Sequence record: MN850580.1 | DNA: 64,000 nt | Reading direction: 5' to 3' (one strand) | Origin: Escherichia phage momo | Shown: in pieces, positions 1 through 64,000 of the stretch | Position numbering within the stretch: position 1 is the first letter of the stretch | Layout of the letters: every line of letters begins with the position of its first letter | The notes under the pieces: model-generated | Told to the model about the DNA's origin: nothing | The model's input: only the letters and a program-made list of their open reading frames with translations | The model's database searches: none | Made by a program: the position numbers and the translations under genes

Positions 1-526
1 CCATAATTACACCAATAGAACCAACATCTGCATCTGGTGATGCAATAATTTCTTCAGCAGAAGATGCAAGAGCGTATGCAGCGGAACAAGCGAACTCATC
101 TACATAAGCAATAATTTTCTTTTGGCCTCTTGAAGCCATGATGTGACGTGCTAATTCAAAGCAACCTGAAGCTTCACCGCCACCAGAATCAATGTGCAGA
201 ACAATAGTCTTGATTGACTCATCTGCTAAAGCTTCGTCAAAGCCTCTACGCAAACCTTCATAAGAGCTTAATCCACCTGTACACATTGCATCAATGAATG
301 TCATACGATGGGTTAAACCGCCCATAATAGGGATAATAGCAATGTCATCTTTCACTTTTAAAAGACTTCTTGCTTCACCTTTGGGTTTATCAAAGTTTAC
401 TGCTGCTTGGACATCACCCAGCAATCTGTTATTCACATAAGTTGCTGCTGAGTGAGCTAATGATTCAGTGGCTAGTAAAGGTTGGTTGAATAATCTATCA
501 GCAAGTCTGAAGATATTCGAACTCAT
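1..526 (-). CDS. S49/ClpP-like prohead (head maturation) protease, partial; C-terminus lies beyond window start
   Basis: Minus-strand translation from ATG at 526 gives MSSNIFRLADRL...IVLHIDSGGGEASGCFELARHIMAS; DSGGG motif resembles SppA/ClpP serine proteases; sits downstream of terminase and portal. Confidence 0.45.
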   Translation of the reverse strand, partial: MSSNIFRLADRLFNQPLLATESLAHSAATYVNNRLLGDVQAAVNFDKPKGEARSLLKVKDDIAIIPIMGGLTHRMTFIDAMCTGGLSSYEGLRRGFDEALADESIKTIVLHIDSGGGEASGCFELARHIMASRGQKKIIAYVDEFACSAAYALASSAEEIIASPDADVGSIGVIM

Positions 527-537
527 TTTTACTCACC

Positions 538-870
538 CTATTTGTTTAAATCTACAGAGACTGAAGAGATAACATAGATACCTTCTTCAGCAAAGAATTG
601 AGGTTTGCTAAGAGCACCAGTTGCCACGCATTTATCGTTAGCATCCCACAAGCTATAGTGTGAGACCGTTGCAGAAGCTGGGACAGTAATGTTAACTGTG
701 TCTTCTGAGGCAATTAAGCCATTATCCGGTTCAGAAAAATAAATAGCCACTGGCTGAGTAACCTTATTTGCTGTAGGGTCTGCCGTTGGGTCTACATTGT
801 GTAAAATAATAGTCGTTGGGGTTAGCGTGGCGAGGATTTTATTCTTACCATCAATAGTTAATGTTCCCAT
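538..870 (-). CDS. hypothetical protein (head/assembly module)
   Basis: 110-aa ORF abutting neighbours with no gap; position in head module. Confidence 0.4.
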   Translation of the reverse strand: MGTLTIDGKNKILATLTPTTIILHNVDPTADPTANKVTQPVAIYFSEPDNGLIASEDTVNITVPASATVSHYSLWDANDKCVATGALSKPQFFAEEGIYVISSVSVDLNK

Positions 871-1370
871 TAATTAAACCTTACTTTTTGTTTAAGGGCT
901 GTTGAATGGTTACCAGATTCATCTACCACATTTACAATCATATCATATACTTTGCCTTTGACAAGTACTTTGTAATCATTTTGTGAAAAAATGTATTCAA
1001 GTCTGTTTGTTTCTTTATTAACTGTCATTGGAGATTGAAATGCAGTGTCGAGGGTAATGAAAGCGGCTTCAATGCTATTAACATTGATACGTTTATTCTC
1101 GCAGTTATATAACTTTACACCCAAAAGGCATGAACTGTCAAATGGAATTTTAACAATTTCACTACAATTTCCTGAAATAAACGGTTTTCCACTCATTGGT
1201 GCATCAAGTAACCTACAAATAGTGAAAACGTCAGAGGCTCCACCATCACTTACATAACCTGAAAGGCTAACCCTTGAGCCAGCCTCTACAGATAATTTGT
1301 CAGTGATAATAAGAACACCTCTATACGAATGCACTCGTGTAGCATTTGAAATAGAGATAACTTCAGCCAT
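870..1370 (-). CDS. hypothetical protein (head/assembly module)
   Basis: 166-aa ORF, start overlaps stop of upstream gene. Confidence 0.4.
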   Translation of the reverse strand: MAEVISISNATRVHSYRGVLIITDKLSVEAGSRVSLSGYVSDGGASDVFTICRLLDAPMSGKPFISGNCSEIVKIPFDSSCLLGVKLYNCENKRINVNSIEAAFITLDTAFQSPMTVNKETNRLEYIFSQNDYKVLVKGKVYDMIVNVVDESGNHSTALKQKVRFN

Positions 1371-2845
1371 TATTTATTTGCCTTATTTGCTGTGCTTGGG
1401 TCTTTCGCTGAAGGTGTCTTTGCAGTACCTTCTCCAGCAGTCTTATAACCATCTCCTGAACGGCTTTGGCTATTTGGAGAAAGCTTTTCAGATACTGGTT
1501 GAGACTCATCAGCAGGAGGAAGACCAATATGCTCTCTAAGCTTGTTAGATAGCTCTTTGTCAACTTCCAAAGCACCTACTGCAACAGTCTTCTGGATATA
1601 AGAACCAATTGCTTCAAGGTCTGGAGTTTCGATATCATCATATGTGATTTGTACATGTTCTTCATCGTCCCACATATTAAGAGCATAAGTCTGTGCAACT
1701 AAATCACGGTTAATTACGTTCTTAATTTGCTTCAGCAGAATATCTACTGACATTGCTAATAAGCTTGTCTTAGAATCTGCAAGAGAGAATGAACCATATT
1801 TTGACTGACCCATAGCAAGAACATCTGACATAAATGCCATCATAATCTGCTTGGAATATCTGTCAATAATAGAACCTGTGTCGTATGCTTTAGCACCCTG
1901 TCTAGAAACTAATGAGAACTCGAAAATATCCTCTTTAGTATCTGGGTCGATATATCTAGGCCAGATTAAACCTGCTCTGTCATTTGCAATCATATCATTA
2001 ACAACAGTTTTGCAGTATTGTACGAAAGCTTTCTTTTCAGGTTCTGCATTTTCATCCAGATAGTCCGGTGGTAAACCAATCTTTGGCATACCAACCAAGT
2101 CTCTTGAAACACCAACAGCTTCATACTCTTCAATCTGTACTTTATACTTCCACGGCACATAAGCATTAAGTAATGGTGAACGACCTTCTGGGTTTCCATA
2201 TTCATCGTCATACTTAAACAGCATGAATTTAGCTCGTGGAAGTTTTCTTGTCAGTGGTCTTTCTCCGAGATTAATTGCTCCAGCAATATGTGAAACATTT
2301 CTCAGATTCTGTCTAACACCAGTAACTTTTCTAAAGTCTTCGTCAAAGTACCACTTATCAAGCGTTGACTGGTTTCTGATTGGCAATTTAGCCCATCCGA
2401 TTAAACCATCATCGAATTTTGATTGGTACTTCCCTTTCTTACCCTGACGCTTCTTATAAACTTTTTCGTTAACACAGAATCCATAAGTGCAGAATGACAT
2501 TACAGAGTTAATAAAATCTGCCCAATCATGCTCCATGTCATCCATTAAAGAATTAAAGAAGTCTGCTCTTTCAAGCATTTTAGGGTCTTGCTCTTTTCCC
2601 TTTGGAGGTACGAATCTCCAGTTGACTTTTCTGACAAACATCTTAATAATATTTACAGATGCTGCTACAGCAGGGTCACGCATCATTAATTGGAAAGTTT
2701 TAATACTTTCAGGGAACCTTAGTGCCTGACGAGGTTCTTCATAGATTCTTCCATTCTTAACCTTCAGACCCAAAGAACCTACTTCACCCATTCTAAATGG
2801 TGGTAAGCTTTCTTGTGTTTCTGTAATATCTGCCATTCTTCTCAC
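1370..2845 (-). CDS. putative portal protein
   Basis: 491-aa ORF immediately downstream of large terminase; size and synteny only, no motif recognised. Confidence 0.45.
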   Translation of the reverse strand: MRRMADITETQESLPPFRMGEVGSLGLKVKNGRIYEEPRQALRFPESIKTFQLMMRDPAVAASVNIIKMFVRKVNWRFVPPKGKEQDPKMLERADFFNSLMDDMEHDWADFINSVMSFCTYGFCVNEKVYKKRQGKKGKYQSKFDDGLIGWAKLPIRNQSTLDKWYFDEDFRKVTGVRQNLRNVSHIAGAINLGERPLTRKLPRAKFMLFKYDDEYGNPEGRSPLLNAYVPWKYKVQIEEYEAVGVSRDLVGMPKIGLPPDYLDENAEPEKKAFVQYCKTVVNDMIANDRAGLIWPRYIDPDTKEDIFEFSLVSRQGAKAYDTGSIIDRYSKQIMMAFMSDVLAMGQSKYGSFSLADSKTSLLAMSVDILLKQIKNVINRDLVAQTYALNMWDDEEHVQITYDDIETPDLEAIGSYIQKTVAVGALEVDKELSNKLREHIGLPPADESQPVSEKLSPNSQSRSGDGYKTAGEGTAKTPSAKDPSTANKANK

Positions 2846-2852
2846 CTAGCTA

Positions 2853-4454
2853 TCAACGTCTAAGCCCCTCATATGGGTTTCCTCTCACTAAGTCTGTGTG
2901 AGCACCCATTGATGGTGGCTTGAATAATTTAACTTCGTTAAGACTGTTGAAAGCATCACTGGTAGCATCCACTTGGTCATCTTTAGTTTTGCCATCACCA
3001 CAAAAGCCTTCAAGCTCTTGGAAATAAGCTTCGTTCCAACTACCTCTCAAAACTTTTACAAGTCCAGCTTCAGAAGCAGCAGAAAACCCCGCAAAGCGGG
3101 TAACTTTATCTTTATTTGTTGGTTTGGCTCTTGCTCGATAACCTTTCTCGGCAAGTTTCCTGATGAGGGATGTTGCGTAGGATTTACCAGCAGCGCCTGG
3201 GTCTTGAGGGATAAAAATACCAGTTCGCTTACCGTCACTTTCAGCAGTCAAATTAATTTGTGTTTCGACTCCAGAGGGTCTATCTCTAAATCTTACTACA
3301 TCAATGATATAATAGCAACCGTCTTTTTTAGATTTACCCATCTTAACACCTGCTGTCCAGTCTGGATTAGGGTTAATTTCAGATGGTAAAGTTGCTGCTA
3401 AGTCCCATGCCCTAACATCAAATACATCCTCTGGGAGTGAATCAACAATTTCACACCATTGTCTTTGCCAATAGTTTGAACCTTCTGCACGAGCCTTCCA
3501 GTTACCGAAACGAAGTCTTGCAACGTTTACAGGGGTGTTGTTTTCCAACTTACCGCGATACTTTGGTTCTAAGAAGTCAAGAATTGGGTTATCATCAATC
3601 GTACCAGAGATGAAGGTGTATGTTTGAGGAATCTCAAGAGGGAACATTTCAAGAATCTTGTCTCTCTCCCAATCAGAAACCATCACACCATCATTCATTA
3701 CATACCAACGAATACGACCACACTTTTCAGGGTCTGGATAACCTTCTTCATCTAAGAATGGTTCTACCCAATCATAAATAAAGTGGTCTCTGTCTGGGTT
3801 CATGGAAATCTTCATGTATGAATCACCTTCAGCACCAGAACGTAGACGGGTTTGTAGGTATGAAATCTGTGAAGCAGAGAAGTGTGTACCTTCGTCAAAG
3901 TAAATAGCTGAGTATTCAATACCCTGATGACCTTCAGCGTGCTTTTCAAGTTCTAGGTAGGTAAACTTGATAGTCGCCCCAGAAGGGAATGTGATAGTCA
4001 TTTTCTGCTCGTGAGGAATCCCACCAAACTTACCAAATAGTTTCTTTGCAGCAGGCCATAAACCACCTTGTAACTGTGTTGTATTTCGACGGAAATATAC
4101 AGCATTATAGTTAGGGTCTTCAATAAATCTTAAAGAGTCCATTAACAATGCAGCAGTTTTACCAGCACCAGCAGCACCACCATAAAGAACCAAGTCAGCA
4201 TTAGTGTTTAAAAAGACCTCTTGAGAACCCGGTTGAGGGGCTACATAGTTCTTATCAGTCATCAATTTAAAGATAAGGCGAACTTGGTCTGGTGTGTATC
4301 TTAATAAAGTCAGAATTTGAGTTGGAAGGAATTTAGAGGGGTCTTTACCGAATGATTTGATAATTTCTTTTACTTCATCAGAAAGCCCCAACTCTCCAGC
4401 TAGGACTTTCCTAACATCTTCCACTCGCTTCTGCTTAACAGCATTTAAGTCCAT
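2853..4454 (-). CDS. terL: terminase large subunit
   Basis: Walker A LYGGAAGAGKTAAL near N-terminus, ~530 aa; start set at MDLNAVKQK preceded by GGAGGTG. Confidence 0.85.
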   Translation of the reverse strand: MDLNAVKQKRVEDVRKVLAGELGLSDEVKEIIKSFGKDPSKFLPTQILTLLRYTPDQVRLIFKLMTDKNYVAPQPGSQEVFLNTNADLVLYGGAAGAGKTAALLMDSLRFIEDPNYNAVYFRRNTTQLQGGLWPAAKKLFGKFGGIPHEQKMTITFPSGATIKFTYLELEKHAEGHQGIEYSAIYFDEGTHFSASQISYLQTRLRSGAEGDSYMKISMNPDRDHFIYDWVEPFLDEEGYPDPEKCGRIRWYVMNDGVMVSDWERDKILEMFPLEIPQTYTFISGTIDDNPILDFLEPKYRGKLENNTPVNVARLRFGNWKARAEGSNYWQRQWCEIVDSLPEDVFDVRAWDLAATLPSEINPNPDWTAGVKMGKSKKDGCYYIIDVVRFRDRPSGVETQINLTAESDGKRTGIFIPQDPGAAGKSYATSLIRKLAEKGYRARAKPTNKDKVTRFAGFSAASEAGLVKVLRGSWNEAYFQELEGFCGDGKTKDDQVDATSDAFNSLNEVKLFKPPSMGAHTDLVRGNPYEGLRR

Positions 4455-4475
4455 TAAGCACCTCCGCAAATAGAA

Positions 4476-4676
4476 TTATTCAGAGTCTGTAGCAGTCTCT
4501 TCTTTCTTAACTTCGAACTTTGCATCAACAGCATCAAGAAGTGCATCCATAGAGGCTTCTTTGATATCAATACCTGTTGCTACAGATAATCTATCTGCAA
4601 TTGCCATGATAGTGTTCTGCATAAATTCTAGCTTTTTGTTAGCTTCATAAAGTTCTTTATAAACGGTCTCACTCAT
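4476..4676 (-). CDS. hypothetical small acidic protein (upstream of terL)
   Basis: 66-aa ORF with GGAGA RBS. Confidence 0.35.
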   Translation of the reverse strand: MSETVYKELYEANKKLEFMQNTIMAIADRLSVATGIDIKEASMDALLDAVDAKFEVKKEETATDSE

Positions 4677-4712
4677 TATGTTTTCTCCAAATAATTAACC
4701 ATGTTTCTCCTT

Positions 4713-4736
4713 AAAAAAGACGGCACAGAGACCGTC
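4713..4736 (-). terminator. rho-independent terminator at distal end of tRNA array
   Basis: Minus strand GACGG-loop-CCGTC followed by TTTTTT. Confidence 0.5.
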
Positions 4737-4898
4737 AAGGAGAAACCACAATGTACGTCAGAGACATACTGTATAAGCCTTCTTATAAAGTATAACTCTG
4801 TAAAAAAGCCCTGTCTAAAAATACTCTTCGGTAGCGAAAGGAAGAATACTTATAGCAGGGCATTATTATTATTTTAATTGAGAGAGAGTAAAATAACT

Positions 4899-4974
4899 TG
4901 GAGAATCCGAAGGGACTCGAACCCTTATAAACCTGTTTTGCAGACAGGCACATATCCATTTCTGTCACGGATTC
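4899..4974 (-). tRNA. tRNA-Cys(GCA): tRNA-Cys (anticodon GCA), CCA encoded
   Basis: Manual cloverleaf: acceptor GAATCCG/CGGATTC, anticodon loop CUGCAAA, T-loop. Confidence 0.65.
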
Positions 4975-4978
4975 AAAT

Positions 4979-5071
4979 TGGAGGAAGATACCAGACTTGA
5001 ACTGGTACACCGATTTCTCAGCTACTGGCAGTTTAGCAAACTGCTCCCTTACCTTTTAGGGTTAATCTTCC
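4979..5071 (-). tRNA. tRNA-Ser(GCU): tRNA-Ser (anticodon GCU), long variable arm, CCA encoded
   Basis: 93 nt; acceptor GGAAGAT/ATCTTCC; anticodon loop UUGCUAA. Confidence 0.6.
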
Positions 5072-5072
5072 A

Positions 5073-5870
5073 TTATTTCTGTAATGCGCTCTTCATTTCT
5101 GGTGTTGCAATAGTGTCAATCACACCAGTTTTACAAGCATCGTCAAACCAGTCTGGTAAGATACCTGCTAAGAACCCATTGATATTCGTTTTAAGGTACT
5201 CTGCAATAAGGGCAGCTTCTTCTTCAATCATCTGCACAACTTCATCTGCATAAGCTGTAATCTTTGAAATACCTTCATTAATCTTACTGACAGCTTGGTT
5301 AGCTAAATCAGAAACAGTATCAAGACCCTTATCAATAGCATCTTGTAAGTCACTTAACACACCATTAACACTATCTAGTGTACTGTTCATCATGTCAATA
5401 GCTTTTTGACCATACTCTGTAGCAACACCCATGATACCACTGAATGGTGTACAACCAACTTGTTCTCCTGCTGCACCCATAACATTGGAATACCCCTTTG
5501 CTACCTGCATACGTGATGAAAACTCATCAATAGATTTTTGACCGTAGTCTGTCAGAGTTTTAGTAGTTGCTGTAGTGCTTGTAAGGCTTGTTGTAAAGCT
5601 GTTTAGAAGGACTGTTGTAAGTCCAGCAGCAACAAGTTTCTCCTTCATTGTAGGGTCTGTTACAGAACTAATAGAGCTTACAAGTGATGTAGAAGCAGCT
5701 ACGGTTCCACCGAGAACTGCTGCACCAGTAATAAGCGGGTTAGAGAACCCTTTACCAGTTTTTAAGAGATTAAAAATCTCCTTACCTTGTTCTGTCATCT
5801 CTTTCATTAAGCACCTTTGAAATTGGTAGTCCAGTGGGATTTGAACCCTCTTCTCATGTTTTTCAGACAC
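5073..5870 (-). CDS. hypothetical protein embedded in tRNA array
   Basis: 265-aa ORF between tRNA genes; Ser/Thr-rich middle region. Confidence 0.4.
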   Translation of the reverse strand: MSEKHEKRVQIPLDYQFQRCLMKEMTEQGKEIFNLLKTGKGFSNPLITGAAVLGGTVAASTSLVSSISSVTDPTMKEKLVAAGLTTVLLNSFTTSLTSTTATTKTLTDYGQKSIDEFSSRMQVAKGYSNVMGAAGEQVGCTPFSGIMGVATEYGQKAIDMMNSTLDSVNGVLSDLQDAIDKGLDTVSDLANQAVSKINEGISKITAYADEVVQMIEEEAALIAEYLKTNINGFLAGILPDWFDDACKTGVIDTIATPEMKSALQK

Positions 5871-5899
5871 GCGCTTTAACCATATAAGCTACTTGGACT
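5824..5899 (-). tRNA. tRNA-Phe(GAA): tRNA-Phe (anticodon GAA)
   Basis: Anticodon loop CUGAAAA, T-loop TTCAAAT, CCA encoded. Confidence 0.6.
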
Positions 5900-5905
5900 A
5901 TAAAT

Positions 5906-5981
5906 TGGGGTGACCTACGGGATTTGAACCCGTATAGACCATGTTCACAGCATGGGTCATTACCGTTTATGATAAGGCCAC
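5906..5981 (-). tRNA. tRNA-His(GUG): tRNA-His (anticodon GUG)
   Basis: Acceptor with one G-U pair; anticodon loop CUGUGAA; CCA encoded. Confidence 0.65.
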
Positions 5982-6012
5982 ATTTAAGGACTCTCGCAAG
6001 AATCCTTAGAAG

Positions 6013-6088
6013 TGGCAGCGGCATAAGGATTTGAACCTTAATAGGACAGCTTCAGAGGCTGCTGCATTGCCAGTTATGCTATACCGCT
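6013..6088 (-). tRNA. tRNA-Gln(CUG): tRNA-Gln (anticodon CUG)
   Basis: Anticodon stem GCAGC/GCUGU, loop CUCUGAA. Confidence 0.55.
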
Positions 6089-6093
6089 AAATT

Positions 6094-6172
6094 TGGTACT
6101 CCATATCGGATTCGAACCGATACATAACACAGATTTTAAGTCTGGCCTCTCTGCCAATTGGAGTAATGGAGC
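6094..6172 (-). tRNA. tRNA-Leu(UAA)?: tRNA with anticodon UAA (Leu by anticodon) but short variable loop
   Basis: Acceptor and T-arm clear; anticodon loop CUUAAAA; no long extra arm. Confidence 0.5.
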
Positions 6173-6174
6173 AT

Positions 6175-6250
6175 TGGCGGGGGATGTTGGAATTGAACCA
6201 ACTTCTTCGATTTCAAAGACCGAGGTTTTAACCTTGTAAACTAATCCCCT
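6175..6250 (-). tRNA. tRNA-Gln(UUG): tRNA-Gln (anticodon UUG)
   Basis: Anticodon stem UCGGU/AUCGA, loop CUUUGAA; possible 1-72 mismatch. Confidence 0.55.
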
Positions 6251-6258
6251 TTAAATCT

Positions 6259-6816
6259 TTACTTTCTCAGTGGATGAATAAAGAATGCCAACATAACTCT
6301 TTCCCTTGAGAATGCTCTTTCTTCTGGGACAACACTTTTTAGTTTCCATCCAACATAAATTCTCCAGTAAAACTGTTTACCAAAGATTTTAATTGACGGA
6401 ATAAAAGCGAATAATCCCCAAGCATTGTTGTTCCACATTAGGAGATAACCTGTCTGATTATCTTCAGGGTCAGAACTTACGTTGATATTACCTTTCCACT
6501 TAGTAACATCTTTTACATCTCTTCCTAATACATGGTAAGAGAAGTTATAAGCTTTGTTTCTCCAGAGCCATCCAACTCTCTGCATATAAACACCGAGCTT
6601 GCCAATCTTTCTAATCTTAGCCCATCTTTTAATGTGACCTTCATCACCATCAATAGGGTTGTCATATGTCTCCATCCATCTGAATCCAAAAGGTAGATGC
6701 CCTTTCTTCTCACTATAGAATGGAACTACAAAAGGTGCTAAGATAACTGCTAAGGTTGCTGCCAATGGGTCTAACAAAGCTAGGAAAATCCATGAAGCAT
6801 ACTTCAAATATCTCAT
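6259..6816 (-). CDS. hypothetical membrane protein embedded in tRNA array
   Basis: 185-aa ORF with hydrophobic N-terminal segment. Confidence 0.4.
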   Translation of the reverse strand: MRYLKYASWIFLALLDPLAATLAVILAPFVVPFYSEKKGHLPFGFRWMETYDNPIDGDEGHIKRWAKIRKIGKLGVYMQRVGWLWRNKAYNFSYHVLGRDVKDVTKWKGNINVSSDPEDNQTGYLLMWNNNAWGLFAFIPSIKIFGKQFYWRIYVGWKLKSVVPEERAFSRERVMLAFFIHPLRK

Positions 6817-6835
6817 TTAAATAGCCTCTTTAAAT

Positions 6836-6911
6836 TGGCGCAGGATAAGGGATTCGAACCCCTATTAACAGCTTCGTAGACTGCTGCTCTATCCATTTGA
6901 ACTAATCCTGC
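6836..6911 (-). tRNA. tRNA-Arg(ACG): tRNA-Arg (anticodon ACG)
   Basis: Perfect acceptor GCAGGAT/ATCCTGC; anticodon loop CUACGAA. Confidence 0.65.
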
Positions 6912-6916
6912 AAAAT

Positions 6917-6994
6917 TGGTGTTCCAAGACGGATTCGAACCGTCACTAGTACAAGGTTTGAGCTTGCATCCTCTGCCAATTGGGATATTGGAAC
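6917..6994 (-). tRNA. tRNA-Leu(CAA)?: tRNA with anticodon CAA (Leu by anticodon) but short variable loop
   Basis: Acceptor GUUCCAA/UUGGAAC; anticodon loop CUCAAAC. Confidence 0.5.
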
Positions 6995-6995
6995 A

Positions 6996-7070
6996 TGGTA
7001 CTCACTAAAGGACTTGAACCTTTTTCTTCATCTTGTAAGGGTGATGTTTTACCATATAAACTAAGCGAGT
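6996..7070 (-). tRNA. tRNA-Val(UAC): tRNA-Val (anticodon UAC)
   Basis: Anticodon loop CUUACAA; T-loop TTCAAGT. Confidence 0.55.
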
Positions 7071-7165
7071 ATGAAAGAGGTCTGAAGTTGTGCCGCTAAC
7101 TCAACTCCGTGGAATTTGTTACGGTCTTCAGTTGACACCAGCGGTCTTTCACTTGACCTCTGAAT

Positions 7166-7241
7166 TGGTGCTCCCACAAGGATTCGAACCCTGATAAGTT
7201 GCTTACAAGGCAACCGTAATAGCCAATTATACGATAGGAGC
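7166..7241 (-). tRNA. tRNA-Thr(UGU): tRNA-Thr (anticodon UGU)
   Basis: Anticodon stem GUUGC/GCAAC, loop CUUGUAA. Confidence 0.65.
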
Positions 7242-7248
7242 ATTAATT

Positions 7249-7323
7249 TGGAGCATCCAGAGGGAATCGAACCCTCAACCTCAGTTTGGAAGACTGTAAT
7301 TTTCCCGTTTAAACTATGGATGC
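7249..7323 (-). tRNA. tRNA-Gly(UCC): tRNA-Gly (anticodon UCC)
   Basis: Perfect acceptor GCAUCCA/UGGAUGC; anticodon loop CUUCCAA. Confidence 0.65.
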
Positions 7324-7329
7324 ACTAAT

Positions 7330-7403
7330 TGGTGGAGTCACTGAGAATTGAACTCAGTTCCCAAGTTTGCAAAACTCGAATTTTAACCATATAAACTATG
7401 ACC
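7330..7403 (-). tRNA. tRNA-Ala(UGC): tRNA-Ala (anticodon UGC)
   Basis: Acceptor GGGGUCA with G3-U70 pair (Ala identity element); anticodon loop UUUGCAA. Confidence 0.65.
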
Positions 7404-7410
7404 CCATTGT

Positions 7411-7486
7411 TTGGTACAGGTGGAGGGAATTGAACCCATCGTCTTACTGATTAAGAGTCAGCCGCATAACCATTTTGCTACACCTG
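7411..7486 (-). tRNA. tRNA-Lys(CUU): tRNA-Lys (anticodon CUU)
   Basis: Anticodon stem GCUGA/UCAGU, loop CUCUUAA; weak T-stem. Confidence 0.5.
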
Positions 7487-7493
7487 CATTAAT

Positions 7494-7571
7494 TTGGTAG
7501 GAGACAAGGGATTCGAACCCTCAAACATCTCGTTCTAAGCGAGATAGGTTTACCAATTACCGTCAATCTCC
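7494..7571 (-). tRNA. tRNA-Leu(UAG)?: tRNA with anticodon UAG (Leu by anticodon) but short variable loop
   Basis: Perfect anticodon stem UCUCG/CGAGA, loop CUUAGAA; 5-nt variable loop. Confidence 0.55.
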
Positions 7572-7830
7572 CATTAAATCTTTTTAGAGAACTTCTAAGA
7601 ACCTAAGCAACAAGGTTCCACAACAAGCTGTAATAACCTTAGAAGCCCTCTAAAAAGACCTAAAAAGGTCTTTGCATAGTCTTGTTTAATCCGGTGACTA
7701 GAACCTTTGGAGAGCTTGATATTATCTCTTCTCCGTGACACCTACTAGGTGCTTTACTGTGCGTGTACGACAATACACTAGGGATACCAAAGCAACATCC
7801 GAATGAAGCTTGGCTTTAAATCTTATTAGG

Positions 7831-7918
7831 CGGTAAGTAAAGGAGTCGAACCCTCACCGTATCTCTACAGTGGCAACTGTTTTCAAGACAGTTTGGCTAC
7901 CATTAGCCGCTACCTACC
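7831..7918 (-). tRNA. tRNA-Ser(UGA): tRNA-Ser (anticodon UGA), long variable arm, no encoded CCA
   Basis: Perfect anticodon stem ACUGU/ACAGU, loop CUUGAAA; discriminator G. Confidence 0.6.
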
Positions 7919-7931
7919 CCTAATAAGACTT

Positions 7932-8014
7932 TGGCATGGGACGGAGGAGTTGAACCACTTTGAAACGGTTTTGGAGGCCGTTGCTCATGCCTTAGAGTCT
8001 TAACATCGTCCCAC
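7932..8014 (-). tRNA. atypical tRNA-like gene (possible anticodon CCA, Trp) with extra nucleotides between acceptor and D region
   Basis: Clear acceptor GUGGGAC/GUCCCAU, T-arm and encoded CCA, but D-region does not fold canonically in manual fold. Confidence 0.4.
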
Positions 8015-8157
8015 ACTATAATTCGAAGCTTACCGTATTTTCACAACACTGTAAAGCCCCTTCTCAGATTATTTACATGTTCTGGAAAACATGAGATACA
8101 GACCACCTCCTTACACGGAGACCCGATAAGGTCGTCTAAGTAATCTGCTAACTAAAT

Positions 8158-8239
8158 TGGTCGAGGCGGCAGGACTCGAACCCGCATACTCCACTTACTC
8201 GGTTAACGGCGGTTTAGAAGACCGCTGAGATACGCCCCG
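8158..8239 (-). tRNA. atypical tRNA-like gene; one perfect 5-bp stem with loop CUUCUAA (UCU), no canonical D-arm
   Basis: Acceptor CGGGGCG/CGCCUCG, T-arm and CCA present; body folds ambiguously. Confidence 0.35.
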
Positions 8240-8487
8240 TAATTATCTTTAAAGACTCTCTTAGAAAGCCCTTAAAGATGCCCACCTTATTAATCATACC
8301 GTGGGCTAGTACGCCAAATTCTTTGATGAGGGATTGGAAGACCTCACTGGTGTTTAGCCTATCAAGCTACTGCCAGAAAAACATTGTCGTTTGCATTTAT
8401 TTTAAATTTGCAAAATAGACGCTACGCAACGAAAACTAAGGTTACTATAAAGTAGTCGCATCTCAATGTCAACAACTTTATTGAAAT

Positions 8488-8563
8488 TGGTACTGGTAGG
8501 TGGAATCGAACCACCGATGTTCCCTTATCAGGGGAGTGTTATAACCTTCTTAACTATACCAGC
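8488..8563 (-). tRNA. tRNA-Ile(GAU): tRNA-Ile (anticodon GAU)
   Basis: Anticodon loop CUGAUAA; T-arm GGUGG/CCACC. Confidence 0.6.
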
Positions 8564-8564
8564 T

Positions 8565-8641
8565 TGGAGGTTCAGATGGGAATCGAACCCACATTCATAG
8601 GGCTTATGAGACCCTTGCATTACCTTATCTGCGACTGAACC
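8565..8641 (-). tRNA. tRNA-Met(CAU): tRNA-Met (anticodon CAU)
   Basis: Perfect acceptor GGUUCAG/CUGAACC; anticodon loop CUCAUAA. Confidence 0.6.
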
Positions 8642-8645
8642 ATAT

Positions 8646-8720
8646 TGGTAGAAGTGGAGGGATTCGAACCCATCGCCTGTCAGATTAAAAGTCTGCCGCA
8701 TCACCATTCTGCTACACTTC
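8646..8720 (-). tRNA. tRNA-Lys(UUU): tRNA-Lys (anticodon UUU)
   Basis: Anticodon stem GCAGA/UCUGA (one G-U), loop CUUUUAA. Confidence 0.6.
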
Positions 8721-8872
8721 CATTAAATTATCTTTGTAGATAAGCTACCCAGACTTGCTTAAGGTCTGTAGCGATGTGACTTTTTGGGTTTAAATCTAGA
8801 ATTTACCCTTTCACCCTTTGTGGTCGCATACTCACAGGTAAGCTTAATAACTTATCTACAAAGATAATTACC

Positions 8873-9003
8873 AGACCGTTGTTTATCATCTTAAGTGCTA
8901 CCATTACACCAACTCGACCTCTGCCGAGTGAAGGAATCGAACCTTCGCCTTTTCTTTACCGAGAAATAGATTGTTTAAGTTTTGCTGTAAACGGTCTTCT
9001 GTA
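8873..9003 (-). repeat. tRNA-spacer hairpin repeat (CCAGACC...GGTCTTCTG) enclosing a T-arm-like hairpin
   Basis: Inverted termini CCAGACCGTT / AACGGTCTTCTG; internal GAAGG-AATCGAA-CCTTC with no matching acceptor stem. Confidence 0.4.
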
Positions 9004-9013
9004 AATTTGTTGA

Positions 9014-9113
9014 GCCAGACCAAGTTTTAAATTTTTTCAAAATTGAATTGGCTTGAAAATATCATACATTCTTGCTGTATTTGGTCTTCTACTCCTTTAA
9101 AGAATACTCGTAA
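9014..9113 (-). repeat. tRNA-spacer hairpin repeat (CCAGACC...GGTCTTCT)
   Basis: Same terminal inverted repeat as 8873-9003. Confidence 0.4.
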
Positions 9114-9152
9114 GAACTCTTTAAGGGAGGGGCTAAATAGCCCTCTCAAAAT

Positions 9153-9230
9153 TGGCGGTTACGAAGGGATTTGAACCCTCATCATCTCCCGTGACAGGGG
9201 AGTATTTTAACCAAATTAAACTACATAACC
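9153..9230 (-). tRNA. tRNA-Asp(GUC): tRNA-Asp (anticodon GUC)
   Basis: Perfect anticodon stem CUCCC/GGGAG, loop CUGUCAC. Confidence 0.65.
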
Positions 9231-9235
9231 TTTAT

Positions 9236-9323
9236 TGGTGTGCCGTGTAGGAGTCGAACCTACCGAGTCTCAATGACAAGGGATTTACAGTCCCCACCGC
9301 TACCATCTACGGGATAACGACAC
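9236..9323 (-). tRNA. tRNA-Tyr(GUA): tRNA-Tyr (anticodon GUA), long variable arm
   Basis: 85-nt body; anticodon loop CUGUAAA. Confidence 0.6.
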
Positions 9324-9331
9324 ATTTAATT

Positions 9332-9408
9332 TGGCGGTTAGTCAGGGATTCGAACCCTGTGCCATTCGCTTAACAGGCGACCGCACATACCTTATGTGCT
9401 TCCTAACC
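9332..9408 (-). tRNA. tRNA-Asn(GUU): tRNA-Asn (anticodon GUU)
   Basis: Anticodon loop CUGUUAA; T-arm CAGGG/CCCUG. Confidence 0.55.
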
Positions 9409-9418
9409 TTAATACATT

Positions 9419-9481
9419 GCCAGACCGTGTTTTTTCTTTTATCCGCAAAAAAGTATTTTGTTGCTGAATACGGTCTTCTGC
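9419..9481 (-). repeat. tRNA-spacer hairpin repeat (CAGACCGT...ACGGTCTTCTG)
   Basis: Terminal inverted repeat, immediately 3' of tRNA in transcript orientation. Confidence 0.4.
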
Positions 9482-9486
9482 AAAAT

Positions 9487-9563
9487 TGGAGGCGGGTGCA
9501 GGAGTCGAACCTGCCGATACCATGCTAATGAGACATGTGAGACGCCCTTTCTCTATACCCGCA
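9487..9563 (-). tRNA. tRNA-Met/Ile2(CAU): tRNA with anticodon CAU (initiator Met, elongator Met or lysidine Ile2)
   Basis: Anticodon stem CAUGU/GCAUG, loop CUCAUUA; possible 1-72 mismatch. Confidence 0.5.
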
Positions 9564-9574
9564 ATTCTTAATGA

Positions 9575-9648
9575 CCAGACCAAATCTCTTCTTTGTCCGA
9601 TTTACCTTCAGATGAATAAGATTAAGTTTGCTGTAATTGGTCTTCTGT
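9575..9648 (-). repeat. tRNA-spacer hairpin repeat (CCAGACCAA...TTGGTCTTCTG)
   Basis: Terminal inverted repeat as in the other spacers. Confidence 0.4.
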
Positions 9649-9654
9649 CAAAAC

Positions 9655-9732
9655 TGGCGTTCCAGAAGGGATTTGAACCCTCAGATATCCACTTTGAAAG
9701 AGTGGTGACTATACCATTTTGTCTACTGGAAC
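9655..9732 (-). tRNA. tRNA-Glu(UUC): tRNA-Glu (anticodon UUC)
   Basis: Perfect acceptor GUUCCAG/CUGGAAC; anticodon loop CUUUCAA. Confidence 0.65.
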
Positions 9733-9739
9733 ATTAATT

Positions 9740-9816
9740 TGGTCTCTGTTGGAGGACTTGAACCTCCGGCCTTACCGCCCCAAACGGAACGCTCTACCAA
9801 TCTGAGCTAAACAGAG
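9740..9816 (-). tRNA. tRNA-Pro(UGG): tRNA-Pro (anticodon UGG)
   Basis: Perfect acceptor CUCUGUU/AACAGAG; D-arm GCUC/GAGC; anticodon loop UUUGGGG. Confidence 0.65.
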
Positions 9817-9934
9817 ATAAACTTTTCAAACTCTATGTAACCACTTTAACATTATTTTTTAGTGGTTGTCAAGAACTTTTTTAAAATATTTTTCAGTATC
9901 TTAGAAAAGCTCTCATTTCGTTTCTATGTAGAAC

Positions 9935-9963
9935 ATATTAAAGGGTATCAAACACATTGTCAA
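9935..9963 (-). promoter_or_regulatory. sigma70-like promoter for the tRNA array
   Basis: Minus strand TTGACA, 17-nt spacer, TAATAT, about 120 nt upstream of first tRNA. Confidence 0.5.
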
Positions 9964-9981
9964 TACCCTTTTTAAAACTTT

Positions 9982-11397
9982 TTACCAGATATAACGGTCA
10001 ATCATTACTGCTTTGAGCATTACACTGATTGGGTCAAACTTCTCACCACCAAGCAGAGCTTTTAAAGTGGCTGGAGAGAACCCTGATACCATTGCTACAC
10101 CGTTATCCTTAACAGATACTTCGCAAGTACCATTACGGTTTGCTAAGTACCAGAATACCAGTTGTGGCATCTCATATCCAGCTTTTTTGTACTTACTCTG
10201 AATTGCTTCAAAGTTTGTACGACCGTTAGCTCCATCAACCTGATTGAACTCCATATCGGAGAAGATGATAAGCTTACTTGGCATATCTTTCTGAGTCAAG
10301 TTGTTTCTTTTACCTGTTTCAAGAATGCGGTCAAAAGCTGCTTGTAAGTTAGTTGAGCCATATTCAACGTGTCGCATCACCTGACGATGACGGTTTCGTA
10401 AATCACCACTCAGTTCGATGAAGTGAGGGTTTGTTGAATAAACCATTAACTCATTCTTAAAGCAACCTGTATTGCGTTCTGCTACATACAAGGCAAGTGA
10501 TACACCAATATCCAGAGCAGTAATGGAGCCAAAATTCACCCAAGACATTGAACTTGATACATCAGACATACACAAGATGTTTTCACCTTCTGCCATCCAG
10601 TTTGGTAGTGCTTTCCACTGCTCATTAGCAACATCTGCATTACCATACTTGACAGATTTAATCACATCGTATGGGTAAACAGCACCAGCGTTAATCTTAG
10701 TCTCACCTTTTGATAAGGACTCGATGTAAGATTTGTAACGCTCTCCATCTTTACGGTTAAACAGTTTTTGGTAACGTGCAGCAGCAAGTGAAGGAATCTT
10801 ACTGTAGTCAATCTTACCAAACTCGTTAGCAGAGATTTTTTGCTCAACTGTATCAGATAGTGCAGACAACAGTGTGCGGTACTCTTTCTCACTCAAGTTG
10901 GCAAACTTGCAGAAACGTTTTACAAACTGCTTATGACGTGGTTTGACTCGTGGTAACCACTTAGCTGCCAAACCTGCTGTTGCAGGGTCTAGTAATGCTG
11001 CTTCTAAATGCTTGAAGGCATCTGTCTCGAAACGAGTACCCACGAAGATTTTGAAATCATCAAAGCGACCAAGCTCTGCAATCTTATCCATAATGCGAAG
11101 AACCTGTGTAGACTCTAGAACTTTATCTTCAATCGCTTGAAGTAAAACAGTTCGGAAAGCTTTACGCTCACCCATACCTTCTCGTACATCTCGCATATGC
11201 AGTAAAATACGAACTGCAACATCAACATCCTCATGCAAAGCTTTGTAGAACAAGTCTGGTAAGATTTCTACATTGCTACGGCTAGAACCAGCAGCTTTGT
11301 AAAAGTCCACAAGAGCAGACATTGATGAAGTATGGTTTACAGCACCATTTTCAGTTCGACCTGCATGAAGGTGCACATGTTTAAATAATTCGCTCAT
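9982..11397 (-). CDS. vWA-domain protein with helical N-terminal region (possibly Ro60/TROVE-like or DUF2828-like)
   Basis: 471 aa; C-terminal MIDAS-like motif SDVSSSM followed by GSTN and FSDME; alpha-helical N-terminal ~270 aa. Confidence 0.5.
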   Translation of the reverse strand: MSELFKHVHLHAGRTENGAVNHTSSMSALVDFYKAAGSSRSNVEILPDLFYKALHEDVDVAVRILLHMRDVREGMGERKAFRTVLLQAIEDKVLESTQVLRIMDKIAELGRFDDFKIFVGTRFETDAFKHLEAALLDPATAGLAAKWLPRVKPRHKQFVKRFCKFANLSEKEYRTLLSALSDTVEQKISANEFGKIDYSKIPSLAAARYQKLFNRKDGERYKSYIESLSKGETKINAGAVYPYDVIKSVKYGNADVANEQWKALPNWMAEGENILCMSDVSSSMSWVNFGSITALDIGVSLALYVAERNTGCFKNELMVYSTNPHFIELSGDLRNRHRQVMRHVEYGSTNLQAAFDRILETGKRNNLTQKDMPSKLIIFSDMEFNQVDGANGRTNFEAIQSKYKKAGYEMPQLVFWYLANRNGTCEVSVKDNGVAMVSGFSPATLKALLGGEKFDPISVMLKAVMIDRYIW

Positions 11398-11478
11398 ATT
11401 TTACTCTCTTCTCTCATTTGTTGTTTGATGTGACAGACTTTAGAGCAACTTTGTAGAGTCTGTCAACACCTTTTAAAA

Positions 11479-11850
11479 TTATTTTTTGAGAGTCGCTACA
11501 GCAGAGAACGTTGGTTTGTTATCTGTCTGTTGTTGACCACCACTATCAGGAGTCTTCTTAGTGTCTGCTGCAAGTGCTTTCATCTCACCTGCTGAGTGAG
11601 TAAAGATAGTTTTACCGACCTCAATCATACTCTTGATGGTTACGTCATCTGTGTTTAACCCGAACTCTGCAAGCTTAGCAGCATCCCTTGTAACAATCGC
11701 TTCAAATAACTTTGCAGCAAACTCAGCAGAATTGTCAATGGTCAGTTGAGCTTTTACAAGTGAGCTTTTGTTGCGAGAGCCTTTTGGTCTTCCAGATGGG
11801 TTTCCAGATTGGCCTTTTTTAAACTGGCCTTTGTTTGTTCTGTTTTTCAT
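11479..11850 (-). CDS. hypothetical protein with basic N-terminal motif
   Basis: 123 aa beginning MKNRTNKGQFKKGQSGNPSGRPKGSRNK. Confidence 0.45.
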   Translation of the reverse strand: MKNRTNKGQFKKGQSGNPSGRPKGSRNKSSLVKAQLTIDNSAEFAAKLFEAIVTRDAAKLAEFGLNTDDVTIKSMIEVGKTIFTHSAGEMKALAADTKKTPDSGGQQQTDNKPTFSAVATLKK

Positions 11851-12099
11851 TGGTATGCCTCTTATAAGACCTCTTAAAAGGCTTTTAAGATAAAAGATAG
11901 ATATCCAGAAAGATATCTGTTTAAATAGCCTTTTTAGAGGAACCTTTTAAGTTATCTTCTAAGTATTTATAAGCCTACACCTTGTCAAGTACTTTGTCAA
12001 CAACTTTTTTAACTTGCAATAGTTCTTGACTTGTTGTATGGATTACTGTACCATCTTACTTAAAGCTGTAGGTCTGCCTTGTTCTACAAAGGAGACTTA

Positions 12100-12261
12100 A
12101 TGAGAAAATCAAATAAACCGAAGAAAGGTAAGAATACCAATCACTGTAAGGAATCAAAAAGGGTAGAGTTAATCTACTATTCATCCTCTGAAATTGGTCT
12201 GTACCTGTTCTTTCAAAATTACAGAAGACAAGAGGATTATCTATGTGTAGTTCCCAATTAG
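12100..12261 (+). CDS. hypothetical small basic protein
   Basis: ATG at 12100 preceded by AAGGAGA; ORF track start is an upstream alternative. Confidence 0.3.
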   Translation: MRKSNKPKKGKNTNHCKESKRVELIYYSSSEIGLYLFFQNYRRQEDYLCVVPN

Positions 12262-12476
12262 AAATCGCAGATATTATAGATTTATATCAAACTGCAAAGA
12301 GTCATGGCTATATAACCTCAATTGGAAAGAATAGTCACTATGATGCTTTGACTGGAATGTATTTCAGGGCAATGGCTCAATCTAGTGAACAACACTTAAT
12401 GGTTTCTTCCAGTGAGTTTACTTCGTTTCTCTATTGCAGCAAAATTATAAATCGCAGGAGAACTGAAAAATGTTAA
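12243..12476 (+). CDS. hypothetical protein
   Basis: 77-aa ORF in plus-strand cluster. Confidence 0.3.
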   Translation: MCSSQLEIADIIDLYQTAKSHGYITSIGKNSHYDALTGMYFRAMAQSSEQHLMVSSSEFTSFLYCSKIINRRRTEKC

Positions 12477-13060
12477 CAGTAAGTTTTAATTACAATAGTG
12501 ATGGCTCTGTATCAATTAATTCACCATATGCAAATGACCTACTTAAAGAGCTAGTCAATCAGTGTGATAGAGGTCTTCACTATGTTCAAAATTCTTTTAA
12601 ACAGAAGACTATTGCTAATAACTTGATGCGTGTAACAGTGACGGCATCGAATCCAAATTATGACTTTGATAGTGAAAGTCCGTACTCATTAGTTGCGCTT
12701 GGAGAGAGCAGCCAATTCAAACTTGTTTGCCACGACTCAGAAACATTTCTTAAGGTATTTTCCAACCTTATCCATAATAATAAGTACAGCTACGTTGATA
12801 GTAGTGTAAACTTCTATCCAGCAAACTATACATGTTTGTTGGTTGATAATATGAGAAAAAGTAAGCAAGAGCCTACAGAAATTTCATTTGATGTGAACTC
12901 TAGTCCAGACGCAGAAACAAGTAAGAACTTTGATATGAGTTACGCATTGTCACTTAGTAAGAAATCCGAGTTCATTGATTATGTCAATGGATTTGGTTTT
13001 AAGTTTGATGAGAGTATGAATCTTAAAAAACTTAAGAACCTACTTAAGACCAAAGCTTAA
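12470..13060 (+). CDS. hypothetical protein
   Basis: 196-aa ORF followed by hairpin. Confidence 0.45.
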   Translation: MLTVSFNYNSDGSVSINSPYANDLLKELVNQCDRGLHYVQNSFKQKTIANNLMRVTVTASNPNYDFDSESPYSLVALGESSQFKLVCHDSETFLKVFSNLIHNNKYSYVDSSVNFYPANYTCLLVDNMRKSKQEPTEISFDVNSSPDAETSKNFDMSYALSLSKKSEFIDYVNGFGFKFDESMNLKKLKNLLKTKA

Positions 13061-13069
13061 GTGTGAATA

Positions 13070-13093
13070 GGGGCTGATGCCCCTTTAACTATT
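13070..13093 (+). terminator. putative terminator hairpin
   Basis: GGGGC-TGAT-GCCCC followed by TTTAACTATTT. Confidence 0.35.
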
Positions 13094-13107
13094 TATAAGG
13101 ATATTTA

Positions 13108-13479
13108 ATGAAAGCTAAGAGTGCAAAAGACTTTTATTGCTTCCTACAATCCTATATCAATTCCGTGCAAAATGGTGAAAGGTACAACCTTAATGATGTT
13201 ATCCCAACACCTTTGACATGGAGACTCAGTAAGTGGCCTGAAGAAGATATTACACCAACAAGCGAACAGCGTACCTACAAACCTGAAATCAATATTCCAG
13301 ATTCTGAGAATCTATTATATCCAATGTTCCATATTGTTGGTCTTGGAAGATTCCTTATGGATATCCAGTATGTAATTGGTAAAGGTTATAAGGTTAAAGG
13401 TATTGTTGTTGGTGATGTATCTCCGCATCACAAAGGTTATTTTAGACTAAACGCACATTTAGAGGCTAAAAAGAAATGA
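13108..13479 (+). CDS. hypothetical protein, paralog of N-terminal domain of next gene
   Basis: 123 aa; shared motifs with 13476-14360 (K..DF..F....I..V..G.RY, FMD(I/L)QYxI). Confidence 0.5.
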   Translation: MKAKSAKDFYCFLQSYINSVQNGERYNLNDVIPTPLTWRLSKWPEEDITPTSEQRTYKPEINIPDSENLLYPMFHIVGLGRFLMDIQYVIGKGYKVKGIVVGDVSPHHKGYFRLNAHLEAKKK

Positions 13480-14360
13480 TTAAAGCAAAGACTTACCCAG
13501 ACTTCAAAGAGTTTGTGAAGGGTTTCATTGCAAATGTAAAGGCTGGTAAGAGATATGATTTTAGAACATATCAAGAGGCTATTTTACCACTTACCTATAG
13601 TTCATATTGGCCTGAAGCTGATATTGCAGAAGTTGAGAAGTTTGACTACAAACCAGACTACAAAGTTCCATTTAGTGACGAATTGCTTTACAGTGTTGGT
13701 GCACAGATGAGAACTGCTGATTTCTTCATGGATTTGCAGTATGCAATCATCAATGGTAAAGATGTTGACACAATTTACTGTGAATGGTTGGCAAGAGTTA
13801 AGCCGTTCTCAATGTTGAATGCTAAGTTGAAGGATGCTATTAAGCCACCAGCAATTACTCAGCAACCGACAGGTCAAACAGTCAATGAGGGTGGCACACT
13901 TACTCTAAGCATTCTAGCAACTAACGCCACTGGATATCAGTGGAAGAAGGATGGTGAGGACATCCCTAGTGCCAATTCTGCAACTTACACAAAACAGTCA
14001 GTAGCACCTTCTGACGCTGGTTCATACACTTGTGTTGTATCTGGAGAGGGTGGAACAAGTGTTACTTCAGATGCAGCAACAGTTACTGTGAATGCACTTC
14101 CAGTAATCACTCAACAGCCAGCAAATCAAGAAATCACTGAAGGTGAGACCTTAACGCTGAATGTTGTGGCTACTGGTGCAACAAGTTACCAGTGGAAGAA
14201 AGGTGAGGAAGACATCCTCGATGCAACTACTGCAACTTACACCAAAGAAGGTGCAACCACCGCTGATGCAGGAAGCTACACTTGTGTAGTGACTGGCGCA
14301 GGTGGCTCTGTAACATCTAACGCAGCAACAGTTACAGTTAATCCAGCAGGGGAGGCATAA
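13476..14360 (+). CDS. paralogous N-domain fused to two tandem Ig-like (I-set type) domains
   Basis: Two repeats TLTL...ATGYQWKKDGEDI...ATYTK...DAGSYTCVV.G.GG..TS.AATVTVN. Confidence 0.6.
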   Translation: MIKAKTYPDFKEFVKGFIANVKAGKRYDFRTYQEAILPLTYSSYWPEADIAEVEKFDYKPDYKVPFSDELLYSVGAQMRTADFFMDLQYAIINGKDVDTIYCEWLARVKPFSMLNAKLKDAIKPPAITQQPTGQTVNEGGTLTLSILATNATGYQWKKDGEDIPSANSATYTKQSVAPSDAGSYTCVVSGEGGTSVTSDAATVTVNALPVITQQPANQEITEGETLTLNVVATGATSYQWKKGEEDILDATTATYTKEGATTADAGSYTCVVTGAGGSVTSNAATVTVNPAGEA

Positions 14361-14824
14361 TGCAACTCTCAAGAAAAGGTTTAGAGGCTATTAAGTTCTT
14401 TGAAGGTCTGAAGTTAGAGGCTTACGAAGACTCTGCCGGAATCCCAACAATCGGTTATGGAACAATCCGTATTGACGGAAAACCTGTTAAGATGGGTATG
14501 AAAATTACTGCTGAACAAGCTGAACAGTATCTTCTTGCAGATGTTGAAAAATTCGTTGCAGCAGTGAATAAAGCCATCAAGGTTCCAACTTCTCAGAACG
14601 AGTTTGATGCACTTGTAAGTGAAACATACAACATCGGTATCACAGCTATGCAGGATTCCACATTTATCAAGCGCCACAATGCTGGTAATAAGGTCGGTTG
14701 TGCAGAAGCTATGCAGTGGTGGAACAAGGTTACAGTCAAAGGTAAGAAGGTCACTTCAAACGGCCTGAAAAACAGACGTAGAATGGAAGCTGACATTTAT
14801 CTTGACAGTGTATACCCAAAGTAA
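14360..14824 (+). CDS. lysozyme / endolysin (GH24 muramidase family)
   Basis: N-terminal FEGLKLEAYEDSAGIPTIGYGT matches phage lysozyme catalytic region; 154 aa. Confidence 0.7.
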   Translation: MQLSRKGLEAIKFFEGLKLEAYEDSAGIPTIGYGTIRIDGKPVKMGMKITAEQAEQYLLADVEKFVAAVNKAIKVPTSQNEFDALVSETYNIGITAMQDSTFIKRHNAGNKVGCAEAMQWWNKVTVKGKKVTSNGLKNRRRMEADIYLDSVYPK

Positions 14825-14834
14825 TATCTTCATA

Positions 14835-14860
14835 GGCTCCTTCGGGAGCCTTTTTTATTT
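14835..14860 (+). terminator. rho-independent terminator after lysozyme
   Basis: GGCTCC-TTCG-GGAGCC followed by TTTTTTATTTT. Confidence 0.65.
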
Positions 14861-14875
14861 TCTAAGGAGAAAACT

Positions 14876-15274
14876 ATGAAGCTTTGGGCTAGTGACTTTG
14901 GAACTTTTAAGTACACTCGTAACGGCTCGCTTGTACGTATCATTGGAAGTAACGTTGTTACAGTTGGAGATAAGGTACATACAAGGTTTACTGTTGAGTT
15001 GGTTGAACTATCGCCTATTGAGTCTGCTAATAATGGTTTATTCAAGTTTGAAACTTACCATGTAAATGAGCATGGACAGTTTAATACTCTAGGTGAAAGT
15101 GGTCTCGATATTATTTCAGAGAACCCATTGACAAGAGAGCAACTTGCAGGTTACTATAAAACCATTCTTGAAAGAACTTTGGCGACACATGAGCATGAAG
15201 CCAGATATCACATTGAACGGTGTGAAGTTCTAAAAGCAAAAATCGAACAAGCAGAGAGAGGTTTTTATGAATAA
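14876..15274 (+). CDS. hypothetical protein
   Basis: 132-aa ORF preceded by AAGGAGA. Confidence 0.45.
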   Translation: MKLWASDFGTFKYTRNGSLVRIIGSNVVTVGDKVHTRFTVELVELSPIESANNGLFKFETYHVNEHGQFNTLGESGLDIISENPLTREQLAGYYKTILERTLATHEHEARYHIERCEVLKAKIEQAERGFYE

Positions 15275-15665
15275 AGATGTTAGAGATATCCAAGTAAAAG
15301 TTGACACGTTTGGCCATGATGGTCGAGAAGATATAGGTTTTGCCGATGCAGTAATATACAAGTGCAACGGAGATTTATTCCTTCAGTTTACAGGGTCTGG
15401 AAGCACACTTCATCGAGTACGAGATGATGAAGATGGTTGTCCTGTATTTGGTTGGTTTGACAGGGAGTTCCCTCTTTACGCAATCCACTACCCAGATGGT
15501 GGTGAAGATTGGACAACCCAATCAATCTTTGATGAGCTTAATGGTGTTCCAGTTGAGCAAGAAGAGCGAGAGCCTGTTGAACTTACCTTCACCTTTATCA
15601 AAGAAGAGAAAGTAGGTGACTTGTCAGTAACTGAAGCAATTCAAGTCTCACAGGTGATTCGTTAA
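15267..15665 (+). CDS. hypothetical protein
   Basis: 132-aa ORF overlapping upstream stop. Confidence 0.45.
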   Translation: MNKDVRDIQVKVDTFGHDGREDIGFADAVIYKCNGDLFLQFTGSGSTLHRVRDDEDGCPVFGWFDREFPLYAIHYPDGGEDWTTQSIFDELNGVPVEQEEREPVELTFTFIKEEKVGDLSVTEAIQVSQVIR

Positions 15666-15958
15666 TGAGTAAAGTACAGGTTATTTTCCCTATTTGTGAC
15701 TTCTCACTAGAGCGTGAACTTGACCTGTACGAAGAAATTACTGACGAAATTATCTGGTCTGTTGTAGAAGAGGCTATCAAGAAACTGTATGGTGGCCTCT
15801 TAAATCCATCAAGTAAAAAGCTCACTACTAAGCAAGTAGCTGATACGTACACTTCATATGATGCCTACAACAAGCCTTTTGAGAACACCTGCTTTGACCT
15901 TATGGTAGGTAATAATAAAGTCAACTATTTCTTCGTCAGAGAGTTTAACGATGAGTAA
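15665..15958 (+). CDS. hypothetical protein
   Basis: 97-aa ORF, tightly packed. Confidence 0.4.
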   Translation: MSKVQVIFPICDFSLERELDLYEEITDEIIWSVVEEAIKKLYGGLLNPSSKKLTTKQVADTYTSYDAYNKPFENTCFDLMVGNNKVNYFFVREFNDE

Positions 15959-16295
15959 GCTCCATGTCACAGTTTACAAAAACTTCTCAGATATTAAAGA
16001 GTCTTTAACAAATAAGCTTGACTTACAACGTAAAAGACTCTTCTTAATGTACGATATAGACAACTACAACCATCCTAAAGAGTTTAACTACAAAGATGGT
16101 ACAAAGGTTGTTGAGTTTGAAGATTCTGTAACGGTGTATGTCAAGTATGACTTGCCAGCAAAGTACATAGGGATGCTAGAGTACTACATATTCAAACATA
16201 CTGGTATGCGTGGTGAATCTGTCAAGATATCTTCTATAGAAGTTTTTGAGAAACCTAACACACAACTTAAAAAGTATTTAATGAGGAAACTGTAA
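15951..16295 (+). CDS. hypothetical protein
   Basis: 114-aa ORF. Confidence 0.4.
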   Translation: MSKLHVTVYKNFSDIKESLTNKLDLQRKRLFLMYDIDNYNHPKEFNYKDGTKVVEFEDSVTVYVKYDLPAKYIGMLEYYIFKHTGMRGESVKISSIEVFEKPNTQLKKYLMRKL

Positions 16296-16876
16296 TGTCC
16301 GAAGAGCAACAGAATATTACTCCACAAGTAACACTAGTCCAACATTTTGGAAACATTGAAGGGTGTGTTGCACTTTTTCAACCAAGCATCAACTCTCCTG
16401 CAAAAGTTTGTAAGTTGACTATGAATGTGAACAATATCAGTGTTTGCCTTGTTGATGAAGTTCAATATTTCAAGTTTAATGACAGAGAGGTTGATGCTGC
16501 ACTATTGAAGTACCGAGCAAGCCTCGAAAAAGACATCGACCACAAAGAACTTGTAACACTGTTTGGTGACCTTCACAAGCTTCTTGAAAAGGTTATGAAG
16601 CGCACATACTACATGAACAATGGTTCAATCATCACCACTTTGATTTCACCATGTATATCAGAGCCAATTTTAACTGATGACGGTGGATACTACGTGGTAG
16701 CATCAGCAGACTCTGATTGGTGGATGAAGAACACAGCACTTAAAACAGTGATTGAGGCTATCCGCGAACATATCCCTTCATTCAGCCCGTGGAAAGGTAA
16801 AAGTGATGATTTCATTGCACTATTGAGTGAAGAGAGTAACAAGCGCAGTGCATTGCTGCCTAAAAAATACTCTTGA
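16295..16876 (+). CDS. hypothetical protein
   Basis: 193-aa ORF. Confidence 0.45.
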   Translation: MSEEQQNITPQVTLVQHFGNIEGCVALFQPSINSPAKVCKLTMNVNNISVCLVDEVQYFKFNDREVDAALLKYRASLEKDIDHKELVTLFGDLHKLLEKVMKRTYYMNNGSIITTLISPCISEPILTDDGGYYVVASADSDWWMKNTALKTVIEAIREHIPSFSPWKGKSDDFIALLSEESNKRSALLPKKYS

Positions 16877-16959
16877 CCGAGTATACAATATTGACTATGA
16901 TGGGAGCTATCGAGAGGTAGTTCCCTTTTTAGTTTCTAGATAAGAGACATGGTAAAAGA

Positions 16960-17178
16960 ATGAAAAAGTTAACTACAGTTGAAGATTACTACAAACTTTC
17001 CCTGTTAGAACAGTATCGTAGAAGCCAGAATATCAGAAAATGCTACGGTAAACACGCTGAAGGTGACTTTTACCGTTGCTATGATGCAGATTTAAAAGGC
17101 GTAACACCTAGAGGGAAAGTCCTGCAAAGACTTGTTGACCTTGAGTGGAACAAACGATTGAGAGGGGTTGGAAAATGA
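16960..17178 (+). CDS. hypothetical protein
   Basis: 72-aa ORF. Confidence 0.35.
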   Translation: MKKLTTVEDYYKLSLLEQYRRSQNIRKCYGKHAEGDFYRCYDADLKGVTPRGKVLQRLVDLEWNKRLRGVGK

Positions 17179-17678
17179 TTTACGAAGAAAGATACAAGAT
17201 AGATTTTCAGGATACTTGCCATCATACTTCTTTAAGAGTGACGAAACCAAATGGAGAGGTTGGTATCATAGCACATTTTGGTGGTGATTATTGGTATGGT
17301 ACAGGTTGCTTTGAAGGCTACACTCAAGAATACCTGAAAGCTTTCTACAGAGACTTTGCAAATGACTACAACAGAGTTGTTGACGAAAAGAATAAGTGTA
17401 TTAAGCATGAACACCATGCCAGAGGTTGCCTAAGTATTGTTATGGTACTGGCGTTCTTCTTAGCAATGCTACTGGCAGTATCAGCAATTAGCTGCATAGC
17501 TCAAGATTTGACCATTACACAGATTACTACAAAGATACATGATATCTGGTACTTGTATGCTGTTCCTTTAGCTGGTATTATCATCTCACTAATAAGGTTC
17601 AGAGTTCATAAGAAACGACTTAAGGACTCAGAGATTAAACTTGAAGAGGTAAGTAAAGAATGCAACCTACAATTATAG
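17175..17678 (+). CDS. hypothetical membrane protein
   Basis: Start at MIYEERYK after GAGGGG; two hydrophobic segments in C-terminal half. Confidence 0.4.
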   Translation: MIYEERYKIDFQDTCHHTSLRVTKPNGEVGIIAHFGGDYWYGTGCFEGYTQEYLKAFYRDFANDYNRVVDEKNKCIKHEHHARGCLSIVMVLAFFLAMLLAVSAISCIAQDLTITQITTKIHDIWYLYAVPLAGIIISLIRFRVHKKRLKDSEIKLEEVSKECNLQL

Positions 17679-17754
17679 CTGTATGTGTTCGTTTTGCAAT
17701 CGCTGAAATGATTAACAAGGCAATCTTAAAAGATGCCTATGGAGAGACTAAGCA

Positions 17755-17979
17755 ATGATTAAGACACCTGTACCAATTTTTGGATTTCCTTCTATAGAAG
17801 AGTTCAAAGTTTATCTTGACAAAAACTTCTACAACGAGCAGCCTGTTACTTTGCTGAAGAGTGACTTATCAGAGCTTCTTGATATGGTTATTAAGGCAAC
17901 TTCTGAGAAGGAGCCTGAACAGAAAGCTGAGAAGAAGACTAGTAAGAAATCCGATAAGAAGACTGAAAAGTCTGAGTAA
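17755..17979 (+). CDS. hypothetical protein
   Basis: 74 aa with lysine-rich C-terminus. Confidence 0.4.
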   Translation: MIKTPVPIFGFPSIEEFKVYLDKNFYNEQPVTLLKSDLSELLDMVIKATSEKEPEQKAEKKTSKKSDKKTEKSE

Positions 17980-18031
17980 TAACTTAGGGGTTACTTGATA
18001 GCCCCTTTGTAGAAGCTTAGAAGGTAGCGAA

Positions 18032-18496
18032 ATGAAAATTAAAGAAGTCGTTCAAAAAGCAATGCTTGACAACTCAACTAAAGATGAAATGTACAAAGAG
18101 ATTTGTGATAAGTTGAATTGTTCAAGACATGCTGCTAAGGCTCTTGTACATTGTTTTATCTGGGAATGCTCAGAGGCTTATATGCAATATGTAGCTTTTG
18201 AAAGTTCTCACTTGCTAGGTGATGTAGAAGCTGGTGATAAGCTAAAAGAGCCTGAGATGAAAACAGTCCCTAGAGTCGGTAATACATACCCTCTTAAAGA
18301 TTTCAAGACTGGAAAGATTGTTGCAAAAGGTGTAGTAGAATCTGTCTATCATGATGGTAAATACTTACTTAAAATATTTGAGTATGACAGCCACTATACG
18401 CACTTATGTGGGATTACATTCTTAGTAACAGAAGAAGACCTTATTAAGCACAACAGCAACAAGTTTGCAGTACCAGCCTACCAAGTTTTACGATAA
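18032..18496 (+). CDS. hypothetical protein
   Basis: 154-aa ORF. Confidence 0.4.
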   Translation: MKIKEVVQKAMLDNSTKDEMYKEICDKLNCSRHAAKALVHCFIWECSEAYMQYVAFESSHLLGDVEAGDKLKEPEMKTVPRVGNTYPLKDFKTGKIVAKGVVESVYHDGKYLLKIFEYDSHYTHLCGITFLVTEEDLIKHNSNKFAVPAYQVLR

Positions 18497-19058
18497 TGTT
18501 GTGATAGCTATGGAAAAAGATAACTTAAAAGAAGTTGAAGGTAACTACCTAGTCCTTGACTGGAGTGATGTTCGTGAAGCACTCTCCGAAGAAAATCTTG
18601 ACTGGTTCCAACAAATTATCTTTGCAGTACGACATACCAGAGAAGTTGAAAATGGTAAAGAGCCACTTGAAGGAATCTTTGTAGAGAAGTCTTATCCGTT
18701 CTATGAAGACACTTTACAGAAAGTTAAAATGTACTTTAAACAGAAGAACCGTAAAGTGGTCACTATGGTATCTCTTGGTGGACAGAGTATGTCTGTGATG
18801 GAAGATATCAACCCTAAGAGACCGAGCAAAGGTGTCTGTATAAAAATCACAGGGCATGAAGAGTATATCTCAGTGGACGATTTTAGTGTGTTCTGTAATG
18901 GTTCTGCTGTCTTTAATGGGTTTCACTATGATATCCGAGTGTACCCAATCAAGGGAGATGATATCATGATGCAGATATTCGATAACAACAATGGATTTAC
19001 TCATTTTTATCAGACAACCAAGTCATCATTAAAAACAGTTCTGGAAACACTGATTTAA
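18465..19058 (+). CDS. hypothetical protein
   Basis: 197-aa ORF; true start may be internal MEKDNLKEV. Confidence 0.4.
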   Translation: MQYQPTKFYDNVVIAMEKDNLKEVEGNYLVLDWSDVREALSEENLDWFQQIIFAVRHTREVENGKEPLEGIFVEKSYPFYEDTLQKVKMYFKQKNRKVVTMVSLGGQSMSVMEDINPKRPSKGVCIKITGHEEYISVDDFSVFCNGSAVFNGFHYDIRVYPIKGDDIMMQIFDNNNGFTHFYQTTKSSLKTVLETLI

Positions 19059-19068
19059 AATATCTTAA

Positions 19069-19100
19069 GAGCCTCCTTAATTGGGGGCTTTTTAATTTTT
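19069..19100 (+). terminator. rho-independent terminator closing plus-strand cluster
   Basis: AGCCTCC-loop-GGGGGCT followed by TTTTTAATTTTT. Confidence 0.5.
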
Positions 19101-19105
19101 ATAAA

Positions 19106-20700
19106 ATTTTATCGGTTGTCCCAACCTCTGGGTCACCATCATATGTGAATAAAATATCTACCCTTCTTAACAACCTTCTTAAGCTTACTCTCTATATATA
19201 GTTATATAGTACTATATAGTATCTTAGTATCTATCTAGTGGTCTTAATAGCCCCTCTGTATAGCCCTTCTAAATAGCCTTCTAAACACTCTTCTAACAAG
19301 CCTTCTTAATAACCTATACAATCACCTTAACCATTCCTCTACACACTCTTAGAAGCTCCTATACACCTCTTAATCTCTATGTCAGCTATGATACCCTCTA
19401 TAGGTGTTCACTAGGTACTACTAAGCCTCTATATAGACTGTTTTAACAAACTTAACAGGAATATCTTCACAGACTTTATCTCACAAGGTCTAACACGGCA
19501 CTAACAAGGTATCTTATAAGCCTGTTTCTACCTGTATTTTTAAAAGACTGTATAGGTAATTATTCAGAATCTTAAAATTTTTATAAAATAGAGCTATCAA
19601 GTCATTTTTTAGGGTCTTTGAAGGAACTGAAAAATATCTGTAGAAGATGTATATCTGCTTGGTAGCCCTTAACAGCCCCCTTACAAGTACTTTGCAAAAT
19701 TTTAAAATATCCTTAACAATCTCTTAACAGTTCTCACACCTTCTTAACAACTCTTCAAAGGTCTTAACAGATTCTTAACAGAACTAACAAGGATGTAACA
19801 GTTTTCTAACAAGTGCTGAATAGGCTTTACAGAATCTTAACAGATGACTAACAAGAGCTAAGTAGTTAAATGTTAAGAGTTATTTTGTTAAGATAATTAA
19901 CAAGTTTCTAACAAGTGTTTAATCTTTTTAACAAGCTATTAACATGGTCACTACTCTTTTCTTATCGTTCCCTTTGCTTCTTAGTGATTCTTTAAACATA
20001 CCTCTTAAAAGCCCTCTATAGCTCCTTGTAAGCTCTTTTAAGTCTCTTCCTAGTATTTACCCCCAACTATACAGACACCTCTTTATAAGGCTTTACAGAA
20101 GCTTTAAAGGCTATGTCAAAGGCTCTTACAAGGCTTTTACATGGTCTTAACAGAGATTTAACAAGGGGCTAACAAGTTGCTAACAAGTGCCTTAAAAGCA
20201 TAACTATGTAGGGTTTGTTAAGAAATTGTTAAGAAAATGTTAAGGGGGCTAGCATTTACGTAACTTTTAAGCTACTTCAAAATAACTTTTAAACTACTTC
20301 AAAATAACTTTATAGCCCCCTTCTTAGATATTCACAAGATAGCTAACGAGATAATAAAGCTTACACCCTTATAAGATTCTTTTAAGTCTCTGGGAAGCTT
20401 TATAAAGGGCTTTTTAGGGTGAGTTAATGCAATCCCTTAAGTTAGGTTGATAAGGCTGTTATAGAGCTTTATAGAGCGTTTAAACGGTTGCCCTTCCCTT
20501 TCGGGTTATGGGCTTATATTTAAGTTGATTTGATAAAAGGCTATAGAGTAGACTATAGAGTTATTGCTTTTTAAGGTCTGATAAGATTCTGGAAAGGAAA
20601 GGGAAAGGGCTGTATAAGGGATTTGATAAGACGTAAAAAAGCCCCTATGAGATAGACTCTATCGAATCTATATGGGAAAGGGGCTGTAAAGGTATCTGGG
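19106..20700. promoter_or_regulatory. 1.6-kb non-coding region dense in short direct repeats; candidate origin / regulatory hub
   Basis: No ORF over 60 aa; more than 20 copies of (T/C)TAACA(G/A)G, TATATAGT repeats at 19195-19245, 21-nt tandem duplication at 20281-20322. Confidence 0.5.
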
Positions 20701-20723
20701 GCTATTTAGCCCCGTTGCGGCGT

Positions 20724-20972
20724 TTAGTTAGTGCCTTTTTTGTCGTAGTACAGGGAGACAATTTTTTCACCCCAGTAGTGGTATGTATAACCCTCTTTGA
20801 GAACTTCCTGTTTTGTTTCTTTCCAGAATTCATCAGAGGGGTTGTAGTCACTGATGGTCTGGCTGATGAGGCCTTTCACCATTTCAAAGGTGTTATCAGT
20901 ACCTACAAGGTCAAATTTAACGTCCAGAGAGTAGAAGCCGAATTCGTTAACAGTTGCGCGGATAGTAGCCAT
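20724..20972 (-). CDS. hypothetical small protein (cassette array)
   Basis: 82-aa ORF directly preceded by conserved leader ending AAACTGGAGATTCTAAAATG. Confidence 0.5.
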   Translation of the reverse strand: MATIRATVNEFGFYSLDVKFDLVGTDNTFEMVKGLISQTISDYNPSDEFWKETKQEVLKEGYTYHYWGEKIVSLYYDKKGTN

Positions 20973-21051
20973 TTTAGAATCTCCAGTTTAGGAAGTTGAT
21001 TAAGGGTTTTATTTAGTGGGGAAGGTCATTCCCTCCCCGTTGATTGACAAT
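20973..21051 (-). repeat. conserved stem-loop plus leader cassette, variant A
   Basis: GGGGAGGGAATGACCTTCCCC hairpin then CTAAACTGGAGATTCTAAA leader. Confidence 0.6.
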
Positions 21052-21582
21052 TTACAGACTTTTGATTGTCTCGTCAATATCTTTTTCAATATCTTTTAAA
21101 GTTTTTTCTAAGTTCTTGATATTGAAAGATAAGCCCTCTCCTAGTGTCTTAGAGTAACCGCTAGGACGTGAGTTATATAGTTCGATTTCTTCCACTTCGA
21201 AGAGACTAACCAACTCACCGCTTACACTGTAAGCCATTGAAACAGTATTTACAGGGGCTTTATAAAACTTGTTTAAGGACTTGATAGAACGTTCATAAGC
21301 CATTTTATAACCGTTTAAAAGGTTTTTAACGTGGTTACGAACGTTTTTGCACTCATCTAAGTAAATCTCTAAGAATAACGGTAATAATTCCGCTACAGCT
21401 TGCATAAAGTGAGAGACTACAACAGTAGAAACATTACGGCGATGAATGTAATAAGCCCCGTTTTCTGACTTAGTGATGGTTGCAAAGTGTACCCCATTGC
21501 AGCGAAATTCGTATGTGTCTTTTACAGGTTTTGACATTACAGCATTTGAACGAATGAAGTTGATAGCTTTAAACTTGTTCAT
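21052..21582 (-). CDS. hypothetical protein (cassette array)
   Basis: 176-aa ORF preceded by cassette. Confidence 0.5.
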   Translation of the reverse strand: MNKFKAINFIRSNAVMSKPVKDTYEFRCNGVHFATITKSENGAYYIHRRNVSTVVVSHFMQAVAELLPLFLEIYLDECKNVRNHVKNLLNGYKMAYERSIKSLNKFYKAPVNTVSMAYSVSGELVSLFEVEEIELYNSRPSGYSKTLGEGLSFNIKNLEKTLKDIEKDIDETIKSL

Positions 21583-21665
21583 TTTGACTCTCCTAGTTTA
21601 AGGATTTTATTTAGTGAGGAAGGTCATCCCTCCCGTTGATTAGTAATTTACTTGTTTTGATAGCT
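21583..21665 (-). repeat. conserved stem-loop plus leader cassette, variant A, degenerate
   Basis: Hairpin and leader with SD GGAG. Confidence 0.5.
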
Positions 21666-21801
21666 GATTGCAAGCAATTTTTTAAGCTTATCTATAAAGA
21701 ATCTTTTAAGTGAATCCCTTTTAGATAAACCCCCTCGAACAAAGTTACCAATGTCAAGGGGTATTGTCAACACTTTTTAAAAGTTTTTTGTAAGTTATTG
21801 A

Positions 21802-22143
21802 TTAACTGATGAATATTTTTTCAGGCTTTACATAGCTGATACGTTGACTTTTTAGAAGGTCATCCCAGATTATCGCGGCAATGTGACCATATCCGGCCTC
21901 ACGTAAGAGCTTCATTGCTTTACTTCTCGTTTCAAAACGGCTTGCGTAGTACTCACTATTCAGAGTTGTTTTCTTCCCTTCATTGTCTACATGAATAATC
22001 TGCATTACGTGAAAGGGGCTTGTGTCCTCGCCTTTGTTCCACTGTTCAAAGTATTTTAGGCACTGCATAGGCGACATCTTATCACTAACCTGAGTTGACC
22101 AAGATGCGCCAGCTTTATCGGTAATTACGGTTACATAAGCCAT
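21802..22143 (-). CDS. hypothetical protein (cassette array)
   Basis: 113-aa ORF preceded by cassette. Confidence 0.5.
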   Translation of the reverse strand: MAYVTVITDKAGASWSTQVSDKMSPMQCLKYFEQWNKGEDTSPFHVMQIIHVDNEGKKTTLNSEYYASRFETRSKAMKLLREAGYGHIAAIIWDDLLKSQRISYVKPEKIFIS

Positions 22144-22233
22144 TTTTAGAATCTCCAGTTTAGGACTTTACTTAGTGGGGAAGGTCATTCCCTCCCCGTT
22201 GATTGACAATTTACAGACTTTTATCAGGCTTGT
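22144..22233 (-). repeat. conserved stem-loop plus leader cassette, variant A
   Basis: Near-identical to 20973-21051. Confidence 0.6.
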
Positions 22234-22467
22234 CTAGTCTTTTTCAATGATAATTTCATATTGACCGTCAACGCTGTCAAAATAGATGCCGTCTTTATCT
22301 TCTGTCTTAAAGTAGCATTGTATATCATCACTTGCGGGATAGTCTTGCCGTGCTATCTGGCAAACTTGAATAGCATTTTCTTTACTTCCTGTAAACTCTT
22401 CAAGCCCTTTAAAATCGCATGAATGACCATTACAGATGGAAAGGATGAGGTAAACGGTTGTAAGCAT
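22234..22467 (-). CDS. hypothetical small protein
   Basis: 77-aa ORF; upstream hairpin AGCCCCT-ACAA-GGGGCT instead of the standard cassette. Confidence 0.45.
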   Translation of the reverse strand: MLTTVYLILSICNGHSCDFKGLEEFTGSKENAIQVCQIARQDYPASDDIQCYFKTEDKDGIYFDSVDGQYEIIIEKD

Positions 22468-22510
22468 GATTTAAGCCCCCTAAAAGCCCCTACAAGGGGC
22501 TGATTAGTGT

Positions 22511-23077
22511 TTATAAGGTGATTGCATAGGTTTTTAAAAAAAAGCTCTTTAAATCCTCTTCTGCGATGTTTCCTGCCAGTGTATCCATGATGTCACAAAA
22601 AACCTGAATGCTGTCCGACTGTTGAACGCTTTTAGCAAGAAGCTCCAGAGACTCATCAAGATAGTTTAAATTTGGGTTATCCAATGAAGGAAGACAAAAA
22701 GGCGAAAACATCGCATTAAACTCGGTTACGTAAACCTTTTTAATCCAATTTAAATCGAAGTATTCTGTAAAACTTGCTACGCCAGACATATTATCACAAG
22801 AATAATCATCATTTAATTCGTCCTCTGGAATATCAAGTTCCAAGATAACAATGTTTTGGGTTTTCATCTGGAAAGCTGCCGTGATAGTGGCATTTCCTAA
22901 CGCCTGTTGAATACCTTCGGATACTATCTCTTCCTCATCGTCACCATAGATTTTATTTTCTGGGTATACGTAAAAATTGCCATCCATATCCGAACAATTC
23001 CATGCACCTGATGGCTTATCACCATTATTAATCAGGTTGATAAAGTTTTCTTGAGTAGTACCGTGAAAGCATTTCAT
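22511..23077 (-). CDS. hypothetical protein (cassette array)
   Basis: 188-aa ORF preceded by variant B cassette. Confidence 0.5.
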   Translation of the reverse strand: MKCFHGTTQENFINLINNGDKPSGAWNCSDMDGNFYVYPENKIYGDDEEEIVSEGIQQALGNATITAAFQMKTQNIVILELDIPEDELNDDYSCDNMSGVASFTEYFDLNWIKKVYVTEFNAMFSPFCLPSLDNPNLNYLDESLELLAKSVQQSDSIQVFCDIMDTLAGNIAEEDLKSFFLKTYAITL

Positions 23078-23163
23078 TTTTTGAATCTCCAGTTTAGGAT
23101 TTAGTGGTAAAGCTCTTTATCTGGGGCTTACTTTATCGAACTATAAGCCCCTTGTAAAGTACT
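23078..23163 (-). repeat. conserved stem-loop plus leader cassette, variant B
   Basis: GGGGCTTA-13 nt-TAAGCCCC hairpin; minus strand TTTACA-17 nt-TAAAGT promoter-like; leader with SD GGAG. Confidence 0.6.
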
Positions 23164-23367
23164 TTATTTGTTATTTTTGACAACTTTTAAGACTGCAAGA
23201 TACCCTAAGCAATAAGAATCACCGAAGAGAGTCCTACCCATGAAAGAATCCTCTTTGATATCCTTTGTAGTGACAGTTTTTTCTACGCCGTGGGAAAGGA
23301 CTATATCGCCAACTTTGATATCTTTGATGTGTGTAGTTTCAATGTTTAAGCCGTTAATAATAGCCAT
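23164..23367 (-). CDS. hypothetical small protein (cassette array)
   Basis: 67-aa ORF preceded by variant A cassette. Confidence 0.5.
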   Translation of the reverse strand: MAIINGLNIETTHIKDIKVGDIVLSHGVEKTVTTKDIKEDSFMGRTLFGDSYCLGYLAVLKVVKNNK

Positions 23368-23467
23368 TTTAGAATCTCCAGTTTAGGACTTTACTTAGTG
23401 GGGAAGGTCATTCCCTCCCCGTTGATGTGTAATTTAATCTATCTAAAAACCGGTGTCAACAAAATTT
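23368..23467 (-). repeat. conserved stem-loop plus leader cassette, variant A
   Basis: Same hairpin and leader. Confidence 0.6.
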
Positions 23468-23872
23468 TTAGAGTTCTGCATAAATTGCATCACAGACATC
23501 ACGAAAATCGTGATTTGTCAAATTACGTTGTAACCAAGTGGCAAAGAAATCAGCGATTGCAAAATTAGCGTCATACTCGACGGATAGCCATACTTTAACA
23601 GCAAATCGAAACATTTTTAAATCAAGCTCTTTATTCATTATCTTTGATTTGCCTAACATGTCAGCCATTTCATATTGTGCGCCGTCTAGCGTGATACCTG
23701 ATGCAACGTCAGCCAATGATTTTTTTACGTTTTCAACGTCTAAGATAACGCTTTGAATCTTCCCGATAATGTTGTGCAATGTCTCATCAGGCGCTGATGA
23801 CGTGATAACATTAATCCGGTTAACGGTCAAACGTGCTTTTAAGATTGATAATTCACGGTTATTAATAGCCAT
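23468..23872 (-). CDS. hypothetical protein (cassette array)
   Basis: 134-aa ORF preceded by variant B cassette. Confidence 0.5.
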   Translation of the reverse strand: MAINNRELSILKARLTVNRINVITSSAPDETLHNIIGKIQSVILDVENVKKSLADVASGITLDGAQYEMADMLGKSKIMNKELDLKMFRFAVKVWLSVEYDANFAIADFFATWLQRNLTNHDFRDVCDAIYAEL

Positions 23873-23958
23873 TTTTAAGTTCTCCAGTTTAGGATTTAGT
23901 GGTAAAGCTCTTTATCTGGGGCTTACTTTATCGAACTATAAGCCCCCTGTAAAGTACT
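23873..23958 (-). repeat. conserved stem-loop plus leader cassette, variant B
   Basis: Near-identical to 23078-23163. Confidence 0.6.
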
Positions 23959-24231
23959 TTACACTAAATGCAGCTTTTTACCTTTTACTATGATGTAACT
24001 CGATGCGCTATTGCTTTGCACATCCTGATAAATTCTGCGCAAACGGCCTTCGTAGTATACTTTCCAACTGGTTGGAATCTTTTTCCCGTATCCTGTAGCA
24101 GTTTTTTGTAGTCCTGCAAGTTGCCAATCTAAGATATGTTGTTCGGCTTGTAAATCTTCGAAGTGCATTACACCGTTCACATAGTGACGAATGGTTACGT
24201 TTAAGGTGCGACCGTTGTTAGTAGTGTACAT
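23959..24231 (-). CDS. hypothetical protein (cassette array)
   Basis: 90-aa ORF preceded by cassette. Confidence 0.5.
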   Translation of the reverse strand: MYTTNNGRTLNVTIRHYVNGVMHFEDLQAEQHILDWQLAGLQKTATGYGKKIPTSWKVYYEGRLRRIYQDVQSNSASSYIIVKGKKLHLV

Positions 24232-24318
24232 TTTGAATCTCCTAGTTTAAGGACTTTACTTAGTGGGGAGGTTATTACCTCCCGTTGATTAGTAATTTAC
24301 TTGTTTTAAAAACCAAAA
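24232..24318 (-). repeat. conserved stem-loop plus leader cassette, variant A, diverged
   Basis: GGGGAGGTTATTACCTCCC hairpin and leader. Confidence 0.55.
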
Positions 24319-24651
24319 TCAAGAGGAATTTTTTCGTTTGCTCAATTCTTGAACAATTACAGCGTAGTAGTCTTTTAAGTCACTGACATTTAAAGCATTT
24401 ATCAGAGAATTATAATCATCGACTAACTGAAAATCATCTTTGAAAATGTCGCTGATTTGATAAGTTTTTGATTGAAATCTGAAGCTCATTTCTAACCGTT
24501 TTATTTGTTCATCACTTAAACGCTCCAGAAAGCTCATTACAAGGCTATTATTGACCTGTTGCGTGATTGCCTTATTTGCTAGATTATAGGCTTTATATGC
24601 CTTATATAGCGCGAAAATGGCAAGGATTGCGGTGATGCCAGTCATTAACAT
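24319..24651 (-). CDS. hypothetical membrane protein
   Basis: 110 aa with N-terminal hydrophobic segment; overlaps upstream gene by 7 nt. Confidence 0.45.
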   Translation of the reverse strand: MLMTGITAILAIFALYKAYKAYNLANKAITQQVNNSLVMSFLERLSDEQIKRLEMSFRFQSKTYQISDIFKDDFQLVDDYNSLINALNVSDLKDYYAVIVQELSKRKNSS

Positions 24652-24941
24652 GGTGTTTCCTCTTTACGTGATACTTTGCCATTTACAGTTATCTCATAGG
24701 ATTCTAATAAGTCACTTTTAGACTTTACTGGACTTTTAAAAGTATCATCATAAATATTTACTTGCAATACAGGTTTTTTATACTCCCTGCAACTATTCCA
24801 TAAGCAAATCACTACGCGACGGCCTTTTATTTTGCCGTGCAACCATTCCATAACATCATGATTATTTCTTGATGTCTCGATAAAATCAATTTTGTTGAGT
24901 AATTTGCTCAGATTTTCACGCACTTGATTTGATAATTTCAT
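24645..24941 (-). CDS. hypothetical protein (cassette array)
   Basis: 98-aa ORF preceded by cassette. Confidence 0.5.
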   Translation of the reverse strand: MKLSNQVRENLSKLLNKIDFIETSRNNHDVMEWLHGKIKGRRVVICLWNSCREYKKPVLQVNIYDDTFKSPVKSKSDLLESYEITVNGKVSRKEETPC

Positions 24942-25033
24942 TTTAGAATCTCCTAGTTTAAGGGCTTTATTTGATAAATCTCTTTATCTGGGGCTATCTT
25001 ACCAGCTTGATAACCCCGTGTAAAGAAATCTAT
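24942..25033 (-). repeat. conserved stem-loop plus leader cassette, variant B, diverged
   Basis: GGGGCTATCTTACCAGCTTGATAACCCC hairpin and leader. Confidence 0.55.
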
Positions 25034-25546
25034 TTAGTTCTTAAAGATATTCATCACTGAGTCTTTCAACGATTCCAAACGTTCTAATACTTCAGTTTCT
25101 GCGTCTGAATTGTTCACCTCTTCTTTTAGTCTATCTTCTAAATCCTCACCGTCACTATAGCACCAATCGAAAGCGTAACCAATATAAAAGCTGTCTAAAA
25201 CCGTTTTACCGTTTGCATCTACAACTTTCGCGGCAATGTTATACTCTGAAGCTTCTAAATCTCTTTCTAGTTCTTTTTGTAAGCTGATGTAAGCCTCTTT
25301 TGATGGATTTTCCCGGCCTTGTTTTGCATAGTCACTTGAAAGCTGTTTAAGGCTGTAATGCAAAGGGATTGCATATTTAAATGCATTATGCTGATAGTTA
25401 GGATTTTTAACAGTCACGCCGCCTTGATGGTCATCTGTAAACTTCCAATTATCAAGGTTATGGCTTGCTTCGTAGCAATTTACCGCTTCATAGATAATGG
25501 TGAATTTTTCTTTTACAACTTCAAAAGTAGCGTCTACAGTTTTCAT
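25034..25546 (-). CDS. hypothetical acidic protein (cassette array)
   Basis: 170-aa ORF preceded by cassette. Confidence 0.5.
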   Translation of the reverse strand: MKTVDATFEVVKEKFTIIYEAVNCYEASHNLDNWKFTDDHQGGVTVKNPNYQHNAFKYAIPLHYSLKQLSSDYAKQGRENPSKEAYISLQKELERDLEASEYNIAAKVVDANGKTVLDSFYIGYAFDWCYSDGEDLEDRLKEEVNNSDAETEVLERLESLKDSVMNIFKN

Positions 25547-25634
25547 TTTTGAATCTCCAGTTTAGGATTTAGTGGTAAAGCTCTTTATCTGGGGCTTAAG
25601 ATATCAACTTTTAAGCCCCTTGTAAAGTACTTTA
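25547..25634 (-). repeat. conserved stem-loop plus leader cassette, variant B
   Basis: GGGGCTTAAGATATCAACTTTTAAGCCCC hairpin and leader. Confidence 0.6.
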
Positions 25635-25892
25635 TCAGATTAAATTGCCAGTTAATGATAAGTGCATTTTATAGCCTTTTTTGGTAAAGACGTTCACTTT
25701 ACCGAGTGATTTTACACCTTTAAAAAGGTTGTTTGAACTGCGTTTTAAGGTTAGTTGTTTATCAGCCTTTACTCCCCATCTTACAGCGGATTGTTTTCCG
25801 TTGTCAACCACTTTCCCGCATAACTTTTTAGCCATAACGCGAGCGTCATCACGAGTTTTTGCAGCAATTACAACGTTTTTGATAATAGCCAT
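25635..25892 (-). CDS. hypothetical basic protein (cassette array)
   Basis: Start placed at MAIIKNVV directly after cassette; ORF track start is an upstream alternative. Confidence 0.45.
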   Translation of the reverse strand: MAIIKNVVIAAKTRDDARVMAKKLCGKVVDNGKQSAVRWGVKADKQLTLKRSSNNLFKGVKSLGKVNVFTKKGYKMHLSLTGNLI

Positions 25893-25981
25893 TTTTAAGT
25901 TCTCCAATTTAGGATTTAGTGGTAAAGCTCTTTATCTGGGGCTTACTTTATCGAACTATAAGCCCCTTGTAAAGTACTTTA
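25893..25981 (-). repeat. conserved stem-loop plus leader cassette, variant B
   Basis: Near-identical to 23078-23163. Confidence 0.6.
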
Positions 25982-26362
25982 TCAGTTAATTTTGAAAATT
26001 GTCACATAGCCGTCACTGCCGATTATTTGAGACACTCCAGCTTTTTCCACTGAATAGTCCATATTTTCAAGATGATAAACAGCATCATCATAACCATATG
26101 CGCCACCCTGATAACGTCTCTTATCGCATCTTATCAGGTTTTTACCACGTCCTGCAAGTGCATTCAGTACAGCTTTTTCACTTGATAGCGTACCATCTAA
26201 CATGGTTGCCGTGTAATGGTTGATTTTATTCCCGTTAATATCATACTTAAAATTGAATGCGTGAATAACAATCAATTTGCCGTTAAATTTTTCATCAAGT
26301 GACTTCTCCAGTGCGTTGCGGAAGTTGTCTTTGTTGATGAATTTCGGTGCACGATAAGCCAT
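25982..26362 (-). CDS. hypothetical protein (cassette array)
   Basis: 126-aa ORF preceded by cassette. Confidence 0.5.
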   Translation of the reverse strand: MAYRAPKFINKDNFRNALEKSLDEKFNGKLIVIHAFNFKYDINGNKINHYTATMLDGTLSSEKAVLNALAGRGKNLIRCDKRRYQGGAYGYDDAVYHLENMDYSVEKAGVSQIIGSDGYVTIFKIN

Positions 26363-26450
26363 TTTTGAATCTCCTAGTTTAAGGTTAATGTAGTAAAGCT
26401 CTTTATCTGGGGCTTACTTTATCGAACTATAAGCCCCTTGTAAAGTACTT
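26363..26450 (-). repeat. conserved stem-loop plus leader cassette, variant B
   Basis: Near-identical hairpin and leader. Confidence 0.6.
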
Positions 26451-26672
26451 TTATCTATCGTAATAGTAAACCGCTGTCTGTTTTATATGTCGCTTTGTAT
26501 TCTTCGTAAGGTAGCAATTAGAGTTGATTGCCGTTTCTACATAGTTGCAATAATCAGCTTCTGATATTCTACGCCATGCGCCGCACACTTGCATGTAAAA
26601 ACGTTTTACCTTTGTATTAACGTTGGTTGTAACCATCAATTCACGGCTGTAAATCATTATTTCGCGCTCCAT
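26451..26672 (-). CDS. hypothetical small protein
   Basis: 73-aa ORF overlapping upstream gene by 16 nt. Confidence 0.4.
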   Translation of the reverse strand: MEREIMIYSRELMVTTNVNTKVKRFYMQVCGAWRRISEADYCNYVETAINSNCYLTKNTKRHIKQTAVYYYDR

Positions 26673-26845
26673 TTCTCAAAGAGTTCAGCAGGGAAACGTT
26701 CGCTATAACCTTTTAAGGAAAAAGTGTTATCTTTGTGGATAGCTTCCACCTGATAAACCTTATAAGAACGTATAGTTAGCATTTTGTAAGAGTATTCGTG
26801 CTTAATGTTAACCTCATCGCCAACTTTAATTTTTCTTGATGCCAT
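26657..26845 (-). CDS. hypothetical small protein (first gene of cassette array)
   Basis: 62-aa ORF preceded by leader CTAAACTGGAGAATCTAAGAAATG. Confidence 0.45.
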   Translation of the reverse strand: MASRKIKVGDEVNIKHEYSYKMLTIRSYKVYQVEAIHKDNTFSLKGYSERFPAELFEKWSAK

Positions 26846-26890
26846 TTCTTAGATTCTCCAGTTTAGGAAGTGGGCTTGATTGCCCGTCTG
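26846..26890 (-). repeat. leader half of cassette, no hairpin
   Basis: Leader motif with SD GGAG only. Confidence 0.45.
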
Positions 26891-27096
26891 ATGCAGATAT
26901 TAGATAACCATACTCAAAGAGTCAATAGGAATTTTAAAAATATTTTTTTTTTTTTTGCAAAGATTGTAATGAAACGGGTGCGCGCGACTACCATAAAACA
27001 GAACTACAATCAAGAATTATTTTTCAATCCGCTACAAATTTTTCTGTTGACTTTTATTTCCAGATGTGGTAGCCTTGTGAGAAATGGCGACATCCC

Positions 27097-27295
27097 CACC
27101 TGCACCCACCTACCTGCACAATTCTAAAATGATTTTTCTTGCCCGACCTGATTTTTCTCTGCACGTTTTGAAAATGAAAAAGCTCTTTGGAGATTACCTG
27201 CACAGTTTGAAAATGAATTTTCCCTTTGGAGTTCAAAATTTTCTCTACAGATTTCTCTACAGAACTCTACCTGCACAATCCTGAAATGAAAAAGC
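27097..27295. repeat. direct repeats (A/T)CCTGCACA...GAAAATGA, 5-6 copies
   Basis: Copies at about 27098, 27114, 27168, 27196, 27269; adjacent poly-T run at 26944-26958. Confidence 0.5.
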
Positions 27296-27362
27296 CCCCC
27301 TTACCTGAAAAATTTACCAGATAAGAAAGGCTTAGTCTATTGTGAATACTATACAGAATTTC

Positions 27363-28148
27363 TTAGTTCTTTGCGTCTAAGAAGGTTACTTCCGGTGAAG
27401 AGAAAACCGTCTCGATATCCTCATCATTTCTTGCATAGATGTAAGCATCTGCATCACTGCCAAATGTTACTGCAATTCTGTGATTGCTCTTCGACAGGTG
27501 GGTAACTAGAGCGTTACTTAGAGACATCTTCTCAACCGGAGGGTTACTTTGATGTATCTTACCTTTTCTTCGTCTGAAGAGGGTAACTGTATCATCTGTG
27601 AACATTACTACACCTGCAAAGTATTCTGGTTCACAGTAGTTATTCCAACCTGAGCGTAACTTGTGGTACATCTCTCCTTCGTAGACATACAGATAAACAT
27701 CTACACTCTTCATCACCTGATTAATGATAACTGTGACGGCTTGAGGGTCTAGCCCACCGATACCTGCACCAATCATAGGTAGACCAACTTTCTTCAACTG
27801 ATTGACTTCACAGTATCTGTTAAGCTGTTTCAAAGATGATTCTAAAGCACTGTATCGGGCATCTTTACCAGTCTTAAGCTGAGTGTAAAGGTTAGCTATT
27901 CGACCTTGTTTTAAACGTGCTACAGAGAAATTACCCAGTAAATTTTCACAGGGTTTGTGTCCTATACCACCTGCATATAGATAAACTTCTGTATCGGTCT
28001 CATATGCTTTTGGGTAAAGTTTAGAAATCTTGTCAGCGATACCTGCACCCATTAAATTCATACAGTTGCAACCGTGACCGATGATGTCAAACTTACCTTT
28101 ATCAAATGCGGCAAAGATATCACCATTGATTATTTTTACAATACCCAT
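27363..28148 (-). CDS. putative macro-domain-like protein (ADP-ribose binding/processing) with C-terminal extension
   Basis: N-terminal INGDIF...DIIGHGCNCMNLMGAGIA resembles the macro-domain N(A)AN and GGGV(A) motifs; assignment tentative. Confidence 0.35.
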   Translation of the reverse strand: MGIVKIINGDIFAAFDKGKFDIIGHGCNCMNLMGAGIADKISKLYPKAYETDTEVYLYAGGIGHKPCENLLGNFSVARLKQGRIANLYTQLKTGKDARYSALESSLKQLNRYCEVNQLKKVGLPMIGAGIGGLDPQAVTVIINQVMKSVDVYLYVYEGEMYHKLRSGWNNYCEPEYFAGVVMFTDDTVTLFRRRKGKIHQSNPPVEKMSLSNALVTHLSKSNHRIAVTFGSDADAYIYARNDEDIETVFSSPEVTFLDAKN

Positions 28149-28349
28149 TTAACATCTCTCCCAAGATTCTTTATCTTCTGAAGGTTTTACACGTTGTCCT
28201 TCGTGGTCTACCCAGATACATCCACAACCTTCACAGATTACTGGCATTGCATAGCCAGCTTTAAAGTCATCTTCAGTGATAAGACCTTTTAAGTCACCTG
28301 TATCACGTCCGAACATTTCGATAGAACAGTCTTTGCAGAAGTCAGCCAT
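28149..28349 (-). CDS. hypothetical Cys-rich small protein
   Basis: Start set at MADFCKDCSIEMF; C-terminal CEGCGC cluster. Confidence 0.35.
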   Translation of the reverse strand: MADFCKDCSIEMFGRDTGDLKGLITEDDFKAGYAMPVICEGCGCIWVDHEGQRVKPSEDKESWERC

Positions 28350-28569
28350 GAATAATTGCCTCTTGAATGATGATGCCTTTACCACAACGACTTTTAAAGT
28401 CTTCCAACGGTTGGGAGATGAAGCCGCGCAAGCAATCACTAAATACTAAGTTTTTCCTGTAAGCTATCACAAAGTTTGTTGTAAACGGGATGACTTCATT
28501 TCTTCCAATGAATACTGCTGACCGGATGAGTTTCCGTGTCTTTTTATCTCTGGCTAGAATTACTCTCAT
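28342..28569 (-). CDS. hypothetical protein
   Basis: 75-aa ORF filling gap, overlaps both neighbours. Confidence 0.25.
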   Translation of the reverse strand: MRVILARDKKTRKLIRSAVFIGRNEVIPFTTNFVIAYRKNLVFSDCLRGFISQPLEDFKSRCGKGIIIQEAIIHG

Positions 28570-28909
28570 AATTTACCTTCTCAGTTAGCTCATATAAATC
28601 AACATGCTCAATACTATCAATGTTGATATCAATCTTTTTGAAACGTTCCATCACTTCATTGTCAGTCATCCATATCAGACACCAATGATTGTGGATGGAT
28701 TCTTCAAGAAGGTCAACACAATCTTTAAAAGTTTTTGTATCACTTCTTGTTCCTACTACTGCGATTGTTCCATATAGCCACTTACCATTGCCATAGGTTA
28801 CCTGTGCTACACCAACTTCTTTATCGTTCTCGTAGTAAACGGCTACAAAGTCTCTTCCATTAATCTGCATTTGTAAGTTCCTCTGTTGGTAATTCACCAT
28901 TTTCAGCAA
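28544..28909 (-). CDS. hypothetical protein
   Basis: 121-aa ORF. Confidence 0.4.
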   Translation of the reverse strand: MLKMVNYQQRNLQMQINGRDFVAVYYENDKEVGVAQVTYGNGKWLYGTIAVVGTRSDTKTFKDCVDLLEESIHNHWCLIWMTDNEVMERFKKIDINIDSIEHVDLYELTEKVNYESNSSQR

Positions 28910-29174
28910 AGTATTGAAGGTACGGCAACAGTTCTTTTACCTGTTCTTGATTGAGTTTCATTCTTTGGTTACCTACAAAATCTTTGCCTACTAATGCTGG
29001 GATATCAAGTGTTTTCCAGCCACCATCTAGGTACTGAACAGAGACCTCTTTAGCACCTAACCAGATACATGGTTCATATGATGAACTCTCTTGTAAAGTA
29101 CAAATTTCCCCTTTAGCATCTTTAAATTCTGCATAAGAAAATCCACGATTTGTTGGCTGGAATTGCATAATCAT
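28860..29174 (-). CDS. hypothetical protein
   Basis: 104-aa ORF. Confidence 0.4.
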   Translation of the reverse strand: MIMQFQPTNRGFSYAEFKDAKGEICTLQESSSYEPCIWLGAKEVSVQYLDGGWKTLDIPALVGKDFVGNQRMKLNQEQVKELLPYLQYFAENGELPTEELTNAD

Positions 29175-29440
29175 TTCCTCGTTTTAAGAACTGCTAAGAT
29201 TTCTTTAGAGTCTGGTAAGAACCATGTGTAGTGATTCTCTTTGATTTCTGGATGAGTGTCAACCTTTATTTTGCACTCTTTACCAACATGCTTAAGCTGT
29301 GCTGTGACACCTTGCATAAAGATATGACACATCACGTTGTCCATAATGGTTGGTGAGAAATCAACACGCATATAAGTTTCTTTTGGTCGTGGTAGTAGTA
29401 AGTACCCTTCTACATAGAAAGTGTCTTCATTCTCTGTCAT
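29171..29440 (-). CDS. hypothetical protein
   Basis: 89-aa ORF with 4-nt start/stop overlap. Confidence 0.4.
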   Translation of the reverse strand: MTENEDTFYVEGYLLLPRPKETYMRVDFSPTIMDNVMCHIFMQGVTAQLKHVGKECKIKVDTHPEIKENHYTWFLPDSKEILAVLKTRK

Positions 29441-29706
29441 TGCTGTTTGTTTCCTAATAAAATCATATCAATAAGGTTATTAGCTTTGATTGTGCACTGG
29501 TAAAAACCATCACGATAAAACTCAAGGGCTGCTGCCACATTACTACCAGTATTACCTTTGACAGTGAATCTTGACTCTTCTTGAGTGTACTTGTCACTCT
29601 CACTTACTTGGGAGTTTTTGAATGTACTGTTCACTTTGTTCGTTGAACACCCTGACATAATTATCAGTAACACAAACATTATAAAACTCTGGCTTAGTCT
29701 TTTCAT
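29437..29706 (-). CDS. putative o-spanin (outer-membrane lipoprotein, Rz1-like)
   Basis: Signal peptide with lipobox LIIMSGC; starts inside 3' end of preceding gene in another frame. Confidence 0.5.
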   Translation of the reverse strand: MKRLSQSFIMFVLLIIMSGCSTNKVNSTFKNSQVSESDKYTQEESRFTVKGNTGSNVAAALEFYRDGFYQCTIKANNLIDMILLGNKQQ

Positions 29707-29947
29707 ATGTTAGTACCTCTTTTGTGTGCTTATTCTTAGCAAGCACGTCTTTCAAATCATTTTTGTAATTGGTGCTGAGTGTGGCTAAACCTTCCTGATA
29801 AGCATCTTTAGCAACACTTATTAGTTTCTCATTATTTAGCTCAGCTTCAGCAACTTGGTAGTCTCTGTAAGAGTATCCTCCCCAGACACCTGCCCCAACT
29901 AAGAAAACAATTATGAAAGTAGCTTGACAGAACTCTTTAAATGTCAT
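29600..29947 (-). CDS. putative i-spanin (Rz-like)
   Basis: N-terminal transmembrane helix then charged periplasmic domain; 3' end overlaps the lipoprotein gene. Confidence 0.5.
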   Translation of the reverse strand: MTFKEFCQATFIIVFLVGAGVWGGYSYRDYQVAEAELNNEKLISVAKDAYQEGLATLSTNYKNDLKDVLAKNKHTKEVLTYEKTKPEFYNVCVTDNYVRVFNEQSEQYIQKLPSK

Positions 29948-29963
29948 TTAACAATCTCCTGAA

Positions 29964-29987
29964 ATGAAAAAGGCTCCAGAAGGAGCC
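29964..29987 (-). terminator. rho-independent terminator / attenuator
   Basis: Minus strand GGCTCC-TTCT-GGAGCC followed by TTTTTC. Confidence 0.5.
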
Positions 29988-29999
29988 TGTATCTTAACC

Positions 30000-30464
30000 T
30001 TAACCGAGGACTTTAGCAAGGACATTTGCAGCCATCGAAGAAGCTTTTGCAGCAGCAGCTACCCCAGCTTTGACAGTGCTATCCTTGATAGCAGATACCG
30101 TTGCAGCATCAGTAAAGAGATAAGTAGTTGTTTTAGAACCACTTGTAAAGGAAAGCATGAGAGCAGTTTCCAGATTGAAAGAGCGATACGGAGCACCTTC
30201 TTTAACGATACCTTCAGCACCTAATTCTGAAGCCATCCCCATATCATAGATAGTCATCAGGTTTTCTTTGTGTGCAGTCGTTGAACCAGCACCTTTGACG
30301 TGTTTCTTAACATTTAAAAGAGCACGATACTCCCGAATGTTACCGTCTGCTTTTACATTGACAGCACGGAAGATTTTACCCTCAAAGTTGCTCTTGATAA
30401 TGTTACGAACTACTTCAGATTTGTTTGCTGTAACGTCCAGTGCTACCGTGATAATGTTGTTCAT
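30000..30464 (-). CDS. hypothetical protein
   Basis: 154-aa ORF, Ala-rich C-terminus. Confidence 0.4.
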   Translation of the reverse strand: MNNIITVALDVTANKSEVVRNIIKSNFEGKIFRAVNVKADGNIREYRALLNVKKHVKGAGSTTAHKENLMTIYDMGMASELGAEGIVKEGAPYRSFNLETALMLSFTSGSKTTTYLFTDAATVSAIKDSTVKAGVAAAAKASSMAANVLAKVLG

Positions 30465-30474
30465 AAGTTTTCTC

Positions 30475-31170
30475 TCAATGTTTAACTAACATGGTTTTGA
30501 TGTGTGGAAGGATTCTGTTCACCTTCTGCACATTCTTCTCTGTATCTTCTATAAAACATACTATATTAAAGTAAGGTAGAATGCAAGACTGAATCATCCT
30601 CACTTTCAAACTTTCTGCACTTATAGAGTTAGTCCCAAAACCACGCATAAAAAGCATGTAGTCATGCTCTGTGTTATGCCTTAAAAACATCTCAGTAGGT
30701 ATTCTCTGAGATTCGCCTCTCGCTGTCAAGAGTCCAACGGCAGCATGATTAGCAATTGCATCAATGATATTGAAAACATACGTTGGTTTTGCTCTTACAG
30801 AGTCAAGAAGATTAGTGTACTGTGAAAATGAACCATCAGTCAGTTCCGTTGAACAATCTTCGTGATTAAAATTTGTAAGAACACCATCAATATCTGCTAA
30901 GATGAGATTCCCTTTTTCTATAAGGTCTTTATTGACTATGACTAAACTATCACGTTTTACACCTATGGATTGTCCAGTCTTTTTGTCCACAACGTTCACA
31001 ATTGGTTCTGATGTGTGGAACTCTTCAAGTGAACATACAACTTCTCTTGCGGTGTCTTCAAAATCCCTGCACTGTTCTGGAGTCCATACACAGGAGTCAA
31101 GACCTAACTCATGAGGATGTAAGTCATAAGCGTGGCACAATACTTCATCAGACTTTCTTAATTTTTTCAT
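30475..31170 (-). CDS. putative HAD-superfamily phosphatase (nucleotidase-like)
   Basis: Motif I-like LILADIDGVLT, LLTARGES, FIEDTEKN; N-terminal extension unusual. Confidence 0.35.
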   Translation of the reverse strand: MKKLRKSDEVLCHAYDLHPHELGLDSCVWTPEQCRDFEDTAREVVCSLEEFHTSEPIVNVVDKKTGQSIGVKRDSLVIVNKDLIEKGNLILADIDGVLTNFNHEDCSTELTDGSFSQYTNLLDSVRAKPTYVFNIIDAIANHAAVGLLTARGESQRIPTEMFLRHNTEHDYMLFMRGFGTNSISAESLKVRMIQSCILPYFNIVCFIEDTEKNVQKVNRILPHIKTMLVKH

Positions 31171-31696
31171 GGTTTACCTTAGAAATGTTTGTTGCAAATT
31201 CACATTGAGCAATTACTTTCATGTTGTTATAGACATCTTGAGAATACTTCTTAGCTTTAGGGATTCTGTACGAATACCCAGCATTATATGATGCTAAGAC
31301 TTTTTGTAAAGTCTTCTTTGACTTTGGCTGACCATGTACCTTTGTCCAAAACTCAAGTTCTTTGTGCGTTTCCTTCGCAGCATAATCAAAGTCTTTTAAG
31401 AGTTTCTTTTTAGCCACATTAGGACTAATTTTGTTACGCTTTACAACAGTCTTCAAGTGATTCTGGAAGATACCATAATCATGTGTCTTTTTATTCTCTA
31501 CCTTCAGACCTAACTCTGACTCTTGTAAGGCTATAGCAGCTAGAGTGATACCCCAACCTTTACCCATGTTATTCTCACCATACTGGTAAGCTTTTAACAT
31601 GTTTACTTTTTGGCTAATTGATAGCTCTGGGCAGTCAACTGCATAAGATAAGTGTGCTGTAAACATTAAGCACAAACCTAGAATCAATTTCTTCAT
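31148..31696 (-). CDS. putative secreted lytic transglycosylase (SLT/lysozyme-like fold)
   Basis: Signal peptide MKKLILGLCLMFTAHLSYA; LQESELG and DYGIFQNH resemble SLT catalytic motifs. Confidence 0.45.
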   Translation of the reverse strand: MKKLILGLCLMFTAHLSYAVDCPELSISQKVNMLKAYQYGENNMGKGWGITLAAIALQESELGLKVENKKTHDYGIFQNHLKTVVKRNKISPNVAKKKLLKDFDYAAKETHKELEFWTKVHGQPKSKKTLQKVLASYNAGYSYRIPKAKKYSQDVYNNMKVIAQCEFATNISKVNHEKIKKV

Positions 31697-31754
31697 TGGT
31701 TCTCCTGTTTAGTTTATCGTGACAACAATTATACAGCACTCTGCACAAAATACA

Positions 31755-31779
31755 AATAAAAAAGGCTGCCGAAGCAGCC
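31755..31779 (-). terminator. rho-independent terminator after rIIB
   Basis: GGCTGC-CGAA-GCAGCC flanked by A-run and T-run. Confidence 0.6.
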
Positions 31780-31796
31780 TTTTAAGAAATTACTTA

Positions 31797-32906
31797 TTAG
31801 ATTTCACGTTTACGTTGGGAGATTAGTTCACCAGCAGTGCCAACGATGACATGCAAAGCTTCAGTCTTGCCATCCCATTCTTTCAGCACTTTACGTTGAT
31901 TATCAACGATTGCTGCAACTTCATAACGAGACGAACGCATCTTCATATCGTTGTAATCAGTTGGAACAGATACAACATCTCGTGGATGGACACGAACCTT
32001 CAGGATTGTATCACCTGAGAAGCAACGAACATAATCCCAAGCACCAACGTGAAGACCCTGAGAGCAAGTCACGTTACGGTTATTATCAACCATCCAACGT
32101 GGCATTTCTACAATGTTACCCAAATCATTAGGTACTCTGTAGGTGTGGGAGTCAACCAGCTTGCCTTCATGAGTAGAGACTTTCTTCCAACCAATGATGT
32201 AGCCTTCTTCATCAATTTCAACATCAAGGTGAGATACGAATCCCCAAAGTTGTTCTACAGAGTCTTTAGATGGGTTTTCCATCAGTTTTTCGAAGAACAT
32301 CACAAGGCGTTCAAAACCCTTATCGCCAGTTTTCATCATGTGAAGAATACGGTCAACCAGAGTAGAACGCATCTCAACAGCACCGTAGAATAGCTTGTCT
32401 CCTTTGATTGTGATAGCACCCTGAGTGAAGTTTTCGATAGACTTACGAATGTTCATCAGTTCAAATGCTTTCTTGAACTCACCTTTCACAACATGAACTA
32501 CAATCTCTTGATAGTTCGGATGGGTAGACTCAACAATTTCAGATTCTGAACCATAAGTCATGATTACAGAATCACCAGTAATCATGTACTCAATCTTGTC
32601 ATCTTTCTGCATAGCTTCATGCAGTTTATTTACTGGAGCTTTCTGTACAGCATCTTTAACGGCCTTTTCAACTTGTTTGCCAGATTTCTTTTTAACTGAT
32701 TTAGCAACTTGCTTCAAAGTCTTCGTAGCTGGTTTAGAAGCTACCTTTTTCTTACCTTTTAAGGTTGCTTCATGACGCTCTACAGCACGACCAACTGAAC
32801 GGGTTGAAGTATTGAACTTCTGTGCAATAGCTGTTTTAGTCAGCTTACCTTCTTTAACCAGTTCGTAAATTTCTGCGTCAATCTGTGCTTTAGTTTTAGT
32901 AGTCAT
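31797..32906 (-). CDS. rIIB: rIIB-like protein
   Basis: N-terminal HTH-like region; ITGDSV...THPNYQEI resembles T4 rIIB as recalled; immediately downstream of rIIA-like gene. Confidence 0.6.
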   Translation of the reverse strand: MTTKTKAQIDAEIYELVKEGKLTKTAIAQKFNTSTRSVGRAVERHEATLKGKKKVASKPATKTLKQVAKSVKKKSGKQVEKAVKDAVQKAPVNKLHEAMQKDDKIEYMITGDSVIMTYGSESEIVESTHPNYQEIVVHVVKGEFKKAFELMNIRKSIENFTQGAITIKGDKLFYGAVEMRSTLVDRILHMMKTGDKGFERLVMFFEKLMENPSKDSVEQLWGFVSHLDVEIDEEGYIIGWKKVSTHEGKLVDSHTYRVPNDLGNIVEMPRWMVDNNRNVTCSQGLHVGAWDYVRCFSGDTILKVRVHPRDVVSVPTDYNDMKMRSSRYEVAAIVDNQRKVLKEWDGKTEALHVIVGTAGELISQRKREI

Positions 32907-32985
32907 CTTATTACTCTCTCTTGTTAGTTAATAAATCATTTTGTAAGGCTATTCTAAGGGGCTTCGAAGCCCCTTGTCAAACACT

Positions 32986-35352
32986 TTAATCGTAAATTGT
33001 AGTTCCTTCTGGAACACACTTCACATCAAAGCCTAAGAACTTACTTACTTCGACGGGTGACACTTTATTCCAATCTAGATGAGAAAGCAAGAAGTTTTCT
33101 TGTTTTCTTTTTGAGAAGTAGTTTGTTACCTTAATAAACATACGGTCACCAGCTTTCTTAATTTTCTTGTAAAGTTTTGTATCATTATCAAGACACCTTT
33201 TCAAATCTTGCAACACACTAATAGTGTAAGTGTATGCAAATTGTGCAGCAATGTATTGGATTTTACCGAACATTGCCTCAACAGCATCTTCATTACCTTC
33301 TAGGAAGATAGTTTTGTTTGTATCCCGTGAATAGCAATAACCATCAGAAATCTTCCTGTTATTGAACGTAAAGTTTCTGGTAATAATCCAACAGCTTGTA
33401 AGGTCTAGGACACCACGCATACAGACGCGTGTCATATACCTGTTATGATTAATCCAATGAACATCAGTTAAGCTGTCGTTCAAGAGCTTCTCATCTACTT
33501 CAATCCAGTCTTCTGGTATCTTTTTCCAATTTGCTTTTCGGAAAACATAGACTGTCTTTCCAATGACATTGGCAACTGACTTAGCTACATCATCTGGAGA
33601 TGAGCAAAAACATTCGCCATCAACTGTGTCACCTACTGCCTTAATATAAAGCTGAGGCTCTTCAATCGTGTCTAAGTCTTCTGACACCTCTGTGTATGAG
33701 GCTACACCTTCTGCTGGAACAGCTTTCCAGAGTTTTACAACACCTCTCACAGCTTCTTTACGCTGATAATGGTGTTCCTTATCAGACATCTTCACAATCT
33801 TTAACAAGCTCTTATCAAGTTTGTGCAGATTGATTAAGTCATCTAACTCTTTCTCTGTAGAGAATACAAAGACAATACCGTTGTATCTGTGAAACAGACT
33901 TGACTCACTGGCATAGTCTCGACATGCACCACGCAAGATTTGATTGCGTCCTACAGTCTTCTCAGTACCATTTTTATTGCGACGGTCATTGATAACAAAC
34001 AAAAACTGTTCAATTTGGCTTTTACGCATTGCGCCAAAAATATTGAACATACTTGCCTCTTGAGTGTAGGAAAGTGATGTCGCACGAATCTTACTCTCTA
34101 AAGAGTTGAACTTAACATAAGCAACTGGGTCATAAAGATAATCTACTTTAGGGATGTTGTTTCCGTTTCTATCAACCTTAATATTACCTTTACCGTCACG
34201 TTCATAGATGACTGACCCGTCTTCTGCATAGATAATTCCACGACGAATATTTAGTAATTCTTCTTCCAGAGAATCAAGCTTAACACCTCCCCACTCTAGC
34301 TTTGGACACACAGCATTAAACATCTCTCGTGAGTTCAAACGTAACTCAGCATAAGCCTGTGCAGCATCCATGAGTGTAGGTTGGCTGTTAACTTTCTTGA
34401 TAACATCCTTTGTAATTGCTTCAGTTATCTTTTTAGTAGCCTCAATGATAACATTTTTTGTCGTGTCATTCATCTGCAATGCTTCACGAGAAGCTGCAAT
34501 AGCAACTGAACCAATAGGCATGTAGATGTTTACAAGGTCTACACTCCTACGGAAAAATTCTGGCAAGATTTTGAAGAAATCATCACCAAGTAATGCTTCC
34601 ATGTTAACAGGGTAGGCAATGTTACCCATCACCACATTAAACTCTGTCCTGTTACCACTAGAACGCCAGCTTTGCTTATGAATCATGGCATCATAAACAC
34701 CCTCTTCACGGGCAATGACGTTCATATCTGCTAACACGTCATCATATACAATATTACTTTCTGGTTTCACAGCAAAGTATGAGTATACGTGACCAGCCTC
34801 TTCAAAGAACTTTGAAATACGATGGTCAGCAACTGCTACACGTACAGCTAAACCATTAGGTTCTTTTGTTGGGTTAGTGGTTAGCTTAGTCACTTGAGGA
34901 ATACCATTCTCAAGATAAACAGAGTATTTATTAACAACACCATCAACGTAGCTCGATACTGTGAATGACTGAGCAATTGCAAACGGTGACTTTGAGCCGA
35001 TACCCATTGCACCAATGTAGTCATTAGAGTCATTCTTTGTAGAAGCCCCGTAGTTCAGATACAGACTCATAACTTTGTCATGAGTTAATCCAGTTCCAAA
35101 ATCACGAACTTCAAAGTAAGGCTCAAAACGAGTAGGTAAATGCACATGGAACGGGATGTTCTCTTTTCCAGCTTCTTTCTGAGCATCTACTGCGTTACAT
35201 GACAGTTCACGAATAACTGCCCTTTCTTTAAAGGTATATACACCAGAACTCAAAAGACTGAACATTTCAGGTGTCATTGTAATCTGTGCTTGAGATGTCT
35301 CCAAAGAAGTTGAACTCTTAATCACTTCTGCGTGGTCGTTTACCATGCGCAT
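32986..35352 (-). CDS. rIIA: rIIA-like protein with N-terminal GHKL ATPase fold
   Basis: Bergerat motifs ELSCNAVDA, DFGTG, GAMGIGSKS; 788 aa; followed by rIIB-like gene. Confidence 0.6.
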   Translation of the reverse strand: MRMVNDHAEVIKSSTSLETSQAQITMTPEMFSLLSSGVYTFKERAVIRELSCNAVDAQKEAGKENIPFHVHLPTRFEPYFEVRDFGTGLTHDKVMSLYLNYGASTKNDSNDYIGAMGIGSKSPFAIAQSFTVSSYVDGVVNKYSVYLENGIPQVTKLTTNPTKEPNGLAVRVAVADHRISKFFEEAGHVYSYFAVKPESNIVYDDVLADMNVIAREEGVYDAMIHKQSWRSSGNRTEFNVVMGNIAYPVNMEALLGDDFFKILPEFFRRSVDLVNIYMPIGSVAIAASREALQMNDTTKNVIIEATKKITEAITKDVIKKVNSQPTLMDAAQAYAELRLNSREMFNAVCPKLEWGGVKLDSLEEELLNIRRGIIYAEDGSVIYERDGKGNIKVDRNGNNIPKVDYLYDPVAYVKFNSLESKIRATSLSYTQEASMFNIFGAMRKSQIEQFLFVINDRRNKNGTEKTVGRNQILRGACRDYASESSLFHRYNGIVFVFSTEKELDDLINLHKLDKSLLKIVKMSDKEHHYQRKEAVRGVVKLWKAVPAEGVASYTEVSEDLDTIEEPQLYIKAVGDTVDGECFCSSPDDVAKSVANVIGKTVYVFRKANWKKIPEDWIEVDEKLLNDSLTDVHWINHNRYMTRVCMRGVLDLTSCWIITRNFTFNNRKISDGYCYSRDTNKTIFLEGNEDAVEAMFGKIQYIAAQFAYTYTISVLQDLKRCLDNDTKLYKKIKKAGDRMFIKVTNYFSKRKQENFLLSHLDWNKVSPVEVSKFLGFDVKCVPEGTTIYD

Positions 35353-35538
35353 AATACTTTCCTCTTAGTTTACTGTTAAATTACTTATTAAACATTTTAC
35401 CAGAACCACCACAAATAGGGCAACAACCTGCTCTTGTGTACCCTTCCCCGTTGCAGTAATCACACTTCTTGTGCTCTGCATAGTACTTGCAAAGAAGGTA
35501 AACAAATACTGCTACACTACCAAGTGACAGTAAAATTT

Positions 35539-35874
35539 CTATCCAATATGCTTGCATGACTCACCTCTCATATTCTTGTAAAGGATAAAGCTTCTGTCAT
35601 GGACGATACTTGTAGACACTGCAAAGTTACTTTCAAGCATCTGTTTGTTTGGATTGTAGAAGCTTTCTTTAAACTCGTCAAGTGCAAATTGGTGATGTTG
35701 TGGAAGACCTTTTACACAGATTTTTATTGTGATTGCTGCTGCAATCTTGCCAGTCAGTTCTTCTTTAGCTGCTACTAAAATTTTGTTAAGGAACTTTTTA
35801 CCATCTTCAGGTTGCTTAATGTTCTCCCAACGTTCTTCTAGGACAACGTTAATGTTCATTTCTTTGATTTTCAT
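35539..35874 (-). CDS. hypothetical protein
   Basis: 111-aa ORF. Confidence 0.4.
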   Translation of the reverse strand: MKIKEMNINVVLEERWENIKQPEDGKKFLNKILVAAKEELTGKIAAAITIKICVKGLPQHHQFALDEFKESFYNPNKQMLESNFAVSTSIVHDRSFILYKNMRGESCKHIG

Positions 35875-35889
35875 AATCTTCTCCAGAAA

Positions 35890-35912
35890 TTAAAAAGGCT
35901 CCCGTAGGAGCC
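35890..35912 (-). terminator. rho-independent terminator after NAMPT-like gene
   Basis: GGCTCC-TACG-GGAGCC followed by TTTTTAATTT. Confidence 0.55.
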
Positions 35913-35927
35913 TCTTATCATATACTT

Positions 35928-37709
35928 TTAAAGCTGCTTGTCAATATTATTTCGAATATCTCCAAGAGTTGTATAACCGAACTGCTCAGAGTCGCTAAAG
36001 ACTAAACGTAAAGCACAAGCTTGGTGGTCAAGTACATCTGCAAAACTCTGGAATCCATAGCCATCTACAGCTTTCAGCTTATCACCATCCCACATAGGTG
36101 CTACACCACCAAAGGCAGATTTCTTAACACCACTATCTGTTTTAGGGTCTTTTGCAAGCATAATCTCTTTACCACCAATGCTTGCAAGAGTTGCTTTGAC
36201 AGCAAATGCGAAGGTGTCACGAGTCATGTACTGGTAAGTGTAAGAGCCTACACCAAACACTACGTTAGAGCTTGCAAAACCCATTTCATACAGACGCTTC
36301 AGGATTTCGTTTGCACGTTCCAGCGTGATAGAGTCACCATAGATAAGGCCGATGTGCTCATCCAGTACCTTAAACCCTTTAGAGTTAATAGTCCCTCCGA
36401 AGATGTTGTACAGGGTCTTAATAGCTCCATCAATCTCAGCTACAGGACGTGTTACAACGTTTGCAGAACCAACCATATAAGCGTTTTTCAACAGCACTGT
36501 ATCAGCAACTTCAAAGTCTTCTCTGTCAACAACCATTTCGTAGCCTTCTGACAGTAGCCATCCAGCAATACCATAATTGATGTTTTCAAGCTTCATGTTC
36601 AGAACAGCATTCAACATTGTGTCGCTGGCTTCAAGCTTGCTTAAGTGTTTGTAATAAGCCTTTTTAGCACATTCTAAGTGGATTGCTTTATAACCTGTGA
36701 CAATATGTACAGGGTCTCCAGAGTCAGGACGAATTACCAGTTTGCCATCACGTTCCATAATTTCTTTACGAAGTGCTGGTAAAATTTCTGACACAGTTCT
36801 CCAGAAGTTATAAGTGTCTGAAACAACACTTGCAATACCAGTTGGGTAAGTTTCTGTTAAGAAACGACGGAAGGTTTGTAACTCACCTTTAAAGCGTCTT
36901 TCTTCTTCAATCAACTCATTACCACCTTCCCAAGCAATGTTTGCACACATTACAGAGTGCTCAGTGGCTGGTACAGAGCTACCAATATCAGAGATTGGGT
37001 AGGACTGTCCATAGATTCGTTTAGCCGTATACACAGCAGGGAAGCTATCAGTTCCTTTAAAGCTGGTTAAGTGGCCTACAGCGTTAAATGCGTCATCAGT
37101 AAAGCCGGACATACCACGCATAGCAAAGTCATGGCACTGATAAGGCAAATGCAAGTCGTTGTCACAAGTAAGGTCAGCCCACTTCTTACAGATACGTTTG
37201 TAGTGCAATGCAATAGTTGCAATGGTACAAGCCTTCCAAATCTCAGCAGAGAAAGCATCTTCCAGATACCCCGCTACCCAATGGAAGCCTGAAACAGTGT
37301 TCTGGAAGACAATCATTGGGACGCGCATAGGGACAACTGTACCTTCTTCTACAGCGTATACTTCAACTGGTAGATAACCTAAGTCGTGAAGTGCTTCCCA
37401 GTGCTCTCGACCGATAGCATCTTTACCCAGAACACCATTCATGACTTCTAAGATTTCATCAATGGCTTCTTTTTTATCACGTTCAAAGAAAGTGGCGTTC
37501 CAGTGGTCTATCAAGTAATCTTTAACGAAACGTTGAATACCAAAAGCCACTACACCGTCAATTGCCAAAGGGCTGTTAAACCATTTATCACTACGTGGTG
37601 TCAGGTTCAACATAAGATATTGCGTAGCATCTGGATACTGATATATATGTGATGCCTTGTAAGCATCTGCATTAAGACCTGCTGGTACTGCGTAAAGTGA
37701 TTTAGTCAT
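35928..37709 (-). CDS. nicotinamide phosphoribosyltransferase (NAMPT/NadV) family protein; candidate Namat-like enzyme
   Basis: AYKASHIYQYP, HDFAMRG, LTSFKGTD, PATEHS, RPDSGDP match NAMPT motifs as recalled; 593 aa. Confidence 0.75.
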   Translation of the reverse strand: MTKSLYAVPAGLNADAYKASHIYQYPDATQYLMLNLTPRSDKWFNSPLAIDGVVAFGIQRFVKDYLIDHWNATFFERDKKEAIDEILEVMNGVLGKDAIGREHWEALHDLGYLPVEVYAVEEGTVVPMRVPMIVFQNTVSGFHWVAGYLEDAFSAEIWKACTIATIALHYKRICKKWADLTCDNDLHLPYQCHDFAMRGMSGFTDDAFNAVGHLTSFKGTDSFPAVYTAKRIYGQSYPISDIGSSVPATEHSVMCANIAWEGGNELIEEERRFKGELQTFRRFLTETYPTGIASVVSDTYNFWRTVSEILPALRKEIMERDGKLVIRPDSGDPVHIVTGYKAIHLECAKKAYYKHLSKLEASDTMLNAVLNMKLENINYGIAGWLLSEGYEMVVDREDFEVADTVLLKNAYMVGSANVVTRPVAEIDGAIKTLYNIFGGTINSKGFKVLDEHIGLIYGDSITLERANEILKRLYEMGFASSNVVFGVGSYTYQYMTRDTFAFAVKATLASIGGKEIMLAKDPKTDSGVKKSAFGGVAPMWDGDKLKAVDGYGFQSFADVLDHQACALRLVFSDSEQFGYTTLGDIRNNIDKQL

Positions 37710-37754
37710 CTTTTAATCTCTCTCAAAGTGGGGCTTTCAAGCCCCTATAAAGTT

Positions 37755-38651
37755 TCAATCAATGGTTGCTACAGTAACTTGGGCGTAATGTGTTAAGCCA
37801 CGGTCTTTAGCTTCACCTAAAGTGTTTGTAGTGTAGATATGGTCAATACCGTTGTCAAGTAAGTTTTCAACACCTTTAGAGAAAATACCATGAGTTACAT
37901 AGAGTTCCACACGTTTTGCACCTGCTTCACGTAGGTGTTTAGCTGCCTCTACGAAGGTTCGACCACCATCACAGATATCATCAAGAATCATGACAGTTTT
38001 ATCGGTCAAATCAACATCGTCAAGGATTCGCATACCAGTGATTTCTCCAGTCTTAAGATTGCGCACCTTAGACATTGTGATATACGGTTTATCCACCTCT
38101 TTAGCGGTATCTTCAGTCTTCTTAGCTGCACCTGCATCTGGGGCTACCAAGAAATCAATGCGTGGGTCACTTGCAAAGTGTACTGCCACATCTTTTTGCT
38201 TCATGCTTTGAAAGCACTTAAATAAGTTTTCTGCAACATTACTGTGAGGGTCAAGAGCACATACTGCATCAAAACCCATTGCATTAACTAGGTTGGCAAA
38301 GACTTTCAGTGCTGCTGCATCACCTTTGAACATGTGGCGGTCATATCGAGCATTTGGTAAGAACCCGAAAACAACGGTTTTCATCGCTGATTTCTGGGGA
38401 ACAAGACTGTCAACGGCATCCTTAGCCAAAGCTAATGCAAACAGTGTATCTTTGTCATATCCCTGTACAGTAATTATAACATTATCAATCTTACCAGCAT
38501 TACGCTCAGTAAACTTAACAAAATCTTCAGAGAAGTTTCCACCAATTTCTCCAGATGGGAATTGAATGATATTAAATTTTTCTGTGTGGAAGAATTTCTC
38601 TTGAGCGGTGACGACGGCTTCAATAACAGTTTTCATAGTTTTCTCTCTCAA
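37755..38651 (-). CDS. ribose-phosphate pyrophosphokinase (Prs) family protein; candidate Adps-like enzyme
   Basis: LDPHSNVAENLF, VAPDAGAAKK and ILDDICDGGRTFVEAAKHLREAGAKRVELYVTHGIFS match Prs PRPP-binding region. Confidence 0.75.
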   Translation of the reverse strand: MREKTMKTVIEAVVTAQEKFFHTEKFNIIQFPSGEIGGNFSEDFVKFTERNAGKIDNVIITVQGYDKDTLFALALAKDAVDSLVPQKSAMKTVVFGFLPNARYDRHMFKGDAAALKVFANLVNAMGFDAVCALDPHSNVAENLFKCFQSMKQKDVAVHFASDPRIDFLVAPDAGAAKKTEDTAKEVDKPYITMSKVRNLKTGEITGMRILDDVDLTDKTVMILDDICDGGRTFVEAAKHLREAGAKRVELYVTHGIFSKGVENLLDNGIDHIYTTNTLGEAKDRGLTHYAQVTVATID

Positions 38652-38926
38652 TCAAAAGTTACGTTTGTTACTGCCATTGCAGATTTGCATTTTGCAGGGT
38701 CTACAACGTGATAAAGTACACTACAGTTACCTGTGCTGTCTGGTACAGGCTTTACCCATTGCTGCTTTATATTTGGCTCCCCTAAGTCTTTGTAAGAGCC
38801 ATCTGTAAAGTTGTTTACCATCTCAAGTGCAATTGGTTCTGGAACATGCCCACGTATCATGTACATTTCACAACCATTACCGCCTTCACTGACTAATGGT
38901 AAAATCTCCCACTTCTCTTTAGCCAT
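38648..38926 (-). CDS. hypothetical protein
   Basis: 92-aa ORF. Confidence 0.4.
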   Translation of the reverse strand: MAKEKWEILPLVSEGGNGCEMYMIRGHVPEPIALEMVNNFTDGSYKDLGEPNIKQQWVKPVPDSTGNCSVLYHVVDPAKCKSAMAVTNVTFD

Positions 38927-39434
38927 TGTAAGTTGCCCTATAAACTGTCTCGAACTTCAACAGGAGAGATATTGCCAAATCTGTATAGTTGTTGTCAAGC
39001 ACATCTGGCATATTATTTTTGATATATTTCTCTTGCTCTTCATAGGTCATCTTAGGTGTGCTTAGAAGGTTATCTCCCTGCTTCTGGTTATCAAGTTTAG
39101 TCTGGATAAACCAGTTTGCACAGTGATGCTCACCACCCTTTGTAACAGGTTTGTGGTGGCCTAATGTGAAGGATTGACTACCTGTGTATCTACAAAGCTT
39201 ATTGAGCACTGCAATGGTGTTCTTCACAACAAAACATTCATACAGGTTATCTATAGTGTAGTGTGGGTAATAACGGAATAGTACTCTTTCACGAGTACTT
39301 TCACGATTCCAGAGAATCATGTGATTGGAGTTTGAGGGGTCGTATTGGTGGGAGTCAATGAACTCTTGACGTTCCTCAAAGCTAAGTCTTAACACTGACA
39401 TTGCAGCAGAACGTTTTAGGTTTGACAGATACAT
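38919..39434 (-). CDS. putative HNH endonuclease
   Basis: GHHKPVTKGGEHHCANW...N motif typical of HNH nucleases. Confidence 0.5.
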   Translation of the reverse strand: MYLSNLKRSAAMSVLRLSFEERQEFIDSHQYDPSNSNHMILWNRESTRERVLFRYYPHYTIDNLYECFVVKNTIAVLNKLCRYTGSQSFTLGHHKPVTKGGEHHCANWFIQTKLDNQKQGDNLLSTPKMTYEEQEKYIKNNMPDVLDNNYTDLAISLLLKFETVYRATYNG

Positions 39435-39485
39435 ATCATCTCCAAAATAAAAAGGGAACTGTAAAGGTTCCCTTATAGTATCTGT

Positions 39486-39806
39486 TTACTGAGCTACTTT
39501 CAAGATGCTTGTGAATGAAATCTCACTCTCATCCATAAACTCTTTTGCTTCTCCAGTAACTTTTACAAAGTTATCTAGGCAGATAATCTTCTTATCTTTC
39601 TTGCTATAGGTTAGCTTGACCTTTTCAATATCTTTCTTAGAGTTTTTCTCTTCATTAAAGAGCTTCACAGCTTCTTTAAATGGTAGGTATGAACCATCAT
39701 CATCGCTAATAAAACCTGTGCCGCAATAGTAGAAGTTATATTCTTTAGCCATAAACTGGCACAGTACGAAAATCTGTAATTTGCGAGTGTTATATACTTT
39801 GCTCAT
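39486..39806 (-). CDS. hypothetical protein
   Basis: 106-aa ORF. Confidence 0.4.
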   Translation of the reverse strand: MSKVYNTRKLQIFVLCQFMAKEYNFYYCGTGFISDDDGSYLPFKEAVKLFNEEKNSKKDIEKVKLTYSKKDKKIICLDNFVKVTGEAKEFMDESEISFTSILKVAQ

Positions 39807-39808
39807 GA

Positions 39809-40075
39809 TTATTTAACCTTCTTATTACGTTTACGGTTACGAGCTTTCTTAGCTGCTCGTTTAATAGCTGCTGCACCAGACTGGTGGTGAGCTTGTTTCT
39901 TACCACCTTTACCACGTCCTACGTAGATGTAAGGCTGCTGTTCAATTTGGCTTGTAAGAACCTGTGCAACCGCTGAAGCATCTACACCGACCTGCTTTCC
40001 AGTCATAGAAATGATTGCTGCTGCTTTTGCCAGTGCCTTCAAGAAGCCAGCCTTCATATTACCTAAAATTCCCAT
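39809..40075 (-). CDS. hypothetical small basic protein
   Basis: 88 aa, Lys/Arg-rich C-terminus. Confidence 0.4.
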   Translation of the reverse strand: MGILGNMKAGFLKALAKAAAIISMTGKQVGVDASAVAQVLTSQIEQQPYIYVGRGKGGKKQAHHQSGAAAIKRAAKKARNRKRNKKVK

Positions 40076-40090
40076 TTTTAGTCTCTCTCA

Positions 40091-40447
40091 TTAAAGTTTA
40101 ATACAGAACTTATGGAGTTCTTCTTCAGTGATACCGATTGAAGTTACACCTTCTCTGATGTTTTGAATCCTGTAGAAGTCTCCAAATTTATCTGACTCGT
40201 GTATGGCAAAGGTGACATTCTTTACAATCGTTGCAAGAGCACATAATGAATGTGCACCAAATTTTTCTCTTGTATAAATAATCCAGGCATCTAACTTGTT
40301 GATGTCATAAGTCCACTTGCCAGAATAATCATTCTGCTCGCCATTGACAATCGCCTTGCCATCCATACTCTTTTCTCCAGAGGTTTTGGTTATCAGAACC
40401 ACGATATGGTTTAACTGTTGGTTTAGACGAATCATACTTACCATCAA
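40091..40447 (-). CDS. hypothetical protein
   Basis: 118-aa ORF; 5' end overlaps nrdG, true start probably internal. Confidence 0.3.
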   Translation of the reverse strand: MMVSMIRLNQQLNHIVVLITKTSGEKSMDGKAIVNGEQNDYSGKWTYDINKLDAWIIYTREKFGAHSLCALATIVKNVTFAIHESDKFGDFYRIQNIREGVTSIGITEEELHKFCIKL

Positions 40448-40814
40448 TCACCACGTCAACATATTTCATCACATCTAAGTGGATTTTTTCGTGCAGTTGA
40501 AAACCTGTCCAGAGCCATATAGTCTTCTCTGGGTAAACAGTTTTAACACGTTTGCATATGTCGGTAACCTCTTGAATATTTCTATCATCCAGAGGTTCTC
40601 CACCAAGTATTGACAGCCCACTGACAGCATCGTCACCCATTAACTGGATGACTCCGTATAGGTTTGCATAAGTAAATACTTTACCAGCATTAAACTTCCA
40701 AGACTCCCTGTTAAAGCAGCCTTCACAGTGATGTTTACAGCCAGCTACGAAGAGGCTTACACGAACCCCTTCACCATTAGCTGTGTCAAATGGTCTAATC
40801 TCCATGTAATTCAT
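40329..40814 (-). CDS. nrdG: anaerobic ribonucleotide reductase activating protein (radical SAM)
   Basis: CKHHCEGC radical-SAM cysteine motif near N-terminus; 161 aa. Confidence 0.75.
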   Translation of the reverse strand: MNYMEIRPFDTANGEGVRVSLFVAGCKHHCEGCFNRESWKFNAGKVFTYANLYGVIQLMGDDAVSGLSILGGEPLDDRNIQEVTDICKRVKTVYPEKTIWLWTGFQLHEKIHLDVMKYVDVVIDGKYDSSKPTVKPYRGSDNQNLWRKEYGWQGDCQWRAE

Positions 40815-40823
40815 CTAGTTACC

Positions 40824-41123
40824 TCACCAATACATATAAGTGCTCTGAGCAGCTTTCTTTGGAGACTTGCTGTCAATGTCAAAGTATTCATCTAAGAAAG
40901 ATGTCTTAGAAAGCTGCCTTATTTGTGTTCTTGTAAGACGTTTAGTAGCCTTCTTAATCTCTCTACAAGGTTGGCTTGTAAAGTCATAAGAGCCACCTTT
41001 TCTGGACATCATATCAGAATGGAAGTAGACATCTGAAGCGTTTTCTCTGTTACGTACCTCATTTCTCCACTCATAAAGCCCATGAACGTTCTTTAAACCT
41101 TTTCTTCGAATTGTTTTACTCAT
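40824..41123 (-). CDS. hypothetical protein
   Basis: 99-aa ORF. Confidence 0.4.
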   Translation of the reverse strand: MSKTIRRKGLKNVHGLYEWRNEVRNRENASDVYFHSDMMSRKGGSYDFTSQPCREIKKATKRLTRTQIRQLSKTSFLDEYFDIDSKSPKKAAQSTYMYW

Positions 41124-41515
41124 TCAAACACCACCTGACAAGGAACCTGTTTAGTAATAAATTCTTCACAGTGCTCTTTAATGAAGTTTTGTAATGGTAC
41201 ACAATCTTGTGCGCAAGTCATTAGCATAATGTACTCTGGATTCATGATGTTTTCAAGGGTGTAGAAGATAACATCGTCAGATAGCTCATGACCATCCTCT
41301 TCAGACCAAGTTCCAGAGACTACAGCCAGTTTATCAAGTAATTCATTAGGTAATGCTACACCATCTTCTACAGAATCACTTAGAACGTTGTCGCTGATGT
41401 ACAATGTGAAGACCGTGTGGAATGTTGAGTATCTTACGTGATTCTTTTCGCAAGAGCCACACTCTGAGGCGTAATCTTTAATCCACTCTAACTGTTTTTG
41501 GTTTAACTTAATCAT
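41120..41515 (-). CDS. hypothetical protein
   Basis: 131-aa ORF. Confidence 0.4.
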   Translation of the reverse strand: MIKLNQKQLEWIKDYASECGSCEKNHVRYSTFHTVFTLYISDNVLSDSVEDGVALPNELLDKLAVVSGTWSEEDGHELSDDVIFYTLENIMNPEYIMLMTCAQDCVPLQNFIKEHCEEFITKQVPCQVVFE

Positions 41516-41727
41516 AATTTCACCTTAGTTGGTAATGCACTGAATGCTATAGCTAACCCTAAAAATGGTTTGAAGCATGACCATAAATCCATCTTACCAT
41601 GATATGAGAAATTCCATTGTGGGTCTGAAAAACCCCATACCATAACACTAACACCAAAGAAGAAGATTACTATGTGTAGTATGGGTGTCAATACCTTTAA
41701 GATTGTTGTCATTGTTAATTCCACCAT
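41512..41727 (-). CDS. hypothetical membrane protein
   Basis: 71 aa with two hydrophobic segments. Confidence 0.35.
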   Translation of the reverse strand: MVELTMTTILKVLTPILHIVIFFFGVSVMVWGFSDPQWNFSYHGKMDLWSCFKPFLGLAIAFSALPTKVKL

Positions 41728-42101
41728 ATAGTTTTACCATTATCACATGTGTAAAGATACTCTACAGAAGTTTGTGGGACAAGTATAGTGGTGCTACCAC
41801 TAAGTACACTCACAAAATGAGTAACCTCACGATGCTGATGAGTTTTTACACAATTGTTTGCCTCCATCCATATCACAGTTTTGTATGAATAGAACACTGC
41901 CAAGACACAAAGGGCAATAACCCCAACTATCATGGCAAACTCAGGCAAAAAATCTGACTGTATTATGTCTCTAAATCGCATTATTCCAAGAATAAATAAG
42001 ATTATCAGACATACAATCCCACAAGCTGCTACATAAAGCCACAAGTCCATAATGTAACTCCAAATAAAAAGGTGATGTAAGCCTATCAAGACCCACATCA
42101 C
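41715..42101 (-). CDS. hypothetical membrane protein
   Basis: 128 aa, several hydrophobic segments. Confidence 0.35.
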   Translation of the reverse strand: MMWVLIGLHHLFIWSYIMDLWLYVAACGIVCLIILFILGIMRFRDIIQSDFLPEFAMIVGVIALCVLAVFYSYKTVIWMEANNCVKTHQHREVTHFVSVLSGSTTILVPQTSVEYLYTCDNGKTIWWN

Positions 42102-42112
42102 CTTGTCAAGTT

Positions 42113-43060
42113 TTACATAGAAATTCTGTCACGAATCTCAGCGATTTTTGCATCATTCATTCGGGATTCACCTTTAATCTTAGTCCATCCCAAATATCCG
42201 CACACCCTGTTAATCACAGAGATATCGTGTGAATGACAAACCTCACATTCTTCAACATCAGCCTTTGGTCTGTTACCACAATGTTCACAGATTGCTAAGT
42301 CAAAGTTAAGTCCCTGATAGAAACCTTTCAACATCCCTCTTGTAATACAACTTTTAAGTGCTGTTAAGTTTTCTGGGTTAGCTACTCTTACATACTGGAT
42401 TCTACCACCTCTACAGATATGGAAGAATGGCTCTTCTAAGTCCTGCTTCTCAAATGGTGAGATGTCTGCTGCAACATTCATATGGAAACTGTTTGTAAAG
42501 TATTCCTTGTCAGAGACACCTTTAATAACGCCAAACATATCTCTGAACTGTTTTAACTGAGTTCCACAAAGTGATTCTGCTGGAGTGCCATATACCGCAT
42601 ACAAGAAGCCATCTTCGTTCTTAAACTCTTCAGTTTTCATGTTGATGTATGCCAGAACATCATATGCAAAACTATAGCTTCCAACTTCATGAAGTCGTTT
42701 ACCTTCAGCAAGAACAGATAGCTCATCAAGCGCAGTAACCCCAAAAGAAGCTGTGAAGGACTTCACAATATCCCAACCAACCCTGTCAGTAGGCTTCTTA
42801 GTTCCTTTGTACAGACCACCTTGCGTGAATGCAAGAGGGTTAGAACTTGCTGGCATATTAGCAATCATTTCGTAGCGTTTCTTGTGGAAGCTGCGAATCA
42901 TCTCTAGGTACTTATCAAGCTCTTTCCAGAAATCTAAACCATTCTCTTTAGAATACTGGTAAATCATTGGTAAGTTCAAAGATACAGCACCAATGTTAGC
43001 ACGACCTACATAAAACTCTTCACCATGTTCGTTATGGTATGGTGATAAAAATGCTCTACA
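42113..43060 (-). CDS. nrdD: anaerobic ribonucleoside-triphosphate reductase NrdD, exon 2 (C-terminal glycyl-radical domain)
   Basis: C-terminal zinc-ribbon CEHCG...CEVCHSHD and glycyl-radical RVCGYLG; reading frame is open upstream to 43081; proposed exon start at codon TGT gives junction SPMG|CRAFLSP. Confidence 0.6.
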   Translation of the reverse strand, partial: CRAFLSPYHNEHGEEFYVGRANIGAVSLNLPMIYQYSKENGLDFWKELDKYLEMIRSFHKKRYEMIANMPASSNPLAFTQGGLYKGTKKPTDRVGWDIVKSFTASFGVTALDELSVLAEGKRLHEVGSYSFAYDVLAYINMKTEEFKNEDGFLYAVYGTPAESLCGTQLKQFRDMFGVIKGVSDKEYFTNSFHMNVAADISPFEKQDLEEPFFHICRGGRIQYVRVANPENLTALKSCITRGMLKGFYQGLNFDLAICEHCGNRPKADVEECEVCHSHDISVINRVCGYLGWTKIKGESRMNDAKIAEIRDRISM

Positions 43061-43376
43061 CTTGTTGTTCAGGTAAGTTCGCTAAGCTTACCCCGCTTTA
43101 TTCAAGCTGCTTACTGTCGCCAGTAAGTCCAGACTATATCTTCTACTTATTTCTAAGTAGCGTACCATTTCGAGTCGCTTGACCCTACACCGCTACATTC
43201 ATCACGGTTAGTCGTTCGGCATTTAGATGTACTCAAACTCATATTCGAAGTTATTCGGTATGTAAGACTCCTATGTTGTATAGTTTCTTACATCGTACAT
43301 CATTTAGCACAGGATTGTCTACATCTGTAGAGTTTCCCTGTTTAGGCACGTTTTAGATGAGCTATAGAGCTTGTTA
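43061..43376 (-). other. putative self-splicing group I intron in nrdD (no ORF)
   Basis: Interrupts nrdD; starts with in-frame TAA after exon-terminal U; R-like GACTAA and S-like AGATATAGTC elements, GNRA-capped hairpin CTTACTG-GCGA-CAGTAAG, ends in G. Confidence 0.6.
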
Positions 43377-44573
43377 ACCCATCGGTGAAATTACCTTACC
43401 AGAACGCTCAAAAGCCTCTGCTACAGCACCATGTCCAGTTACACTTAAGAAATCTGGATACATCGCTTTAGAGCAACACTCAATAGCTTTTTCAAACAAC
43501 CTTGCTTGGCATACATCAAGCTTATGTCTCGTTTCTTCATAGATATACACAAGTTTAGGGAACACAACAGGTTTTTTGCTTTTTCCTTGCCCGTTCATCC
43601 TTACGTTAAGGATTGTATTGGCAATCATAAACTGAAGACGGTTATCTTCATTGTGCATATCTGGTTCCAACAGACCAAATGTCAGAGTAGTAAATGCAAA
43701 ATCACCGCGACTGCAAGGAACAGTGTTAAGTTTCATTTCAAGAGATTGGAAACCTTGTGTTAACTCATTCTGTAATTGCTCCATTACGTAATTATAGTGT
43801 TGCTCTTTAGGGATTCCGTACTCTTCAGCTTTCTCTGAGTGGTACACTAAAGACTTCTTAGCATACGGTACAAGTACCTTATCAATCTCTGCTAAAGTAA
43901 AGCCACCAAATTGCTGTGCAGTTGCTGAAAGAACTACATCACCAATAACCTGTAAGGCTGACAGCACAGACTTCGGTTCACAGTATTCAATGCCAGACAT
44001 TTCAAAGCCACCTTTCAGCACTTTACCAATGTCAAACAGGCAACAGTTGATACCACCAAAAATTAGGTCTCTTAAATCATGGATATAGATAAACCCTTTT
44101 TCAATGGCTTCAAGTTCCTCTGGTGTTAAATGGTACTGTTTAAAGATTTCTTTAGTCAGGTAACCACGGATAATTGAACCTTTCGTAGAAATTAAACTGC
44201 TGTCAAAGTTAGCATTTTCACGGTCACCTAAGAAGAGTGTATCTTTAGTCTTCTGGTAGAGTTCATCCCAATTTTGAGCAACCTCTTTACGGTAATTTCT
44301 GTATGTTGAGTAAGACTCATAAATCTCGTGATTAACTTCTGCCAAAGCACCTTCAACAATACTGTGAATATCATTTACCGAGATAAGCAAATTATTCTGC
44401 TTAGTGGACTTTACCAAAATCCTCATGAATGCTGACTCAAGAGCTTGGGTAACATCTGGTGGAAGTTCTTTATATCCAACCCTGTTAGCTGACTTAGCTA
44501 CTGCTGCTAAAACTTTTTTTATATCAGGTTCTTCAAGTGAGCCGTTCTTTTTAATAATCTGTACTTTGTTCAT
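43377..44573 (-). CDS. nrdD: anaerobic ribonucleoside-triphosphate reductase NrdD, exon 1 (N-terminal ATP-cone and core)
   Basis: ATP-cone-like N-terminus (IIKKNGSLEEPDIKKV); spliced product about 714 aa, matching class III RNR size. Confidence 0.65.
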
Positions 44574-44590
44574 TATTGCCCCTTTACATG

Positions 44591-44613
44591 CTAAAAAGGT
44601 CTCCGAAGAGACC
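44591..44613 (-). terminator. terminator / attenuator upstream of nrdD
   Basis: Minus strand GGTCTC-TTCG-GAGACC followed by TTTTT. Confidence 0.5.
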
Positions 44614-44621
44614 CTTTCATT

Positions 44622-44828
44622 TTAAATCTTTTTAGAAAACTTTGAAACGAGTTTTCTTAGTTTTTCAGTGATGCCTAGCTGTATCTCTAATATTTCAAAG
44701 ATAACCCATAGTAACATGGCTCCAAACAATGAACCTTGTTCAAAATCAGTAAATAGGTTAACGATAAGCATACCAATCACAATAGCTGGTGCATCAACAA
44801 CCAAACCTTCCCAAATGCGTTTAAGCAT
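44622..44828 (-). CDS. hypothetical small membrane protein
   Basis: 68 aa, hydrophobic. Confidence 0.35.
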   Translation of the reverse strand: MLKRIWEGLVVDAPAIVIGMLIVNLFTDFEQGSLFGAMLLWVIFEILEIQLGITEKLRKLVSKFSKKI

Positions 44829-45063
44829 TATTCACCTCTGCCATAAAATTCTGTAGCATACCAACAGGTTTTAGGTTTTGCCCATCAGTTTTCATGATGA
44901 ATGGCATCTGACGAACTGGCATCTGTGCAATAGCAATCAGGTCTGACAGTTCATAGTCCTGCCCTAACATTCTCACAACATGGTCAATACCACGAGCTTT
45001 TGCAAAATTCTTTGCAGTCTCGCACTGAGGGCATCCAGTTTTGGAGTAAATTACATAAGTCAT
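44821..45063 (-). CDS. glutaredoxin/thioredoxin-like protein
   Basis: CPQC redox motif near N-terminus; 80 aa; adjacent to nrdB. Confidence 0.6.
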   Translation of the reverse strand: MTYVIYSKTGCPQCETAKNFAKARGIDHVVRMLGQDYELSDLIAIAQMPVRQMPFIMKTDGQNLKPVGMLQNFMAEVNNA

Positions 45064-46136
45064 TAAGGAACCTCTAAAAATCCACTATTCAAATCATCTA
45101 CAACAGTATTCAATAGGTACGCACCGTTCTGTTGCTCCTGATTAGCATTCTGCTCTTTATCAATTTCCATCTTCTTAATCATGTACTTCAAAGGTGGTTC
45201 TTTAGGAGCTACAAAATCTCTGGGAATGCCAAACATATCATACAGTGGGGCAGCATTATAGTAAACCCACTCATGAAGAAGCTTTGTATTTAAGCCAACT
45301 ACAGCACGTCCTTCGGAGAAGATATAATACGACCATTTCTCTTCACTTTCAACTACTTCATCTAAGATTACTTTAATCTCTGGAAGAATTTGTTGAAAAG
45401 CTTTCTGCCACTCATCATCTCTTAAAGTTTCTTTTAAAACTTCAATATCAATTTTAGTGTGAAGGATTTCGTCAAGCATAATTTTCTGGACAGCTTGAGC
45501 AATACCTTGAAATTTATCTTGAGCATCAAGTGCAAAAGTACATGCAAAGGATGCCATAAAAGATATTCCTTCCAGTGCAGTCACTGCAAATAGACCTTTC
45601 AGAATCACTTTATGGAAGTGTAAAGGGTCTTTGTCCAGAAGTGAGTCACGCACATAACTCAGACGATAGTTTATACCTTCATCCAGTAATTCTTCAAGAA
45701 CACGATTCACAGTTTTTAATCGGTCTTGCACAGCAACATTCTGGTTAATCTCATCTAAGATTGTTTCAGGATTTTTAATACATTGCCTTACAATCTCTGA
45801 GTAAGTAAGAGCATGTAGGTTTTCAATCTCAGACTGCTTCATAATTGCAGTTGCATAAATGTCATCAGAGATGAATGGTGCAAAGGCAAACGCTAAACTC
45901 TTAGCAACTTGGGTATCTGCTTCCCACTGCCACTTAAGAATCTCAAGCATTACACCTGACATTGATGCTGGCACACTCTCAAAATCAAGACGTGATTGTT
46001 CAAAAGGGAACTCATCTTCTGACCAGTCTTGTGCTTTTTGTTGTTTATATAACTCAAAGATTTTTGGGTAGTGCTTGTTAAGTGAGTCAAATGTCTTTCT
46101 CTCACCACCTAAAAAGATTGGGTGTTGGTTAATCAT
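45063..46136 (-). CDS. nrdB: ribonucleotide reductase class I beta subunit
   Basis: EIENLHALTYSEIV and DEILHTKID resemble R2 di-iron ligand motifs; start set at MINQHPIF. Confidence 0.7.
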   Translation of the reverse strand: MINQHPIFLGGERKTFDSLNKHYPKIFELYKQQKAQDWSEDEFPFEQSRLDFESVPASMSGVMLEILKWQWEADTQVAKSLAFAFAPFISDDIYATAIMKQSEIENLHALTYSEIVRQCIKNPETILDEINQNVAVQDRLKTVNRVLEELLDEGINYRLSYVRDSLLDKDPLHFHKVILKGLFAVTALEGISFMASFACTFALDAQDKFQGIAQAVQKIMLDEILHTKIDIEVLKETLRDDEWQKAFQQILPEIKVILDEVVESEEKWSYYIFSEGRAVVGLNTKLLHEWVYYNAAPLYDMFGIPRDFVAPKEPPLKYMIKKMEIDKEQNANQEQQNGAYLLNTVVDDLNSGFLEVP

Positions 46137-46390
46137 AGTGTGATTTCTCCTTTCTTTATCATCTCTAAGGCTTGTTTTCTGTCTAAAACTTCCCAATTTT
46201 CTTTGTTAAACATGTCATAAGGTCTTGCATAGATTTTACCATCTGCTGTAGAGATGTAAGAGACACCATCGACCCATGAGTCATCATTTTGTTTTATCAT
46301 CATATCTGTGCTACTCACATAGTACAGCGTTTTCCGAGGTTTGTGGAGCAAGTATATGGGATGCTCGTGATTTGCTATTAAGTCTTTCAT
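46133..46390 (-). CDS. hypothetical protein between nrdA and nrdB
   Basis: Start set at internal MKDLIANHEHP to avoid overlap with nrdA. Confidence 0.35.
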   Translation of the reverse strand: MKDLIANHEHPIYLLHKPRKTLYYVSSTDMMIKQNDDSWVDGVSYISTADGKIYARPYDMFNKENWEVLDRKQALEMIKKGEITL

Positions 46391-46445
46391 AGTCTCTCCA
46401 AAGTTAATTTTAGAGGGTCTTTTACGACCCTCATAGTTATTAAAA

Positions 46446-48680
46446 CTAAACACCACAACCCTCGCAATAAGCATCTTGCAGTGCAGATTTACCTACACCA
46501 ATGCGGCTGTTAAGGTAGTACATGGTTTTCATACCTACCGAGTTGGCATAAATCATGTACTTCAGAGCTTGAGCCAATGATACCTTCTTAGACTTTGCAT
46601 AGTCAACATAGAAGTCTGAAGAGATAGCCTGACCAGTGAACTTTTGAACAATTGCATAACAATCAATCATATCAAAGGTGTCAATATCCCAAGCAATCTC
46701 ATAGACATACTTCAACTCTTCATAATCTGGAACAATAAACAGTACGTTACCAGTTGCAGACTTTTTAGTTAAAATAAAGTCACGAATTGGGTACAAGCCA
46801 TTTGTCGTATTAGTTGCCAGTGAAGAACTCTCATTAGGCATATAAGCCTCAAGTACAGAGTTTCGGATTCCACCATTTTCTTTGATACGTTGTGCTAAGT
46901 CGTCCCAATCATATCGTAGTTTTGCATCATGCTTTTCATCAATCTTCTTGTTAGCTGTCTTTGGAGGAACCCATCCTTCAGGATACTTAGTGAACTTCAT
47001 GTACTCTGGAACGCCACGCTCTTTAGCAAGTCTCAGAGAGGCTTCATGCAGATAGTAAGAGTGCATCTCTGCAAGTTCATGAAGCTTCGTCTTACCTGCT
47101 CGTGAAGAGTAGTTCACGTAGTTCTTCGCAAGGTAATGAGCCACATTTGTAAGGCCAATCCCAACAGAACGACGCTTCTGAACATGGTTACGCATCGACG
47201 GATACGGATAATCCATAAGGTCAATAACGGAGTCAACCATTGCAAGAGCATAATAAGCAACGTCAGCGTATTCATCTTCTGAAATTCTCCCTGCAACCAA
47301 ACTAGCTAGGAAGCAAAGAGCCACCTCACCATCCTCTTTCACAGCATCGTCTCTGTAAAGGTCTGTCTCTTTCTCAAAACCATACACTGGCAACACAATT
47401 TCCATACAAAGATTTGACATCTTCAAAGGCTCTTTAAATGGTGTATGTGTGTTCGCATTATTTGTGAAGAATGGATACACACGGCCTGTTGCGTAACGCT
47501 GCTGAATAAACAGTTTAGCAATTTCACGAGCCTTTACTCGTCTGTGCTTAACTCCTGAATGTACTGCGTGACCAACTGCCATAGCAAACTCATCAGCAGA
47601 TGCTGTGTAGAACATGTCATAGAGTTTTGGTGCATCTTTGTAAGAGAATAGCAACCAATCTGTATCATACTGGACACACTGCCAGAAATAATCGTTTGTG
47701 CCGAATGAGTAGTCCATCTCATTAATACGTTTAGAAGGAACCGTTGTAGGGTGCTTCAAACGCAGTAAATCTTCAATCTGCGGGTCTAGAGCAGTGTAAA
47801 AGTTATTAGCTGAACCACCACGGCTCTTCTGTTTGTTTGCCTCTACAGATGAACGTACAAGCTTGTAATAAGGTAGCTTACCCATGTGCTCAATAGTATT
47901 TTGACGGATACCATCACCAATAGTGCGAGTCTCCATCAGCATACCAATACCAGCTTGCTTTGTAGTCATATCATAAGCAACCTTTGCAGCAATACCAAGT
48001 GATTCAGCAGTATCATTTGCCTTAATCAAACAGCATGACGCATAGCCTGACTTGGTGGCTCTTAAACCGTTTAAATAAGGTGTAGGAGCATTAATCTTCA
48101 GGTCAGACAGGTAAGTGTACAGCTTGATAACATCTTGCAGTCTACGGTGCTTTGGTTGCTTCTCAAAGGCTTTCATAGCCATACCCATAAACATAAACTG
48201 TGGTGACTCAAAAAGTCTTCCAGTTTTAATATCACGGATACCGTACTTGTCTCTGAACTGTTTCAAGACTGCATAACCGTAAGAGATATCTTTTGAGTGT
48301 ACGATGTAACCTTGCAGGTATTCAAGCTCTTCCTGTGAATAGTCCATCTTCTCCCAAAGTCCTGCTCTCTCCATATTTTTAACGAAGGTAATCAGTGTAG
48401 GAACCTTAGTAAAGCCTCCAAAGGCTTCTTTGTAGATAATACCCAAAAGTAGCCGTCCAGCCATGTCTGAGTACTCTTGAGTTTGTTTATCAACACAAAC
48501 ATCAATCATGGCTTGGTGCATCTCTTTTGTAGTGCATCCTTCATAGACACGTTTCATGGCTTCCATAGTGACTTCTGACCAGATAATTCCACGCTTATCT
48601 GCCCATGATGCCCACTTGTTCAGTCTTTCTGGGTCAAAGCTTACTACTGTACCGTTTGATTTTTTAATTGTCTTAATCAT
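46446..48680 (-). CDS. nrdA: ribonucleotide reductase class I alpha subunit
   Basis: 744 aa; N-terminal ATP-cone (IKKSNGTVVSFDPERLNKW); adjacent nrdB. Confidence 0.8.
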   Translation of the reverse strand: MIKTIKKSNGTVVSFDPERLNKWASWADKRGIIWSEVTMEAMKRVYEGCTTKEMHQAMIDVCVDKQTQEYSDMAGRLLLGIIYKEAFGGFTKVPTLITFVKNMERAGLWEKMDYSQEELEYLQGYIVHSKDISYGYAVLKQFRDKYGIRDIKTGRLFESPQFMFMGMAMKAFEKQPKHRRLQDVIKLYTYLSDLKINAPTPYLNGLRATKSGYASCCLIKANDTAESLGIAAKVAYDMTTKQAGIGMLMETRTIGDGIRQNTIEHMGKLPYYKLVRSSVEANKQKSRGGSANNFYTALDPQIEDLLRLKHPTTVPSKRINEMDYSFGTNDYFWQCVQYDTDWLLFSYKDAPKLYDMFYTASADEFAMAVGHAVHSGVKHRRVKAREIAKLFIQQRYATGRVYPFFTNNANTHTPFKEPLKMSNLCMEIVLPVYGFEKETDLYRDDAVKEDGEVALCFLASLVAGRISEDEYADVAYYALAMVDSVIDLMDYPYPSMRNHVQKRRSVGIGLTNVAHYLAKNYVNYSSRAGKTKLHELAEMHSYYLHEASLRLAKERGVPEYMKFTKYPEGWVPPKTANKKIDEKHDAKLRYDWDDLAQRIKENGGIRNSVLEAYMPNESSSLATNTTNGLYPIRDFILTKKSATGNVLFIVPDYEELKYVYEIAWDIDTFDMIDCYAIVQKFTGQAISSDFYVDYAKSKKVSLAQALKYMIYANSVGMKTMYYLNSRIGVGKSALQDAYCEGCGV

Positions 48681-48696
48681 TTTTGAATCCTACAGA

Positions 48697-48720
48697 TGAA
48701 AAGAGCCTCCGAAGAGGCTC
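48697..48720 (-). terminator. terminator / attenuator upstream of nrdA
   Basis: GAGCCTC-CGAA-GAGGCTC; minus strand followed by TTTTCATC. Confidence 0.5.
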
Positions 48721-48726
48721 CATAGT

Positions 48727-49062
48727 TTAAATCTTGAAAATTTGCTCATTCTGCCACATATCGTAAAACTTATCACTTACTTTTGTGACTGAAGAAGTGT
48801 GCATACAATTTAGGAACCATGATGGTGCGCTAGCATCCATAATTGTTTCAAGTTTTTGTGTAACGTTCACATCCATGTCTGCAACAACGTAATTACCTCT
48901 CATCTTGCAAACAATTCTTCCAAACAAGATTGCACTTCTGCCTCTTCGGTCATCACAGTACATAACTGTGTCTCCGTGCTTGATATCTTGTCCGATACTG
49001 TCAACACCTAACTTAGCACCTGAGATGATGTCATCATAAGATAGCTTTTTTGCTTTAGACAC
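48727..49062 (-). CDS. hypothetical protein
   Basis: 111-aa ORF. Confidence 0.4.
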   Translation of the reverse strand: MSKAKKLSYDDIISGAKLGVDSIGQDIKHGDTVMYCDDRRGRSAILFGRIVCKMRGNYVVADMDVNVTQKLETIMDASAPSWFLNCMHTSSVTKVSDKFYDMWQNEQIFKI

Positions 49063-49387
49063 GGTATTTCTCCAAGTTTCTTTTTAGATACAACCAACCA
49101 TAGTCAGTCCTTTCTACACCCATAAAGAGTGGAGCCATCACAACTTTACCGAAAGTATTCCTGTGTTGGCAGATTTCAAAGGAATACTCTTTCTCAATAT
49201 CAATCCCGTATTTGTACAGGACTGCTTTTAAAACTTGTTCATTGTCCAGAAGTGTATCTGGAGTCTCACCATATTTTTCTAGTAACGGGTCATTCATAAA
49301 CACCGTCATAGAAATATTGTAGTTTGAGAAGTGGCTCTTCTGAGCCACACCCTCTTTATTAATGTTCTGTGAATCCATTATAACCAA
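49055..49387 (-). CDS. hypothetical protein
   Basis: 110-aa ORF. Confidence 0.4.
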   Translation of the reverse strand: MVIMDSQNINKEGVAQKSHFSNYNISMTVFMNDPLLEKYGETPDTLLDNEQVLKAVLYKYGIDIEKEYSFEICQHRNTFGKVVMAPLFMGVERTDYGWLYLKRNLEKYRV

Positions 49388-50114
49388 CCCCTTTTAACCA
49401 GCACTTCAGGTTATTAGCATCATAATTCAGTTTCGGGTATGAAGTTACATGGAACTGCTCACCATCATAGTAGACAATATCTGCAATCCATAGTCCGTTC
49501 TCTTTACAGAAGTCTTTATCTGCTTTAGAGGTAATTGGATTAACTTCTACAAAACCATCTACACCCAAATCCTTTAAGCTACCTACAATACCTTTGCAGA
49601 TAACGCATGTCTCAGATACTACCACAAAAAGTTCTTGGCTTTCAAGTTCTACAATGTATTCACCAAGCTGTACTTTAGGGAGATTTGATTGCTTCATAAT
49701 CTTCCCATCGGCTGCACGAACAATAGCATACCACTCTTTACCATCAACTACTGACATTCTGATAATACACTCTTGACCAGTACGCTTTTCAATGTCTGCA
49801 AGACGTTTTAAAGCTTCTTCATAGTCATCTGTGTACTTCAGGTCATTATTACGGCAAACAGCTTTCATAGCACCGTTATGGTCATGTTGTGACAGATAAA
49901 TCAAGCCGTCAAGAACATATTGCAAATCTGCCTGAGCATCCAGTGTCTCAATGGGGTCTTTCTCTTCAATTGCTTTTACAAGCTCTTTTGCTTCTTCAAG
50001 CATACACAGAGATTGAGATTTTAAAGATTCCCAATACTCATCACTGTAAGGTTGCTTTTGAGTGTTTCCACAACGAAGGTTCCAGTTTTTTACTGATTCT
50101 CTTGAGTTAAACAT
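49359..50114 (-). CDS. hypothetical protein, possible MazG-like NTP pyrophosphohydrolase N-domain
   Basis: EEAKELVKAIEEKDPIETLDAQAD resembles MazG EExxE...D pattern; weak. Confidence 0.3.
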   Translation of the reverse strand: MFNSRESVKNWNLRCGNTQKQPYSDEYWESLKSQSLCMLEEAKELVKAIEEKDPIETLDAQADLQYVLDGLIYLSQHDHNGAMKAVCRNNDLKYTDDYEEALKRLADIEKRTGQECIIRMSVVDGKEWYAIVRAADGKIMKQSNLPKVQLGEYIVELESQELFVVVSETCVICKGIVGSLKDLGVDGFVEVNPITSKADKDFCKENGLWIADIVYYDGEQFHVTSYPKLNYDANNLKCWLKGVGYNGFTEH

Positions 50115-50353
50115 TCGGACTCCTTAAAATATTTGTTAACCTTTAGCTCTCGTGTTTCAATATATTCTAGATGTTCACGTAGCTCTTGACGTTTAAGCAT
50201 TAGGTGCTGCATTTGAGACTCAACAGCTTCAACTTCTTTAATTATTGACTCTCTAGCATTTGCAAGGATGCGCTCAAGTTCTTCAATTTTGCTGTCAACT
50301 TTTGCTACATGACTCACAGCTTTACTTTTGTTAAACATTTTATTCTCTCTCAA
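50090..50353 (-). CDS. hypothetical coiled-coil protein
   Basis: 87-aa ORF. Confidence 0.35.
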   Translation of the reverse strand: MRENKMFNKSKAVSHVAKVDSKIEELERILANARESIIKEVEAVESQMQHLMLKRQELREHLEYIETRELKVNKYFKESECLTQENQ

Positions 50354-50359
50354 TAGTTA

Positions 50360-50857
50360 TCAAGCACAATTTGCTTTCATTACCTTATGGATTCTTTTTT
50401 CAGCATCTTCATAAGTTTCTTTAGTGATAAACTTAATTGCTGCAATATTGGCATTGTAGAAGAGTCTGAGCTTAGAGTCAATCCTTTTTGTCATTACATC
50501 GAATTTATGTTGAAGGTTTGCTTCACCATAGACTAGGCCACCTTTTGTGTAGTAGGTCTGAATAATGTAAAAGTCAAAAAATTCTTTTCCAAAACTCTCA
50601 ATATCTTTTTTAATATACTCAGAAGAAGTCTCATAAGTCATCCAATCACTTTCCTTAGTGACTATCTTCTTCCGAGTCTTCCCAGCAACTTTTCTTTTGG
50701 TCACACTGTTAAACTGTTTCTTTCCGATATAATACTGTCCAGTCTTCTTACAGTGTACTAAATAGACAAAGCCAAAATGTTTAGTGGGGTCAACTTCCCC
50801 ACATAAAGATACCCAATGACCATAGGTAGGGCAATTACCAAAACCTTTAATCTTCAT
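50360..50857 (-). CDS. putative GIY-YIG domain endonuclease
   Basis: GFVYLVHCKKTGQYYIGKK resembles GIY-(10 aa)-YIG motif. Confidence 0.4.
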   Translation of the reverse strand: MKIKGFGNCPTYGHWVSLCGEVDPTKHFGFVYLVHCKKTGQYYIGKKQFNSVTKRKVAGKTRKKIVTKESDWMTYETSSEYIKKDIESFGKEFFDFYIIQTYYTKGGLVYGEANLQHKFDVMTKRIDSKLRLFYNANIAAIKFITKETYEDAEKRIHKVMKANCA

Positions 50858-51887
50858 TCATACACGGCTCCCAATTATATTTCTTAAAAGAGAAATTATC
50901 TTTTGGATTTCTCTCTTGATATGCTATCCAGAAATGCTGTTCCATTAACTCTAACGGTGTCTTTGTAACAGTCTGTCCATCCCATGACACGTAGGTATAA
51001 GAGTCTTTTTTAGCATAGAGTTCATAGATAGCATCAAGACACTCTTTGTAAGTCTCTTTACCATCCAAAGCATTCATCACAGCCACTTTACCAGCACCTT
51101 TTAGGCCGAAGTAGTTGTCTGCATTATCTCCAGCAACAGCCTGATAACACAAGAATTTAAAACCTACACCAACTGTTTTTGCAGCTTTTGGTTTTGATTT
51201 GATAGGACAATCCCAGATATCACCAACATTATTGTCAGCAATAAAGATTAGTGGTGATTTTTCATAAGTCATATCAATACAATAAGTCCCTTCAGCTTGT
51301 CGAAGGTCTTTGTCAATACTCATAAGAGCAGCTTTCTTACCCATCTTTTCAGCTTTAGCAATTACGATTGAATCGGCTTCGAAGCCTCCCCTTAAGAGTT
51401 TGAACTCTGGTCTTGACAGAAGATATTCACGACAAGCAACTAAGTGTGTTGGTGTGACAGCATCTTTACGGTTACCTTGATATTGGTGCTCAAGACCTTT
51501 AATGTCTTTATGTTTATGCACACCTTTCTCTGTTAAGTAACCTACCCAAGTTCTCTCTTTACCAACAACCTTAAGCCATTCCTGAAGAACCTGTTGAGTA
51601 GCCATGATAGCTTCTTTTTCACTCTTAGCTTCTTTCCAAGTCTGTCTTTCCCATTCATCTTCATCAAATGCTAGGCCAAGTTCTTCCACAAGGATTCTCT
51701 GGTCTGCTAACCATCTTGCAGCATCTTTAGCATTATCAAATGGCTCAGATTCTTCTGCTGTGAGTTTATTGACATATTTATATTTTGCTTTCTCAACTAC
51801 ACAAGCACCTTTATAGGCAATACTATCAGAGTCAATAAAAACATGTGTAACTGAATCGGGAAGTTTTGTTAATGTGTACTTCTCCAT
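50847..51887 (-). CDS. 5'-3' exonuclease / flap endonuclease (T7 gp6-like)
   Basis: H3TH-like motif AGDNADNYFGLKGAGKVAV; N-terminal acidic VFIDSDSIAY. Confidence 0.65.
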   Translation of the reverse strand: MEKYTLTKLPDSVTHVFIDSDSIAYKGACVVEKAKYKYVNKLTAEESEPFDNAKDAARWLADQRILVEELGLAFDEDEWERQTWKEAKSEKEAIMATQQVLQEWLKVVGKERTWVGYLTEKGVHKHKDIKGLEHQYQGNRKDAVTPTHLVACREYLLSRPEFKLLRGGFEADSIVIAKAEKMGKKAALMSIDKDLRQAEGTYCIDMTYEKSPLIFIADNNVGDIWDCPIKSKPKAAKTVGVGFKFLCYQAVAGDNADNYFGLKGAGKVAVMNALDGKETYKECLDAIYELYAKKDSYTYVSWDGQTVTKTPLELMEQHFWIAYQERNPKDNFSFKKYNWEPCMNED

Positions 51888-51949
51888 TATGGCTCTCCAT
51901 ATGAAAAAGCCCCATACTAAGTACAGGGCTTTAAAGTAACTTTTAGAGA

Positions 51950-52807
51950 TTAGTCTTCTGTATCGAAGTCTTCATCTTCTTCGTCATCTGGGTCTGGCAA
52001 ATCTTCATCATCACCATCATCAGAAGCATTCGAAGGTTTATGGTCTGTTGCGTCTTCTTCAGTGATTTCACCGTTATCTTCAACACCATCAAGACCAAGC
52101 ATAGCCAGTTCATCTTCATCAAGTTCAGGTTCACCGTTAGCACCGTTACCACCAGTGTAAGGTACAAGAGTATCAATGATAAACTGTTCCTGAATAGGTT
52201 TTGTCAGAACATTGTTCTCAAAAGTGTAGAAGTGAGTAGAAAGAATCACACTACCAAAAGAACCGTTACCGACTGCAATATCTGGATGAATTACATCATA
52301 GTTCTTGTCATCTTCATGTTTATCAGATGCTTGAGCTTTGATTTTCTTCATCGGCTGTTTAACAGCTACACGCTTACCATTTACTTCTTCAATCAGCATC
52401 ACAGGGAATGACTGTTTAGCTGTCCATACAGCACCATCTTTATAAGCTGCTGCACGACTTACTTTCAAGATGTAGTAAGTGTCTGCTTCAAAAGGTGGTT
52501 TACAACCAAACTTCTCTTCGAAGTCATCTGCATCAACTGCTTCAGTAGTGACTTTATCCCAGCCTTCTGGATTTTTCTTAGACTTAGTAAACTCTTTAAA
52601 CAGTTTGTTACCGTCTTCTGCCAGAATTGATACGCTGTAGTTACAGTCTTTGCCTGGGAATTTCTTATCAATAGACTTACCTTTTCCCGGACGTGGTGAA
52701 GTGTTCAGGTAATAAAACCAGACATCTTTCAGCAGGTATCGCAGAGTTTGGCGTTCAGTACCATTGTATTTCTCTACCGGAGCTTTCATTTTAACAACTT
52801 TAGACAT
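51950..52807 (-). CDS. putative single-stranded DNA-binding protein (T7 gp2.5-like)
   Basis: 285 aa with strongly acidic C-terminal tail ending DEEDEDFDTED. Confidence 0.45.
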   Translation of the reverse strand: MSKVVKMKAPVEKYNGTERQTLRYLLKDVWFYYLNTSPRPGKGKSIDKKFPGKDCNYSVSILAEDGNKLFKEFTKSKKNPEGWDKVTTEAVDADDFEEKFGCKPPFEADTYYILKVSRAAAYKDGAVWTAKQSFPVMLIEEVNGKRVAVKQPMKKIKAQASDKHEDDKNYDVIHPDIAVGNGSFGSVILSTHFYTFENNVLTKPIQEQFIIDTLVPYTGGNGANGEPELDEDELAMLGLDGVEDNGEITEEDATDHKPSNASDDGDDEDLPDPDDEEDEDFDTED

Positions 52808-53025
52808 TATTTAAACCTCTATCTCAATTTATGAAGAGTACCAATTCTAGTTTGTTGATACTCTATTGTCAAATACTAATTACTGGAAGTTGTGCTTATC
52901 TTTAGAAGCTGCTTTACGTGCAGTTTTTCCAGTTCTTACACGTTTTTCTTCATAGTATTTTGCTGGTTTTCCAGCAGTGGCTTTTAAGGAATCCCCAAAA
53001 ACTTTTTCAAATGCTTTAGAGTGTT

Positions 53026-53319
53026 TCATGATATTCTCCGATATACTTGATATTCAAACACATTTTCTTTAATTATAAACAGCCAACTAATATTATGCTG
53101 AGGCAGCGCAATGATGACTGTAATCATGCTCTGGTGAAAATCTTCTTTTATCTCAACCTCTCCATCGCATTTCATGAGGAGCATTCTATAGAATCTATCA
53201 ATCTTTGTCAAACACTCTTCCTGAAATTTATTTAAACTTTTTTCTTCAAAGAAGGGTGTGAACCCCTCTCTTTTATAACTATCACTCAGTTTCGAATGGG
53301 CAGTCATCTGCATCCTCAC
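53026..53319 (-). CDS. hypothetical protein
   Basis: 97-aa ORF. Confidence 0.35.
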   Translation of the reverse strand: MRMQMTAHSKLSDSYKREGFTPFFEEKSLNKFQEECLTKIDRFYRMLLMKCDGEVEIKEDFHQSMITVIIALPQHNISWLFIIKENVFEYQVYRRIS

Positions 53320-55273
53320 TTAATACAGGTGGAATCGTTGAGCTTTGGCGCTGCTCTTCAGTATAGACTTCACCAGTCTCACGGTCAAACACTTCATCCT
53401 CATAATGTGGCAAAGAGTCATCGTAATGGTCTTCAGCTTCACCAATACCAAACTGTTGGCGAATATTTTCTGCTGCACCATCAATGTCAACTCCGCAACC
53501 AGATGCTTTGATGAGGCGTCCTGTATCTGGATTGTACCAAGTATGACCAGCAATACCCGTTGACTTACCGTGACGACGACATTTAGTTAGCTTGATTTTT
53601 GTCAAGTTTTTCTTAACAGGGTCTGGGTCAACCTTGTTACGCATTAACAGAATGTTGTTCATAGAAATCTGGAAATACGCACCAGAGCCTTTAATATCCT
53701 CTTCAGAGATATCCCCACCTTCAGAGTTAGCCTTCTGACCACCTGCACTCTTACGAACGTGACAGACGTTCACTTGTGCATACTGGTAGCGTTTGCAACG
53801 ACGCAATAGCTCAGACAAAACTTCCTCTTCATCCGTATCTGAACGTGACAGAGCCAACGTAATAGGGTCAAGAATAATAATCTTACAGTCTAAGCTATTA
53901 ACAAGATAGTCAACAAACTCCAGTAAGTTATCTTGGTCAATTGCCCCTTGATGGTCTACGATGTGGATACGACGACCTTTAGATAGTTCTGCGTGCGCTC
54001 CCTTCAATTCATCCCAATCACGTTCGTCATAAGGAATCTCAGAAATCTGCTTGCTCAGGTGGATTGCACAGAGCATCTCCATCAACTCTTCATAGGTATC
54101 TTCTACAGGAATTACACCAATATTGTAATCGGTTTCTTTCCAAGCTGTGTAAATCATTTCACGAGTGTATGCTGATTTACCCACTGAAGATGGTGCTGCC
54201 AGAGTTGTAATCTCACCTAGTCCATAACCACCATAAGTCAGTCTGTTCAAATCTCCGAATGATTCTGGGAAAGGAATCAATGGAATCTGACCACGATTCT
54301 TCATTGCCTCAAAACCATCTGCGAAGTTCTTGATACCAGCAGGACAGTAACGAGGTGCATTGTAGATACGCTGCTTAAATCCTTCCAGAACTGTATCTTT
54401 CTCTTTATAGAACTTTGTCCACCATTCGTTAAGGTCTTTTACACCTTCTGGATACTGGAATAAACGAACCTTCTCGATAGGGAGAATGCCAGCAGCCTCT
54501 TTGGTAGCTTTAGCACCTGCTTCATCGTTATCAAAGCACAAGTAAATCTCATCAAATGATGTGATGTACTGATAGTTGTCTTTGATAGACTTAATGTTTG
54601 CACCTGATGGGACAGATACGTGACAGTAATTCTTACGACGAGACTTATCTTTAATCGCCAAAGAGGTCATGTAGATTGCTGTCGCACATTCCATCTCACC
54701 TTCCCAGATGAATAGACGGTTACCACCTTCTGGAGCAATCCATGAACCAAACATTGCCAGTTCACCTTTAATGTCTCCAACACCACCAGAAAAGTCTTTT
54801 AGCTTACCACGTAGGTGCTCTTTTGGATGGTCTTCTGGGTAACGGTGACGAACACGGTAGCCAACATGTTCTAGCTTACCATCTTCATTACGTTTGTAAG
54901 TTGGGTAGAAATGTGCGTCAATTTCACCATCACTGTCAATGTCAACCTTAATACCCAAACGCTCAAGAACTTTTGCAGGAATCTTCCTGTCTTTCAAGTC
55001 CATTGCTTCTAGGTTTTCTTTTACATCGTCTAAATCCATTCCACGGAAAGTACGGTTTTTATTGTCTGAACCAGTAGAATAAGTGCTCACGATTTGTCCT
55101 TTATCAAAATCCCACTCTGGGAAACCTTTCTTACAACTAAAGCAAGTCATCGAATAAGAATCATCGTCATGATGATAGATTGAACCAGCATCTGATGAAC
55201 CACAACGTGGACATGCACAATGACCAACAAACTGACCAGCCTCTTTCAATTTACGACCTTTAGACATTAGCAC
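53282..55273 (-). CDS. bifunctional DNA primase-helicase (T7 gp4-like)
   Basis: N-terminal zinc finger CACPRCG...CFSCKKG, TOPRIM LCFDNDEAG, Walker A APSSVGKSAYT. Confidence 0.85.
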   Translation of the reverse strand: MLMSKGRKLKEAGQFVGHCACPRCGSSDAGSIYHHDDDSYSMTCFSCKKGFPEWDFDKGQIVSTYSTGSDNKNRTFRGMDLDDVKENLEAMDLKDRKIPAKVLERLGIKVDIDSDGEIDAHFYPTYKRNEDGKLEHVGYRVRHRYPEDHPKEHLRGKLKDFSGGVGDIKGELAMFGSWIAPEGGNRLFIWEGEMECATAIYMTSLAIKDKSRRKNYCHVSVPSGANIKSIKDNYQYITSFDEIYLCFDNDEAGAKATKEAAGILPIEKVRLFQYPEGVKDLNEWWTKFYKEKDTVLEGFKQRIYNAPRYCPAGIKNFADGFEAMKNRGQIPLIPFPESFGDLNRLTYGGYGLGEITTLAAPSSVGKSAYTREMIYTAWKETDYNIGVIPVEDTYEELMEMLCAIHLSKQISEIPYDERDWDELKGAHAELSKGRRIHIVDHQGAIDQDNLLEFVDYLVNSLDCKIIILDPITLALSRSDTDEEEVLSELLRRCKRYQYAQVNVCHVRKSAGGQKANSEGGDISEEDIKGSGAYFQISMNNILLMRNKVDPDPVKKNLTKIKLTKCRRHGKSTGIAGHTWYNPDTGRLIKASGCGVDIDGAAENIRQQFGIGEAEDHYDDSLPHYEDEVFDRETGEVYTEEQRQSSTIPPVLSEDADDCPFETE

Positions 55274-55460
55274 CTCTTCGTTGTAGTTCTGCCTTCAATC
55301 CATTTTCAATCTTGTCCAGTTCATGAATTTCATCTGCAATCTCTTTCCTTCGTGATTCAACTCTCTTAAGACGTTCAATCATTACCTCATTGGAAAGAGA
55401 TGAGAGTTCCACTAAACGGTGGTCAATAACTTTAAAATTGTCTTTTACTCTCATCTTCAT
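55260..55460 (-). CDS. hypothetical small protein
   Basis: 66-aa ORF. Confidence 0.35.
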   Translation of the reverse strand: MKMRVKDNFKVIDHRLVELSSLSNEVMIERLKRVESRRKEIADEIHELDKIENGLKAELQRRGANV

Positions 55461-55468
55461 TCTCTCTT

Positions 55469-56212
55469 TTAAACTTTAATGATGGCTCTTAGCTTGTTCT
55501 CAAGGTCTGCAAGAGTACCATTATTATGAATAATGTCACGCTCATATTTTGTAGAAATCCCATTTTCTGAAACATGTGATGAAACTTTGTCCACATTGTC
55601 TCTTTTTACTTCAATAGTTTGGTGTGCAAATCTACTCAGCCATTCAGCTTCAGAGTCAAATCTTAAATCACTGATTAATACAAAACCATATTGATTTCTA
55701 AGTGAGCACATTTCATGGAATCTAACCATTCTTTTTTCAAGGTCTTTAGACCAGAACTTGTCGCCCATTACTTTACGGACAACTTCAGTGCCCCAAACCT
55801 GTTGAATTTGTCTTGATGAGAATTTATACTTTTTGCTAAACCCCAGACGTGTCAATAGAGTCGGTTTAGCAACCTTCTTAAGCTCCATGATTAATCGTCC
55901 GGTTAACTCTGACATAAGCTTGAAGTCCATATGGTAACGTTCATCTCTGAAGGTGAACTCCATAGCTTCCGTAACTTTAAACATCAGTTCAGGATATGAT
56001 AAGTTAAATACCTGTGGAGTCTCTTTAGTTTCACCATACAGGTCATTCCAAGTCAGGTCAAATATCTTTGATGCAGACAGTTTAAGGTTGTCTGCAAAGG
56101 CCATTACAGCAACATTGTAGCCGTACTCATCCTCTAAGATGTTCTTCACAATAGAACATGAGGTGTCTTTTCCAGAACGTGCCTTTCCAGTAAATGCGAT
56201 AATATTACTCAT
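55469..56212 (-). CDS. deoxynucleoside monophosphate kinase (T4 gp1-like)
   Basis: P-loop FTGKARSGKDT at N-terminus; 247 aa. Confidence 0.65.
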   Translation of the reverse strand: MSNIIAFTGKARSGKDTSCSIVKNILEDEYGYNVAVMAFADNLKLSASKIFDLTWNDLYGETKETPQVFNLSYPELMFKVTEAMEFTFRDERYHMDFKLMSELTGRLIMELKKVAKPTLLTRLGFSKKYKFSSRQIQQVWGTEVVRKVMGDKFWSKDLEKRMVRFHEMCSLRNQYGFVLISDLRFDSEAEWLSRFAHQTIEVKRDNVDKVSSHVSENGISTKYERDIIHNNGTLADLENKLRAIIKV

Positions 56213-56273
56213 TTTATCTCCCTTAATTACTAAAAAGCCCCCAACTAAGGAGGCTTTTAAGATTTATAAAGAT

Positions 56274-57074
56274 TTAGTGCAGTTGCTCAGCAGACTCTTT
56301 TTCAGCCATAGCTGAGATTTGCTTCACAAAATCATCACCGAAGTTAATGCGTAGTTTTTCTTCAATGATTGAAGCGCCAATGTTCACCAAAACATCATTG
56401 ATTGCTTGCAGACTGACACCACCAGTCATCTCCTCAATGAACTCAATACTCATACCCATCATCTGTGAAAGTTGGATTAGTGCAACGATATTCATCATCG
56501 TAGAGATAGCTGGAATCATCAGTGCAACTTTCACCTGAAGTGGTTCTATATCAGCTACAGAGTCATTTTCAACAGCTTCTTCCAAAGACTCTTTAGTTTG
56601 CTGGATAATTTCTTGGATTCGTGGGTTTAGTTCTTCTACCCCCCAATCAAGTTTTTCATATCGTGACAGCTTCTCTTCCATTCGCTTCTCAAGAGCAGCC
56701 ATAACAGCACTTGTTGATGAAATTATCATGGAAATTAACTCATTATTACCTAATGACAGTAATAAGTCCTTTTCTTCAGAGTTAAGGGAGATATAGTCAT
56801 TTTTCTGCATCTCCTTAAAAATGAACTCTGCAAGAGCATCAACACCTACGACTATAGATGCTAAAGCAAGTGTAGTGTCTGTCAACATCATGTTAACCTG
56901 TTCTGCAAAAGCACCGTTATCAGACTTGTCTTCAGGCAAGTTATAGCTTGAAGGCATAAACTGTTCTGTGTAGTTGTTCCCACGAAGAATCATAGCCATG
57001 CTTTCTACGGCATTGATTAAAAATGCTTCGTCAATACCTTTTTCTTCAAGCATCTTTTCTACATCGATATTCAT
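56274..57074 (-). CDS. hypothetical protein
   Basis: 266-aa ORF. Confidence 0.4.
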   Translation of the reverse strand: MNIDVEKMLEEKGIDEAFLINAVESMAMILRGNNYTEQFMPSSYNLPEDKSDNGAFAEQVNMMLTDTTLALASIVVGVDALAEFIFKEMQKNDYISLNSEEKDLLLSLGNNELISMIISSTSAVMAALEKRMEEKLSRYEKLDWGVEELNPRIQEIIQQTKESLEEAVENDSVADIEPLQVKVALMIPAISTMMNIVALIQLSQMMGMSIEFIEEMTGGVSLQAINDVLVNIGASIIEEKLRINFGDDFVKQISAMAEKESAEQLH

Positions 57075-57075
57075 A

Positions 57076-57498
57076 TTATTTCTCTCTCAGTTGGTTAAGT
57101 TTCTTTCTAGAACATTTTAAGTTTTCGGATGAAGAAAAGTCAAGTGTCTTTTCAGAACGTGGATAATAGTGCCTATCCCAAGAAGTTTCAACATCGTTAA
57201 TCAGTGACGCTAGATTACACAGGTCTGTACCACTTTGCAACCTCTTTTTAAGAGAATCTAGTAAAGCAACTGTGTCTTTAGCTTTACGTCTCGCTGTAGC
57301 AACATCTTTCATATGCTCAAATACAGAGCATTTTAAGTCATCTTCATAGTTTTCAGATAACTCTATTTCATGTTGTATATCAACCATTCTCCTGTGATGG
57401 TGAGCATATTCCCGTTGAGCAGCAATGTCAAGTTCTTCCAACTTCTGCAAAGCTCTAACAAAGTCAGCTATGTCTGGGTGAACAAACATTTTCTGCAT
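57076..57498 (-). CDS. hypothetical protein
   Basis: 140-aa ORF, first gene of minus-strand replication block. Confidence 0.4.
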   Translation of the reverse strand: MQKMFVHPDIADFVRALQKLEELDIAAQREYAHHHRRMVDIQHEIELSENYEDDLKCSVFEHMKDVATARRKAKDTVALLDSLKKRLQSGTDLCNLASLINDVETSWDRHYYPRSEKTLDFSSSENLKCSRKKLNQLREK

Positions 57499-57755
57499 GT
57501 AAGCCTCTTTTAAGTAACTATTAAGTTTTAATCTTTTATCTTAACGTATTCTATACGTTATACTTTAAAGCTTTTTAAAAGCTATTAAATAATCTTTTAA
57601 GAGTTTTAAAGTATCTGTATAGTTAAACTGTTAAGTAACCTTTTAAGTAAAAACCCACTTCGCAAAGATTAACACCTTGTCAAGTACATTGTCAACTTGC
57701 TTTTTATAATTTTTTGCAGTAATGTATGAGGTTAATGATTTTAGAGGGAGTAAAA

Positions 57756-60455
57756 ATGGAAAACGTAGATTTTAAAAACTTACATTTGGTTGGTGATACA
57801 GAAACTGATGGTTTACTCCTTGAGTTCACTAAAGTTCACGTAATGGCCTTTGCAGACTATAAATCTGACGATGAAGAGCCACCTGTATGGGTCTTTACAG
57901 ATGAGCCTATCCTCGGTCACAAGTACACTAAGTACATCAAAGGTGGTTTACGTGAAGGTGTTGAATTTGCGTTAAAGGCAAAACGTCTTTGCATCCATAA
58001 CGGTCTCGGTTATGACTGGTGGGTTTTTAATCACATTGCACCTGATTTATGGAACTTTGATAATCCAAAGTGTAAACCGTGGAGTAATTTCTTTCAGGAT
58101 TCTCTTATCCAGTCCCGTGTTCAGTGGATGGATAGACCAACTCCAAAGGGCTATAAAGGTGCTCATGGTTTGGCTGCATGGGGTGCTCGTGTTGGTGTCC
58201 GTAAACCAGAGATTGAACATTGGGGTGTGTGGAATGCAGAAATCTTCACTCGTGTTGTAGAAGATATCCGTATTAATGCCAAAACTAAACGGGCACTTGA
58301 TAACGAGTATCTCAAGCTTAAGAAGTGTGGTATAGACACTTATGAAACTTACATGCGAGCTAAAGAAACATCTTTCTGGATGAGTCAACAAGCTATCAAT
58401 GGTTGGAAAGCTGATAAAGAGCTTATGGAGTTCCATGTAAAGGAGCTTGACAAGTTGACTAATGAGCTTGCTTCAGAGGTTGAACCACATCTACCTCCAA
58501 CTATTAAGACCAAAGGTAAAGTCACTGGAGAAGAGTTTGCAAAAGCTTGGAATGAGTATGTTGAAACATTTGGTCATGCAGATGGACTGAAAAGAATTAC
58601 CAAGTACCCTAAGACAAAGTATCGTCAGCAGGTGCGTAACGGTGAGATGCAAACATATGAAATCAAACCATTTGGTAAGCCAACTACAAAGATTTTTAAC
58701 ATTGAAAAGAGAAATTGCTATACACCAACCAACTCTGTAACTGGTGAAGAGTACAAAGAGGGTTTTGTAGCGATGAAGGATGCTCGTGCAATCTGCAACG
58801 AGTTGAATGCAAAGATTGGCAAAAAATGCAAAGACTGGAAACCAGTAAAAACAGTCAAGACTGTGAAGTACTATAACAGTCACGTTGTCAATCACTTTGA
58901 ACTTGAGTCAAGTCGCTACACAGGTTTGATTGATGCACCATATACACCAATTGAGTTTGAAGTTTCTCGTATGACTCAGGTAGCAGTTGTTAAAGACTAC
59001 TTGAAATCAGTTGGTTGGATTCCAGATGACTGGAATTACAAGAAAGACTCAGATGGTCGCCCTATCAAAGTTTGTCGTTTCAAAGACAATAAAAAGATGA
59101 TTACAAAGCATCCTAAGTGGCAGGAAATGGTTGAGCGGTGTGGTTTGAGTTATGTTGAACATGAAGGTGTACAGTACATTGAGCATAACTGGTCTGTGAA
59201 GAAATACACAGATTTGCTTGAACCTTGCTTAATCCGTACTTCACCAAAACTTACTGAATCATCTTATGATACGATTGAAGGTGAGCTTGGACAGAAGATT
59301 GCTAAGTACTATACTTTGATGCACCGACGCAGAACTATTGAGAACTCAAAGGATGATGAAAAAGGTTGGTTGAACCAGATTCGTCCTGATGGTCGCCTTA
59401 GTGCTGGCGCAATGGTGTTTGGTACTTCAACTGGACGTATGACACAATATGGTATTGTAAACGTACCGTCTGGTGCTGCTGTCTATGGAGCACCTATGAG
59501 GGAAGTTTGGACTTGTGAAGATGGTACAGATATCATCTCCGTAGACCAAAACTCAGCCCAGCTAGTTCTTCTTTGTAACTTTATGGGTGATGAAGACTTC
59601 ACTAAAGCGGTAACTGAGGGTAAAGAGTCAGTAGAGTTCACTAAGCAAGATGATGGTAGGTACTACTGTAAGCATCTTGACAAGTATCTTAACCCAGAAA
59701 CTGACAAGTATCTGCGTTATGATGCTGAAAATGACCTCTATGAAGTCTACACAGGGACTGATGCGCATACACTGAACAGTATTTACTTTGGTCTGAACAA
59801 GGAAGAAGATATTGTTCGTTGTAGGGAGACACAGGATGAGGAACTTCTTCACGAGATTACAAAAGGTCGTAAGAAGAGCAAAAATGGCATCTACGCCCTG
59901 TTATTTGGAGCCGGAGACGAGAAGTTTGCAAAAACTATCAAGGCATCATCTACGGAAGAAGGTGCATTGACTAAACAAACTTACTTTGTTCGTCTACCTA
60001 AGATTAAAAAGCTGCTTGATAGACTAGAGGAAGACTTCAAAGCAACTAAGAAAGCACTTGAAGAGGTTTTTGGAAAAACTTCTGCAATTGCCAAAGGTGG
60101 TTATATCAAAGTTGCTGGAGCGTGGTTATGGTGTAAATCTCCACATAAGCTATTGAATTACACACTTATGGGCAGTGAGGCGCAGGTGCAGAATGAGGGT
60201 ATTAACTTGGCAAACAGGGAACTCACAGAGCGCAAGCTTACAGTTCTAAATGGTAGGAAGCCCGCTATTGGTGCTAGGTGGGTCTGTAGTTACCACGATG
60301 AGGTCTCTTTAGAGGTTCCAACCAAAGATGTACCTGATGTTAAGGAGATTATTGATAGAATGTATGGCCAAGCATCAAAAAATCTTGGATTAAAGAGTAA
60401 GACGCTTGTTACAGGCACTGGTAAGGTAGGTAAGACATGGTACGCCGTACACTAA
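57756..60455 (+). CDS. DNA polymerase, family A, with 3'-5' exonuclease domain
   Basis: Exo I GDTETDG; motif B RKKSKNGIYALLFGAG; motif C YHDE; C-terminus KTWYAVH; start at MENVDF after GAGGGAG. Confidence 0.85.
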   Translation: MENVDFKNLHLVGDTETDGLLLEFTKVHVMAFADYKSDDEEPPVWVFTDEPILGHKYTKYIKGGLREGVEFALKAKRLCIHNGLGYDWWVFNHIAPDLWNFDNPKCKPWSNFFQDSLIQSRVQWMDRPTPKGYKGAHGLAAWGARVGVRKPEIEHWGVWNAEIFTRVVEDIRINAKTKRALDNEYLKLKKCGIDTYETYMRAKETSFWMSQQAINGWKADKELMEFHVKELDKLTNELASEVEPHLPPTIKTKGKVTGEEFAKAWNEYVETFGHADGLKRITKYPKTKYRQQVRNGEMQTYEIKPFGKPTTKIFNIEKRNCYTPTNSVTGEEYKEGFVAMKDARAICNELNAKIGKKCKDWKPVKTVKTVKYYNSHVVNHFELESSRYTGLIDAPYTPIEFEVSRMTQVAVVKDYLKSVGWIPDDWNYKKDSDGRPIKVCRFKDNKKMITKHPKWQEMVERCGLSYVEHEGVQYIEHNWSVKKYTDLLEPCLIRTSPKLTESSYDTIEGELGQKIAKYYTLMHRRRTIENSKDDEKGWLNQIRPDGRLSAGAMVFGTSTGRMTQYGIVNVPSGAAVYGAPMREVWTCEDGTDIISVDQNSAQLVLLCNFMGDEDFTKAVTEGKESVEFTKQDDGRYYCKHLDKYLNPETDKYLRYDAENDLYEVYTGTDAHTLNSIYFGLNKEEDIVRCRETQDEELLHEITKGRKKSKNGIYALLFGAGDEKFAKTIKASSTEEGALTKQTYFVRLPKIKKLLDRLEEDFKATKKALEEVFGKTSAIAKGGYIKVAGAWLWCKSPHKLLNYTLMGSEAQVQNEGINLANRELTERKLTVLNGRKPAIGARWVCSYHDEVSLEVPTKDVPDVKEIIDRMYGQASKNLGLKSKTLVTGTGKVGKTWYAVH

Positions 60456-60940
60456 CACTTCAAGACTACAAGGATAATTTTATTTACGACCCCGACAAAG
60501 GGGTCTTCTACAACAAGTATGACAGGAATAGACAAGCTAAAGCTGGGCAGATTGCAGGAGGTGCTGATGCTTACGGTTACAAAGTACTTAAATTCAAAGA
60601 TGTCGTAATAAAAATTCATCACCTCGTTTGGTGGTTCGAACATGGTTACAAACCCACTAAGATGATAGACCACATTGATGGTAACAGAAGTAATAATCAC
60701 ATTTCTAATCTTAGGGAGACTGATAAATACGGAAATGCTCAAAATAGAGTAAAGCAGACGACTAACAAATCAGGTTACAAGGGTGTGTATTACTTTAAAG
60801 ACTGCAATAAGTGGAGGGCAGCTATAACATGTAGAGGTAAAAGGACATCACTTGGTTTATTTGACACACCTGAAGAAGCCCATAAAGCTTACTGTGAAGC
60901 TGCTATTAAACTTCACGGAGAGTTTGCAAAACTAAGTTGA
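60437..60940 (+). CDS. HNH endonuclease with AP2 DNA-binding domain (putative homing endonuclease)
   Basis: HNH motif IDHIDGNRSNNHISNLR; AP2-like SGYKGVYYFKDCNKWRAAI...LGLFDTPEEAHKAY; start overlaps polymerase stop. Confidence 0.7.
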   Translation: MVRRTLTLQDYKDNFIYDPDKGVFYNKYDRNRQAKAGQIAGGADAYGYKVLKFKDVVIKIHHLVWWFEHGYKPTKMIDHIDGNRSNNHISNLRETDKYGNAQNRVKQTTNKSGYKGVYYFKDCNKWRAAITCRGKRTSLGLFDTPEEAHKAYCEAAIKLHGEFAKLS

Positions 60941-60991
60941 CAAGGTGCTCATGGAAGAGTACCTTATACTATATCTTGTATAGGAGGACTT

Positions 60992-61201
60992 ATGAGTCAC
61001 CGTGGAAGAACCCATGCAGCAATGATGAAAGGTGCTTCAAAGGAGACTATCAAAAATCGTAAGCAGAAGCTGTTTGAGAGAATGAACAGGTTAATTGACA
61101 ATTCATCTCTTTCATGTTCTGAGAAGGTTTTCTTGAAAGGTAATCTGAAAAGCATTGCACAAGAACTTATTGACATTGAGTATTGGAGACATCAAAAATG
61201 A
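60992..61201 (+). CDS. hypothetical protein
   Basis: 69-aa ORF. Confidence 0.4.
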   Translation: MSHRGRTHAAMMKGASKETIKNRKQKLFERMNRLIDNSSLSCSEKVFLKGNLKSIAQELIDIEYWRHQK

Positions 61202-61410
61202 CACTTGCAGACGTTATTCAGCAACTTCACAACAATTGCTATACTCCAGAGTTGATTCAGGAGATGTCCATTGTAGTGATGCCTAGTAAGTTCGTAAAAG
61301 CTTTTAATGGTGACTCTTTAAGGGCTGCACATATCCTTATTGTTGACGGTAAGATTGCAAGAGACCGTACAGGAGTCCTTAAGGGTGAGCGTATTAATAT
61401 TGACATCTGA
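61183..61410 (+). CDS. hypothetical protein
   Basis: 75-aa ORF. Confidence 0.4.
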   Translation: METSKMTLADVIQQLHNNCYTPELIQEMSIVVMPSKFVKAFNGDSLRAAHILIVDGKIARDRTGVLKGERINIDI

Positions 61411-61427
61411 GTATTGGAGATACCAAA

Positions 61428-61583
61428 ATGAAACGCAAAGTAAAATTATTTAATTTATATGGAAGAGTTGCTAAAGGTTTTGACTGGCAACTGTTACGTT
61501 CAAATGTTAAAAGCAATGAATTAGCACCTCTTATCATAAACTACCGACGCACATACAGAGAAGTAGAACATCGTGAACAGTAA
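61428..61583 (+). CDS. hypothetical small protein (not in ORF track)
   Basis: ATG at 61428 after GGAGATACC; 51 codons read by eye. Confidence 0.3.
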   Translation: MKRKVKLFNLYGRVAKGFDWQLLRSNVKSNELAPLIINYRRTYREVEHREQ

Positions 61584-61833
61584 TAGGATGAGTATTATGT
61601 GGAAAGCAGTAATTGCACTTGGTGTTATTTTTCTATCTGGCTGCAACCCTTCTTATGAAGATAAAAATGCTTCTTACAGTCTCCCACCAGAGATGCAAGA
61701 TTGCAGAGTATACAAGTTACATGGTGATGCTATAAGTAGGGATATTGTTGTTGTCAGATGTCCAAACTCTCAAACAACAACATCTTATAGCTACGGAAAA
61801 AATGGTCAATCACATACTACGGTTATTGAGTGA
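61573..61833 (+). CDS. putative lipoprotein
   Basis: Signal peptide with lipobox FLSGC. Confidence 0.4.
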   Translation: MNSNRMSIMWKAVIALGVIFLSGCNPSYEDKNASYSLPPEMQDCRVYKLHGDAISRDIVVVRCPNSQTTTSYSYGKNGQSHTTVIE

Positions 61834-61843
61834 GGTTTTCACG

Positions 61844-62050
61844 ATGGAAGTCCTAGTAAACTATGTCTATCGTTATGACGTTGTTCACTCCACTACAACC
61901 GTAGCTCAACGTAATCCAATCGTCCCACGAGAAGGTGAGTTGGTTCGCATTGAGGGTTGGACTTACACTGTGGAAAGCATCATTCATAAGTTTGATGTTG
62001 CTGGCGATGTTCAAGTTATCGACGTAGAGATTGGTGGTAAAAGAAAATGA
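61844..62050 (+). CDS. hypothetical protein
   Basis: Start set at MEVLVNYVYRYD after GAGTGAGG. Confidence 0.35.
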   Translation: MEVLVNYVYRYDVVHSTTTVAQRNPIVPREGELVRIEGWTYTVESIIHKFDVAGDVQVIDVEIGGKRK

Positions 62051-62265
62051 CTGTAGAAGATAAATTTAAGAACGCAGTTCTTACAGAAGATGGTGAGCTT
62101 GAAACATTCATTCTTCGTGTTGATGGTAAGTTATTCCGGTGTCGTTGTGGGTCAAACTGTTTCCATAAACCAGATAAAAATGACTTAGAGCTTTACGCAT
62201 GTAATGCTTGCAATACTTGGTATCACTCAGAGGTTAAAAATGACAATTCTGTACAAACAAAATAA
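62047..62265 (+). CDS. hypothetical zinc-finger-like protein
   Basis: CRCGSNCFHK...CNACNTWYH. Confidence 0.4.
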   Translation: MTVEDKFKNAVLTEDGELETFILRVDGKLFRCRCGSNCFHKPDKNDLELYACNACNTWYHSEVKNDNSVQTK

Positions 62266-63343
62266 AGACGGTTCCTTCAACGTCTGGTCATGCGTTGCTG
62301 TAGGTGACAAAGTTATCACAACCTATGGTAAAGAAAATGGCAAGATGATGTTTGAAGAGTATACAGCAGAACCTAAAAACATCGGTAAAAAGAATGAGCG
62401 TAACGCTGAACAGCAAGCTCTCTTTGAAGTTGCTGCTAAGTATAAAAAGCAAGTTGACCGTAAAGGCTACGCTTACACAAAAGAGTCTGCAAAGAATACT
62501 GAGAAAGTAGGTGTACAGCTTGCTCATGATGCTGCAAAGGTTAGTCATGCAAAGTATCTGAAGTTCCCTGCTGATGCTCAACCAAAACTTGATGGTGTAC
62601 GTTGTAGAATTTCAAGACACTTAAGTATTGGCAGTGTATTTACAGCATATTCTCGTGAGAATACTGTTTACAAAATCCCTACTGAACTAATACCTGACAT
62701 TATGGCAATGTTAAGGCTCCACAAAGATGTTGATGAATTTGATGGAGAGATTTATGCTCATGGGTGGGACTTAGAAGATATTGTCTCCATGATTAAAAAT
62801 GAAGACAATCCTGACAGACACTTACTTAAGTTCTACTGGTATGATATCTGTGACAGTACTAAAACGTGGCCTGAGCGTAGAGATATTATTGAGACTTCAC
62901 CATTGAATGACTTTAGAGACGGCTGTAAAGTTGTCCCTGTTAAATCTCGTCGTGTAAATTCTTGGGAAGAGTTTGATGAAGCTCATGATAAGTGGGTTGA
63001 AGCTAAGTTTGAAGGTGCAATGTACCGTTCAATCTCTGAAGACTCCTTCTATGAGTGTTGTCACCGTTCATACTTCTTGATTAAGCACAAGAAGATGCAC
63101 ACTGAAGAGTTTAAAGTGACTGGTGTCAAGACCGATAAACGTGGTCACGGTAAGTTCGTTGTAGAGACTCTTCCTAACGTCTTTGTAGATGTCTCATGGA
63201 AGACTACTCATGAGAAGAAACAGTATCTTGCTGAGCATCCTGAAGAGTTTATCGGGAAACCTTTAACGGTTCAGTTCCAGAAGATGACTCGTAAGGGTTC
63301 TTTACAGTTTCCTGTTGGGCTAGTTATTAGGGATTATGAGTAA
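62240..63343 (+). CDS. ATP-dependent DNA ligase
   Basis: Adenylation motif I PKLDGVRCR; start set at MTILYKQNKDG. Confidence 0.8.
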   Translation: MTILYKQNKDGSFNVWSCVAVGDKVITTYGKENGKMMFEEYTAEPKNIGKKNERNAEQQALFEVAAKYKKQVDRKGYAYTKESAKNTEKVGVQLAHDAAKVSHAKYLKFPADAQPKLDGVRCRISRHLSIGSVFTAYSRENTVYKIPTELIPDIMAMLRLHKDVDEFDGEIYAHGWDLEDIVSMIKNEDNPDRHLLKFYWYDICDSTKTWPERRDIIETSPLNDFRDGCKVVPVKSRRVNSWEEFDEAHDKWVEAKFEGAMYRSISEDSFYECCHRSYFLIKHKKMHTEEFKVTGVKTDKRGHGKFVVETLPNVFVDVSWKTTHEKKQYLAEHPEEFIGKPLTVQFQKMTRKGSLQFPVGLVIRDYE

Positions 63344-63346
63344 ACT

Positions 63347-63493
63347 ATGTTCAGTACAGTCATTATGTTTATACTGGTTGTCTTTGTATTGTCATATGTT
63401 GCAAGTAAGCTTTTGGACACATCTTTTGCAATGGGTGTCTTGTTTACAATCTTTTGTTTCGTGACGCATATAGCTATCAGAACTTTTTTATAA
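63347..63493 (+). CDS. hypothetical small membrane protein (not in ORF track)
   Basis: 48-codon ORF MFSTVIMFILVVFVLSYVASK... read by eye. Confidence 0.25.
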   Translation: MFSTVIMFILVVFVLSYVASKLLDTSFAMGVLFTIFCFVTHIAIRTFL

Positions 63494-63499
63494 AAGTTG

Positions 63500-63527
63500 T
63501 TGACATAGAAAATTTGGTGAGTATACT
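63500..63527 (+). promoter_or_regulatory. sigma70-like promoter
   Basis: TTGACA-16 nt-TATACT. Confidence 0.5.
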
Positions 63528-63880
63528 GAGCAGCATAAACCAACGGGTACTCACCAGCATCACTTAAGAGTCTTCTAAAAAGGGTTTTTAAGTGATGTAA
63601 TGCGTGGCTCGGTGCAGTGAAGTATGGTGGGGTAGGGTATAATATGGTGCGGTAATGTATGGGTAGTTAGTCTCAGCTACATTAAAATGAGACTTACCTT
63701 TTTAAAAGGTCTTTAAAGAGGGTCTTTTAATAAGGTCTGGTGTAGTAGGGTTGGGCATGGTACTGTCCGGTGTGGTGTGGCACGGTATGGGTGGATGGTA
63801 GTATCCACGTTAAAAATCTACCAAGTTTCTAAAGAGTCTTCTGTTGAGGGTTCTTTACAAACAACTTAACAATCAACTAA

Positions 63881-64000
<120 letters not shown>

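What the first reader, a model, noticed from the sequence alone, without database searches (positions are those of the whole stretch)
7932..8239. Two tRNA-like genes with good acceptor/T-arms but non-canonical bodies
Elements at 7932-8014 and 8158-8239 have 7-bp acceptor stems, canonical T-arms and encoded CCA, but the D/anticodon region does not fold into a standard cloverleaf. The first has ~6 extra nt after the acceptor stem and a CCA-containing loop closable as a 9-nt loop. The second has one perfect 5-bp stem with loop CUUCUAA and no D-arm. They could be unusual functional tRNAs, tRNA mimics or decayed copies.
Basis: seen in the sequence. Interest (0 to 1): 0.45.

Follow-up and report, generated by a model that had tools for sequence, protein, structure and literature searches.

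The report
Two rewired phage tRNAs: Arg, Trp
Two unannotated genes in the tRNA cluster of a FelixO1-like phage are conserved, structurally rearranged tRNAs: an arginine tRNA whose "D stem" wraps around the anticodon arm (a design shared by hundreds of unrelated phages) and a tryptophan tRNA with an enlarged core. They matter because they break the near-universal cloverleaf plan yet look like working tRNAs.

Summary
The window is a Felixounavirus. Both elements lie on the minus strand inside its tRNA cluster, at the stated coordinates.

**Element 2 (8158-8239)** is not D-armless.
- Nucleotides 11-13(14) pair with 39(40)-42, so a D-like helix encloses the whole anticodon arm and gives a three-way junction.
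- 50 distinct relatives show strong covariation for this helix and for the other three.
- The 82-nt design occurs in 262 cultured-phage records from unrelated groups. These include FelixO1-like, T5-like Klebsiella, rV5/phi92-like, jumbo Asteriusvirus and Streptomyces phages.
- It is almost absent from 185,579 cellular genomes.
- Every member carries an arginine anticodon (UCU, CCU, UCG, ACG or GCG).
- In sister Felixounaviruses a canonical tRNA-Arg(UCU) occupies exactly the same site.

**Element 1 (7932-8014)** is restricted to Ounavirinae-like phages.
- It carries Trp identity marks: CCA anticodon, G73, and position 1 paired with U72.
- It has 6-7 extra nucleotides in the D region and a conserved 9-nt anticodon loop.
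- Compensatory changes are seen in all four helices.
- Trp is the only amino acid with no canonical tRNA in this phage.

**Verdict:** both are selected, most likely functional non-cloverleaf tRNAs, not decayed copies. I found no description of either in the searchable literature. Charging and decoding are untested.

The parts
8158..8239 (-). Element 2: 82-nt rewired tRNA-Arg(UCU) gene. RNA position p corresponds to window coordinate 8240-p.
   Evidence: Rfam tRNA 31.7 bits. Family covariance model R1 gives 100.2 bits. Alignment A2 and pair counts.
8233..8239 (-). E2 acceptor stem 5' strand (nt 1-7, CGGGGCG). It pairs with 8162-8168.
   Evidence: All 7 pairs show changes on both sides and 99.1% of cells are paired.
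8226..8232 (-). E2 U8-A9-U10 plus the 5' strand of the D-like helix (C11 U12 C13 A14).
   Evidence: UAUC is invariant in all 50 sequences. Pair 12:41 is UA32/AU9/GC9 and pair 13:40 is CG41/GC6/UA3, with none unpaired. Pair 14:39 is A.C 31, C.A 7, A:U 4, C:G 3, U.G 3.
8209..8225 (-). E2 anticodon arm: stem GCGGU/ACCGC and loop CUUCUAA. Anticodon UCU is at 8216-8218.
   Evidence: All 5 stem pairs covary. Anticodons in the family are UCU 48, UCG 1 and CCU 1. Divergent members carry UCU, ACG, GCG and UCG.
8202..8208 (-). E2 7-nt bulge CGUUAAC, between the anticodon stem and the 3' strand of the D-like helix.
   Evidence: CGUUAA is present in 57 of 65 loci even when the search leaves it free; the variants have GUCAA. 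It is shorter and different in divergent members.
8198..8201 (-). E2 3' strand of the D-like helix (C39 G40 A41 G42).
   Evidence: Covariation with nt 11-14.
8186..8197 (-). E2 12-nt D-loop-like linker UAAGUGGAGUAU. Inferred equivalences: A14/R15 (A44, A45), G18-G19-A20 (G48, G49, A50) and Y48 (U54).
   Evidence: Nearly invariant when left free in the search. L155 changes A45->G together with U54->C. The roles are inferred from canonical tRNA tertiary pairs.
8169..8185 (-). E2 T arm: GCGGG UUCGAGU CCUGC.
   Evidence: 99.2% paired and 4 pairs covary. T loop is UUCGAGU or UUCGAAU in 43 of 50 sequences.
8158..8168 (-). E2 acceptor 3' strand (8162-8168), discriminator A (8161) and encoded CCA (8158-8160).
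   Evidence: Discriminator is G 29, A 20, C 1, and CCA is encoded in 37 of 50.
7932..8014 (-). Element 1: 83-nt non-canonical tRNA-Trp(CCA)-like gene. RNA position p corresponds to window coordinate 8015-p.
   Evidence: Conserved in Felixounavirus, Mooglevirus and Yersinia phage P778. Pair counts. Aligns to E. coli tRNA-Trp with 6+1 inserted nt.
8007..8014 (-). E1 acceptor 5' strand GUGGGAC, plus G8, which can pair with C72 (8/4 reading).
   Evidence: Pair 1:72 is AU7/GU3/GC1 and pair 2:71 is UA10/CG1.
7998..8006 (-). E1 invariant extra linker AUGUUAAGA. It contains GUUA, a relic of the tRNA-Trp D-stem 5' strand GUUC.
   Evidence: Invariant in all 11 variants. Alignment to E. coli tRNA-Trp.
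7984..7997 (-). E1 D-like hairpin: CUC / UAAGGCAU / GAG.
   Evidence: The middle pair is UA in 7 and AU in 4 sequences, a compensatory change.
7964..7982 (-). E1 anticodon arm: stem AACGG/CCGUU and 9-nt loop CCUCCAAAA. Anticodon CCA is at 7972-7974. Position 31.39 is C.A.
   Evidence: 4 of 5 stem pairs covary. The loop core CUCCAAA is identical to E. coli tRNA-Trp. Position 31.39 is C.A or C.C in all variants.
7944..7958 (-). E1 T arm: GUGG UUCAACU CCUC. There is a U.U mismatch in this window; relatives have G.U.
   Evidence: The outer pair is GC9/UA2.
7932..7943 (-). E1 C72, acceptor 3' strand GUCCCAU, discriminator G (7935) and encoded CCA (7932-7934).
8444..8472 (-). Sigma-70-like promoter TTGACA-17-TATAGT, about 205 nt upstream of E2. 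It is the likely start of the transcript that carries E2, E1 and the downstream tRNAs.
   Evidence: 11 of 12 consensus matches. Conserved in all five aligned phages. Function is inferred.

Best explanation
Both elements are genuine, selected tRNA genes with non-cloverleaf cores. They are most likely transcribed with the rest of the phage tRNA cluster, processed to the encoded CCA ends, charged by the host synthetases, and used in translation.

**Element 2 is a tRNA-Arg(UCU) of a phage-specific class.**
- The acceptor stem, T arm and anticodon arm are standard, but the D domain is rewired.
- After U8-A9-U10, nt 11-14 run straight into the anticodon stem.
- After the anticodon stem comes a 7-nt bulge (CGUUAAN). 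Then nt 39-42 pair back to 11-14.
- A 12-nt strand (UAANUGGAGUAU) leads into the T stem.
- The result is a three-way junction: a 4+5 layer helix (D-like helix stacked on the anticodon stem) plus the acceptor/T stack.
- I infer that the 12-nt strand does the job of the D loop. Its GG would contact the T loop. The A after GG would serve as the ArgRS determinant A20. A45 and U54 would form the Levitt-type pair. The molecule would then still form an L shape.
- It would read AGA (and AGG), which is frequent in this phage's genes.

**Element 1 is the phage's tRNA-Trp(CCA).**
- It descends from an E. coli-like tRNA-Trp by insertion of 6-7 nt in the D region.
- The insertion created a new 3-bp D stem (CNC/GNG) preceded by an invariant 9-nt linker.
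- The 31:39 pair is lost, giving a 9-nt anticodon loop.

**Shown versus inferred**
- Shown: the secondary structures, conservation, distribution, anticodon restriction and allelic replacement.
- Inferred: the L-shaped fold, processing, charging and decoding.
For: **E2: structure**
- Alignment of 50 distinct sequences, all 81-82 nt.
- 94.8% of cells are paired. The covariation score is 0.792, against 0.194 for shuffles (0 of 500 reach it) and 0.09-0.17 for slid controls.
- The D-like helix 12:41 and 13:40 shows 27 changes on both sides and no unpaired cell.
- Position 14:39 switches between A.C and C.A, or becomes A:U, C:G or U.G.
- The rival variable-arm hairpin shows no change on both sides and has 29 unpaired cells.

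**E2: conserved motifs**
- A search that left the bulge and the D-loop-like strand free recovered the same motifs in 57 of 65 loci.
- One variant changes A45->G together with U54->C.

**E2: distribution**
- 262 cultured-phage records from unrelated groups carry it.
- 69 IMG/VR loci carry it, always within or next to tRNA clusters and in the same orientation.
- Only 4 true copies, all on MAG contigs, were found in 185,579 species genomes.

**E2: arginine identity**
- Anticodons are UCU 48, UCG 1 and CCU 1.
- Five divergent rewired members found with the covariance model carry UCU, UCU, ACG, GCG and UCG.
- ArgRS identity is A20, C35, U/G36 and A/G73 (PMC9976931). All have equivalents here.

**E2: same job as a canonical tRNA-Arg**
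- Sister phages ekra and Sf18 have a canonical tRNA-Arg(UCU) at exactly the same place, with homologous flanks up to the gene ends.
- Of 51 E2-bearing loci, only one also has a canonical-length tRNA-Arg(UCU).
- Clusters such as L155 and L053 have canonical Arg CCU, GCG and UCG plus the rewired one as UCU.
- AGA is 12.4 per 1000 codons, 31% of Arg codons, in 49 long ORFs of the window.

**E1**
- 99.1% of cells are paired. 8 pairs change on both sides, spread over all four helices. The score is 0.271, against 0.109 for shuffles and 0.045 or less for slid controls.
- U33, CCA and A37 are invariant while positions 32 and 38 vary.
- The loop core CUCCAAA, G73 and A1:U72 match E. coli tRNA-Trp. Trp identity is the anticodon, G73 and the first pair (PMC9976931).
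- The 25 canonical tRNAs cover 19 amino acids, all except Trp. No tRNA lies in the part of the genome outside the window.
- A published analysis of the related phage Sf14 lists 26 tRNAs for 19 amino acids (PMC12482277).
Against: - There are no expression, processing, aminoacylation or decoding data for either RNA.
- Single-sequence folding energies are no better than shuffles.
- The L-shaped fold of E2 and the role assignments (A14, G18-G19, A20, Y48 equivalents) are inferences. The Levitt-like covariation rests on one sequence.
- Columns 32-37, 42-45 and 47-54 of alignment A2 were fixed by the search pattern. Their invariance is only partly tested, by the relaxed scan.
- E1 has several weak features in this window: a U.U in a 4-bp T stem, a 3-bp D stem and a 9-nt anticodon loop. 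One relative (REP8) has a mismatch in the acceptor stem. A 9-nt loop might impair or alter decoding.
- The E1 sample is small and closely related (11 variants, 91% mean identity).
- Why a rewired Arg tRNA would be preferred over the canonical one is unexplained.
Confidence: 0.7

Rival explanations
1. tRNA mimics or decoys. The RNAs are made and folded but are not used for decoding. They would act as sponges or competitive substrates for tRNA-directed anti-phage nucleases, or for another tRNA-binding protein. They would keep the anticodon arm and acceptor/T domain as bait, while their altered cores make them poor ribosome substrates.
For: - Phage tRNAs are known to neutralise tRNA-cleaving defences (PARIS: PMC11464382; retron effectors: PMC11555353; anticodon-loop variants: PMC10264068).
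- Some retron systems are reported to cut tRNA D loops (PMC12916289).
- Both elements are altered precisely in the D region.
- E2 co-occurs with a canonical tRNA-Arg(UCU) in one locus, L046.
Against: - A decoy for one nuclease would be expected to keep one anticodon loop. The family instead spans five different Arg anticodons and only Arg ones. That pattern fits a constraint from ArgRS identity and codon demand.
- E2 replaces the canonical tRNA-Arg(UCU) allele, and other clusters with E2 have no canonical UCU gene. It therefore carries the decoding role.
- Discriminator, CCA, G53:C61 and the T loop are all kept, as needed for charging and EF-Tu binding.
Confidence: 0.15
2. Decayed tRNA pseudogenes: relics of tRNA-Arg and tRNA-Trp genes that no longer function and drift neutrally.
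For: - Standard tRNA finders miss or barely detect them.
- Most GenBank records leave them unannotated or call E2 'tRNA-OTHER'.
- The window's E1 has a U.U in the T stem, and REP8's E1 has an acceptor mismatch.
Against: - Helices are kept through dozens of compensatory changes.
- E2 length is fixed at 81-82 nt in 50 distinct sequences from unrelated phages.
- The family scores 82 bits or more against its own model, while canonical tRNAs score 37 or less.
- The anticodon is restricted to Arg.
Confidence: 0.03
3. E1 is a recoding tRNA rather than a plain Trp tRNA. Its altered D/hinge region and unpaired 31.39 would let anticodon CCA also read UGA, as in Hirsh-type suppression, or shift the reading frame. 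This would give read-through of some phage or host UGA stops.
For: - In E. coli tRNA-Trp, the D-arm/hinge mutations G24A and A9C, and unpinning of an anticodon-stem pair, allow CCA to read UGA (PMC13092985).
- E1 is remodelled in exactly this region and has a 9-nt loop.
- In the window, 5 of 12 long ORFs that end in TGA have a second in-frame stop directly after. The figure for TAA is 4 of 35.
Against: - The known 4-bp-stem effect concerns the top pair 27:43, not 31:39.
- The tandem-stop signal fades with a larger ORF set: 6 of 26 against 6 of 54.
- TGA is an ordinary stop in 12 of 49 long ORFs, and no ORF pair was seen that needs read-through.
Confidence: 0.1
4. E2 owes its spread mainly to homing endonucleases. 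The rewired gene would be a cleavage-resistant allele of tRNA-Arg(UCU) that travels with free-standing HNH genes and displaces the canonical allele by gene conversion. It would be a working tRNA but not a better one. This is compatible with the best explanation as to function.
For: - In bumzen, FelixO1 and several IMG/VR contigs, an HNH ORF is inserted directly after the 3' end of E2.
- Klebsiella phage Roth39 also has an HNH ORF directly 3' of its E2 homologue.
- E2 and the canonical gene are clean alleles with homologous flanks.
- About 116 records carry E2 at 95% identity or more. 265 records match the surrounding region.
Against: - The two HNH proteins are unrelated: BLASTP E = 0.12 and different Pfam HNH families.
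- The window itself and most E2 loci have no adjacent HNH gene.
- No cleavage site is known.
Confidence: 0.2

Closest known systems
Canonical tRNA-Arg(UCU) of sister Ounavirinae phages (ekra, Sf18)
   Same: - Same genomic slot and flanks.
- Same anticodon loop CUUCUAA and a near-identical anticodon stem.
- Similar T arm, A/G73 and encoded CCA.
- Presumably the same job, reading AGA/AGG.
   Different: - The canonical gene has a normal D hairpin (GUUC-AAUUGGAUA-GAGC) and a 5-nt variable loop.
- E2 has no D hairpin.
- Its D-like helix is formed by strands that lie on either side of the anticodon arm.
- A 12-nt D-loop-like strand sits where the variable loop would be.
- The acceptor stems are unrelated.
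D-armless mitochondrial tRNA-Ser(GCU/UCU) of animals and other truncated mt-tRNAs (PMC7609411)
   Same: - No D hairpin, so a departure from the four-way junction.
- UCU or GCU-type anticodon, by coincidence.
   Different: - The mt-tRNAs replace the D arm by a short connector, lose the D-loop/T-loop contacts and are shortened.
- E2 is longer than a normal tRNA.
- E2 keeps a covarying D-like helix, a GG-containing D-loop-like strand and a fully canonical T arm.
- E2 works, if it works, with the ordinary bacterial machinery.
Permuted tRNA genes of Cyanidioschyzon merolae and split tRNA genes of archaea (from my own knowledge, not checked here)
   Same: The order of tRNA segments in the gene differs from the canonical order.
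   Different: There the mature tRNA is a normal cloverleaf after processing. In E2 the rearrangement would persist in the mature RNA: 5' D strand, anticodon arm, 3' D strand, D-loop-like strand.
E. coli tRNA-Trp(CCA), its Hirsh (G24A) and A9C suppressors, and 4-bp-anticodon-stem tRNA-Trp (PMC13092985)
   Same: - E1 shares the loop core CUCCAAA, G73, position 1 paired with U72, and the D-stem relics GUU...GAGC-A with E. coli tRNA-Trp.
- Like the suppressors, it is altered in the D/hinge region and has one anticodon-stem pair unpinned.
   Different: - E1 has 6-7 inserted nt and a new 3-bp D stem.
- The unpaired position is 31.39, at the bottom of the stem. This gives a 9-nt loop. In the 4-bp-stem tRNAs it is 27:43, at the top.
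- UGA reading by E1 is untested.
tRNA-Sec and allo-tRNAs with 8/4 or 9/3 acceptor/T geometry (PMC7609411)
   Same: - E1 can be drawn with an 8-bp acceptor and a 4-bp T stem, 12 bp in all.
- Its best Rfam hit is tRNA-Sec, at 21.3 bits.
   Different: - E1 has no long variable arm, no 6-bp D stem and no UCA anticodon.
- Its score is far below the 47-bit threshold.
- G8:C72 never varies, so the 8/4 reading has no covariation support.
Phage tRNAs that counter tRNA-cleaving defences: T5 tRNA-Lys against PARIS, and phage tRNA-Tyr against retron effectors (PMC11464382, PMC11555353)
   Same: These are phage-borne tRNA variants that differ from the host tRNA in ways that could block recognition by a nuclease.
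   Different: Those tRNAs are canonical cloverleaves with point differences. No defence system aimed at tRNA-Arg or tRNA-Trp has been linked to E2 or E1.

Membership tests
tRNA (Rfam RF00005 / canonical cloverleaf) | Score at or above the curated threshold (29 bits) | tested here: inconclusive
   E2 scores 31.7 bits, just above threshold, but only by treating the D arm as deleted and nt 32-54 as an insertion. E1 has no RF00005 hit listed; its best hit is tRNA-Sec at 21.3 bits against a 47-bit threshold. ARAGORN finds neither.
tRNA (Rfam RF00005 / canonical cloverleaf) | 7-bp acceptor stem, discriminator and 3' CCA | tested here: met
   Both elements meet this. The acceptor pairs covary in both families.
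tRNA (Rfam RF00005 / canonical cloverleaf) | T arm: 5-bp stem and 7-nt loop UUCRANY | tested here: inconclusive
   E2 meets it: GCGGG UUCGAGU CCUGC, 99.2% paired. E1 does not fully meet it: a 4-bp stem with U.U in this window (G.U in relatives) and loop UUCAACU.
tRNA (Rfam RF00005 / canonical cloverleaf) | Anticodon arm: 5-bp stem and 7-nt loop with U33 and a purine at 37 | tested here: inconclusive
   E2 meets it: CUUCUAA, with U33 and A37 invariant. E1 has U33 and A37, but 31.39 is C.A or C.C in all variants, giving a 9-nt loop.
tRNA (Rfam RF00005 / canonical cloverleaf) | D arm as a local hairpin between positions 10 and 25, giving a four-way junction | tested here: not met
   In E2 the two strands of the D-like helix (11-14 and 39-42) flank the anticodon arm, giving a three-way junction. 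E1 has a local 3-bp hairpin, but it is preceded by a 9-nt invariant linker instead of 2 nt.
tRNA (functional definition) | Aminoacylation by a cognate synthetase and decoding on the ribosome | not testable with these tools
   Only indirect evidence is available: identity nucleotides are present (for the rules; for the sequences), E2 replaces a canonical tRNA-Arg allele, and the codons are in demand.
Rewired phage tRNA-Arg class (defined here) | An 81-82-nt RNA in this order: 7-bp acceptor strand, UAU, CNN(N), 17-nt anticodon arm with an Arg anticodon, a bulge, (N)NNG pairing back to CNN(N), UAA(N)UGGAGUAU, T arm | tested here: met
   The window copy scores 100.2 bits on model R1. Members score 82 bits or more and canonical tRNAs 37 or less.
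D-armless mitochondrial-type tRNA | D arm replaced by a short unpaired connector, with reduced size | tested here: not met
   E2 is 82 nt and has a covarying D-like helix and a D-loop-like strand.
tRNA-Sec / allo-tRNA | Extended acceptor/T geometry (8/5 in bacterial tRNA-Sec; 8/4 or 9/3 in allo-tRNAs), a long variable arm, and for tRNA-Sec a 6-bp D stem | tested here: not met
   E1 has a 5-nt variable loop and a 3-bp D stem, and scores 21.3 bits against a 47-bit threshold.
[quoted passage not shown] | Top pair 27:43 unpaired, with demonstrated UGA read-through | tested here: not met
   In E1, 27:43 is paired and covaries. The unpaired position is 31.39 (definition). Read-through is not testable here.
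tRNA pseudogene | Loss of pairing, with substitutions that ignore the structure | tested here: not met
   94.8% (E2) and 99.1% (E1) of cells are paired, with many compensatory changes.

The most novel reading that the evidence does not exclude
The rewired core is an adaptation, not an accident.
- E2-type tRNAs would be fully functional arginine tRNAs whose backbone path through the core is changed while the L shape is kept. That would make them invisible to host or rival-phage nucleases, or to homing enzymes, that recognise the canonical D arm/elbow of tRNA-Arg or its gene.
- E1 would be a Trp tRNA whose remodelled hinge and 9-nt loop also let it read UGA.
- Together they would show that free-living translation systems tolerate non-cloverleaf tRNAs, and that phages exploit this in the arms race over tRNAs.
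Probability: 0.15. Interest if true: 0.9.

Novelty: new variant of a known kind. Interest (0 to 1): 0.8.

Why it matters
- **A break in a near-universal plan.** Outside organelles, almost every elongator tRNA is a four-way-junction cloverleaf. E2 shows a widespread tRNA class with a different backbone topology. It is present in well-known cultured phages: FelixO1-like, phi92/rV5-like, PBECO4-like jumbo phages and T5-like Klebsiella phages. It appears to use the normal bacterial ArgRS, EF-Tu and ribosome. If it is charged and decodes, it is a natural experiment on which parts of tRNA architecture are truly required, and a new scaffold for tRNA engineering.
- **An annotation gap.** These genes are unannotated in nearly all of 262 phage records. 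Phage tRNA repertoires and codon-usage analyses are therefore systematically missing a tRNA-Arg, and in Ounavirinae the tRNA-Trp. One example is the published count of 26 tRNAs for 19 amino acids.
- **A testable link to defence.** The restriction to arginine and the remodelling of the D region make a link to tRNA-directed defence directly testable.

Tried and rejected
1. **Single-sequence folding.** The minimum-energy structures were no better than shuffles. For E2 the prediction was a small variable-arm hairpin (38-40/47-49), which comparative data reject: no change on both sides and 29 unpaired cells.
2. **First IMG/VR pattern for E1.** The second gap was one base too long. It returned 48 loci and none of the Felixounavirus-length (~87 kb) contigs that do carry E1. 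From the pattern's low specificity I take these to be chance matches; I did not inspect them. The corrected pattern found only Ounavirinae-like contigs.
3. **Alternative D stems for E1.** AUGUU/GGCAU is not conserved in phage P778. The ancestral GUU(A)/(G)AGC is broken by the A->U change that is compensated in CNC/GNG.
4. **A pseudoknot in E2 between GUUA (33-36) and UAAN (43-46).** U35->C variants keep A44/A45, and divergent members lack GUUAA.
5. **A single mobile "E2 + HNH" cassette shared by Felixounavirus and T5-like Klebsiella phages.** The two HNH proteins are unrelated.
6. **tmRNA.** The only sign is a 15-bit partial hit upstream of E2. ARAGORN finds no tmRNA in the window.
7. **UGA recoding.** The tandem-stop enrichment after TGA is weak and depends on the ORF set.
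8. **Literature.** Seven full-text searches, including sequence strings, found no description of either RNA. The library is incomplete, so prior description elsewhere cannot be excluded.
Full report
**Context**

The region 7560-8500 is 99.9% identical to Escherichia phages allfine and garuso, and it matches 265 records that are mostly Felixounavirus. The window carries a minus-strand tRNA cluster at 4899-9816. ARAGORN finds 25 tRNAs there, covering every amino acid except Trp, and no tRNA-Arg(UCU). The part of the allfine genome that lies outside the window has no tRNA. The two elements sit between tRNA-Ile(GAU) and tRNA-Ser(UGA), downstream of a near-consensus promoter at 8472-8444, TTGACA-17-TATAGT. 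The whole intergenic stretch is conserved from Felixounavirus to Mooglevirus.

**Checking the observation**

Read on the minus strand, both elements are as described:
- 7-bp acceptor stems, each with one wobble pair;
- a discriminator followed by an encoded CCA;
- a 5-bp stem closing CUUCUAA in element 2 (E2);
- a 5-bp stem closing a 9-nt CCA-containing loop in element 1 (E1), with extra nucleotides after the acceptor stem.

Two points need correcting. The E1 T arm is not canonical in this window. E2 is not simply D-armless (see below).

Standard tools barely see either element. ARAGORN finds neither. Rfam tRNA gives E2 31.7 bits against a 29-bit threshold by skipping the D arm. E1 gets only 21.3 bits, against tRNA-Sec. 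Folding energies are no better than shuffles. A few GenBank records call E2 'tRNA' or 'tRNA-OTHER, NNN'. Most records annotate nothing there.

**E2: a family with a rewired D domain**

*Relatives.* BLAST with the region found 83-90% identical copies of E2 in unrelated phages. These include T5-like Klebsiella phages (Roth39, Spivey), jumbo Asteriusvirus (A4, PBECO4), rV5/phi92-like phages, Taipeivirus-like Klebsiella phages and Streptomyces phages. The copies always lie in tRNA clusters and in the tRNA orientation.

A motif scan of IMG/VR, which did not fix the anticodon, gave 74 stretches, of which 5 were one coding false positive. Together with the cultured-phage copies this gave 50 distinct sequences, all 81 or 82 nt long.

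*Pair counts.*

| Measure | Value |
|---|---|
| Cells paired | 94.8% |
| Covariation score | 0.792 |
| Shuffled control | 0.194 (0 of 500 reach the observed value) |
| Slid controls | 0.09-0.17 |

All four helices show compensatory changes. The new helix is C11-N12-N13 with N40-N41-G42:
- 12:41 is U:A in 32, A:U in 9 and G:C in 9 sequences;
- 13:40 is C:G in 41, G:C in 6 and U:A in 3;
- no cell is unpaired.

Position 14:39 is A.C in 31, C.A in 7, and A:U, C:G or U.G in 10. It therefore behaves as a fourth, wobble-type layer.

*Resulting structure.* The anticodon arm is nested inside the D-like helix. The 5' strand runs unbroken from nt 11 to nt 19. The 3' strand carries a 7-nt bulge (CGUUAAN). 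A 12-nt strand (UAANUGGAGUAU) joins the helix to the T stem. The small variable-arm hairpin predicted by energy minimisation has no covariation support.

*Ascertainment.* The bulge and the 12-nt strand were fixed by the first pattern, so I ran a second scan that left them free. It recovered the same motifs in 57 of 65 loci. The other eight loci had one to three changes. One of them changes A45->G together with U54->C.

**E2: inferred three-dimensional logic**

This paragraph is inference from the established tertiary pairs of canonical tRNA.
- In a normal tRNA the D stem stacks on the anticodon stem, about ten layers in all. Here 4+5 layers do the same.
- The strand that leaves the top of the D-like helix (U43 A44 A45 N U G48 G49 A50 ...) has the sequence signature of a D loop: A14, R15, G18, G19, A20.
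- That strand ends in U54 just before the T stem, where Y48 lies. The single A45G/U54C double change fits a Levitt-type 15:48 pair.
- U8-A9 are kept.
- The molecule could therefore form the usual L with a different backbone path through the core.

**E2: why an arginine tRNA that works**

1. *Anticodons.* The strict family has UCU 48, UCG 1 and CCU 1. A covariance model built from the family separates members (82 bits or more) from canonical tRNAs (37 bits or less). It also picks out five divergent rewired RNAs, with shorter bulges and without GUUAA. Their anticodons are UCU, UCU, ACG, GCG and UCG. That makes five different anticodons, all arginine. This pattern is expected if the RNA must stay a substrate of ArgRS.
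2. *Identity elements.* ArgRS determinants are A20, C35, U/G36 and A/G73 (PMC9976931). All have counterparts: GGA in the 12-nt strand, C35, U36 or G36, and a discriminator that is G in 29 and A in 20 of 50.
3. *Allelic replacement.* In phages ekra and Sf18 a canonical tRNA-Arg(UCU) occupies the same position, with homologous flanks right up to the gene ends. About 116 records carry E2 at 95% identity or more. 265 records match the surrounding region.
4. *Slot filling.* Of 51 E2-bearing loci, only one also has a canonical-length tRNA-Arg(UCU). Several large clusters have canonical Arg CCU, GCG and UCG genes plus the rewired one as the UCU species.
5. *Demand.* AGA makes up 12.4 per 1000 codons and 31% of Arg codons in 49 long ORFs of the window. 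From my own knowledge, AGA is rare in E. coli.

*Phage restriction.* The same motif scan over one genome for each of 185,579 bacterial and archaeal species gave 18 stretches. Only 4 are true members, all on MAG contigs. The rest are chance matches in coding sequence.

**E1: a remodelled tRNA-Trp**

E1 is present in Felixounavirus, Mooglevirus and Yersinia phage P778. A specific IMG/VR scan found it only on contigs whose size fits Ounavirinae genomes, mostly about 87 kb.

On 11 distinct variants, 99.1% of cells pair, and 8 pairs change on both sides:

| Helix | Observed pairs |
|---|---|
| Anticodon stem | AACGG/CCGUU, GACGG/CCGUU, GUAAG/CUUAC, GUAGG/CCUAC |
| D stem | CUC/GAG and CAC/GUG |
| T stem | GGGG/CCUC and UGGG/CCUA |
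| Acceptor, pairs 1:72 and 2:71 | A:U, G.U or G:C; U:A or C:G |

- The loop keeps U33, C34, C35, A36 and A37, while positions 32 and 38 vary. Position 31.39 is C.A (C.C in P778), so the 9-nt loop is itself conserved.
- The E. coli tRNA-Trp sequence, verified in all 5426 complete E. coli genomes in the collection, aligns to E1 with 6+1 inserted nucleotides in the D region. The two share CUCCAAA, G73, position 1 paired with U72, and the D-stem relics GUU...GAGC-A.
- The GUUAA shared by E1 and E2 is therefore best read as inherited D-arm sequence, not as a common protein-binding site.
- Covariation favours the new CNC/GNG stem over the ancestral one.
- The window and two IMG/VR contigs carry a G->U change that turns a G.U in the T stem into U.U.
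- A published analysis of the related phage Sf14 lists 26 tRNAs for 19 amino acids. It does not report this RNA as a tRNA.

**Alternatives**

- *Pseudogenes* are excluded by the comparative data.
- *A decoy role* against tRNA-cleaving defences cannot be excluded. Phage tRNAs do counter such systems, and some retron effectors are reported to cut D loops. However, the spread over five Arg anticodons and the replacement of the canonical allele argue for decoding.
- *A Hirsh-like UGA-reading role for E1* is suggested by what D-arm and anticodon-stem changes do to E. coli tRNA-Trp. The affected pair differs, though, and the only genomic hint, tandem stops after TGA, is weak.
- *HNH endonuclease genes* sit directly 3' of E2 in some Felixounaviruses and in a T5-like Klebsiella phage. 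They are unrelated proteins. Homing may help the allele spread, but it does not define it.

**Novelty and limits**

Seven full-text searches, including searches for the sequences themselves, found no description of either RNA. A 2020 review of non-canonical tRNAs does not mention phages. The library is incomplete, so this is absence of evidence. Everything about expression, folding in three dimensions, charging and decoding is inferred and needs the experiments listed.

Noticed in passing
L179:528-926 (phage bumzen; insertion point corresponds to window ~8152); L005:983-1492 (Klebsiella phage Roth39): An HNH endonuclease ORF is inserted directly after the 3' end of E2 in bumzen, FelixO1 and some IMG/VR contigs. 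An unrelated HNH ORF sits directly 3' of the E2 homologue in a T5-like Klebsiella phage. This may reflect homing around this tRNA gene.
   Followed up: partly
window 8240-8443 (minus strand), hairpin 8327-8346: The ~200-nt leader between the promoter and E2 is highly conserved and is predicted to be structured. One hairpin (UGAGG/CCUCA, 10-nt loop UCUUCCAAUC) keeps pairing through three compensatory changes in Mooglevirus Sf18. It may be a relic of another tRNA, or a small RNA or processing element. There is also a weak partial Rfam tmRNA hit at 8241-8430 (15 bits).
   Followed up: partly
window 8015-8157 (minus strand): The 143-nt spacer between E2 and E1 is almost invariant from Felixounavirus to Mooglevirus, including the hairpin CAUGUU-UUCCAG-AACAUG. 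Sf18 has a 23-nt insertion here. Its function is unknown.
   Followed up: no
window 43110-43437 (minus strand): A group I intron (Rfam 54.4 bits) lies between two ORFs, 43374-44573 and 42113-42979. By their sequences these look to me like the two halves of an anaerobic ribonucleotide reductase (nrdD), as in phage T4. I ran no family search on them.
   Followed up: partly
L039:4163-4256, L059:6269-6364, L064:1612-1702: Several E2-bearing phage contigs also encode 91-96-nt tRNA-Ile(UAU) genes with a normal D arm and a long, hairpin-forming variable arm. A class II-like shape is unusual for Ile.
   Followed up: partly
L005:2886-2970 (Klebsiella phage Roth39): A second 'tRNA-OTHER' in this phage has a normal D arm and T arm, but a GGGGA-GCUA-UCCCC hairpin is inserted in the anticodon loop.
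   Followed up: no
window, 49 long ORFs: ORFs ending in TGA are directly followed by a second in-frame stop in 5 of 12 cases, against 4 of 35 for TAA. The difference shrinks to 6 of 26 against 6 of 54 when ORFs of 70 aa or more are included.
   Followed up: partly
L154:3326-3405 and 3407-3496; L087:2689-2766; L059:13348-13429; L160:2103-2182: Divergent rewired tRNA-Arg genes with anticodons GCG, UCG, ACG and UCU. They have shorter bulges without GUUAA, and one has an extra hairpin. Two of them lie in tandem in L154.
   Followed up: partly
window 7829-7918 (minus strand): The neighbouring tRNA-Ser(UGA) scores only 33.2 bits on the Rfam tRNA model, and 39 bits on tRNA-Sec. AYO145A and Si3 annotate the nearby tRNA-Leu(UAG) as a pseudo-tRNA. 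Several members of this cluster sit near detection thresholds.
   Followed up: no

What the first reader, a model, noticed from the sequence alone, without database searches (positions are those of the whole stretch)
8724..9648. Conserved hairpin repeats and a long inverted repeat in tRNA spacers
Four spacers (8873-9003, 9014-9113, 9419-9481, 9575-9648) are bounded by the same inverted termini CCAGACC(N2-3)...(N2-3)GGTCTTCTG with 35-110-nt loops. One encloses a perfect T-arm-like hairpin GAAGG-AATCGAA-CCTTC with no acceptor partner. Separately, 8724-8742 and 8851-8869 form an 18-19-bp perfect inverted repeat around ~110 nt. These look like processing sites, small mobile inserts or tRNA remnants.
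Basis: seen in the sequence. Interest (0 to 1): 0.4.

Follow-up and report, generated by a model that had tools for sequence, protein, structure and literature searches.

The report
Phage Y-like RNAs beside Ro60-like gene
The four repeated "hairpins" between the tRNA genes of this Felix O1-like phage are genes for small structured RNAs, one of them a tRNA mimic. They belong to a widespread RNA class, not described in anything I could search, that always sits next to a phage Ro60-like protein gene and most likely forms a Y-RNA-type particle with it.

Summary
The repeats are real, with small coordinate corrections. They read sensibly only on the minus strand, the strand of the tRNAs and of the upstream 471-aa DUF2828/DUF7788 gene (9982-11397).

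- **The protein.** Its AlphaFold model matches only Ro60/TROVE structures over its full length.
- **The shared "handle".** Each element has a 7-8-bp terminal stem, then a single-stranded (U/A)(A/U)CAGCAA box, then a variable interior, then the 3' stem strand followed by G.
- **E1 (8871-9001).** Its interior is a permuted tRNA-like domain: V hairpin, T arm, closed acceptor-like stem and D arm. This is the architecture of bacterial YrlA Y RNAs, and it covaries strongly.
- **Independent detection.** A covariance model built only from distant phages (protein 38-47% identical) finds E3, E4, E2 and E1 as the top four hits in the window.
- **Gene linkage.** The same model gave 138 of 138 significant hits on the DUF2828 gene strand, across IMG/VR contigs, six cultured phages and GTDB genome contigs. 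In the IMG/VR set, 57 of 66 hits lie within 700 nt of the gene.
- **Prior knowledge.** No Rfam family covers them. Two recent papers only speculate that such phages encode Y RNAs.

Expression and protein binding are inferred, not shown. The handle closely resembles Dictyostelium Class I RNAs, which is an untested lead. The separate long inverted repeat is a conserved, covarying minus-strand RNA hairpin.

The parts
9575..9647 (-). E4: short handle RNA, 73 nt. CAGA-AGACCAA-U-UACAGCAA...UUGGUCU-GG.
   Evidence: Model R1, built without any window sequence, scores it 34.0 bits, E 1.7e-5. It lies 335 nt downstream of the Ro60-like gene, between tRNA-Glu and tRNA-Met.
9420..9480 (-). E3: short handle RNA, 61 nt. 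AGACCGU-A-UUCAGCAA...ACGGUCU-GG.
   Evidence: R1 scores it 38.2 bits, E 1.7e-6. Rfam Dicty_Class_I gives a weak hit of 26.7 bits. The stem is recovered by the repeat finder as I4.
9015..9091 (-). E2: short handle RNA, 77 nt, with a conserved inner hairpin UUUUCAA-GCCAAUUCAA-UUUUGAAAA.
   Evidence: R1 scores it 28.9 bits, E 2.7e-4. The interior is conserved in Felixounavirus and Mooglevirus.
8871..9001 (-). E1: handle RNA, 131 nt, carrying a permuted tRNA-like (YrlA-type) domain.
   Evidence: An unconstrained MFE fold gives the basal stem plus V, T, AS and D hairpins. R2 scores it 109.6 bits (E1 was in the training set). Covariation is shown. There is no Rfam YrlA hit.
8982..8989 (-). CAGCAA box of E1 (UACAGCAA). 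The equivalent boxes are at 9072-9079 (E2), 9461-9468 (E3) and 9628-9635 (E4).
   Evidence: One search finds 4 exact matches against 0.16 expected. C, A, G, C, A, A are invariant columns in the 24 distant RNAs of alignment A3.
8951..8966 (-). V hairpin of E1: UUUCU-CGGUAA-AGAAA.
   Evidence: The HP1/Mordin orthologues have CUUUC-AGGGUAU-GAGAG instead.
8930..8946 (-). T arm of E1: GAAGG-UUCGAUU-CCUUC.
   Evidence: The Rfam tRNA model matches positions 43-63 at 14.9 bits. Helix 1 is 100% paired, with 3 of 5 pairs changed on both sides.
8912..8929 (-). Acceptor-like closed stem-loop (AS) of E1: ACUCGGC-AGAG-GUCGAGU.
   Evidence: All 7 pairs covary and are 100% paired in 12 sequences. Orthologues carry ACACG/CGUGU (Sf13, Sf17) or ACCCUUC/GAAGGGU (HP1, Mordin).
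8895..8909 (-). D arm of E1: GUGU-AAUGGUA-GCAC, with GG in the loop.
   Evidence: helix 3, 93.8% paired.
8726..8869 (-). E0: conserved long hairpin RNA. A stem of about 22-24 bp encloses about 100 nt, including an apical mini-hairpin CAGACC-UUAAGCAA-GUCUGG. Its role is unknown; it could be an RNase III site.
   Evidence: Arms found. Folding z-scores are -4.8 and -5.8. Five variants show 3 double compensations, a paired 1-bp deletion, and U.G pairs that are valid only on the minus sense.
9982..11397 (-). Ro60-like protein gene, 471 aa, with Pfam DUF2828 and DUF7788. This is the presumed protein partner.
   Evidence: Pfam hits. AF2 model pLDDT 89.4. The top 13 PDB matches are all Ro60/TROVE proteins, E 2e-8 to 3e-5, TMq up to 0.66.
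9843..9872 (-). Sigma-70-like promoter, TTGACA-18-TAAAGT with TG, just upstream of tRNA-Pro. A second one lies at 9935-9963. These are the likely starts of the tRNA/E-RNA transcript.
   Evidence: This is a consensus match only.

Best explanation
**What they are.** E1-E4 are genes for small non-coding RNAs on the minus strand. They are co-transcribed with the phage tRNAs, 335-981 nt downstream of a Ro60-like (DUF2828/DUF7788) gene.

**How they are made (inferred).** The enzymes that mature the flanking tRNAs would release them: RNase P at the next tRNA's 5' end, and endo- and exonucleases at the previous tRNA's 3' end.

**The handle.** Each RNA has a common 'handle'. The 5' and 3' ends pair in a 7-8-bp stem that starts A-U, G-C. 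The 5' strand is followed by an unpaired N-(U/A)(A/U)CAGCAA box. The 3' strand is followed by an unpaired G.

**What the handle does (inferred).** It is the docking site for the Ro60-like protein, analogous to the conserved helix of Y RNAs.

**The interior.** The variable interior acts as an adaptor. In E1 it is a tRNA-shaped domain with a T arm, a closed acceptor-like stem and a D arm, like bacterial YrlA. That domain could recruit tRNA-binding enzymes or act as a decoy for them. E2-E4 are short, YrlB-like species.

**What the particle does (inferred).** It would act in RNA or tRNA quality control, or in counter-defence during infection.

**Shown versus inferred.** Shown here are the sequence class, its structure, its strand and its genetic linkage. 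Transcription as discrete RNAs, binding to the protein and the downstream function are inferred.
For: 1. **Strand.** The T loop UUCGAUU and the D loop with GG make sense only on the minus strand. The asymmetric box has the same orientation in all four elements.
2. **Protein.** The adjacent gene has a Ro60 fold but no TROVE Pfam hit.
3. **E1 architecture.** It has the YrlA order V-T-AS-D described by Chen 2014 (PMC4201824). Unconstrained folding recovers this order in E1 and in 15 counterparts. On a MAFFT alignment that was not fitted to the structure, 98.4% of cells pair against 69.5% in shuffles and 40-50% in slid controls. Twelve of 16 pairs change on both sides.
4. **Independent detection.** Model R1 was built from 24 RNAs of distant phages only. 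It finds E3 (38.2 bits, E 1.7e-6), E4 (34.0), E2 (28.9) and E1 (18.9) as the four best hits in 128 kb of sequence, all on the minus strand.
5. **Linkage to the gene.** Every R1 hit lies on the DUF2828 gene strand:
   - 66 of 66 in 75 IMG/VR loci, with 57 of 66 within 700 nt of a gene end.
   - 14 of 14 in Listeria LP-083-2, Staphylococcus SEP9, Mycobacterium Lolly9, Campylobacter CP81, Klebsiella FBKp34 and Vibrio phi-pp2.
   - 58 of 58 in GTDB contigs.
   - A stricter regex scan gave 95 gene-strand hits against 13 on the opposite strand and 10-24 for control hexamers.
6. **tRNA-like versions elsewhere.** R2 gave 23 hits, all on the gene strand. At five of these sites the Rfam YrlA model gives significant matches that stay below its gathering score (E 2e-5 to 8e-5).
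7. **Context.** DUF2828 genes sit in tRNA arrays in several phage families. In the Listeria phage the gene lies near an RtcB ligase, echoing the Salmonella rsr-yrlBA-rtcBA operon.
8. **Literature.**
   - The Ro60-like gp130 of Bas63 (a Felixounavirus) counters the ppl defence, and its authors guessed that some 'tRNAs' are Y RNAs (PMC11482910).
   - The region upstream of the homologous gene in the P100-like phage CKA15 holds the most abundantly transcribed non-coding RNAs of that genome (PMC12282133).
Against: - There are no expression or end-mapping data for this phage.
- Nothing here or in the literature shows that any DUF2828 protein binds these RNAs.
- The handle lacks the GNCGAAN0-1G or GGUCCGA motif of known Y RNAs.
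- E1 gets no Rfam YrlA hit even at E<=10.
- Bas63 gp130 alone, from a plasmid or inserted into T7, restores growth on ppl strains. That activity therefore does not need these RNAs.
- In CKA15 the single mapped hot region is the ROOL-like RNA, not the handle RNAs. Coordinates for the other two hot regions are not given.
- Only about 55-60% of DUF2828 loci gave an R1 hit.
- Salmonella phage PMBT20 has naturally lost E2 and E3, so not every copy is essential.
- Stem covariation in the scan-derived set is partly circular, because pairing was a selection criterion.
Confidence: 0.65

Rival explanations
1. The elements are cis-acting processing or stability signals of the polycistronic tRNA precursor. 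The hairpins and the box would guide RNase E, III or P, or protect tRNA ends. They would have no life as separate RNAs and no protein partner encoded next door.
For: They lie in tRNA spacers, 6-12 nt from the tRNA ends. The neighbouring long hairpin E0 has a perfect stem of about 22 bp, the kind RNase III cuts. No expression data exist.
Against: The same handle occurs next to DUF2828 genes that have no tRNA nearby. Examples are Staphylococcus SEP9, directly after the gene, and Mycobacterium Lolly9. It also carries elaborate, conserved and covarying interiors, including tRNA mimics. tRNA spacers elsewhere in this same array lack it.
Confidence: 0.12
2. The elements are cis-regulatory binding sites in the untranslated regions of the DUF2828 mRNA. 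Through them the protein would autoregulate its own synthesis. They would not be trans-acting partner RNAs.
For: In most distant loci the handles lie within 300 nt up- or downstream of the gene, on the same strand.
Against: In this window promoter-like sites and two tRNAs separate them from the gene. They occur in tandem sets of 2-5 with different cargo domains. Some lie 1-5 kb away, inside tRNA arrays (L135, L193, L200).
Confidence: 0.08
3. The elements are selfish or neutral repeats: miniature mobile inserts, or leftovers of tRNA gene duplication and decay.
For: The copies have inverted termini. E1 contains tRNA-like pieces. The region is an indel hot spot, with HNH endonuclease insertions and a PMBT20 deletion between copies.
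Against: Positions are orthologous across genera. There are no dispersed copies in 64 kb. There are no target-site duplications. Helices keep pairing through compensatory substitutions. The box is conserved across phage families that share no DNA similarity.
Confidence: 0.03
4. The elements act at the DNA level, as palindromic protein-binding sites, recombination sites or replication-related sites in the tRNA region.
For: Perfect inverted repeats could form cruciforms. The repeats may mediate deletions, as in PMBT20.
Against: G.U pairs are tolerated on one strand only, in distant handles such as AGAUUAGU/GCUAGUCU and in the E0 stem. All 138 hits lie on one strand relative to the gene. The tRNA-like tertiary motifs are meaningful only as RNA.
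Confidence: 0.03

Closest known systems
Bacterial and phage YrlA/YrlB Y RNAs bound by Ro60 (Rsr) (Chen et al. 2013, 2014; Rfam RF02553)
   Same: - They are encoded within about 1 kb of a Ro60-fold protein gene, on the same strand.
- The 5' and 3' ends pair in a stem next to a conserved motif near the 5' end.
- One RNA per locus (E1) carries a tRNA-like domain in the order V hairpin, T arm, closed acceptor-like stem, D arm.
- Shorter species without that domain accompany it, as YrlB accompanies YrlA.
- The locus can be linked to tRNAs and to the RtcB ligase.
   Different: - The protein is DUF2828/DUF7788. It is not detectable as TROVE by sequence.
- The conserved motif is a single-stranded (U/A)(A/U)CAGCAA box after the 5' stem strand. 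It is not GNCGAAN0-1G or GGUCCGA.
- E1 does not score with RF02553. Relatives reach only 29-40 bits against a gathering score of 69.
- There are up to five copies, with very diverse interiors.
- Binding and function are untested.
Dictyostelium Class I RNAs (Rfam RF01414; Aspegren 2004, Avesson 2011, Kjellin 2021)
   Same: - Size of 42-77 nt, in multi-copy families.
- A covarying 6-7-bp stem joins the ends.
- A conserved G-C pair lies near the terminus.
- An unpaired UUACAGCAA follows the 5' stem strand directly.
- The 3' strand ends in ...C-U-G.
- The interior is A/U-rich and variable.

Compare DdR-42 GUUGAC-CUUACAGCAA...GUCAAC-UG with the phage L182 RNA AGGAUGC-UUACAGCAA...GCAUCCU-G. The RF01414 model weakly hits E3, E4, E1 and a distant phage RNA.
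   Different: - Class I RNAs are eukaryotic genes with a DUSE promoter. The authors' 2020 preprint attributes them to Pol III.
- All phage scores are below the gathering score (at most 26.7 against 41.5).
- Dictyostelium has one extra linker nucleotide.
- The known direct binder is an RRM protein, Rnp1A/CIBP.
- I could not test whether Dictyostelium has a DUF2828 protein.
Permuted tRNA genes (Cyanidioschyzon merolae type)
   Same: In E1 the 3' half of a tRNA-like sequence (T arm plus 3' acceptor strand) precedes the 5' half (5' acceptor strand plus D arm). The outer ends are held together by a stem.
   Different: There is no anticodon arm with a 7-nt loop. There is no bulge-helix-bulge splice motif. 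The acceptor stem is closed by a 4-nt loop, so a mature aminoacylatable tRNA is not the expected product.
T4 'species 1/2' (rnaC/rnaD) stable RNAs in the T4 tRNA cluster (recalled from general knowledge, not tested here)
   Same: They are small stable RNAs of unknown function, encoded among phage tRNA genes and released by tRNA-processing enzymes.
   Different: No sequence comparison was made. T4 is not known to encode a DUF2828 protein.

Membership tests
YrlA-type Y RNA (Rfam RF02553; Chen 2014) | Encoded within 4 kb of a Ro60 orthologue on the same strand. | tested here: met
   E1-E4 start 335-981 nt downstream of 9982-11397(-), on the same strand. The protein is Ro60-like by fold only.
YrlA-type Y RNA (Rfam RF02553; Chen 2014) | tRNA-like domain in the order V stem-loop, T arm, closed acceptor-like stem-loop, D arm, enclosed by paired 5' and 3' ends. 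| tested here: met
   MFE folds. Covariation on a MAFFT alignment gives 98.4% paired, with 12 of 16 pairs changed on both sides. This applies to E1 only; E2-E4 lack the domain.
YrlA-type Y RNA (Rfam RF02553; Chen 2014) | GNCGAAN0-1G motif near the 5' end (the presumed Rsr-binding site). | tested here: not met
   The 5' regions read CAGAAGACC-NNN-UACAGCAA, with no GNCGAA.
YrlA-type Y RNA (Rfam RF02553; Chen 2014) | Scores at or above the Rfam gathering score (69 bits). | tested here: not met
   E1 gets no hit even at E<=10 on 156 nt. Related handle RNAs reach 28.7-39.6 bits.
YrlA-type Y RNA (Rfam RF02553; Chen 2014) | Physically bound by the Ro60 protein; carries tRNA modifications; cleaved by RNase P. 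| not testable with these tools
   Needs RIP/CLIP, EMSA and modification mapping.
Ro60/TROVE protein (for the neighbouring gene) | TROVE domain detectable by sequence (Pfam PF05731) or by similarity to solved Ro60 sequences. | tested here: not met
   Pfam finds only DUF2828 and DUF7788. phmmer against PDB sequences finds nothing relevant.
Ro60/TROVE protein (for the neighbouring gene) | Helical-repeat ring plus C-terminal vWA domain fold. | tested here: met
   AF2 model pLDDT 89.4. The 13 best Foldseek PDB hits are all Ro60/Rsr/TROVE over the full length. After those come vWA domains only.
Dictyostelium Class I RNA (Rfam RF01414) | Short terminal stem joining the 5' and 3' ends, with structure conserved but not sequence. 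| tested here: met
   The stems are 7-8 bp and differ between copies and between phages.
Dictyostelium Class I RNA (Rfam RF01414) | 11-nt motif CCUUACAGCAA next to the 5' stem strand. | tested here: inconclusive
   Eight of the 11 nt (UACAGCAA) are present at the same place. The positions most conserved in Dictyostelia (C6, C9, A10, A11) are invariant in the phage set.
Dictyostelium Class I RNA (Rfam RF01414) | Score at or above the gathering score (41.5 bits); DUSE promoter about 60 nt upstream. | tested here: not met
   The best score is 26.7 bits for E3. A eukaryotic promoter element is not applicable to a phage.
tRNA gene or pseudogene | Cloverleaf in standard order, recognised by ARAGORN or the Rfam tRNA model. 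| tested here: not met
   ARAGORN makes no call at 8871-9001. The Rfam tRNA model matches only the T arm, at 14.9 bits.
Miniature inverted-repeat mobile element | Terminal inverted repeats with target-site duplications and dispersed copies at non-orthologous sites. | tested here: not met
   There are only four copies, all in one 780-nt stretch. Positions are orthologous across genera.
Intrinsic terminator | GC-rich hairpin followed by a U tract on the transcribed strand. | tested here: not met
   No minus-strand terminator-like site was called at any of the four elements.

The most novel reading that the evidence does not exclude
The phage handle RNAs and the Class I RNAs of dictyostelid social amoebae would be one RNA class. 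That class would be defined by four features: a covarying terminal stem closed by a conserved G-C pair, an unpaired UUACAGCAA box, a 3' ...CUG tail, and a variable interior.

Its conserved partner would be the DUF2828/DUF7788 Ro60-like protein family, whose published mentions include plants and a tardigrade genome. If so:
- Class I RNAs, whose mechanism has been open since 2004, would be Y-RNA-like cofactors.
- DDB_G0281243, the protein of unknown function pulled down with DdR-21, or another Dictyostelium protein, would be the Ro60-like partner.
- A second, Ro60-parallel RNP system would span viruses, bacteria and eukaryotes.
Probability: 0.2. Interest if true: 0.9.

Novelty: new variant of a known kind. 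Interest (0 to 1): 0.8.

Why it matters
Ro60-Y RNA particles are a classic RNA-surveillance system. Until now they were defined by TROVE proteins and by Y RNAs with a GGUCCGA/GNCGAA helix.

This analysis ties a very large phage protein family to a specific, easily recognisable RNA partner class with its own recognition module. The family has 709 phage records and more than 2,500 clusters. It includes Felix O1, P100/A511-like Listeria phages, Staphylococcus, Campylobacter, Vibrio KVP40-like and cluster L mycobacteriophages.

Practical consequences:
- **Two published guesses become testable.** These are Bas63 gp130 ('some tRNAs may be Y RNAs') and Listeria CKA15 ('abundant RNAs may be Y RNAs'). 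Exact RNA coordinates and mutations can now be designed.
- **Some mis-annotations are explained.** Small ORFs and odd 'tRNAs' drawn over these loci are probably spurious.
- **It bears on counter-defence.** The protein counters the ppl defence. It also sits among tRNAs and RNA ligases, so the RNP may belong to the phage toolkit against RNA-targeting immunity. Several of these phages are used for typing, biocontrol or therapy.
- **It offers a concrete hypothesis for Dictyostelium.** The resemblance gives a testable idea for the long-unexplained Class I RNAs.

Tried and rejected
- **Pairing across the tRNAs.** I tested whether the GGUCUGG upstream and CAGAAGACC downstream of a tRNA could form rRNA-style processing stems. 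Rejected, because the NNN positions are complementary only within a spacer element (read directly).
- **Sigma-70 promoters inside the elements.** By eye no -10 hexamer is consistently placed on either strand. The scan found only one weak + strand site, inside E2.
- **A true permuted tRNA gene.** Rejected: there is no anticodon arm and the acceptor stem is closed.
- **Extra regex matches at about 6776 and 1407.** These look like chance matches in coding-type sequence, with no 3' partner. The strict scan and R1 do not recover them.
- **First crude scan (8-bp stem allowing G.U within 220 nt).** Its background was too high: 17 hits against 2-9 in shuffles. I replaced it with a stricter rule plus controls and with calibrated covariance models.
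- **Rfam.** No family covers the elements at gathering score in the window or in 10 distant loci.
- **IMG/VR pattern scan for the right arm.** Multi-copy hits came only from Felixounavirus-like contigs. Single hits elsewhere look like chance.
- **Literature.** Searches for DUF2828, for the motif and for phage Y RNAs found no description of this RNA class. Subscription journals are not covered.
- **Dictyostelium protein check.** I could not do it. The afdb50 fold library was unavailable. Avesson 2011 and Aspegren 2004 are not held. DDB_G0281243 appears in a single preprint, with no domain information.
- **Kayvirus transcriptome paper.** Not relevant to this locus.
Full report
**Context.** The window is from a Felix O1-like phage (Felixounavirus, Ounavirinae). 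The region 8400-10000 is 97-98% identical to many Escherichia and Salmonella phages of that genus. ARAGORN finds 25 tRNA genes, all on the minus strand, between 4899 and 9816. Directly upstream in the direction of transcription lies a 471-aa ORF, 9982-11397(-).

**Checking the observation.** The four repeats exist. On the + strand they read CCAGACC-NNN...TTGCTGWA-NNN-GGTCTTCT(G/A):

| Element | Coordinates |
|---|---|
| E1 | 8871-9001 |
| E2 | 9015-9091 |
| E3 | 9420-9480 |
| E4 | 9575-9647 |

With that box the motif occurs 4 times against 0.16 expected.
- The three variable stem positions covary between the arms.
- The long inverted repeat is 8726-8747 / 8848-8869: 22 nt, 95% complementary.
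- The claim that the T-arm hairpin has 'no acceptor partner' is wrong (see below).

**Which strand, and what E1 is.** Read on the minus strand, E1 runs as follows:

- CAGA-AGACCGUU-UACAGCAA...
- V hairpin UUUCU-CGGUAA-AGAAA
- T arm GAAGG-UUCGAUU-CCUUC
- ACUCGGC-AGAG-GUCGAGU
- UG, then D arm GUGU-AAUGGUA-GCAC
- ...AACGGUCU-GG

This is a tRNA-like domain whose acceptor stem is closed by a loop and whose 'anticodon' side opens into the terminal stem. It is exactly the V-T-AS-D layout that Chen et al. 2014 describe for bacterial YrlA Y RNAs, which are encoded within 4 kb of Ro60 on the same strand (PMC4201824).

- Unconstrained MFE folding recovers the four hairpins inside the basal stem, both in E1 and in its counterparts.
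- Orthologues replace the acceptor-like stem wholesale: ACUCGGC/GUCGAGU here, ACACG/CGUGU in Sf13 and Sf17, ACCCUUC/GAAGGGU in HP1 and Mordin.
- A MAFFT alignment of 12 such RNAs was not fitted to any structure. On it the T, AS and D helices are 98.4% paired. Shuffles give 69.5% and slid controls 40-50%. Twelve of 16 pairs change on both sides, and all seven AS pairs covary.
- ARAGORN does not call E1. The Rfam tRNA model matches only its T arm. The Rfam YrlA model (RF02553) does not hit it even at E<=10.

**The neighbouring protein.**

- The ORF carries Pfam DUF2828 and DUF7788, with no TROVE hit.
- It has no sequence-level match to solved structures.
- Its AlphaFold model (pLDDT 89.4) finds Ro60/Rsr/TROVE structures as its 13 best PDB matches over the full length. 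These include the Thermus phage phiLo Ro60. After them come isolated vWA domains only.
- The family is very large in phages: 2,559 clusters and 709 GenBank phage records. Those records include Mycobacterium ('Ro-like RNA binding protein'), Listeria, Staphylococcus, Campylobacter, Enterococcus, Bacillus and Vibrio phages.

**The handle is a conserved RNA class linked to that gene.** I fetched 75 distant viral loci encoding DUF2828 proteins that are 38-47% identical to the window's protein.

- A strict scan looked for a 7-bp stem, then 2-3 nt, then CAGCAA, then the complementary 7 nt followed by G. It found 95 instances on the gene strand and 13 on the opposite strand. Eight control hexamers gave 10-24.
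- The good instances share more than the scan demanded:
  - a first pair of A-U or U-A;
  - a second pair of G-C;
  - the box N-(U/A)(A/U)CAGCAA;
  - a 3' tail of G, often GU.
- Their stem sequences are completely different from one another.
- I aligned 24 short examples from those distant loci only (A3) and built covariance model R1.
- In the window, R1's four best hits in both strands of 64 kb are E3 (38.2 bits, E 1.7e-6), E4 (34.0, 1.7e-5), E2 (28.9, 2.7e-4) and the 5' part of E1 (18.9, 0.065). All are on the minus strand, and the next hit has E>0.5.
- In the 75 loci R1 gives 66 hits at E<=0.1. All 66 are on the gene strand, in 46 loci, and 57 lie within 700 nt of a gene end.
- In six cultured phages from six families, all 14 hits abut the gene on its strand:

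| Phage (locus) | R1 hits | DUF2828 gene |
|---|---|---|
| Listeria LP-083-2 (L215) | 3620-3888 | 3959-5482 |
| Staphylococcus SEP9 (L214) | 2759-2976 | 1234-2742 |
| Mycobacterium Lolly9 (L213) | 5459-5723 | 3980-5419 |
| Campylobacter CP81 (L212) | 3862-4019 | 4037-5419 |
| Klebsiella FBKp34 (L210) | 5528-5729 | 4001-5440 |
| Vibrio phi-pp2 (L211) | 3962-4010 | 4001-5437 |

- In 80 GTDB genome contigs, 58 of 58 hits are on the gene strand, in 42 loci.
- In total, 138 of 138 hits lie on the gene strand, in three independent collections.

**Modular interiors.** The interiors fall into several types:

- nothing at all, giving RNAs of 44-77 nt;
- a permuted tRNA-like domain;
- a complete tRNA (L179 5755-5855);
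- several larger shared domains of unknown nature.

A second model, R2, built from tRNA-like examples, finds 23 hits at E<=0.01 in about 1 Mb. All are on the gene strand, and they include new ones in Klebsiella FBKp34 and Mycobacterium Lolly9. At five of these places the Rfam YrlA model gives significant matches that stay below its gathering score of 69 (37.7-39.6 bits, E 2e-5 to 8e-5). No Rfam family reaches its gathering score on any handle RNA.

**How it probably works.**

- Promoter-like sites with perfect TTGACA lie between the Ro60-like gene and tRNA-Pro, at 9963-9935 and 9872-9843. A terminator-like hairpin lies at 9971-9940.
- I infer that E1-E4 are transcribed together with the tRNAs and released by the tRNA-processing machinery.
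- I infer that the handle docks onto the Ro60-like protein, and that the interiors serve as adaptors or decoys.
- E1 would present a tRNA shape, as YrlA does in the Rsr-YrlA-PNPase machine.
- The frequent placement of DUF2828 genes in tRNA arrays supports a role in RNA or tRNA surveillance or in counter-defence. So does the RtcB ligase about 1.3 kb downstream in the Listeria phage, which echoes the Salmonella rsr-yrlBA-rtcBA operon.

**What the literature adds.**

- PhageMaP (PMC11482910) shows that gp130 of Bas63, a Felixounavirus, is Ro60-like and counters the ppl defence. It is described as lying directly upstream of the tRNAs. I infer that it is the orthologue of the window's ORF, but I did not test that. 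The authors only guess that some annotated tRNAs might be Y RNAs.
- gp130 alone rescues T7 on ppl strains. That activity therefore does not require these RNAs, which limits the model.
- For the P100-like Listeria phage CKA15 (PMC12282133), the Rsr-like protein CKA15_055 is found in virions. Three non-coding regions within 2 kb upstream, on the same strand, are the most transcribed parts of the genome. The authors suggest they may be Y RNAs.
- By coordinate transfer, their region 26,236-26,727 corresponds to a ROOL-like RNA (87.4 bits against a gathering score of 99.1). The handle RNAs map to about 25,287-25,555. The paper gives no coordinates for the other two regions.
- I found no paper that describes the handle or the box.

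**The long inverted repeat (E0, 8726-8869).**

- It is conserved as a structure in Felixounavirus and Mooglevirus.
- Five variants show three pairs changed on both sides, a base pair deleted on both sides, and U.G pairs that would be A.C mismatches on the + sense. It is therefore a minus-strand RNA hairpin.
- Its tip carries a mini-hairpin, CAGACC-UUAAGCAA-GUCUGG (CAAACCC-UUUAGCAA-GGUUUG in Mooglevirus), that loosely resembles a cargo-less handle.
- Its function is unknown. An RNase III processing site is a reasonable guess.

**The Dictyostelium lead.**

- The only non-tRNA Rfam model that touches the elements is Dicty_Class_I_RNA: E3 26.7, E4 19.7 and E1 13.0 bits, and a distant phage RNA 24.3 bits, against a gathering score of 41.5.
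- Class I RNAs are 42-65 nt long. They have a covarying 6-bp terminal stem, a fully conserved 5' G paired to the C of a 3' CUGU, and the motif CCUUACAGCAA after the 5' strand. Their function is unknown (PMC7919456).
- Real sequences show the match. DdR-42 is GUUGAC-CUUACAGCAA...GUCAAC-UG, and an A. subglobosum RNA is GGUCGUC-UUACAGCAA...GAAGACC-UG. They line up with the phage handle in stem, G-C pair, box and 3' CUG, with one extra linker nucleotide.
- Scores in the mid-20s also occur by chance in large genomes. The resemblance is therefore a lead, not a finding.
- The decisive check is whether dictyostelids encode a DUF2828 protein, for example the uncharacterised DdR-21 interactor DDB_G0281243. 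I could not run it.

**Verdict.** The elements are best explained as a new, handle-defined variant of Y-like RNAs partnered with a divergent Ro60-like protein. The class, its structure, its strand and its gene linkage are shown here. Expression, binding and function remain to be tested.

Noticed in passing
window 8161-8239 (-) and 7930-8010 (-): Two tRNA-like sequences that ARAGORN does not call. The first scores 31.7 bits with the Rfam tRNA model, just above its gathering score. The second has a recognisable T-arm-like GGTTCAACTCC when read by eye. They may be unusual or degenerate tRNAs.
   Followed up: no
window 9092-9129: A 17-nt inverted repeat, 82% complementary with a 4-nt loop, between E2 and tRNA-Asp (I2). 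Next to it lies a second small hairpin, GAGGGCTATTTAGCCCCTC. Both are unexplained.
   Followed up: no
L002 676-933; L127 607-735; L212 3903-4040; L003 824-952: Related records annotate small 'hypothetical protein' ORFs over these RNA loci: AYO145A_047/wV8 gp048, HP1_22 and CP81 ORF140. One annotates a 129-nt 'tRNA-Thr-GGT' there (ASO1B). These are probably mis-annotations.
   Followed up: partly
L215 2429-2980 (Listeria phage LP-083-2): A ROOL-like RNA (87.4 bits, gathering score 99.1) lies about 1 kb upstream of the DUF2828 gene, among tRNAs. By coordinate transfer it matches the most highly transcribed region, 26,236-26,727, of phage CKA15.
   Followed up: partly
L296 (Salmonella phage PMBT20); L031; hits H52, H130, H137: The E1-E4 block is an indel hot spot. 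PMBT20 has lost E2, three tRNAs, E3 and tRNA-Met, and keeps only an E4-type hit. Other relatives carry an HNH homing endonuclease insertion between E2 and E3, giving a spacing of 847 nt instead of 389-416.
   Followed up: partly
L179 5755-5855: A complete standard-order tRNA (52.9 bits) sits inside a handle stem with a UUUCAGCAA box. The handle can therefore carry a real tRNA as cargo.
   Followed up: no
L178 5652-5898, L183 5653-5900, L195 1891-2142, L202 5714-5878, L205 5435-5674; also L140 7471-7722, L171 7754-7937, L184 7758-7941: Two families of large (160-250 nt) conserved interiors are carried inside handles. They contain, for example...GGCUUGCGGAACUGAACCGAUAUACUGGGGAAUAGGCAAGCAG... and ...GAGACCCGGAGAUCAGUGACCUGGUUCAAAACUAAAA.... 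They match no Rfam family and look like further structured RNA domains.
   Followed up: no
window 9843-9872, 9935-9963, 9940-9971 (-): Two promoter-like sites with perfect TTGACA and a terminator-like hairpin lie between the Ro60-like gene and tRNA-Pro. This suggests that the RNA/tRNA array is transcribed separately from the gene.
   Followed up: no
L147 11696-11922: A group I intron (71.5 bits, above the gathering score) lies in a distant DUF2828-encoding phage contig.
   Followed up: no
Supplemental Table S4 of PMC7919456: The Class I RNA model of Kjellin et al. gave a 40-bit candidate in Arabidopsis thaliana: UGUUUUC-AUUACAGCAA...GAAAAC-UG. DUF2828 proteins are reported in plant studies. 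The authors dismissed the candidate for lack of a DUSE promoter.
   Followed up: no
Listeria phage CKA15 (PMC12282133): The Ro60-like DUF2828 homologue CKA15_055 was detected in purified virions with 57% sequence coverage. This hints that the protein, and perhaps its RNAs, are packaged or injected.
   Followed up: no
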